DNA of 26,214 bases, from IMG/VR virus record IMGVR_UViG_3300032233_000764, positions 1-26,214 of that record, one strand, 5' to 3'. The notes beneath the pieces are model-generated. The model worked only from the letters and a program-made list of their open reading frames with translations, had not been told where the DNA came from and ran no database searches. A program made the translations under genes and the position numbers. Source of the DNA: a virus (taxonomy: Duplodnaviria; Caudoviricetes). This document shows positions 1 through 26,214 of the stretch, one piece after another; position 1 is the stretch's first letter; each line of letters begins with the position of its first letter.

Positions 1-6
1 ACCTAG

Positions 7-459
7 TTACTCTATCAAACGAGCGTATGTCGTGTACGCCCCATTGAGGTCATCTGTTTGTTCAATGACTATTCCATCTCGGACAACAAGAAACTCTGAG
101 CCGTGCCACGAGTCAACAGAGTCACGCCTGAACAGCATCATCCGCCCAGACGATTCGAGAGCCGTCCAAGCGGCGTTGTTGGTTTGTGGTCGTGTCGAGA
201 TTTCGACGGGAACAAACGAACGCATTGGGGAGTAACGAGACCGTTGCGTTGCTCGCCGTCTATCTGAGTCAGTCATCCCTCCCCAGATTCCTTCTTCGGC
301 TTGCCCTTCAACAAGGCAATCTCCAATCACATCACATTTTCGGCAAACAATTTTGGCTGCTGCTTCACGCCTTAATCTGTCGCCAGAAGATTCGTCACTC
401 GGACCGAAGAAGAGTGAAGGACCCATCGTGCGGCAAGCCGCTTGATTTCTCCAATTCAT
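7..459 (-). CDS. whiB: WhiB-family Fe-S transcriptional regulator with ~80-aa C-terminal extension
   Basis: W..QAAC...LFF...AKIVCRKC.VIGDC...EGIWGGMT..DRR: four Cys plus the GIWGG turn. Start moved to ATG 459 behind GAGAGG. Confidence 0.9.
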   Translation of the reverse strand: MNWRNQAACRTMGPSLFFGPSDESSGDRLRREAAAKIVCRKCDVIGDCLVEGQAEEGIWGGMTDSDRRRATQRSRYSPMRSFVPVEISTRPQTNNAAWTALESSGRMMLFRRDSVDSWHGSEFLVVRDGIVIEQTDDLNGAYTTYARLIE

Positions 460-706
460 TAAACCTCTCAAATGTGAACATGCCAAGTTTGGCAGCGGCG
501 ACGACAAAGTCGTCGTCTGACAGTGAAAGGTCTAAATATCCGTAGCCTTCGGTCGTTGCTCTCAAGGCAAGAAGATTCCTTGCCCCTTCGACATTGACAA
601 GTGGAGGCTGAAGAGCGGTGCTGTTAAGTAACGCAAAATAAGCAAGGAATTCGGTAGCGGAAACAAATTCGTAAATGTGTCCTTTGTCAAAAGTCACTCG
701 AATCAT
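395..706 (-). CDS. Hypothetical protein (103 aa)
   Basis: ATGA overlap with the GATase stop and fills the gap to whiB; overlaps the whiB start by 65 nt; no motif recognised. Confidence 0.65.
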   Translation of the reverse strand: MIRVTFDKGHIYEFVSATEFLAYFALLNSTALQPPLVNVEGARNLLALRATTEGYGYLDLSLSDDDFVVAAAKLGMFTFERFNELEKSSGLPHDGSFTLLRSE

Positions 707-1428
707 GCCGCTACTTCTTTCTGTAATGTCGCCACATCGACGACCTTGCCGTTCTCGTACTTGAGGAACAAACCTTCAGGTATCTCTTTCACGCTTGTTA
801 GTTTTACACCTGACTGCATCGCTGCTGTGCGAAGCATCTGCTCTGTGGAGGCGAACACCATCGAACCGCCGAGTGTCTGACCAATCCAGAGCGGACTCTG
901 GCGGATTCTGCCGACATTGAGAACAGTGGGCTGATTGACATTGAACCAAGCAATTGCGGCTGAACCTTGTAGTTCGTGAAGAACATCTGTTGGCTCGTCT
1001 GTCGCATCAATCAAGCGGAAGATTGCTTCAGTGTCGACTTGACCAGTACGACCTGTCCCGACCTTTGCAATGATTTCGTCATCGTTCCTAATTCCGCCAT
1101 TGTGAATGCCAATTGTCTCACCGACAAGAATCGGGTGATTGTTGTCGTTGTTTTCGGGACTACCTTTTGTGGCGTAGCGAGTGTGGATGATTGCTGACCG
1201 AGTGAACTTTGCCATCTGGTCCATGCTGTCAATGAATTGACTAGCAGCGATTGAATCCTTCATGTACCAAATTCCGAGAGCGTTGTCATCGTCTTGTTGT
1301 GACCATGCCACGCCCGTCGCATCAGTGCCACGGCGTTCGATTTGAAGCGCTAATGCCTTGGCAAGTTTGCGACAGTTAATGTGTCGATGGTCTTGGTCTG
1401 AAATTGAAAATCCTGCGATTCCGCACAT
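703..1428 (-). CDS. Class II glutamine amidotransferase (Ntn-hydrolase, GlmS/PurF N-domain-like)
   Basis: True start MCGIAG (Cys1 nucleophile) at 1428 after AGAAAGGA; motifs RGTDATG, HTRYAT, NNHP, HNGGI.N, VDTE. Confidence 0.93.
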   Translation of the reverse strand: MCGIAGFSISDQDHRHINCRKLAKALALQIERRGTDATGVAWSQQDDDNALGIWYMKDSIAASQFIDSMDQMAKFTRSAIIHTRYATKGSPENNDNNHPILVGETIGIHNGGIRNDDEIIAKVGTGRTGQVDTEAIFRLIDATDEPTDVLHELQGSAAIAWFNVNQPTVLNVGRIRQSPLWIGQTLGGSMVFASTEQMLRTAAMQSGVKLTSVKEIPEGLFLKYENGKVVDVATLQKEVAA

Positions 1429-1442
1429 TTTGTTTTTCCTTT

Positions 1443-2462
1443 CTAAGCGGCGACTGCCGTTGGGTAGAGAATTTCTTGACGGTGGTTCAACCACTCGGCG
1501 CTGGCGGCTGAGATTTTGCCGTTGGCGAGAAGTGTTTCAACCAGTGGGTTGTTCTGGTCGATTACGATTCCTTCGTTGCTGGCATCGAAGAAGGCGATTA
1601 GCAACTTGACCCATTCAGTGGCTTTCTTGCCGCTTAGTGTGCCTTGGTGCATTCTCATCTCGATGGTGCCGATTCGACCAATGTTGTCAACATTCATGGC
1701 GTCAGTGTGGCTTCCGCTGAGTGGGTGACCGTTGCTTGAGTTCCATGCCCACTGGTCTAGTTTCTGATTCGAAACTCTCATGCAGTAGCCGTTGCTCTGA
1801 CGACTTCTTGCTACCAACTTGAAGAGCGTGTTTTGCGCTTCTTTGTAGTTGTTGAAGAGTCGTGCCCGATTGTCACCAGTGATATCTGCAACACCGAGGT
1901 GAGTGTGCATGCCGTGTTTCTTGTCAACCTTTGCACCAACCGAAGCGAGCGCTTGCATCACCTTCTTTAGTTCGAGGAGACCAGCGGCACCTTTGAGAAC
2001 TGGCGAGACCAGTTCACCACCTTGGTTGTAAGGACCAGAACCAGCGTTGTGCATGCCCCGTGTTGCACTGGAGTCTGTCTCCAGTTTCCACTGGGCGTAA
2101 CCGCTAACTGCGGCACCGCAAGTTTTGCAACTCCGACCGTGGTAGTCGACCATGTGAATGTGGTAACCGACAACCGCTTCGACAGCGTTGGCGACATCCA
2201 ATCTGATTGCTGTGTGGAACTCAATCTCGACACCGAATGTACGGTCCGTTCTGAGTGAGCGTTGCCAGCGGGCTGCGAGTGCAGTTGCTGCTGCTAGAGA
2301 CCTTGTTGTGTCTCGTCCTGTTTCGCCAAGGTATCTGCGAACACCTTCTCGGATGGTGGATTCACCACTAACTCCGAAGTGGGCAGCGATGGCGCTCCAA
2401 GTGTGACCCTGAAGTCGCATCTGTTGAGCAACTTCTGGAGACCAAGCAATTGGTTGTGGCAT
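1443..2462 (-). CDS. Putative amidoligase (COOH-NH2 ligase, Amidoligase_2-like) with N-terminal HTH
   Basis: TFGVEIEF, W.LETDSS, GGELVSPVL, GMHTHLG and TIEMRMHQGTL motifs. N-terminal QGHTWSAIAAHFGVS.ESTIR resembles an HTH. Confidence 0.88.
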   Translation of the reverse strand: MPQPIAWSPEVAQQMRLQGHTWSAIAAHFGVSGESTIREGVRRYLGETGRDTTRSLAAATALAARWQRSLRTDRTFGVEIEFHTAIRLDVANAVEAVVGYHIHMVDYHGRSCKTCGAAVSGYAQWKLETDSSATRGMHNAGSGPYNQGGELVSPVLKGAAGLLELKKVMQALASVGAKVDKKHGMHTHLGVADITGDNRARLFNNYKEAQNTLFKLVARSRQSNGYCMRVSNQKLDQWAWNSSNGHPLSGSHTDAMNVDNIGRIGTIEMRMHQGTLSGKKATEWVKLLIAFFDASNEGIVIDQNNPLVETLLANGKISAASAEWLNHRQEILYPTAVAA

Positions 2463-2538
2463 CTTTCCCTTTCCTTTCTGGAGGATTCCCCCTCCACTAG
2501 AAGATTACACCGTATGACATGGCGTGTCAATTCATTCG
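2463..2538 (-). promoter_or_regulatory. Sigma70/SigA-type promoter + stem-loop + SD cassette (copy 1)
   Basis: TTGACA (2530-2525), N17, TAATCT (2507-2502); hairpin TGGAGG/CCTCCA (2496-2479); purine-rich AGAAAGGAAAGGGAAAG before ATG 2462. Confidence 0.85.
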
Positions 2539-2957
2539 AAATCGGCAACCGTCATATGAAGAACTTTTTCCTCAGCAACAAGGCGCTTCAGCGTCCTCGG
2601 GGCAATCTTGAAGTAAAGGCTCAAGGACCAGCCTCGAGCATCCTTCTCCGCATCTCGCCAATTGCCAGCCTTCTGCTGGTGTTGCATCGCATGACGGAAC
2701 TCATGAAGCATCGTCACGATTGATGGCTTTGACATGTGGATTTCATTTCGGCTCGGAATGTAAAAGCCGTAAGCAGCACTTGGGTCTCGAACTAATTTGG
2801 GTGTCTGCATTTCGTATTTTATTGACACCAGCAATAACCACACCCACATCTGATTCCAGCGGCGCTCTTCATTTGAGCATTGCCAATTTCTCAACACAAA
2901 TCGTGTTCGTGCGACTGTGTATTCATTGATGTTTTGAAAGTGCTTGTGATATTTCAT
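2532..2957 (-). CDS. Zincin-like metallopeptidase (HExxH)
   Basis: TMLHEFRHAMQH followed by downstream EKDA (likely third ligand), preceded by a YGFY strand. Confidence 0.75.
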   Translation of the reverse strand: MKYHKHFQNINEYTVARTRFVLRNWQCSNEERRWNQMWVWLLLVSIKYEMQTPKLVRDPSAAYGFYIPSRNEIHMSKPSIVTMLHEFRHAMQHQQKAGNWRDAEKDARGWSLSLYFKIAPRTLKRLVAEEKVLHMTVADFE

Positions 2958-3211
2958 ACTGATTGGGCTTCTTTAATTTCGGCAATCATTTTGTCGTAAG
3001 CGGCTTGTTTTAGCGAATGTTCTTCAGCAACTCGTAAAAACAATTCTTCAAGTTGACTATCACCGTGGCGACAATCTAAAACTTGTTGCCATGCGGCTGG
3101 GTCGAACTCTGCAAAGTCAGGGCACTTCACACCGCAATAAGCAAAAATGTATTCATAAGCCTGTTGCACCCTGCGAAGGTGAAATAAAAATTCCCTATGT
3201 CGAGCGTCCAT
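2954..3211 (-). CDS. Hypothetical protein (85 aa)
   Basis: Start moved to ATG 3211 (MDARHREF), directly after the promoter/SD cassette; the longer track ORF runs through the promoter. Confidence 0.75.
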   Translation of the reverse strand: MDARHREFLFHLRRVQQAYEYIFAYCGVKCPDFAEFDPAAWQQVLDCRHGDSQLEELFLRVAEEHSLKQAAYDKMIAEIKEAQSV

Positions 3212-3288
3212 CTCTTCTCTCTTTCTGGAGGCTTTCCGTCCCTCCACCAAAAGATTACCCGAGATGGCATCCCAAGTCAATTCATTCG
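3212..3288 (-). promoter_or_regulatory. Sigma70/SigA-type promoter + stem-loop + SD cassette (copy 2)
   Basis: TTGACT (3280-3275), N17, TAATCT (3257-3252); hairpin TGGAGG/CCTCCA (3246-3226); AGAAAGAGAGAAGAG-ATG. Same layout as copy 1, 750 bp away. Confidence 0.85.
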
Positions 3289-3551
3289 GGGTGTTTTCTC
3301 AAATCAGCAAAAAGGGCTTGGTCCGTAACCCCACAAGAGTCAGCAATGACACGGTACGGAGTCCTTGATTTGCGGAGGCGGCGGATGACAGCCCTGCGCT
3401 GGTTGCCCAGACGGACCACAGCGCCTTGGTGTTCCCGCATCATCGAAGTTAGAATCTTTACTTTCTCGAGGTCGGAATCTTCGACCTGCTCTTGCTGTTC
3501 AATTTGTATCTGCCCGAATTCGTTCATGAACGAAAACGATAGCAGGGTCAA
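3282..3551 (-). CDS. Small HTH DNA-binding protein
   Basis: C-terminal RRAVIRRLRKSRTPYRVIADSCGVTDQAL has an HTH pattern; start may be ATG 3527. Confidence 0.7.
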   Translation of the reverse strand: MTLLSFSFMNEFGQIQIEQQEQVEDSDLEKVKILTSMMREHQGAVVRLGNQRRAVIRRLRKSRTPYRVIADSCGVTDQALFADLRKHPE

Positions 3552-4030
3552 GTATCGGAAATCGCATCTAACTGAGTCAATGCCTCTCGAAGCAAAGCAG
3601 ACGATTCAAGGTTGTAATCCCTATCGACGAGTCGAGCAGCCGCCACAACTTTTTCCAATGCTTGCCGCCGCCATCCCGCTTTGGTTTGGCTTGGAACGAG
3701 AATCAAATCCGTCAATGGGTATTCGTTAATGAATCGCATTGAGATGTAAGGGTGACAATTCTCTCGTTTGATTTGCAGTTGCGCTACCTTGCCAACTTTG
3801 TGAAGCACCGACAATGTTCCTGAAATTTGTCCATGATGCAAACCCATAAATGTGCTGAGTTCTTTCCATGTCATTCCTTCTGGTCGTTCATCCAACCAAG
3901 CAAGAACTAATTTCTGTCGATGAGTAGCGACACCATTTGTGGCTTCTCGTTGCGCTCTTTCTCGAGATGTATCCGAGCCACTGACATACCCCGCTGTTCC
4001 TGCATACGGCAGGTCATTTTCTTCATTCAT
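3548..4030 (-). CDS. Winged-helix-like phage DNA-binding protein
   Basis: QKLVLAWL...GMTWKELS..MGLHHGQISGTLSVLHKVGKV resembles a wHTH fold. Confidence 0.65.
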   Translation of the reverse strand: MNEENDLPYAGTAGYVSGSDTSRERAQREATNGVATHRQKLVLAWLDERPEGMTWKELSTFMGLHHGQISGTLSVLHKVGKVAQLQIKRENCHPYISMRFINEYPLTDLILVPSQTKAGWRRQALEKVVAAARLVDRDYNLESSALLREALTQLDAISDT

Positions 4031-4424
4031 CTTTACTCCCTGTAACTGTGATGATTATTCGGTCGTACTTTGCTTTGACTGGTGCAAGAAACAAAATGCC
4101 GAGAAGATGTTCTGGTGTGTCGTCGAGAAGAATCCCGCCATCTACCAAACCATCGATTGCTGCTTTGACTGCTGGGTTACACGCTGCACAATCTTGCAAG
4201 CGTCCTTTCATTGATAACCCGACACTGACAACAGCATTTGTTAAACGGGGCAACCGCTGGGTTTTGCAAAGCCAGCCGTAGAGTTGTCTCCACTCTGCTG
4301 TGTTGCTTGCTCGTTCCCAACGGTTGCCGCTTCGTTCTGAATTTGTTGTCCATGGTCGTTGATAAACCACAAACTGAATAGACACAAAACCGTTTCGTTC
4401 TTTAATTGAAACGGTGTGTTCCAT
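4023..4424 (-). CDS. RusA-like Holliday junction resolvase
   Basis: RPWTTN; QD...N..VKAAIDGLVDGGILLDD catalytic Asp/Lys pattern; start set at ATG 4424. Confidence 0.8.
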   Translation of the reverse strand: MEHTVSIKERNGFVSIQFVVYQRPWTTNSERSGNRWERASNTAEWRQLYGWLCKTQRLPRLTNAVVSVGLSMKGRLQDCAACNPAVKAAIDGLVDGGILLDDTPEHLLGILFLAPVKAKYDRIIITVTGSKDE

Positions 4425-4426
4425 TT

Positions 4427-4696
4427 TTATTTCCCGATGTACCGACCGTAGATGGTAAAAGTTCCATCTGCATTTTTGCGGCTTGTCCATTCAGTGTTTG
4501 GAAACGCTTTTTTATTTGAAGTAACCATTACACCGTTGTTGCAATTTTCTCTGTAAACAGCCCAACGATTTGGGCGTGTTTTGAGCACTGCTACAAACTT
4601 TTGTGTTCTGCCGCTGCCTGCTGGTTTGGCACCACCAGTTCGTTTTTGTGGCGGATTAGACCACTTGATTTTTTCTTTGGATATTGCTTGAGTCAT
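4427..4696 (-). CDS. Basic hypothetical phage protein (89 aa)
   Basis: Start MTQAISK at 4696 after AAAGGGAG; the longer track ORF crosses a promoter. W.NPP...LKTRPNRWA...IYGRYIG. Confidence 0.75.
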   Translation of the reverse strand: MTQAISKEKIKWSNPPQKRTGGAKPAGSGRTQKFVAVLKTRPNRWAVYRENCNNGVMVTSNKKAFPNTEWTSRKNADGTFTIYGRYIGK

Positions 4697-4716
4697 TTCT
4701 GTCTCCCTTTTATTAT

Positions 4717-4771
4717 CGAGGACTGTCCTCGTTGTTAAGACTAAGATACACCCTAGTTTAGTTTGTGTCAA
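4717..4771 (-). promoter_or_regulatory. Sigma70/SigA-type promoter followed by a 15-bp palindrome/stem-loop
   Basis: TTGACA (4771-4766), N17, TATCTT (4748-4743); CGAGGAC-A-GTCCTCG (4731-4717); then SD AAAGGGAG. Confidence 0.8.
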
Positions 4772-5076
4772 CCTTTGATTGTAAAAAGATGTCCTTTGCT
4801 TACAGCCAGTGCAACATTGGTGTGAATCATGTGATGACAATGAGAACAAACTGCAAGAAGATTTTCTGGTTCATCTCCTCCGCCTTGCGAGCGGCGTTTG
4901 ATGTGATGCACATGAGCAGCACGAACTGTGCAATCTTCCCAGCGGGCTTCACAATAACCTTTTGAACGGTCGATAGCGCTCTTTCGCATCTGAGTCCATT
5001 TGTGATTGCTTTTTGCTTTTGGCTTAAACGGTGTTCGCTTTAATTCTGTTTTGCGAACGATGGGTGTTCGTTTCAT
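4768..5076 (-). CDS. HNH endonuclease
   Basis: CEARWEDC...HVHHIKRRSQGG.DEPENLLAVCSHCHHMIH. Confidence 0.9.
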   Translation of the reverse strand: MKRTPIVRKTELKRTPFKPKAKSNHKWTQMRKSAIDRSKGYCEARWEDCTVRAAHVHHIKRRSQGGGDEPENLLAVCSHCHHMIHTNVALAVSKGHLFTIKG

Positions 5077-5918
5077 ATCGCTACCTTTTGCGTCATGTCG
5101 GCATAGTGAGCCTTCAGTTCATCATGGATTCGTTCATTCTTGCCGCTGATGTAATCCAACACAAATTCTTCGCTCTTCTTCATCCGTACAAGATTGGTGA
5201 CCATGACCATCGCATCCGACAGTTCACTGTCCCGTGCTGGTGTCGGCGTCGACCGAACAGCGGACTTGGCAACCACCAGACGCTCCCAGTGAGTCTCGAG
5301 TTGCATTGGGGTACGAATGTTCTTGCGCCACCAATCGTCGGCGTAGGCAGCCCTGAGCATTCTCTCAATGAGTTCTGGTGTGGCACCCTGCTTGAGAAGT
5401 CCTTTAATGCTTTTCTCCCATTGGATGGTCACTGGTTTTAGAGCCACGCCTTCAGGTGTTGTCTGCTGTAAAAGTTCAACAAATACTTCTATCAATTTCA
5501 CATGTGGTTCATTGGACGGTTTAATGGGTGGTTTGGGTGCATCTCCTGCACCCCGTTCCTGCATCTCCTGCACCCCGTTGGGTGCACCTGCTGCACCCCG
5601 TTGCTTGTCGACCTGCATCTCCTGCACCCCGCTAAGAATCAGGTCATAACCAATGGGTCGACGGTCCGCTCGGTGAATGTAAGCAGCCACAATGCGTGGG
5701 TCACATCGCCTGATGATGCCAAGTGCCTCCAGATTGTCCAGATGCTGCCGTACAGAGCGTTCAGACAAGCAGGTGTACCTACAGATGGTAGCGACGCTTG
5801 GGAACGCTGCAGAGCCGTCTGGGTGGGCGTGGTTAGCCAGTGCTACCAGCACCAACTTCGATACTGGGGATTCGACGGGAGCGTGGTTCAGAACCCACGC
5901 TATTGCTTCAACTGACAT
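5073..5918 (-). CDS. Phage replication initiator (N-terminal wHTH, lambda-O-like architecture)
   Basis: KLVLVALANHA...AFPSVATICRYTCLSERSVRQHLDNLEALGII; low-complexity linker carrying DNA repeats; C-terminal WWRKNIRTPMQLE.HWERL helical domain. Confidence 0.85.
   Translation of the reverse strand: MSVEAIAWVLNHAPVESPVSKLVLVALANHAHPDGSAAFPSVATICRYTCLSERSVRQHLDNLEALGIIRRCDPRIVAAYIHRADRRPIGYDLILSGVQEMQVDKQRGAAGAPNGVQEMQERGAGDAPKPPIKPSNEPHVKLIEVFVELLQQTTPEGVALKPVTIQWEKSIKGLLKQGATPELIERMLRAAYADDWWRKNIRTPMQLETHWERLVVAKSAVRSTPTPARDSELSDAMVMVTNLVRMKKSEEFVLDYISGKNERIHDELKAHYADMTQKVAI
5538..5633. repeat. Four 20-bp iteron-like direct repeats (putative replication origin)
   Basis: TGCATCTCCTGCACCCCGTT at 5538 and 5560, TGCACCTGCTGCACCCCGTT at 5583, TGCATCTCCTGCACCCCGCT at 5614, all inside the initiator gene. 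Confidence 0.85.
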
Positions 5919-5923
5919 AGAGC

Positions 5924-5947
5924 CTCCAAGGGCTGGAGATGATAACA
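5924..5947 (-). promoter_or_regulatory. Extended -10 promoter candidate and SD-occluding hairpin ahead of the initiator gene
   Basis: TGT-TATCAT (5947-5939); CTCCA-N5-TGGAG hairpin (5938-5924) overlaps the GGAGG SD. Confidence 0.5.
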
Positions 5948-5951
5948 GCCT

Positions 5952-6161
5952 TTAGGCGGTGTGTGGCTTAAAGGGCATCGTGAACTTGTTGTTCTCGTAT
6001 TCAATTGGGTCCATGTCGATATCGCATCCAAGCATGTTTGCAGCAAGATTCAGCATTTGTTCAATCATTGCTTCGTATCTCGGTTCGGTGTCTTTCTCTG
6101 ACGCCAATGCTCGAGCAGTTGCAATATTGTTATCTAAATCAATTTTGAATTCGTATTTCAT
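5952..6161 (-). CDS. Hypothetical protein (69 aa)
   Basis: ATGA overlap with the upstream gene; no motif recognised. Confidence 0.7.
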   Translation of the reverse strand: MKYEFKIDLDNNIATARALASEKDTEPRYEAMIEQMLNLAANMLGCDIDMDPIEYENNKFTMPFKPHTA

Positions 6162-6700
6162 CCGAGGTGACCTGTTTCAATCATGGTAATAAATTCGCTT
6201 GCTTCAGCGAGCATGTCATCTTCAACTTTGTCGGGCTTGCCGAAAGCATCAAGAAATTCTCTCTTTGCGTCTGTGCGAACTGCGTCTGGTAATGCATTCA
6301 GTCGGTCAAGGATTGCTTGACGCTTTGAATCTAATTGCGGCACTGCTTGTTGTGGTTGTGTTTGTCGCTGAACTTTTTCCATCTCTTGTCTTGATGGGCG
6401 CTTGCCTTTTGGAGAAAATTCTCCACCAAGCAGACTCAAGGCTCGACCTGTGGCACTCGTACATCCATTCTCAATTCGAGAAGTCTGATTCACGCCCTTT
6501 GTCGATTTTAGTTCTTCTGCGTAGTCACAAGCCGCTGGTCGTAAATCATCTCTGTCCGTAAAAATCTCTGAGCGAATTACTACTCGTTCTCCGTCATCAA
6601 AAACAATTTCGTTAATGATTCTTCCTTGCGGGAATCTTTCCCAGAATAAATGAATTCGTTCTTCAACTGTTTGATAGTCGTTGAGGTTGAAATGTGCCAT
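6158..6700 (-). CDS. Putative single-strand annealing protein/recombinase (Rad52/Erf-like superfamily)
   Basis: FNLNDYQTVEERI..F...FPQGRI...AEE....VNQTS.IEN..TSA.GRAL pattern typical of phage SSAPs; lies next to the replication genes. Confidence 0.7.
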   Translation of the reverse strand: MAHFNLNDYQTVEERIHLFWERFPQGRIINEIVFDDGERVVIRSEIFTDRDDLRPAACDYAEELKSTKGVNQTSRIENGCTSATGRALSLLGGEFSPKGKRPSRQEMEKVQRQTQPQQAVPQLDSKRQAILDRLNALPDAVRTDAKREFLDAFGKPDKVEDDMLAEASEFITMIETGHLG

Positions 6701-6735
6701 TTGCCAATCCCTTTCATTGGTGTTTGTTGTTGATG

Positions 6736-6764
6736 ACTTTACCGTGCTTTATGCCGTGAGTCAA
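6736..6764 (-). promoter_or_regulatory. Sigma70/SigA-type promoter
   Basis: TTGACT (6764-6759), N17, TAAAGT (6741-6736); SD AAAGGGA before ATG 6700. Confidence 0.8.
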
Positions 6765-7372
6765 TACTTGTTTTCTTGAACAAAGGTTTGAAACGGTGAC
6801 CCAGTGTACGGGTCGAATTTAGCCGCTACTCCAAGCGCTTTAACAATGCAAGACTTTGCCGAGTTAAGAGTTATTGCTTTTTTGCCAGTGAGCGCTGCTA
6901 AAGCACCCAACGCATAAGTGCCGCCTGTACCGATTGCGTAGATACCTGTGCGGTCTGCAGTCCAGCCGTAATCAGATTCAATTACATAGATTGCCCCGTT
7001 GACAGCAACGATGATGCTTGAATCTTGTTCCGCCATGTGCGTGGGGGAGTCGCCTTTTGTGTTCGCATAGCCTTGCGCTTCGAAGGTTGCACGAAGAGCG
7101 GGGATAAAAGTCTTGGTCATAAAAATGTCAAGACGGTTGCCTCTCATGTTTATTGGCGCTGCTGGAGGTGCAAACGCATGATGCACGATGTTGATTGCCC
7201 TGACATCGCCAGCGACCCCAATGAGGTACCTGCCATTGGCGGCTACCTTGGCTGTGCCGCTTCCGAGGGTTGTTACCTGATAGGCAAAGCCAGAATCATC
7301 AAAAGTTGATATTCGACTGTCTGTCCCAATCACAGCAAACGATTCACCTTGAATAGCGACAATGGTTGTCAT
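6761..7372 (-). CDS. Proteasome-beta/HslV-like Ntn threonine peptidase
   Basis: Start MTTIVAI at 7372 (TAATG overlap) exposes Thr1; D17-S-R19, AKV, GVAGD, AIGTGG, DPYTG. Confidence 0.85.
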   Translation of the reverse strand: MTTIVAIQGESFAVIGTDSRISTFDDSGFAYQVTTLGSGTAKVAANGRYLIGVAGDVRAINIVHHAFAPPAAPINMRGNRLDIFMTKTFIPALRATFEAQGYANTKGDSPTHMAEQDSSIIVAVNGAIYVIESDYGWTADRTGIYAIGTGGTYALGALAALTGKKAITLNSAKSCIVKALGVAAKFDPYTGSPFQTFVQENKY

Positions 7373-8523
7373 TAAGCGGTGTATTCCTTGTTGTGGTACA
7401 TCGCCCAACCATCACGAATGGGAATCATCTCAAGGTTGAACTCAGCGTCGCCGTCTTTGTAGGTAACTACACACAGACCCTGCTGCCAGTTCTCTGTAAT
7501 AGCCATAGGACGCCCGTCAAGGTCAATACCGCCCTTGGTCGAGGGTACAGCACCGTCGACACGGGCAAGGCATCCTGCAGAGGCTGCGAGGATGGTTTTA
7601 CGACCGTCAAAATCTTCTCGAGTTATTTCAGCCCATTCACGGCGGTGGATATGCCCGTAAAGAATTGAAGTCTTTTCGTTACTCAAGTACATGTGCGCTG
7701 TAGAACCATTGCTTTTAACTCTGGTGCCATGGATGACTTTCAATTTCTGGTTAATCCAGTAGTAACCAGCGGGGTATCCTGCGATGTATTGAATGTTGAA
7801 ATCATCAAAGCGGCAAAGGAATGGGACCGACAGCACAGGAAAGTTGTCTGGTGAATCGCCACGCTTTAGACCAAACGAAACCCTCGCATTATCAAGGATG
7901 TAGTTGACGAGGCGTTCTTCATGGTTGCCAGCAAGCCAAACAATTTCAGAATCGGGAGCGGCAGCCCGTAAACGAGCCATCAGAATTGTTGCGTAGTCGA
8001 TTGCTTTTTGGGTTGTCAATGCGTAGGCAGGGCTGAGTCGGTACTTGCCGAACTCAGCAAAGTCTAAGTTGTCGCCGTGCATAACTATTTTTGTGGGCTT
8101 TAAGTCTTTAACCATGGCAACGCATATGTCGATAGCGGCTTCGTCGTGTATGCCTTCAAGTTCGCCTAGTGCGTTACGGAAGTAACCGATTTGCATATCA
8201 GGAAGAACGACAGCGGTGTTCCACTCCGTTTGCTTTGCTGCTTTGGTCACCTTGCTTATCGGCAATTTAACAGCAGGTCCTTGATTAACTGGGTCCCAAG
8301 TCGGACCGTCAGCCCATTGTGGTGACAAAACAATTCCAGCCATGTCAACGAGTTGGGCTTCACCATTCTCGTCTTTTAAGAAACCTTGCCAAACATTGAT
8401 TCGTTCAACACGACCAATCTCGTCAGGGTCTATTCCTGAGCGCTCAAGCAACTCAGCAAGTTTTCCCATCTTGTCTTTAATCGACGGTTGAGGTCCAGCA
8501 TTCAGTTTCGCATCAAGCGTCAC
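7372..8523 (-). CDS. Calcineurin-like metallophosphoesterase with N-terminal extension
   Basis: LPDMQ, HGDNLD, GNHEER, IHG and GHIHR motifs; GTG start 8523 after AAGGAG. Confidence 0.88.
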   Translation of the reverse strand: MTLDAKLNAGPQPSIKDKMGKLAELLERSGIDPDEIGRVERINVWQGFLKDENGEAQLVDMAGIVLSPQWADGPTWDPVNQGPAVKLPISKVTKAAKQTEWNTAVVLPDMQIGYFRNALGELEGIHDEAAIDICVAMVKDLKPTKIVMHGDNLDFAEFGKYRLSPAYALTTQKAIDYATILMARLRAAAPDSEIVWLAGNHEERLVNYILDNARVSFGLKRGDSPDNFPVLSVPFLCRFDDFNIQYIAGYPAGYYWINQKLKVIHGTRVKSNGSTAHMYLSNEKTSILYGHIHRREWAEITREDFDGRKTILAASAGCLARVDGAVPSTKGGIDLDGRPMAITENWQQGLCVVTYKDGDAEFNLEMIPIRDGWAMYHNKEYTA

Positions 8524-8803
8524 AAGAACACTCTCCTTTTGCATGGCGTCGAATCATTCGGTCAGAAACCTTGTGACCAAACTCTTCGAGTACATCGGCA
8601 AGCCAACGGGTTGTGTAACCAGATGACATTGTTGATGAAGTTGACAAAGCGTTTGATACATGACCAAGTGCAATGTCCAGTGCTTCACGCTCTTCAGGGC
8701 TTACTTTTTTCAGCACATGCCCGATAGAGCATCGATTCGCATAAGGGCTTGGAACTGGCTGCGATAGTCGGGCAGCCAAATCTTTCGATGGCTGTTTTGC
8801 CAT
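8513..8803 (-). CDS. Small HTH-like, probably Zn-binding protein
   Basis: C near the N-terminus plus C-terminal RRH..GECSC; LADVLEEFGHKVSDRMIRRH resembles an HTH; coupled to the phosphoesterase gene. Confidence 0.7.
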   Translation of the reverse strand: MAKQPSKDLAARLSQPVPSPYANRCSIGHVLKKVSPEEREALDIALGHVSNALSTSSTMSSGYTTRWLADVLEEFGHKVSDRMIRRHAKGECSCDA

Positions 8804-9093
8804 TACTTCAGTTTCTTAGCAGCAGGCTTTTTGCGGGCAGGGGCAGGAACTTCGTCAAGGAACACAACACCGTCATGGTCATCAAGATGTTCATTTAACT
8901 TCTTCTTTACATCGAGAATGTCTCTGTGTATGTCTGCAGTCCGAACAAATGTTCTTTCAAGCATGTCGTATATTTGTCCGTGTTGTTCTGTGCTTGCAGT
9001 GCGGTTTCTGGTTTGTCCACGCTGTAGCGAGACAAGGGCTGCGACAACGGTGCCAGCGGCTCCGATGATGGCGGTGATTATTGCTGGTTCCAT
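8803..9093 (-). CDS. Membrane-anchored coiled-coil protein of the lysis region
   Basis: N-terminal TM AIITAIIGAAGTVVAALVSL, helical region ending LNEHLDDH, basic tail; adjacent to the endolysin gene. Confidence 0.75.
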   Translation of the reverse strand: MEPAIITAIIGAAGTVVAALVSLQRGQTRNRTASTEQHGQIYDMLERTFVRTADIHRDILDVKKKLNEHLDDHDGVVFLDEVPAPARKKPAAKKLK

Positions 9094-9140
9094 GTCGGAT
9101 ATCTTAGACACACGATGGTCTAGGAAATGGTTACCGTGGA

Positions 9141-9689
9141 TTAGGGCTTAACGGGCTTAGGAAGCGATGCCCAAGCAGCGGCAAACTTTGCTGCGTCCAA
9201 AGCCATTTCTTGAGAAAGTTCTAGGTGCAACCACGATGGCGACCCCGAATACGAACCAGCATTATCGTCCTTTGTGAAAATTTTCACACCTTGTTTCCCC
9301 TCACCACGAGAGCACCTCCACCCTGCTCCGAAGTCGCCAAACGCATACCAGTGAATTTCGACCAGACCAAGAACTTCGCTGTGCTCAACTTTCTTACCGT
9401 CAATGACCGAGTTGCCAAGGAACCAGTCCCACATCTCTCTTGCGACAGTTTCGTTAGGATACTTACAGTCCAAGGCAGCGCCAGTCGCATGCGTACTCAT
9501 CCACTTACCCGCTTCAGGGTCAGTCAGTTTCATCCCGACTGTGTGGTCATTTTTCATCAACCTAACTTGATAGATGCCCAGCGAACTGCATTTCCATCTT
9601 TTGGTGCACAAATCAAGAAGTTTAAGGGTGCCCTCTTGGGCTTTTTTCCCGTCAAAACTAGGATAATAAGGGTATTTTCTGAGAGCCAT
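9141..9689 (-). CDS. Endolysin-like Zn peptidase (M15/LAS-type)
   Basis: R...STHATGAALD (SxHxxGxAxD) and C-terminal WLHLE; flanked by small membrane genes. Confidence 0.75.
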   Translation of the reverse strand: MALRKYPYYPSFDGKKAQEGTLKLLDLCTKRWKCSSLGIYQVRLMKNDHTVGMKLTDPEAGKWMSTHATGAALDCKYPNETVAREMWDWFLGNSVIDGKKVEHSEVLGLVEIHWYAFGDFGAGWRCSRGEGKQGVKIFTKDDNAGSYSGSPSWLHLELSQEMALDAAKFAAAWASLPKPVKP

Positions 9690-9724
9690 GAGTCGACTTT
9701 AACCCATGTGGGGCTATACCGCCC

Positions 9725-9892
9725 TTAATCATCGTCCGATTCAAATGCCATCCCGATGAGATTCAGCAACAGAGCACCACCAGAAATAAACAAACCAATT
9801 CTTTTGGTTTCTCCTGACAATGTAATCAGTACCAAAGCGGTACCAGCAAGGGTCCATATGAGACCGTTTAGTTTTGTAATGAAATTACTCAT
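9725..9892 (-). CDS. Small two-TM membrane protein (55 aa; absent from the ORF track)
   Basis: Hand translation MSNFITKLNGLIWTLAGTALVLITLSGETKRIGLFISGGALLLNLIGMAFESDDD; TAATG overlap with the upstream stop. Confidence 0.8.
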   Translation of the reverse strand: MSNFITKLNGLIWTLAGTALVLITLSGETKRIGLFISGGALLLNLIGMAFESDDD

Positions 9893-11115
9893 TAAATCAA
9901 TTTCCTTTTGGGATTAGTTCCAGCGGCAACGGGCGCTGCCATCATTGTGGCTACGACAGCATTGAGGATTCGACGCTGTCCGACATTTACAGTTGAACCA
10001 GTGGCAACATAAGTGTCAAATTTCCCTCCGTAGATGTCGACCTTTTCTTCAAAGGCTTCTTTAACCGCTGGAGGAGCATCGGTCAAAGTTTCAGCCAGAA
10101 TAACCAGTTCCGAATCAGAAAGATTTTCGATTGATTCTGCGATGACATTAACAATCGCATCAACCTGTTCTGAGTCAAGTTTGTCTGCTACTTCAGGATT
10201 CAAGACAGTCGTAAGGTCATTTAGTGTGACATCTTCGGCGGCTATCTGGGTCAACTGTGCTACTGACGCTGTAACAATTGCGTCAGTAATTACAGGGGGA
10301 ACTGTGGTTGGAGGCACACTTGTTGTGGTGGTGGGAGCAACCGTAGTTGATGTTGTGGTGGAGGTTGAAGTTGTGGTCGTTGGGCGCATCGCATAGACGG
10401 TTGTCGTTGTGGTCGGGGCTGCCGTTGTGGTCGTGGTCGTACTAGATGTAGTGGTCGTCGTGGTGCTGGTACTAGATGTAGTGGTTGGAGCCATAGTGGT
10501 ACTAGATGTGGTGGTTGGGGGCACGGTGGTACTAGATGTAGTGGTTGTAGTAGTTTGAGGGACCGTCGTCGTAGAAGTAGAGGTCGTAGATGTCGTGGTT
10601 GTGGTTGGTGCCACTGTCGTTGTGGTTGTACTTGTGCTGGTGGTGCTCGTAGATGTGGTCGGGGCTACCGTGGTGGTTGTTGCTTGGAGCGTTGTTGTTG
10701 TCTCTGGCGCTTGGGTGGTAGTGGTCTGCATTGACCCTTCACCGTTGAACCCCAGTTCGTATTGCAAGTTCCACCCCCCATTTGTACGCCAAGCGTTAGG
10801 GTCTCCACAGCAGATACCAGCCCTCAGTCTGTAACGACCAGCAGGCACGGCAATAAAAATGTAGGACTGCAAGCCATAACTGTCGTCATTGGCTGCAAGT
10901 TGCGTTCCCGCTTCGTCGTATAACCACAACATTGGGTCAGAGTTGTATCCTGCAACCATGTAAGTCTGCGCAACAAATTGAGTCGGCTCTGAATAGTCAA
11001 ACCAGACATCAGTCGGCTGCGTAATAATAAAGTTTTCAGCGTGAACCATCCCCGCTACGCATAACGACAAAAGCGGAGAGAAAACAAGAAGAAGCCGACT
11101 AGCCCTTTTTAGCAC
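9892..11115 (-). CDS. Secreted/surface protein with beta-rich N-domain, long Thr/Ser stalk and acidic helical C-domain
   Basis: GTG start 11115; signal peptide ending VHA; DPMLWLYD..G.QLAANDDS.GL.S (PPC-like); ~145-aa poly-Thr tract; hydrophobic/basic C-terminus. Confidence 0.8.
   Translation of the reverse strand: MLKRASRLLLVFSPLLSLCVAGMVHAENFIITQPTDVWFDYSEPTQFVAQTYMVAGYNSDPMLWLYDEAGTQLAANDDSYGLQSYIFIAVPAGRYRLRAGICCGDPNAWRTNGGWNLQYELGFNGEGSMQTTTTQAPETTTTLQATTTTVAPTTSTSTTSTSTTTTTVAPTTTTTSTTSTSTTTVPQTTTTTTSSTTVPPTTTSSTTMAPTTTSSTSTTTTTTSSTTTTTTAAPTTTTTVYAMRPTTTTSTSTTTSTTVAPTTTTSVPPTTVPPVITDAIVTASVAQLTQIAAEDVTLNDLTTVLNPEVADKLDSEQVDAIVNVIAESIENLSDSELVILAETLTDAPPAVKEAFEEKVDIYGGKFDTYVATGSTVNVGQRRILNAVVATMMAAPVAAGTNPKRKLI
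10439..10545. repeat. Four copies of GTACTAGATGT(A/G)GTGGT at a 30-nt period within the Thr stalk
   Basis: Copies start at 10439, 10469, 10499 and 10529; each encodes TTTSST. Confidence 0.85.
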
Positions 11116-11320
11116 CGAAGATTTCCGACAATTCAGACTTCGATACAACGCCATCATCAGCGTAGGCTCGAGCCAATTTTTCAATGACTTGGCTTGCAGC
11201 CACGATTCCAGCCAAAGCAGCAGCCTTGATTACGGACACGCCGAGAATAGAAGCGCCACCAATCATGGCAAGGCTTGTATAGCCGAATACGGCAAAAACA
11301 CGGAGAGCAATTTGTTTCAT
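11099..11320 (-). CDS. Holin-like membrane protein
   Basis: 73 aa, two hydrophobic segments, charged C-terminus (DDGVVSKSELSEIF); first gene after the tail module. Confidence 0.65.
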   Translation of the reverse strand: MKQIALRVFAVFGYTSLAMIGGASILGVSVIKAAALAGIVAASQVIEKLARAYADDGVVSKSELSEIFGAKKG

Positions 11321-11339
11321 CTGGTGAACCTCTGGTCTG

Positions 11340-11391
11340 GGACACAGGGGTCACTGGAATTACTGACTCAATCTAGTGCATCGCATCGACC
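11340..11391 (-). promoter_or_regulatory. Candidate late promoter and paired GTGACC/GTGTCC motif upstream of the lysis cassette
   Basis: GGTCGATGCGAT-N4-TAGATT (11391-11370), then GTGACC-CCT-GTGTCC (11354-11340). Confidence 0.5.
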
Positions 11392-11416
11392 CCGTCCAGT
11401 GAAGGTCGGTGGAGTA

Positions 11417-11731
11417 TCAATCTTCGACTAGGTCCCAACGAAAGGTGTCCATGTTTAACACCCATTCTCTGGCATCTGTCTCTCCCAAACGGTCAGGTTT
11501 AGGTGGGATAAAAGCGTCATGTTCTGCATCGTAGGTGTACAAAATGCCTGCAAAGTTTTTTCTTTGAGAACCATCTTCGTAGGTCCGCAACCAAAGAAAA
11601 TCGCCAAATTGTTTACAGTATTCCTCACCAATCAAATCAGAAAAATCACCGTTTTCATCCAACAATGCTTCATCGGGAACAACAATGCTATTAACAACAT
11701 TGCCATCAACTATTTTGCAATATATAGCCAT
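11417..11731 (-). CDS. Small tail-fibre-associated protein
   Basis: KIVDGNVVNSIVV...RKNFAGILYTYDAEHDAFIPPKP...W pattern typical of small genes following Gly-rich fibres; coupled to the upstream gene. Confidence 0.7.
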   Translation of the reverse strand: MAIYCKIVDGNVVNSIVVPDEALLDENGDFSDLIGEEYCKQFGDFLWLRTYEDGSQRKNFAGILYTYDAEHDAFIPPKPDRLGETDAREWVLNMDTFRWDLVED

Positions 11732-14700
11732 TAGTAATTACTTTCTGTCCATCCTGTGCCGCTTCTAGCACCATTGGGACCATAATACAGGAATTCGGCA
11801 TATCCGCCCGAACCCTCAGAAGTCATGTAGGTAGTGTTGTAAGTCCCTCCTTGACCAACGGTGGTTCCATAAGGCGAACCATAGTAAAGACCGCCACCGC
11901 CGCCGCCACCACCAAACAATGGACCTGCGTAGGTGGGGTATTTACCTGCACCACCATTTCCTCCTGTTAGTGACCCAGCATTTGCGTTTCCACCGTACCC
12001 GTTAGAACCGCCTCCGCCACCACCTGCTTCGTCACCGTTGAACAAGTTGTACCAACCTAATCCGCCTCCGAAGCCAGCACCTGACGAACCGCCATTCGGG
12101 TCTTGAAAGGGATTCCCCGCCAATCCTGCGTAACCACCAATAGCAGTCACTCCAAAGTTGGTAACTGTTGAGTTTCCACCGTTAGCACCGAGTCCGCCTG
12201 CAGCACCAATTGTGCCGACCATAGAACTAGCCAGAGTAAAGGAATAGCCTGTGTAGTTTTCGCCACCGCCACCGCCGCCGCCGCCTCTGTCTGACGCAGC
12301 ACCGCCACCGCCAGCAATCAACTGACCGTAGTAAGCAGTTGTGGATGCAATACCGCCAGCACCCGTGTTGGACCAATTTGGTGATGTCCATGTTCCACTA
12401 CCCGTATACCTAACAACTTTAAGTGTGTGAGTTGTGAAACTGTTGGTGTTCAGGGTTGCACCACCAAGGTCGTTTGAGGCAGACACACGAATCAGATATG
12501 TGGTGTTTGTGTTTACTGTCGGTATGTATCCCGTCACAGAATAAGTTTGCGAAGTAATTCCCGAAACAGCACCAAAAGCACTCGACCAACTAGCCCCTCC
12601 GTTGGTTGAATACTGGAACGATACTGAAGTGGCAAGACCGTTGTAATTAACTACTGCAGTTGCAGAAGCAGATGTTGCTGCATACGAAGGCGTCACGCTC
12701 GTAATTGTTGCGGCTGTTGCAGCGTCACTATATGTACTTGAACTGGTTGCCGAATCCTCAGCACCAATTGCTCTAACTCTCCAGTAATACCTTGTACCCA
12801 TGGTCAACCCAGTGAGTGCCACACTGCAATTGACTGCCGAACTACCCGAGATAGGTGAATTACTTGAAGCAACAGTCGTAAAAGTACCACCCGTAAAAGT
12901 TGAGTTCCCAGTTTTGTAATCAAAGTACACCATAGTGGAACGACCACCTGCGTTAACTACAGCAGTCAATGTCAAAGCCGTTGTTGATGGATGGGATTCA
13001 GACAGGACACTGATAACAGGAGTGACTGGAGCAGGAGTAGCAAACGCTGTACCACTAACATTCGTCACACCGACAGAGTTAGTAGCCCTTATCCGCCAAT
13101 AATATGTCGTGCTTGCGCTCAAACCGATTGTCGCACTAACCGACACTGGCGTATTTGAAGTAACTGGCGACTGAGTAGCAAGAATAGAACTGTAACCAGT
13201 TGTAAATGTTCCAGAACCAGTTTGATAATCAAAATACACAGTAGTCGAAGTACCGTTAGCATCGACTGTTCCGTTCAGAGTTGCCGAGTTATACACGACT
13301 GAAGAAGCGGCTGAAGCAACAACAGAAGGTGCGGCGTTGCCCGTGACAAAAGATGCCGCACTTGCTGTTGTAGATACAAACGCATTAGAAGCCACGATAC
13401 GGAAATAATAAGTGTAAGCAGCATCAAGGACACCACTCAAAGTTGCTGAAACAGCAACATTCTGTCCAGTTACAGTCGAAGGAGAAGCAGCCACTTGAGT
13501 TACTCCAGAACCAAACGAACCATCCTGACTGTATTGAAACACCACACCTGTCGATAGACCATTAGCAGACACTGTTCCGTTAAGTACCGCAGAATTTGTA
13601 GTCACGGAAGTTGCTGCACTCATCGACACAGTAGGAGGCGTAGGAGAAAAACGCCCAGAACCGTTCAATTTCATTCCCCACCGTTTAGGCGTCAAATCAA
13701 AATCAATACTGTTAATCAACATGTCCTGAGTGAACTGACTACCAACAGTTGGTGTTCGTATGAAACTAAACCTGTCCAGCAATTCAAGACTCAACAATTG
13801 TTGCCATTTAGCAAGAGTATTAGCCGATGTTCCCACCTCTAATTCACTGACGGTAGGAATCAATTGTGAATAATATTGAAGCCAAAAAGAAGCAAGAGCA
13901 GCAGCGCCAGCAGAAGTAGACATTTGTGTGTCAATACTTTCTGAATGCCTACCATAAGCCGATACCGATGCGCTATCTGTAGCAGTTTCTTGAACACTGC
14001 TGCCGTAATTAACAACAATCTCATTTCGTATGTTGTCGCCGTCATAGAAGATTGAGATGTCATCTTTGAAGTACCCGATATCTGTGCCAGTGTCAGTCAC
14101 AACAATCTGTGGATTTAGAGAAGTTGAATTCGTTGACACATAGGTACGGTTCACCGTTTTTATTACACCGCTTTTAGTGACAAACGCATAGCCGCCTTCG
14201 GTGTTCATTGCTTCATAAAGAGCGTCAGCAATGTTTGTATTTGGCTCAGGAGAACCAGATATTTCACCCACCGATGTACTATGCACATTGTAAAGTCCTG
14301 CAGGCACTTCAGAGAGAGCCAAAATGTTTGCGGCTCGAGCCGATGTTGATTCTGTTTTGTTTCCTGCTCCATATTGATAAAGGTTGACTATTTGCGAGTT
14401 TGACAACAAATAGTTAAACATTGCGACTTCTTGCAAAACCGCCGAGGATAAAGAAACTATTCTTGTTGGAAAAAGTTTAACTCCAGTTAATGGACTCACG
14501 AGCGAAGTGCCAGTTCTATTGACTCCATTTACAAAAATGTTTATGCTGCCAGAGGATGCCGTATAAGTGACTACATAATGTGAAGGAATTGTTGTACTTA
14601 CTTTTACATCAGTTCGTGTTTCGTAATCAAAAAGTGAATCATTGTTGAGTCGTACTTTAAGTAGTCCAGTTGTTGGATTGTTGCCAGTTATCTCTATTAG

Positions 14701-15441
14701 AGGACCAATTGGTGTAGGACTTGTGGGATACGAAATAGATATTATTGGATTTTGATTCGAGGAATCGGGGAAAGAAGCCCAAAACGAAATAGAAGCATCA
14801 CCTGTTGCTGGCGTAACAGCGGATGTTTTTGTGTAATTGGTATTTGCAACATCAGCGCTTGTGCCAGACAAAGCCAATCCAAGTGAATACTTTGCTACCA
14901 GAGTTTCGTTTGCTTGACCGCCAGAGACATTCAAATTGGTAGCGGCAGTGCCAAAATCTTTGATAACAGTATTACCGCTTGGGTCACTGCATTTGAAATA
15001 GTGATAGGGATTCAGGGACCGAGTATAAATGTCGGCATAATCGTTTTTGATGATTGTGCTCTGTAGCAGTGACATCGCATCAAAACAATCAACGGTGACT
15101 GTTGATGTTTTACCAGCGTCAGCCCATGTGACTGGAAAGCCGTTAACGAACCCTCTGAACATGTCGTAGGTCGTGCCGTTTGCTGTGCCACGGATGCGTA
15201 TTTGTCGGCGTGGAGTCAGTTTGCCGAAGTAAGTTCCCGAACTGTTAAACGGGTCGTATTTTCGGTCCTTGTTGTTAAGAACAAAATTTGCTGTGGCTGT
15301 GAAGTTTTTATCAAAATCGTCTGAGCGTCCACGGTGTATCGAAACATGGGTGACATCCGATGAAACATCTGTCCATGTTGGGGACACAACATAAGGACCA
15401 TGGTCAAAAGCAATTTCAACTATGAGTGTTGGGACAGCCAT
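11731..15441 (-). CDS. Multidomain tail-tip/receptor-binding protein (hub-like + LamG-like + 4 FN3-like + Gly-rich C-terminus)
   Basis: Directly follows the tape measure. WTDVS..V..V.I.RGR hub motif; LamG-like SISFW...HYVVTY...IFVNG...LQEVAMFNY.LS; four S..L.G.V..NG..T...F.Y...YY.R..A units; GGGGG-rich end. Confidence 0.85.
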   Translation of the reverse strand: MAVPTLIVEIAFDHGPYVVSPTWTDVSSDVTHVSIHRGRSDDFDKNFTATANFVLNNKDRKYDPFNSSGTYFGKLTPRRQIRIRGTANGTTYDMFRGFVNGFPVTWADAGKTSTVTVDCFDAMSLLQSTIIKNDYADIYTRSLNPYHYFKCSDPSGNTVIKDFGTAATNLNVSGGQANETLVAKYSLGLALSGTSADVANTNYTKTSAVTPATGDASISFWASFPDSSNQNPIISISYPTSPTPIGPLIEITGNNPTTGLLKVRLNNDSLFDYETRTDVKVSTTIPSHYVVTYTASSGSINIFVNGVNRTGTSLVSPLTGVKLFPTRIVSLSSAVLQEVAMFNYLLSNSQIVNLYQYGAGNKTESTSARAANILALSEVPAGLYNVHSTSVGEISGSPEPNTNIADALYEAMNTEGGYAFVTKSGVIKTVNRTYVSTNSTSLNPQIVVTDTGTDIGYFKDDISIFYDGDNIRNEIVVNYGSSVQETATDSASVSAYGRHSESIDTQMSTSAGAAALASFWLQYYSQLIPTVSELEVGTSANTLAKWQQLLSLELLDRFSFIRTPTVGSQFTQDMLINSIDFDLTPKRWGMKLNGSGRFSPTPPTVSMSAATSVTTNSAVLNGTVSANGLSTGVVFQYSQDGSFGSGVTQVAASPSTVTGQNVAVSATLSGVLDAAYTYYFRIVASNAFVSTTASAASFVTGNAAPSVVASAASSVVYNSATLNGTVDANGTSTTVYFDYQTGSGTFTTGYSSILATQSPVTSNTPVSVSATIGLSASTTYYWRIRATNSVGVTNVSGTAFATPAPVTPVISVLSESHPSTTALTLTAVVNAGGRSTMVYFDYKTGNSTFTGGTFTTVASSNSPISGSSAVNCSVALTGLTMGTRYYWRVRAIGAEDSATSSSTYSDAATAATITSVTPSYAATSASATAVVNYNGLATSVSFQYSTNGGASWSSAFGAVSGITSQTYSVTGYIPTVNTNTTYLIRVSASNDLGGATLNTNSFTTHTLKVVRYTGSGTWTSPNWSNTGAGGIASTTAYYGQLIAGGGGAASDRGGGGGGGGENYTGYSFTLASSMVGTIGAAGGLGANGGNSTVTNFGVTAIGGYAGLAGNPFQDPNGGSSGAGFGGGLGWYNLFNGDEAGGGGGGSNGYGGNANAGSLTGGNGGAGKYPTYAGPLFGGGGGGGGLYYGSPYGTTVGQGGTYNTTYMTSEGSGGYAEFLYYGPNGARSGTGWTESNY

Positions 15442-18440
15442 CAGTTAGTCCTGATAGGGATTCGACCAGAACGCTTTTCATAAGACTGCAATACCGATAC
15501 AAGTTGACGGGCAATAGCCTGCTCATCACCGATACCAGCCTGCACCGTGATGTGATATGTGTTGGAGCCGCCCATACCGCCCTTACCAAGAGGGATGACT
15601 GCTTCGTCACGACCAGCCTCACCAAGCAGAGCAAGTGTTCCGCCACTGCGGGCACGAACAATTCCGCCGTTAGCCATCTGTGGGATACTGTTCGTCATCT
15701 CGCTCAGGCTTGACATCTTGAATCCAATGCTCACACCAAAGTTCTTCTCCAAGTTCTTGACCTGCGCTGCAGTCAAGCCTTTAGATGTCAAAGAAAGATT
15801 CAACTTTTTGGCTGCGTCCGTGATGCCCTTAACAAGTTGCTCACCTTGGGAAAGACCCTGCTTGTAGAACTGTTCCTTAGCGCCCTTCGCTGCATCATCA
15901 GACGACTTCAATAATTCTTTGTACCATCTGTTCGCATTCGACACTGCTTCTGTTCCGCCAGCAAGAATCTCTAAACCAATCTTTGTACCAGCCTCACCAC
16001 CAGCAGCAACAACTTGTGAAATACCAGCCTGACCAAGACCAGCCTCCCGCAATCTTGTCAAGATATCGCTAAAGGCTTTGGCATCTTCATATTGCTTCTT
16101 CAAAGAATCCATAAAGGACATCTTGTTTTTCTCAGCAGTTGCAAGGTTCTCTGAAGCCTTTGCGTAATCTTCAGTTGCTTTGGTGTAGCCAGCGATGTCA
16201 CGCTTTTGTAGAGCCTCACCAACTGCTTTTTCGGCTGTAGCAACAGCATCCAAAGCAGTTTGATAATTGTCCTGTGAAGCCACTGCCTTGCTCATCGCAT
16301 TCGAGAAAGAAAACACTGCCATGATTGAATCTTTGATGCTCTTTGAGAAGTCGTCTGCTTGTTTTTTGATATCTTCAAAGAACTTTTTGGCTTTTGTTAC
16401 AGAGTCAGTGCCAAGTTTTTTGGCTGCAGCAACCAAGGCTTTAAGTGCATCTGCTCCTGCTCCTGTTCCGTTACCTGTTCCGTTACCTGTTCCGTTACCT
16501 TTGCCTTTGTCCTTGGCTTTGGAATCGATTGGTTGAAAGCCTTCGAACTTTCGGAAGTCCGCTGCGGAAACTTCAACAGCAGCAGCCTTTGCTGCGGCAG
16601 CAAGTTTTTTTGCTTTAGCAGTAGCGTTTTCCAACTTTGCACCTGTGATATCCAGCGACAGGTGCATGTGCTTCATCGGTTTGACATCTTTATGGAAGGG
16701 GAGCATGTTGTACCCCTTAATCAGCAAGTTGATTACATCGATGTATCTGTTTCCCATGAAGTTGATATATCCAAGAATTAGATTGATACCGACTTGAACA
16801 ATGCTGACAACCGAGTTCCAAATTCCTTTTAGCCCACGGCGGAACCATTCAAACTTTTGATACATCAACACGACTGCGATTGCAAGACCTACGACGGCGG
16901 CGATGACCAGACCTATTGGGGTTGATATCAATGACGCATTCAAGGCTTTTGTTGCGGCTGCAGCAGCCGTCGCCGCTGCCCCTTGTGCGGTTGTTGCAGC
17001 AGCAAGCGCCGCCTCAGAACCAGATGCTGCAGCAGAGGCGACAAGCATTTCTGCTTGTGCAACTACAAGTGCAGTAGAAGCAATAGCGGCAGTACCAGCA
17101 GCAGTTGCTTGAGCACCCGTTGCCCCAGTATTAGCCAACACAGCGGCAACTACACCCCAAATTGCTTTGGCGCTACCAAACAACGCATTTATCTTGCCAA
17201 CTGCTTTGAAACCAATATAAGCAGCAACAAGACCACCGACAACAGGAGTCAATGCTTCAAGGACAGCCTTATTTTCTGAAAGCAAACCAGTAAAACTTTG
17301 CAAAACGGTAGAAATAACCATCACTGCAGGAATGAATCCAACAAGGATTTGAGATATCAATGGAGCAAAGACCGTGCTTAAAGCCGTTATTGATTCACCA
17401 ATGGAAAGGAACAATGGCTGCAAAGCGGGAAGGGCAGCAGCCAACTGAGTGACTAAAGGAACGATTGCGGTTGCAATAGCCACTGCAATAGTTGAAACAG
17501 CCGTCATCATCGGTTCGATGGAAGGAATCAACTTTTGGAAACCATCCATAAAGACGGTCACCATATTTCCGATAGGTGTGACCATTCCCTTCATGACTTT
17601 GCCAATCGCATCGTTAATAGCGGGCATAGCGTTTTTGATTGCTTCGGTGGCTGGCTTCATCATGTCGCCAAGAGCAATGTTGATATTGTCCTTCAAAGTA
17701 GACATCAACCCTGTCAAAGTTTTTGATTGCTCGCTCATCATGCCCTTGACACGACCCATGGCTTCTCCAGAATAATTCTCGAGACCACTCATCAACTTGC
17801 CAACAGAGTCATCAAGTTTTCCTTGTTCAACAGCCTTCTTAACATCCGCAACAGACATGTTCGCTGCCGCTGCCAAAGTTGCCCAAGCAGGAATACCAGC
17901 ATTAGCCAACTGCATCATGTCCTGACCAGTTACCTTGCCCACAAGGTTCATCTGCTGCAACGCACGGGTTGCTGCAGCGATACCTTGAGCACCTGTACCC
18001 ATTGCCGCCGTCGAGTCACCGATAGCCGTCAAGATTGGCTTAACACGCTCTGCAGCAACACCAGTAGTCAACAGTTTTGATGCTGCGTCACGAAGTTGTG
18101 GGAATTCAAAAGGCGTAGAAGCAGCAAAGGTTTGCAAATCCTTAAACATGGCTTCTGCTTTTGCTTGAGAACCAAGAAGAGTTTTGAATGAGATAATGGC
18201 TTGTTCGTTCGCCATAGCGAAGCCGATACCCATTTTTGCGCCCATCATGGCAGCGGTTTGCATAGCGCCGCCACCAAGAATGGCAGCCTTCGACATGATA
18301 CTGAAGCCGCTTCGAACGATTCCAGATTGTCTCTGAACAGATTGACCAAAGTTGTCAGCAGAATCCTGTGCACGACGGAACCCACTGACCATGTTGTCAG
18401 CGTTCGCCCGTAGATGCGCTACGACTTCAAGCATTGCCAT
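15441..18440 (-). CDS. Tape measure protein
   Basis: 999 aa, Ala-rich and helical; FKTLLGS..KA..MF.DL..FAASTPFE tape-measure domain; hydrophobic middle; MANGGIV...LLGEAGRDEAVIPL C-terminal motif. Confidence 0.95.
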   Translation of the reverse strand: MAMLEVVAHLRANADNMVSGFRRAQDSADNFGQSVQRQSGIVRSGFSIMSKAAILGGGAMQTAAMMGAKMGIGFAMANEQAIISFKTLLGSQAKAEAMFKDLQTFAASTPFEFPQLRDAASKLLTTGVAAERVKPILTAIGDSTAAMGTGAQGIAAATRALQQMNLVGKVTGQDMMQLANAGIPAWATLAAAANMSVADVKKAVEQGKLDDSVGKLMSGLENYSGEAMGRVKGMMSEQSKTLTGLMSTLKDNINIALGDMMKPATEAIKNAMPAINDAIGKVMKGMVTPIGNMVTVFMDGFQKLIPSIEPMMTAVSTIAVAIATAIVPLVTQLAAALPALQPLFLSIGESITALSTVFAPLISQILVGFIPAVMVISTVLQSFTGLLSENKAVLEALTPVVGGLVAAYIGFKAVGKINALFGSAKAIWGVVAAVLANTGATGAQATAAGTAAIASTALVVAQAEMLVASAAASGSEAALAAATTAQGAAATAAAAATKALNASLISTPIGLVIAAVVGLAIAVVLMYQKFEWFRRGLKGIWNSVVSIVQVGINLILGYINFMGNRYIDVINLLIKGYNMLPFHKDVKPMKHMHLSLDITGAKLENATAKAKKLAAAAKAAAVEVSAADFRKFEGFQPIDSKAKDKGKGNGTGNGTGNGTGAGADALKALVAAAKKLGTDSVTKAKKFFEDIKKQADDFSKSIKDSIMAVFSFSNAMSKAVASQDNYQTALDAVATAEKAVGEALQKRDIAGYTKATEDYAKASENLATAEKNKMSFMDSLKKQYEDAKAFSDILTRLREAGLGQAGISQVVAAGGEAGTKIGLEILAGGTEAVSNANRWYKELLKSSDDAAKGAKEQFYKQGLSQGEQLVKGITDAAKKLNLSLTSKGLTAAQVKNLEKNFGVSIGFKMSSLSEMTNSIPQMANGGIVRARSGGTLALLGEAGRDEAVIPLGKGGMGGSNTYHITVQAGIGDEQAIARQLVSVLQSYEKRSGRIPIRTN
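16462..16500. repeat. 12-bp tandem repeat (CCTGTTCCGTTA x3) in the tape measure linker
   Basis: Three exact copies plus CCT; encodes GNGTGNGTGNGTG. Confidence 0.9.
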
Positions 18441-18453
18441 CTTTAGTTAATCC

Positions 18454-18630
18454 TCATCGTTGTTGCTGTTGCTCCCAGTTCCTAATTTTGTAGAGAGCCA
18501 TCCACTCCGTAATCTCCGCCGATGAAATCGCACGGTGACCATTAGAGCCATAAAGCAATTCTCCGACTGTTCGCCCTAGCGATTCGGCTAACTCAAAGAG
18601 GAAGCGTCGGCTAGGGCGTTCGAGAAATCC
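18454..18630 (-). CDS. -1 frame extension of the tail assembly chaperone (gpT-like; absent from the ORF track)
   Basis: The -1 frame reads FLERPSRRFLFELAESLGRTVGELLYGSNGHRAISSAEITEWMALYKIRNWEQQQQR*, has no own start near its 5' end and ends 14 nt before the TMP start. Confidence 0.85.
   Translation of the reverse strand, partial: GFLERPSRRFLFELAESLGRTVGELLYGSNGHRAISSAEITEWMALYKIRNWEQQQQR
18572..18630 (-). promoter_or_regulatory. Programmed -1 frameshift signal
   Basis: Slippery G_GAT_TTC (18630-18624), 5-nt spacer, perfect 9-bp stem CGCCCTAGC (18618-18610)/GCTAGGGCG (18580-18572). Confidence 0.8.
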
Positions 18631-18971
18631 TTGCCTGCCTTGTCGACTGCTCCTTCAAGCAATCCAGAGATTCGCATCGCCGTGTTAACAATCAAGTCGA
18701 GCGCTGCACCTGATTTAAGCATCAGGGCTTCACGGTCGGACTCGTTGAATACTTGCTCATCCGTTTCAGGGTCGAAAGTACACATAATGACAATGTCTGG
18801 CATCATCTTTGCGAAGTTCATAACACCGTCGTTGTCGGCGGCATTCTGAATCATCTGGGTGCGGGCTGCTCCCGACATTCCATGAACAGCGATTTTGGTA
18901 TTCCATTGTGGAACATCAATAATCTCTTTCTGGACATCGTCACATTGAAGGATTTGGTCACGAAGGGACAC
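18588..18971 (-). CDS. Tail assembly chaperone (gpG-like)
   Basis: Lies between the tube and TMP genes; LRDQIL..DD...E.IDVPQW...I.V.GMSGAAR pattern; GTG start after AGGAG. Confidence 0.88.
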   Translation of the reverse strand: MSLRDQILQCDDVQKEIIDVPQWNTKIAVHGMSGAARTQMIQNAADNDGVMNFAKMMPDIVIMCTFDPETDEQVFNESDREALMLKSGAALDLIVNTAMRISGLLEGAVDKAGKDFSNALADASSLS

Positions 18972-18990
18972 GGGTTTCTCCTGTTATTAG

Positions 18991-19404
18991 TTAGGCGTAA
19001 GTGCCACGGGTAACTGTACCAGTCACCTGAAACTCTGCTGAGAATGTAACAACATCAGCGACTGGTGCAGTTGTCTCGTAAGAGGTCAAGTAGCACTCAC
19101 CTGTGTATTTGATGTTGCCAGCGGTGGTGCCAGATGGACCGTACTCGTAAGACACTGAAGCGTCTTGTCCGAGGATTCCAGCAAGGTGAGCATCGACTGT
19201 TGCGTCCCATGTGCCCTTGATAGAAACGGTTGAATCGGTGAGACCTACAACATAGGTCTTGGCGCTATTGCCAAAACTGGTCGTTTCGCCTGTTTCGATT
19301 GAACGGGGATGTGTAATTTCGTTCAGATATGTCGAGATGTCAGTCAGCGTACCGCCTGAGTTATCGACCTTAAATGAAGCGGACTTTCCGTGTTTGAATG
19401 CCAT
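18991..19404 (-). CDS. Major tail tube protein
   Basis: HGK...ETGETTSFG..AKTYVVGL.DS.VSIKG.WD...YTGECYLTSYE..APVADVVTFSAEFQVTG; SD TAAGGAG. Confidence 0.85.
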   Translation of the reverse strand: MAFKHGKSASFKVDNSGGTLTDISTYLNEITHPRSIETGETTSFGNSAKTYVVGLTDSTVSIKGTWDATVDAHLAGILGQDASVSYEYGPSGTTAGNIKYTGECYLTSYETTAPVADVVTFSAEFQVTGTVTRGTYA

Positions 19405-19419
19405 GATTGGTGTTGCTCC

Positions 19420-20136
19420 TTAGCGTCTTGCGAAATTCGCATGGTAGGTGATTGAACCCGTGGTTCCCGCAATGGTGTGGTTGACACGGAGGTAACGGTT
19501 AACGGTGCCTGTGACAGCGACCCGTTCCGAAGTAACGGAGGTCGTGCTGACCACCGCAAATGTTATTAAGTCAGCCCATGTTGAGTTATCGGCTGAGTGT
19601 TGAATCTTGATTGTGCTGGTGCCGTTGCGGGTGTTGGTCGGGACATGGATTTGTCCGACACCGCCGTTGGTTGTGGAAGTTGCGTTGTCGATTGCTGTTG
19701 AACTGCCTGTTGCGTTTGTTGCGGTCAACGCATAGAGGGAGATACCACGGTCCATACGGTCGGTTGTTTGACCTTCCATAGAGATTGAAACGACATCAGC
19801 CACAGGCGAAGTGATTTCATACGAGGTAAACAAAGAGTTGAAGGTCGTCACCCGAGAACCAGCGGACAAACCTTCTGGAGCAACTGTGATTAATTCGTTA
19901 TCGGTGGCAAGAGCGGTACTGATGATTTGGTCCACAGCGCCAGCGTCACCGTCATAAAAACCTTTAAGCGCCATGGTTGAGTCTGTCAATCCAACAAGAT
20001 AAGTCTTGGCGGATGAACCATAGGTCGTGGTTTCACCTGTCTCAATAGATTGCGAAACAGAAGTTTCTGCAAAGAACGACGACAAGTCGTATTGGTTAAT
20101 CAGAACTTTTGTGTTTTTGCCGTGACGGAAAGTCAT
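19420..20136 (-). CDS. Tail tube paralogue with extra C-terminal beta domain
   Basis: Shares SIETGETT, SAKTY.VGLTDST and TSYE.T.PVADVV with 18991-19404; extra ~105 aa (IKIQHSADNSTWADL...NRYLRV). Confidence 0.8.
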   Translation of the reverse strand: MTFRHGKNTKVLINQYDLSSFFAETSVSQSIETGETTTYGSSAKTYLVGLTDSTMALKGFYDGDAGAVDQIISTALATDNELITVAPEGLSAGSRVTTFNSLFTSYEITSPVADVVSISMEGQTTDRMDRGISLYALTATNATGSSTAIDNATSTTNGGVGQIHVPTNTRNGTSTIKIQHSADNSTWADLITFAVVSTTSVTSERVAVTGTVNRYLRVNHTIAGTTGSITYHANFARR

Positions 20137-20318
20137 TCCGCTACCTCCAGTGTCTCTTCAACTTCATCGGTCGGTTCTTCTTTGCCGCCGACAAGTTCAA
20201 TTGCACCAGATTCCCGTAGCCACTTGATGGCTTTAGGAGGCAGGTCTGACACGATGTCGTCTATCTCGGCTCGTTTGCCAAGGTATTCAATTCCTGTGTT
20301 GACCTTATATTGCGCCAT
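20133..20318 (-). CDS. Small virion-associated hypothetical protein (61 aa)
   Basis: Start MAQYKVNTG at 20318 after TAGGAG; WLRESGAIE motif and acidic tail; ATGA overlap with the tube paralogue. Confidence 0.75.
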   Translation of the reverse strand: MAQYKVNTGIEYLGKRAEIDDIVSDLPPKAIKWLRESGAIELVGGKEEPTDEVEETLEVAE

Positions 20319-20445
20319 CGGTGCTCCTATTACTAGGCGTGACAGAACCTCGAGTGAGGTCTGGACCACTAGGGCACGAAAGCAAACCGACAACCGAGGT
20401 CACTAGGACACGCTATTCAGAGATTGTACGGCAATCGCATAGACC
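20319..20445 (-). promoter_or_regulatory. Candidate late promoter and structured leader with repeated GTGYCCTAGTG motifs
   Basis: GGTCTATGCGAT-N5-TACAAT (20445-20423); GTGTCCTAGTGACC (20411-20398); GTGCCCTAGTGGTC (20377-20364); hairpin CAGACCTC/GAGGTTCTG; third CCTAGT just before the SD. Confidence 0.6.
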
Positions 20446-20463
20446 AGTTGTCGTTGACTATGG

Positions 20464-21021
20464 TCAACCTTTCAGCGGGGTTTCAACATATCTTTCGCTA
20501 AGAGGGCGGCGAGTTTTCCAGTTGACACAATTGCGTCCCCAACTCGGCGTTCTTACTGATGGACGGAAGAATGGTCTGTCATTCAATCTGTCCTCAAAAG
20601 TGATAAAAGTGTTTCTGGTTTGATATCCCAAAAAAGAGATTCTGTTAGCAACAACAATTTGTTGATGCTTGGTCGCATCCTTCGGTGACTTTGCAAACTC
20701 CCAACCGCCGTAGCCACGCCACGCTGATTGGGCGATACCAAGACCGCCTGCGTAATAGCCGCCGTCATTCCAGTTGTGGTTGGTTTCACACCATGAGACC
20801 GCTTCCCAGAAGCGGATAGATGCAGCCTTTTTGCTGCGTAATTGAGCGGCAAGTTCTGACGGCATGCTCGGGACATAAATTTTCGGAAATTGGTTTTGCA
20901 GTTCCGATGCTGCAATGTCTGTAATGACAATTGTGTTCGGCGTGAGCGCTTGGGCTTGTGTCGAAGTGAGATGGATAGTGCTGATGATTGAGAAGGCAAC
21001 AAGTGCCAGATGCTTTTGCAT
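20464..21021 (-). CDS. Secreted Rpf-like (resuscitation-promoting factor/transglycosylase-like) protein
   Basis: Signal peptide ending AQA; WEAVSWCET..NW...YYAGGLGI.QSAW..YGG.EFA.SP..ATK.QQI.VA.RI matches the Rpf domain with the catalytic Glu retained. Confidence 0.85.
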   Translation of the reverse strand: MQKHLALVAFSIISTIHLTSTQAQALTPNTIVITDIAASELQNQFPKIYVPSMPSELAAQLRSKKAASIRFWEAVSWCETNHNWNDGGYYAGGLGIAQSAWRGYGGWEFAKSPKDATKHQQIVVANRISFLGYQTRNTFITFEDRLNDRPFFRPSVRTPSWGRNCVNWKTRRPLSERYVETPLKG

Positions 21022-21160
21022 GAAATTCCTTTGAACGGTGTACGGGGAAACAGGCGTTTAACGCCATTGTTTATTCAAAAGAACCTCCTTGCGGGGTGCG
21101 TAATTCAACATTTCGTTGAAGTCGTAATACAACATGTCTAGTTGGTGAATGTTCTGTTCG
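21022..21160 (-). ncRNA. Candidate structured cis-regulatory 5' leader of the Rpf-like gene
   Basis: Stems AGAAC/GTTCT, CAAC/GTTG, TTCAAC/GTTGAA, CC-GCAA-GG, GGCGT/ACGCC, plus a 10-bp TTCTTTTGAA/TTCAAAGGAA stem covering the SD. Folded by eye only. Confidence 0.5.
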
Positions 21161-21190
21161 CCAGCCTAACAAAATCTGGCTGGATGTCAA
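21161..21190 (-). promoter_or_regulatory. SigA-type promoter with overlapping inverted repeat
   Basis: TTGACA (21190-21185), N16, TGn-extended TAGGCT (21168-21163); inverted repeat CCAGCC (21183-21178)/GGCTGG (21166-21161). Confidence 0.75.
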
Positions 21191-21346
21191 CTATTTGGCG
21201 TTTTTAGCCTTGCAGCGGTTGCAGAGAATCAACCATGGTCTAGTGACCTTGATTGCCAAAAGGCGGTTACAGCGCCAGCATCGGGGTGCTTCGTCGGTTG
21301 GGAAAGTCCGACCGTATGGGTCTGGGACGGGTTCGTCTTGGCTCAT
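21191..21346 (-). CDS. Com-like zinc-ribbon protein (51 aa)
   Basis: RCWRCNRLLA...ILCNRCKAKN matches the Mu Com-family pattern RC..C.+LL.....I.C.RC...N; ATGA overlap start at 21346. Confidence 0.75.
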   Translation of the reverse strand: MSQDEPVPDPYGRTFPTDEAPRCWRCNRLLAIKVTRPWLILCNRCKAKNAK

Positions 21347-21615
21347 TGGTGCATCGCATCGCCAACGATAATGCCGCATTGTTCACAGAGTTGTGCTTCA
21401 CGACCCATGGTTGAAATGTTCAATGTCTGCAGGTGCCTACAATCCTCTGATTGGTCGTCAAACGGCTCAGAGGGGTTCAGAAAGGTGGCGGCGAGCATAA
21501 GGCTGACGGTTAATGATTCAAGCGCTGCAGAAGCGCTTTGGGCTGCCTTGATAGAAGCGGCGAGAGCAGCCTCCAGATTACGGGCTTCCCCGAGAGCAGC
21601 ATCCCTGATGTTCAT
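21343..21615 (-). CDS. Hypothetical protein with helical N-terminus and C.H...CxxC C-terminus
   Basis: ATGA overlaps on both sides; DCRH...LCEQCG. Confidence 0.7.
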   Translation of the reverse strand: MNIRDAALGEARNLEAALAASIKAAQSASAALESLTVSLMLAATFLNPSEPFDDQSEDCRHLQTLNISTMGREAQLCEQCGIIVGDAMHQ

Positions 21616-22007
21616 GCCACCCAGCCTGTGAAGTCAATGGCTACAACGGGACGGTCGTCGCCATCTCGACCGACTGGATAGAACTCGGAGGTCGGCATAA
21701 CACTTAAAAAAGCGGTGCCAGAAATTGTTTGGTTACGGATTGCGCCTAGAGCGGCACGAACAGCCACGGCTTTGGTGCGGGCAGCGGGGTAATCGTTGCG
21801 GGCGGCACGGCAAAAGACCCTGATTCGGGGGCGTTCAACCGAATAGACGGAGGCACCAAATGTTTGCATGGGTCCGACACCATTATCTTCGACGATAAGG
21901 ATGCAGGCATCTGGGGAGTCTGGCATCACTCCAAGAAAAATGTCCGTGGCGAGGGTTCCTACGCCAGAGGTTTGTAGGTGGGCACCTAACGCATCAAGTA
22001 AAGCCAT
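21612..22007 (-). CDS. Tail terminator / tail-completion protein
   Basis: L...GVGTL.TDIFLG.MPDSPD...ERPRIRV..RA..NDY..A...GRD.DDRP...DF; fourth head-tail joining gene. Confidence 0.8.
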   Translation of the reverse strand: MALLDALGAHLQTSGVGTLATDIFLGVMPDSPDACILIVEDNGVGPMQTFGASVYSVERPRIRVFCRAARNDYPAARTKAVAVRAALGAIRNQTISGTAFLSVMPTSEFYPVGRDGDDRPVVAIDFTGWVA

Positions 22008-22438
22008 CAGGCACTTCCTTCAATAATGGCGGATACACGCCTTGTCAATTTTGCTTGTAGCCCCTTGGCGGATTCCTCAACTGGGTCCTTGAGGTAGTTG
22101 GCTTTTCGACCTGCAGCATGTTTGAAACTGAGGTTGTCGTGCTGGATTCTGGCGTAACCAACGGTCGTTTCGGTCCCGCCAGATTTAGGCGAACGGTCTT
22201 TGGCTGGTCCGCCGTAGGAGATTTCAACCATGATGTCTTTGCCCATCACGACTGGGTCGTGGACCATTCCCGAGCCTGCAAGGGTTCCGTAATGAAACGG
22301 TACTTGCCTCAGCGATTTGCCGAGAATGATTTGGGCTTCTTGATACAGCGCTGCTCGAGTCGCATCGATGGCGAGCGGCGATGACCTAAGAAGGACACGA
22401 AGAAGTCTGTCCAGTCCAGTGACACGGATTGTTTCCAT
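22007..22438 (-). CDS. Neck protein (HK97 gp10-like)
   Basis: I.VTGLD.L...EAQ.IL..S...VP...GTL..SG...YARIQH...H..G.KANYL.DP. Confidence 0.8.
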   Translation of the reverse strand: METIRVTGLDRLLRVLLRSSPLAIDATRAALYQEAQIILGKSLRQVPFHYGTLAGSGMVHDPVVMGKDIMVEISYGGPAKDRSPKSGGTETTVGYARIQHDNLSFKHAAGRKANYLKDPVEESAKGLQAKLTRRVSAIIEGSA

Positions 22439-22444
22439 CGTCTA

Positions 22445-22771
22445 TCACTTACCAAAGGTGACGGTGGTGTGATGCAGACCAGATTCGTCATTGTGGTTAT
22501 CGACCGAGAGGATAATAGGGCTTGTACCGTCAGGTAAAACAATCTTGGAACTGATTGTGATATCTGGGCAGCCGTAGAAGATTATGGTTCCGTTGTTGAA
22601 TTCATCACGGTTTCGTTCAGTCGCATAACGGGTGTCTTTATCTTGAACTCGGCATCTGACTGGAACGCCAGTTGCTCCGTGGCTGATTTTGCCGTAGGCG
22701 TCTAATCCAGATTTGGGATAGATGGTCACCACAGTGGGCATCATCGATAGGAACTCGGCTTCCATCGTCAT
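22445..22771 (-). CDS. Head closure/stopper protein
   Basis: VTIY...G.DAYGK.......V.CR......I.LPDG...ILSV....DE.G.HHT.V beta-rich pattern; follows the adaptor gene. Confidence 0.75.
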   Translation of the reverse strand: MTMEAEFLSMMPTVVTIYPKSGLDAYGKISHGATGVPVRCRVQDKDTRYATERNRDEFNNGTIIFYGCPDITISSKIVLPDGTSPIILSVDNHNDESGLHHTTVTFGK

Positions 22772-23487
22772 ATGAATCCGTCCATTCCTACACCGAAGTT
22801 GCTAGGACCAAAGACATTGCCGCTGGTGTCTGAGAAATAGAAAGGGGTTGGCTGACCGTATTTGTCGGCTTGTTCACGAAGATGGTCGGCACGGGTGAGG
22901 TAGGCGGTGGCTTGTGCTTGATATTGGGTTGAGATTGACAGGTCGCCAACAGACTTTGAGTAGTCGCCTTGACGGGTATATTTACCTGCGATAGCAACGC
23001 ATCCCTCTGCTCCAGCGGAATAAATGTTGTCCTCCCATTGAGAGAGCAGCCAATTGATTTCCTCATCCATGAGTAATTGATTGCTGGAATCCGTGTCGCC
23101 AATGACAAAACGACAGGCGTCAAGAAGGCGGTTTTCAGGGTTGCCCGTGTACGACCAAGTTGACCCTGTGGTTGACAGGATTTCGACGACAATCATCCCG
23201 TTGTTTGGTGCAGTGAGTGACCGTCCACTTAAAGTTCCAGTGAAAGAGGCAAGGTATTGACCTGCTGGGAGAGTCGCATCGCCTGCTGACCAAGGGTATT
23301 CATAACTTCCCAAGGCGGCGTTGATGGTGGTGCAGGCTCCTGCCGTAATTACTTGGGTACCGTCTGCGGCTTTCCACATGTTGAACACGACGGAAAAACC
23401 CGTCATGTCAATGGCTACACCGTCTAAAAGGAATTGACGGGCGATGATTGGCAGACGGTTGCCGTATTTGATTGTGATATCTGCCAT
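22768..23487 (-). CDS. Head-to-tail adaptor fused to an N-terminal BppU-N-like domain
   Basis: aa 1-105: IKYGNRLP......DG..IDMTG.SV.F.M...G..EY.W...D...G.Y.A.F. aa 110-239: WSYTGNP....D..RF.IGDTD....LL.DEEI.WLL...VGDLSIS. Confidence 0.75.
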   Translation of the reverse strand: MADITIKYGNRLPIIARQFLLDGVAIDMTGFSVVFNMWKAADGTQVITAGACTTINAALGSYEYPWSAGDATLPAGQYLASFTGTLSGRSLTAPNNGMIVVEILSTTGSTWSYTGNPENRLLDACRFVIGDTDSSNQLLMDEEINWLLSQWEDNIYSAGAEGCVAIAGKYTRQGDYSKSVGDLSISTQYQAQATAYLTRADHLREQADKYGQPTPFYFSDTSGNVFGPSNFGVGMDGFI

Positions 23488-23496
23488 TGGATTCTC

Positions 23497-25503
23497 CTAC
23501 GAAACTTTTCCTGCGTTGCCGCCTGTCGTAACGAGGAGTTTAGACCCTCGGGTCGTTACCGAGCCAGCAGAACCAATCGCATCGACGGAGCCAGTGGTCG
23601 TAAAGATTCTGATTCGTTTGAAGCCTTCTGAATATGCCGAGCCGATTCCAACATTGGAAGCGGACCGAGGGACCCTGTGGAGACCCAACACGGTTGCTGT
23701 GCCTGACCCGACCGCTGTTGCTTGGCGGGGAGCCTTATGAAGTTTGGTTGCAGAAGAAGTACCGATTGAGGCGTTGGTGCCGTAACGGAAGGTTTTGATG
23801 AGGCGAACTGTTGTAGCAGCACCTGAGCCGCTGGCTGTAGCGGTTCTAAGCGACTTGTGAACCCCGAGGGTGATGCTGACACCCGTACCAGTATTTGACG
23901 CTGTGCGCTTCCTATTGACCAGCCCAGTGGCTGTATTTGCGGTTGTTGCCTGACCAGCACCTTGGGCGTTGCGATAAATCTTGTGGAGGATTGAGTTGTT
24001 TGAAAAACCAGTACCGCTGCCCGTAGCCGAGCGATAAACCTTGCGAAGTTTGGCTGCATTCGATGTCCCTGTGCCTGAAGCGGTGGCGGAGCGTTTGGGT
24101 GTGCGGCGGATAGCCGTTGTGAATGACGAAGTTCCTGAGCCAGATGCGGTTCTTGGCAAACGGTGCAGTTGAATCGCATTCGATGTTCCAACGCCAGAAG
24201 CGGCTGCCGTTTTTATGACTTTGTGCACATAAACGGCTTGACTGGTTCCCGTTCCTGAAGCAGCAGCGGTCTTAAAAACTTTGTGCAGTGCATTCGCATT
24301 CGATGAACCAGTGCCTGCAGCGGTGGCGGTCTTGAAAACCTTGTGCAGCCCGACCGATATTGAATCTCCTAAACCAGAGGCTGATGTCGTTTTGCGGATT
24401 GTTCGAAGAGTTACAACGCTCGAGTCTGATGTCCCCTGCCCAGTTGCGGTTTTGATTGAACGATGCAACCCAACAGCAGTGCCCTCTGTGGCGGCTTGTC
24501 CAGCGCCTTGGGCATTTCGATAAATCTTGTGCAGGATTGAGTTTGATGATGAACCCAGCCCAGTTGCCGTCCCTTGGCGTTTGTGGGCAAGAAGCGAATC
24601 ATCGGCTTGGCTGCCGACACCCGAACCTGTTCCTGAGCGGAACATGGTTGCTTTGCGAACAACAACTGCTGTTCCTATGCCAAAGCCAGAAGCATTTCGT
24701 TTATTGGTGTGAACAAATACAGTCGTTGAACTTGATGAGCCGTTCGCATTGGCGGTCCGTTTGTTGGTGTGAAGGATTGAAGTGCTAGATGAGCCAAGAC
24801 CCAAGGCTGAGGCAGCCCGTTTATTGGTGTGAACAAAAGTTGAGACTGATGTCCCCGTGCCCGACGCTGTAGCGGTCTTGAAAACTTTGTGAAGTATGGC
24901 TGTGGTGCTTGTGCCTAGACCAGAACCTGTAGCGCTTCTAATGGCTTTGCGTAGACCAACAGCGGTCCCCTCGGTTGCTGCCTGACCTGCACCTTGAGCA
25001 TTGCGATACAACTTGTGCAATATCGAGTTTGATGATGTGCCAGTACCAACCCCAGTACCTGTTCGAAATACCTTATGATTTGTATTCGCATTGGATGTTC
25101 CAGCGCCCGAACCGACGGCAGTTCGGTAACGAAGATTGGTAACCGTAACTGAAGAGGTTCCAGCCCCAGATGCTGATGCAGTTTTGAGAACTTTCCGCAA
25201 CTTAGAAGTCGTTGAAGAACCGACTCCAGAAGCAGTAGCGGTTCTGTTGTTTTTTACAAGCCGAGTAGCGGTTGCCGACCCTGTTCCCGACCCTGTTGCA
25301 GTTTTGGGGACTTTCCGAAGTTGAACGACAACAGCACTTCCAAGACCAGACGCTGTGGCGGTACGCTGCCTTTTAACAAGCCGTGTAACAGAAGAAGAAC
25401 CAGTTCCGCTACCTGAAGCGGTACGGCTATATAGAACACTTACTTGATTGTAAGTTGTGGTTCCCGCTGAGTAGAGAACGCTGGGGTCATTATATGTAGC
25501 CAT
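23497..25503 (-). CDS. 668-aa basic tandem-repeat protein (30 units of 20/22 aa), probable virion fibre
   Basis: Consensus [RK]TA.[AG]SG.G.S....L[HR]K..; 26 aa + 27x20 + 3x22 + 36 aa = 668. Confidence 0.85.
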   Translation of the reverse strand: MATYNDPSVLYSAGTTTYNQVSVLYSRTASGSGTGSSSVTRLVKRQRTATASGLGSAVVVQLRKVPKTATGSGTGSATATRLVKNNRTATASGVGSSTTSKLRKVLKTASASGAGTSSVTVTNLRYRTAVGSGAGTSNANTNHKVFRTGTGVGTGTSSNSILHKLYRNAQGAGQAATEGTAVGLRKAIRSATGSGLGTSTTAILHKVFKTATASGTGTSVSTFVHTNKRAASALGLGSSSTSILHTNKRTANANGSSSSTTVFVHTNKRNASGFGIGTAVVVRKATMFRSGTGSGVGSQADDSLLAHKRQGTATGLGSSSNSILHKIYRNAQGAGQAATEGTAVGLHRSIKTATGQGTSDSSVVTLRTIRKTTSASGLGDSISVGLHKVFKTATAAGTGSSNANALHKVFKTAAASGTGTSQAVYVHKVIKTAAASGVGTSNAIQLHRLPRTASGSGTSSFTTAIRRTPKRSATASGTGTSNAAKLRKVYRSATGSGTGFSNNSILHKIYRNAQGAGQATTANTATGLVNRKRTASNTGTGVSITLGVHKSLRTATASGSGAATTVRLIKTFRYGTNASIGTSSATKLHKAPRQATAVGSGTATVLGLHRVPRSASNVGIGSAYSEGFKRIRIFTTTGSVDAIGSAGSVTTRGSKLLVTTGGNAGKVS

Positions 25504-25615
25504 AGGTTGACCCTGTGTCTAGGATGAGGCGATAGTCAGCATCAATGCAGGAGTCAGCCCATTGCTGAACATGTTGCTCCTCGTTGAGAGCGATTGTGTA
25601 TACAGCGATTTTCAT
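25490..25615 (-). pseudogene. Truncated family-2 glycosyltransferase (41 codons)
   Basis: SD AAGGGA, then MKIAVYTIALNEEQHVQQWADSCIDADYRLILDTGST-YGYI*; classic GT2 N-terminus ending where the next gene starts. Confidence 0.8.
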
Positions 25616-25689
25616 GTGGTTCCCTTACTGTAGAAACTAAGTTTTATTATCCTACAACCGAAGGAGTAAATTCTCATCAAAGAGTTTCC

Positions 25690-26214
25690 TCATGCCCAAC
25701 TTACTGTGCCTGTGCCAGCAGTAAATGTCGTGACTTTATTCGCACCAACGGTTGCAGTTGAACCCGTCAATCCTGCTCCGATGGTTATCGTGTAAGCAGA
25801 AGGATAGCGAAGTATAACAACACCTGAACCACCATTGCCAGCAGTGTTGGAACCACGACTATTTTCGCCTCCTCCGCCTCCTCCTCCGCCAGTATTTACA
25901 GTACCACTAGTTGCGGCTCCACTAAATGAACGATAACCACCAGTGCCTCCACCGCCAGAACCACCTACGCCATAACTGGTAGAACTGTCGCCTCCACCTC
26001 CGCCTCCGCCACGAGTTACGGATGTTCCTGTGACCGAGGAAGCAACACCGTTGCCACCATTTATAGATGTTGGAAGTTGTCCTGCGCCACCACCAGACCC
26101 TCTTGAACCGCTTGTCCATCCTGCATAACCTTGACCAGTTGTGCCCGCACCAACACTTCCAGTGCATGAACCGCCACCAGAACCACCGCTATTTCCTGCG
26201 TCACTAGTTACAGC
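25690..26214 (-). CDS. Glycine-rich fibre/virion protein, 3' part (start outside the window)
   Basis: Open frame ending GGGGGG...GNGGSGVVILRYPSAYTITIGAGLTGSTATVGANKVTTFTAGTGTVSWA*, TGA at 25692-25690. Confidence 0.85.
   Translation of the reverse strand, partial: AVTSDAGNSGGSGGGSCTGSVGAGTTGQGYAGWTSGSRGSGGGAGQLPTSINGGNGVASSVTGTSVTRGGGGGGGDSSTSYGVGGSGGGGTGGYRSFSGAATSGTVNTGGGGGGGGENSRGSNTAGNGGSGVVILRYPSAYTITIGAGLTGSTATVGANKVTTFTAGTGTVSWA

Follow-up and report, generated by a model that had tools for sequence, protein, structure and literature searches.

The virus record IMGVR_UViG_3300032233_000764 (Duplodnaviria; Caudoviricetes) carries, within positions 1 to 26,214 (26,214 nucleotides, hereafter the window), four pairs of GTGNCC-type hexamers near the starts of late genes, together with a gene for a small protein with two CxxC motifs. 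This raises the question of what the pairs are, which protein reads them and in which direction they act. A first-pass annotation had proposed a dispersed bipartite RNA element bound by a Com-like protein, and all four pairs could be confirmed where it had placed them, each on the minus (coding) strand (Table 1).

Table 1. Features of the putative hairpin regulon and neighbouring genes in the window
Feature	Position	Strand	Details
Com-like zinc-ribbon gene, 51 aa	21191..21346	-	C23xxC26 and C42xxC45
Transglycosylase-domain gene	20464..21021	-	PF06737, E 3e-13; outside the regulon
Promoter-like TGCGAT...TACAAT	20423..20439	-	ends 11 nt before hairpin 1
Hairpin 1 (predicted)	20398..20411	-	stem GUC/GAC, loop CUAGU
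Linker between hairpins 1 and 2	20378..20397	-	predicted anti-Shine-Dalgarno/anti-AUG strand
Hairpin 2 (predicted)	20364..20377	-	stem GCC/GGU including a G-U pair, loop CUAGU
Spacer hairpin between hairpin 2 and SD	20343..20363	-	in MFE folds
SD AGGAG (20328-20324) and 61-aa lead gene (20318-20133)	20133..20328	-	phrog_7924, unknown function
Major tail protein 1, 238 aa	19420..20136	-	phrog_9522, E 8e-66
Tail tube protein, 137 aa	18991..19404	-	PF06199; own SD, no site
Chaperone SD (18982-18978) and hairpin 3 (pair 18971-18956) on GTG start and codons 1-6	18956..18982	-	
Tail assembly chaperone (18971-18588), candidate -1 frameshift	18454..18971	-	phrog_344, E 1e-19
Promoter-like TGCGAT...TAGATT, hairpin 4 and SD AGAGGT (11333-11328)	11328..11385	-	
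Hairpin 4 (predicted)	11354-11340	-	stem GAC/GUC; SD AGAGGT pairs with unbound site
73-aa holin-like membrane protein	11099..11320	-	first of probable lysis block

With the annotated pattern, which was picked post hoc from the window sequence itself, four pairs were counted on the coding strand and none on the opposite strand (about 0.1 expected), an excess over background. In Markov simulations of orders 1, 2, 3 and 5 (150 each), the mean number of pairs was 0.05-0.16 and four was never reached. The strand bias was confined to pairs, lone GTGNCC hexamers being evenly divided (21 versus 22). No Rfam 15 model matched anywhere in the window at E<=1, and no account of such a hairpin regulon was found in the literature searched. 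An exact 15-mer scan of viral contigs returned 17 stretches, comprising four holin-like starts, three lead-gene leaders, one chaperone start and nine without assignment. Since the pattern was fitted to the window, conservation in relatives is the real test.

In clusters of relatives that carry the Com-like gene, the pair was conserved at orthologous start regions, as the first-pass annotation implied, both before the lead gene (47 of 51 leaders) and at the chaperone (36 of 46 starts); the corresponding figures at seven other starts were 0/50, 0/51, 0/54, 1/53, 0/41, 0/12 and 1/58. The strict pattern occurred 126 times in sense and 8 times in antisense orientation. The targets had to be partly revised. 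The first two pairs do not directly precede the tube gene, as had been stated, but the 61-aa lead gene, and the leaders of the tail tube gene itself contained a pair in 0 of 51 cases. The chaperone site stood, none of 12 clusters had a pair at the start of the tape-measure gene, and the lysis arm held in few lineages, the holin-like site being limited to five. Near the holin-like start the pair was present, its end lying 19 nt before the ATG at 11320 rather than 20 nt. Autoregulation of the Com-like gene was considered and rejected, as only 1 of 58 Com leaders contained a pair.

The pairs also go with the Com-like gene. None was present at the scored leaders of 12 clusters in which Com was not seen and which had at least 2 kb of upstream sequence, all Com-negative IMG/VR records being fragments, and the chaperone homologs of two complete Com-less phages lacked the pair as well. 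It should be noted that this co-occurrence amounts to six changes on the tree, two of them forced by strong branches, and hence to few independent losses; the tube tree is a quick tree whose L036 row is a mis-picked long branch, and p-values overstate independence because the clusters are related. The Arthrobacter phages Laroye and Ottawa possess the Com-like gene and a lead-gene leader without a pair. RNA evidence came from one run (share 0.06), which gave contigs of relatives only. Judged from sequence, the sites are strand-specific, accompany the Com-like gene and change sequence in concert, as would be expected of the multi-site regulon initially suggested.

What had been described as a dispersed bipartite repeat appears instead to be a Mu-type mini-hairpin: each pair is a predicted hairpin with a loop C-N2-4-GU, a half-site of 6 nt and a stem of 3 bp. 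The variable fourth letters could form Watson-Crick pairs in 90 of the 103 leader sites (37.8 on average after shuffling; reached by 0 of 5000 shuffles) and in 47 of 57 unique strings (17.3 by shuffling), and in the antisense control in 20 of 91 (22.4 shuffled). Among 108 lead-gene sites, the outer stem pair was G-C in 69, G-U in 17, A-U in 22 and A-C in 0. Taken in isolation, the hairpins had predicted folding energies of just -0.6 to -1.2 kcal/mol, which did not surpass those of shuffled sequences. RNAalifold on 16 leaders, whose MAFFT register differs among sub-lineages, did not recover the mini-hairpins or the anti-SD helix and reported five invariant pairs between half-sites 2 and 4, with no covariation.

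As DNA, the stem is likewise a short inverted repeat; -10-like hexamers lie immediately 5' of two of the three sites; and certain members of the family are entered in databases as 'Com family DNA-binding transcriptional regulator'. The pairs might accordingly be DNA operators or promoter parts, with the zinc ribbon as a transcription factor. We consider this highly improbable, given that the stem tolerates G-U and avoids A-C, that the spacer between half-sites varies (2 to 4 or more nt), that the sites are strictly one-strand and that the linker covaries with SD and AUG. In addition, the position of the chaperone site follows that of the start codon, 20 nt past the tube stop, and no promoter was seen there.

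The Mu Com target form CC-N2-3-GAG is matched in the window with U for A and is matched exactly in one clade with GA loops. At chaperone Arg4, all 16 GA-loop clusters use AGA, as against 0 of 31 GU clusters, a silent change of Arg codon; all 16 GA clusters gain an upstream GAG pair, and all six GU clusters without the CGT codon have an upstream site. On these comparisons, the GU-to-GA loop change represents one or two events in one clade. The chaperone-start pair, which the first-pass annotation correctly placed at the GTG codon, was kept under other reading frames in all four Arthrobacter phages examined, and the hairpin is therefore not a peptide artefact; in Waltz, a stop codon falls inside it. 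The pattern was admittedly fitted to the window, and S-x-R-D is conserved in the protein even without an overlying pair (internal copies in Laroye and Ottawa). Nevertheless, the possibility that the chaperone pair merely spells M-S-L-R-D and that the rest is chance is practically negligible and was rejected: the pairs are conserved in non-coding leaders, covary, are independent of frame and are switched by a synonymous codon.

The CxxC/CxxC reading frame is a genuine gene whose start agrees with homologs and overlaps the stop of a 90-aa gene upstream. About 710 stored IMG/VR stretches match patterns of the protein, and its four cysteines are invariant among 22 homologs, giving a CxxC...CxxC zinc ribbon of about 50-60 aa. 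The closest PHROG family was phrog_6417 'translational regulator' (E 0.0011), and many homologs carry the JGI label 'phage FluMu protein Com'. PF10122 was matched at E<=1 by 10 of 22 homologs (best 1.2e-4), among which that of Ottawa scored 23.1 bits, above the Pfam cut-off of 22.9 bits; the window's protein fell below this cut-off and gave no match. Because it is linked to Com through homologs while itself remaining below the cut-off, we file it, on sequence grounds, as a member of a Com-related subfamily and not as a strict PF10122 member. NCBIfam searches gave nothing decisive. The predicted model (pLDDT 70) contained short strands only; a PDB sequence search returned no match better than E 0.26, and a fold search reached a BFVD Com-family model at E 1.9, with none at E<=0.001. 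In Dehalococcoidia prophage-like homologs, no sites were seen beside the Com-like gene in the five loci read. That the gene lies upstream of the tail leader was confirmed, whereas its assignment to the same operon is doubtful, because the transglycosylase-domain gene intervenes and the leader has its own -10-like hexamer.

The 51-aa protein would very probably capture the marginally stable hairpin through the loop C-N2-4-GU. The hairpins could instead be read by a host protein, an autogenous tail protein or a different phage protein, the zinc-ribbon gene simply travelling with the tail module. The few independent losses and the fragmentary records are compatible with such a reader, as is the fact that, with the shifted-register clade included, no one residue fully divides GU from GA proteins. 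We nonetheless regard it as very unlikely, since the loop agrees with the target measured for Mu-type Com, with an exact match in the GA clade, and since genomes in which Com was not seen lacked the pair at the leaders scored or, in two complete phages, in the chaperone homolog. Two residues were tested as specificity determinants and rejected. Ile40 occurred in 39 of 39 GU proteins versus Leu in 23 of 23 GA proteins, counts that omit the shifted-register GU clade; the split is imperfect because L017 and L028 of that clade have Leu at position 40. Tyr33 failed because L122 is a GU protein with Tyr and L213 and L219 are GA proteins without it.

The promoter-like element before hairpin 1 would put the hairpin sites of the tail leader in the 5' UTR. 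Of 55 leaders, 48 had a TANNNT ending 5-16 nt ahead of hairpin 1, against 11 of 55 in a control window; a sigma-70 scan did not pick up the element. Terminator gating was considered and dropped, as none was seen at the sites and a combined promoter and terminator scan stayed at chance level. The lead-gene stop overlaps the start of the next gene (ATGA), the first of two major-tail genes, and this overlap was present in 63 of 72 clusters; major tail protein 1, whose homologs are annotated as major tail protein in Arthrobacter phages, is likely translationally coupled to the lead gene. The linker pairs more strongly with its own start than with swapped starts in 25 of 31 lineages, and in the window the MFE fold of the leader pairs it with SD and AUG.

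Hairpin 1 is predicted to be required for the ribosome-open fold of the unbound leader. With somewhat better than even chances, its binding would remove the strand that holds this fold open, whereupon the linker would pair with the SD and the AUG, and output of the coupled major-tail gene would fall too. Hairpin 2 alone would loosen the site, and the response may be biphasic. The sign prediction is based on equilibrium folding: of 51 clusters, 39 had their lead-gene start region closed when both hairpins were forced (the median rising from 9.9 to 13.5 kcal/mol, and the value in the window from 9.0 to 17.8), and 7 had it opened. Masking hairpin 1 closed the site more than other windows did (41/51) or than in shuffled leaders (42/51), and only 12 of 51 clusters had hairpin 1 as their strongest closing window.

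At the chaperone, the bound hairpin would lie either over the GUG start or 0-8 nt 5' of the SD, and would probably block the 30S subunit. The start is not buried in the predicted unbound fold, and there is therefore nothing to unmask; upstream chaperone hairpins left SD opening unchanged (4.0 versus 4.1, n=31). The chaperone itself has a candidate -1 frameshift at GGATTTC (18630-18624), a putative slippery site, leading into an open frame that ends at 18454, and a frameshifted form is annotated in Ottawa and Kovu.

A different sign is predicted at the holin-like gene, where the unbound site would bury the SD and binding would, fairly likely, free it, as at Mu mom. Folding with binding lowered the SD opening cost from about 10 to 3-4 kcal/mol in three of three lineages, and a fourth, more distant Com-positive phage had a changed but equivalent fold. 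This Mu-like freeing of a buried ribosome site was not predicted at the lead gene or the chaperone. As leads only, ESM Atlas neighbours of the 73-aa protein included a 'Holin family protein' (0.93) and a PF16945 cluster (0.88); it had no Pfam match, and its PHROG match was labelled nuclease.

The same protein and hairpins might instead activate all targets in the manner of Mu Com, which acts through melting an adjacent inhibitory structure: binding on both sides would melt the linker:SD helix, and the chaperone site would be opened or displaced by the ribosome. Even when unbound, the lead-gene leader is predicted to be closed (in the window, MFE -43.7 versus -35.0 for the open fold), and its SD opening cost exceeds that at six other genes (7.4 versus 3.7-5.0 kcal/mol), which also fits Mu-like activation. 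Hairpin 2 alone opened the lead-gene site in 20 of 51 clusters and closed it in 3, and the holin-like site is of the activating kind. We consider such joint activation unlikely, in view of the closing of the lead-gene site when both hairpins are forced and the position of the chaperone start codon within the hairpin. Moreover, direct pairing of the hexamers with the SD, which binding would then free, was not supported as a general rule, masking them releasing the SD no more than random masks (ddG 0.31 versus 0.32 kcal/mol, 47 leaders, p=0.63), with the holin-like gene as the only place where the rule holds. RNA-binding-protein sites in the initiation region tend to repress, and those in 5' UTRs can act either way, according to the available part of a previous report (10.1101/174888).

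On balance, we favour, with reasonable confidence, that the pairs are conserved Com-type hairpins, likely bound by the 51-aa protein, with predicted repression of the lead gene and chaperone and activation of the holin-like gene. More tentatively, one Com-related protein could form a two-sign late switch whose hairpin shuts off tail parts and opens the holin-like gene, with protein and all sites recoded together from GU to GA in one clade; this would be a natural orthogonal pair and a repressor form of an activator family. Such control would likely serve either to pass, late in the cycle, from making tail parts to lysis or to set tail-part amounts. Our results point to virion and lysis-block genes being under Com-type control across many aquatic actinophage-like genomes. 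They also define the site precisely, reveal a naturally occurring specificity switch, and offer cultured phages of Arthrobacter (Laroye, Waltz, Kovu and Ottawa) for tests of the chaperone site. If the mixed sign is true, the system would be a post-transcriptional timer that connects lysis with tail assembly, and would supply orthogonal RNA-binding parts of very small size.

The MS2 coat protein at the replicase operator and T4 RegA are phage proteins that repress translation by binding across the start region. Similar to these, a protein bound in the initiation region is predicted to block the ribosome at the chaperone site; however, their folds are unrelated and they lack coupled activation of another gene. 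Mu Com is cited, in the part of 10.1101/174888 available, as a notable exception among mostly inhibitory RNA-binding regulators. According to the available sections of PMC6483171, the target of Mu-type Com is CC(N)2-3GAG, presented in a hairpin loop with a closing C-G pair; the Mu Com/mom system (PF10122 Zn_ribbon_Com; PHROG 6417) shares with the present one a small four-Cys zinc protein, two copies of a CC-N2-3-G[A/U]G hairpin closed by C-G and control of a ribosome site via an alternative fold. It differs in several respects: in the window family the loop is GU in most lineages and GA in one clade, the half-site of 6 nt has a stem of 3 bp, each genome has 2-5 sites, which lie at virion and holin-like genes and not at a gene for DNA modification, repression is predicted at most targets, and the Com-like gene has no site of its own. 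The gene 3' of it encodes a transglycosylase rather than a mom-like DNA-modification enzyme, and the protein has an N-terminal DPYG extension and almost no C-terminal tail. In Pseudomonas, com-like genes precede L-type bacteriocin, tailocin cargo and tailocin lytic-enzyme genes, and their role is stated as unexplored in the portion of PMC6240691 consulted. These are likewise PF10122-type genes, often unannotated, tied to non-mom targets that include a lysis gene; whereas they lie directly before the presumed target, with no RNA site named in that portion, here one gene appears to serve several distant sites.

In the first-pass annotation, four hexamer pairs had been placed at late-gene 5' ends, and all four were found where it had put them (see table), with four matches on the coding strand and none on the other against an expectation of 0.05-0.16. 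Since the pattern was chosen post hoc, its conservation was tested in relatives. Across 112 loci and the window, without dereplication, the coding strand had 142 occurrences and the other strand 15. When 187 loci were collapsed to 84 clusters at 90% identity over 1 kb, a relaxed pair was identified in 47 of 51 leaders of the lead gene (the 61-aa gene heading the tail operon) and, at the chaperone start, in 36 of 46 (39 and 28 under the strict pattern) in Com-positive clusters, that is, those carrying a homolog of the 51-aa Com-like protein. The counts at other starts were 0/50 and 0/51 for two tail genes, 0/54 for the terminator, 1/53 for closure, 0/41 for neck, 0/12 for tape-measure and 1/58 for Com genes. 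In 17 whole records the pattern was rare where G+C was low, with 2-5 matches, mostly at the candidate target starts. Other lineages have an extra site at a small gene directly upstream of the head-tail adaptor. In L229 and L230, extra hairpin sites occur beyond the tail block: a 543-aa secreted-looking protein has one close to its start, and a 275-aa ORF has one on its start.

Coordinates of hairpins, genes and side observations in the window and in related loci
Feature	Position	Strand	Remark
668-aa protein	23497-25503	-	repeat-rich, Thr/Ser/Gly/Ala; precedes head-tail adaptor
TGCGATGCAC	21358	-	directly upstream of Com-like start
Com-like gene	21191-21346	-	51 aa, CxxC/CxxC
TGCGAT then TANNNT	20439-20423	-	upstream of lead-gene leader
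Hairpin 1	20411-20398	-	lead-gene leader; N-N' U-A
Hairpin 2	20377-20364	-	lead-gene leader; N-N' C-G
Lead gene	20133-20318	-	61 aa
Hairpin 3	18971-18956	-	on chaperone start; N-N' U-A
Chaperone	18971-18588	-
Candidate -1 frameshift GGATTTC	18630-18454	-	near chaperone end; following open frame resembles long chaperone form
TGCGAT then TANNNT	11385-11370	-	upstream of holin-like leader
Hairpin 4	11354-11340	-	holin-like leader; N-N' A-U
Holin-like gene	11099-11320	-	73 aa
430-aa protein	9892-11184	-	lysis block; long Thr-rich tract, C-terminal hydrophobic stretch
182-aa protein	9141-9689	-	SxHxxGxAxD...H; probable endolysin
WhiB	7-507
Com-like ORF, Arthrobacter phage Laroye	L113:14697-14880		unannotated
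Three GAGACC copies, Rhodococcus phage Shagrat	L235:8900-8990		chaperone leader
GTGNCC half-site cluster, distant phage	L037:10388-10430		directly precedes small gene and terminase block
Hairpin site, L229	G022:4162
Hairpin site, L230	G026:52979

The window is a 26-kb tailed-phage fragment (46% complete) whose genes include WhiB, amidoligase and glutamine amidotransferase. Because its nearest cultured relatives, judged by tail proteins, are Arthrobacter phages, we infer an actinobacterial host. The minus-strand order is neck genes, tail terminator, a 90-aa gene, the Com-like gene, transglycosylase, a leader, the lead gene, 238-aa and 137-aa major tail genes, chaperone, tape measure, tail protein, a 104-aa gene, a leader, the holin-like gene and a probable lysis block. 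The motif of the 182-aa protein is one that we take to be that of M15 peptidases; the protein had no Pfam, NCBIfam or useful PHROG match.

The 51-aa protein matched phrog_6417, 'translational regulator' (E 0.0011). It fell below PF10122 itself; 10 of 22 aligned homologs matched this family weakly, the Ottawa homolog passed its cut-off, and many of the 271 database relatives carry the JGI name Com. Structure-based tools contributed little. We call it a Com-related subfamily.

SELEX, EMSA and SHAPE showed that Mu-type Com recognises CC(N)2-3GAG within a hairpin loop that a C-G pair closes, in a two-copy motif (PMC6483171). Read in this way, each pair is a predicted GU-[GNC]-C-N2-4-GU-[GN'C]-C hairpin. 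Of 103 leader sites, 90 had N and N' as Watson-Crick partners (shuffles averaged 37.8, and 0 of 5000 reached 90; the clusters are related and kinship is ignored), as did 47 of the 57 unique strings (shuffle mean 17.3), compared with 20 of 91 antisense matches (shuffle mean 22.4). Eight of the 13 non-complementary sites came from one clade whose stem is shifted by one base. Among 108 lead-gene sites selected for a paired middle position, the outer pair was G-C in 69, G-U in 17, A-U in 22 and A-C in none, a pattern indicative of RNA. Unbound, the hairpins have little predicted stability (-0.6 to -1.2 kcal/mol), so that capture by a protein would be needed. In 48 of 55 leaders a TANNNT hexamer has its end 5-16 nt upstream of hairpin 1, compared with 11 of 55 for a stretch further up, placing the sites just inside a predicted transcript. 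TGCGAT was counted 16 times on the minus strand of the window and 8 times on the other; TGCGAT/TANNNT may be a late promoter whose recognition involves the phage WhiB protein.

Among loci fetched with the protein of relative L048, we found a clade that has GA, as Mu does, in place of the loop letters GU; this applies to the two lead-gene hairpins, to an additional hairpin upstream of the chaperone and to chaperone codons. In two close variants (L198 and L199) the second lead-gene site is atypical. The chaperone Arg4 codon was AGA in 16 of 16 GA clusters vs 0 of 31 GU clusters, and CGT in two further rows unclassified in this respect. On the tree the switch amounts to one event or two, yet it covers three to four sites and a silent codon. 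Com-like proteins of the GA clade differ from the others at several positions, and no single residue splits GU from GA proteins, shifted-register clade included. The regulon very probably acts at the RNA level and is read by the Com-like protein.

As the chaperone site encodes M-S-L-R-D, it could have been a coding artefact. This was ruled out by Arthrobacter phages: in all four examined (Laroye, Ottawa, Waltz and Kovu), whose chaperones are N-terminally different, the site is kept at the chaperone start in other reading frames, with a stop codon inside it in Waltz and the Com-like gene ~10-15 kb away in each. Among 31 GU clusters with M-S-x-R-D, 19 had an intact on-start site alone, 2 an on-start and an upstream site, 7 a degenerate on-start plus an upstream site, and the other 3 an ATG variant for which no upstream pair was scored; GU clusters without the CGT codon had the upstream site in 6 of 6. 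By tblastn, no feature lay beneath the Com-like ORF in 10 of 14 Arthrobacter records. In Laroye-type phages, a CGACCCCGGCGTGTCG...GGGCCCGAA-like element replaces the hairpin pair (leaders of L113 genes 24 and 63; lead-gene leaders of L236 and L237); it lies ahead of the scaffold/capsid block and of the tail lead gene, and is perhaps a late promoter.

In 12 clusters without the Com-like gene and with at least 2 kb of upstream sequence, no pair was present at the scored leaders. The gene was absent from all 21 records classed as 'Com not seen', all of them fragments. Pairs do occur in four such clusters, whose contigs begin 4-1589 bases ahead of the tail genes. Its presence requires six changes on the tree, two of them forced. 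Both the gene and the site are missing from two complete phages that have a related chaperone. Shagrat has three GAGACC copies in its chaperone leader, yet its complete genome yielded no Com-like gene. Prophage-like regions of Dehalococcoidia MAGs (L174-L184) encode close zinc-ribbon homologs after a head-morphogenesis-like gene and before capsid genes and a toxin-antitoxin pair, presumably RelE/HigB-like, with no hairpin sites near the gene in five loci read. In L037, a Com-like gene and a tRNA-like stretch precede the half-site cluster.

With regard to the sign of control, a general rule that hexamers hide the Shine-Dalgarno (SD) sequence and binding frees it failed in the folding test. In lead-gene leaders, the linker between hairpins paired better with its own SD/AUG than with those of other phages in 25 of 31 (20 of 51 leaders without two scorable hairpins were excluded), with a median of -14.8 vs -10.9 kcal/mol, and -8.1 and -9.2 kcal/mol for other genes' starts and shuffled sequence. 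When both hairpins were forced, the SD-to-AUG opening cost rose in 39 of 51 clusters and fell in 7; its median went from 9.9 to 13.5 kcal/mol and the value for the window from 9.0 to 17.8 kcal/mol. In the GA clade it rose in 19 of 23 and fell in none. Masking hairpin 1 closed more than masking other windows in 41 of 51 and more than in shuffled leaders in 42 of 51, and masking hairpin 2 alone opened the start region in 20 and closed it in 3. Binding of both hairpins would close the lead gene in these models. In the window, the hairpin 1 strand is required for the open fold, and the closed fold is already the MFE when unbound (-43.7 vs -35.0), so the lead gene may instead be activated by melting of that fold. 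In 63 of 72 clusters the stop codon of the lead gene runs into the start codon after it, so the first major-tail gene is likely controlled along with it. The chaperone start region is open when unbound; the hairpin lies on GUG or, for 28 of 31 upstream sites, stops 0-8 nt short of the SD, and upstream hairpins leave SD opening unchanged, so the simplest reading is that a bound hairpin would block initiation. The pre-adaptor gene, with its site on the start in some lineages and predicted closing of the SD in 5 of 7 upstream cases, has two layouts that are predicted to share a sign. At the holin-like gene, SD opening dropped from ~10 to 3-4 kcal/mol on modelled binding in 3 of 3, and the SD-burying fold is altered but equivalent in L240, a complete Com-positive record; outside the window and four close lineages or contig groups this site was not seen, and homologs elsewhere (51-52%) have no site. 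It should be noted that RNAalifold did not recover the predicted leader folds and that all p-values were computed without regard to relatedness. From the modelling, a mixed-sign mechanism appears, with moderate confidence, to be the best single account.

We did not find this regulon described in a literature search that fell short of most subscription papers, and the accessible text of an Aca paper (PMC13551039) has nothing on this Com-like family. A synthetic study treats RBP sites near starts (10.1101/174888), and com-like genes precede Pseudomonas bacteriocin and tailocin lysis genes, in a role called unexplored (PMC6240691). The feature described here is real, and it is very probably a variant of Com-type translational control.
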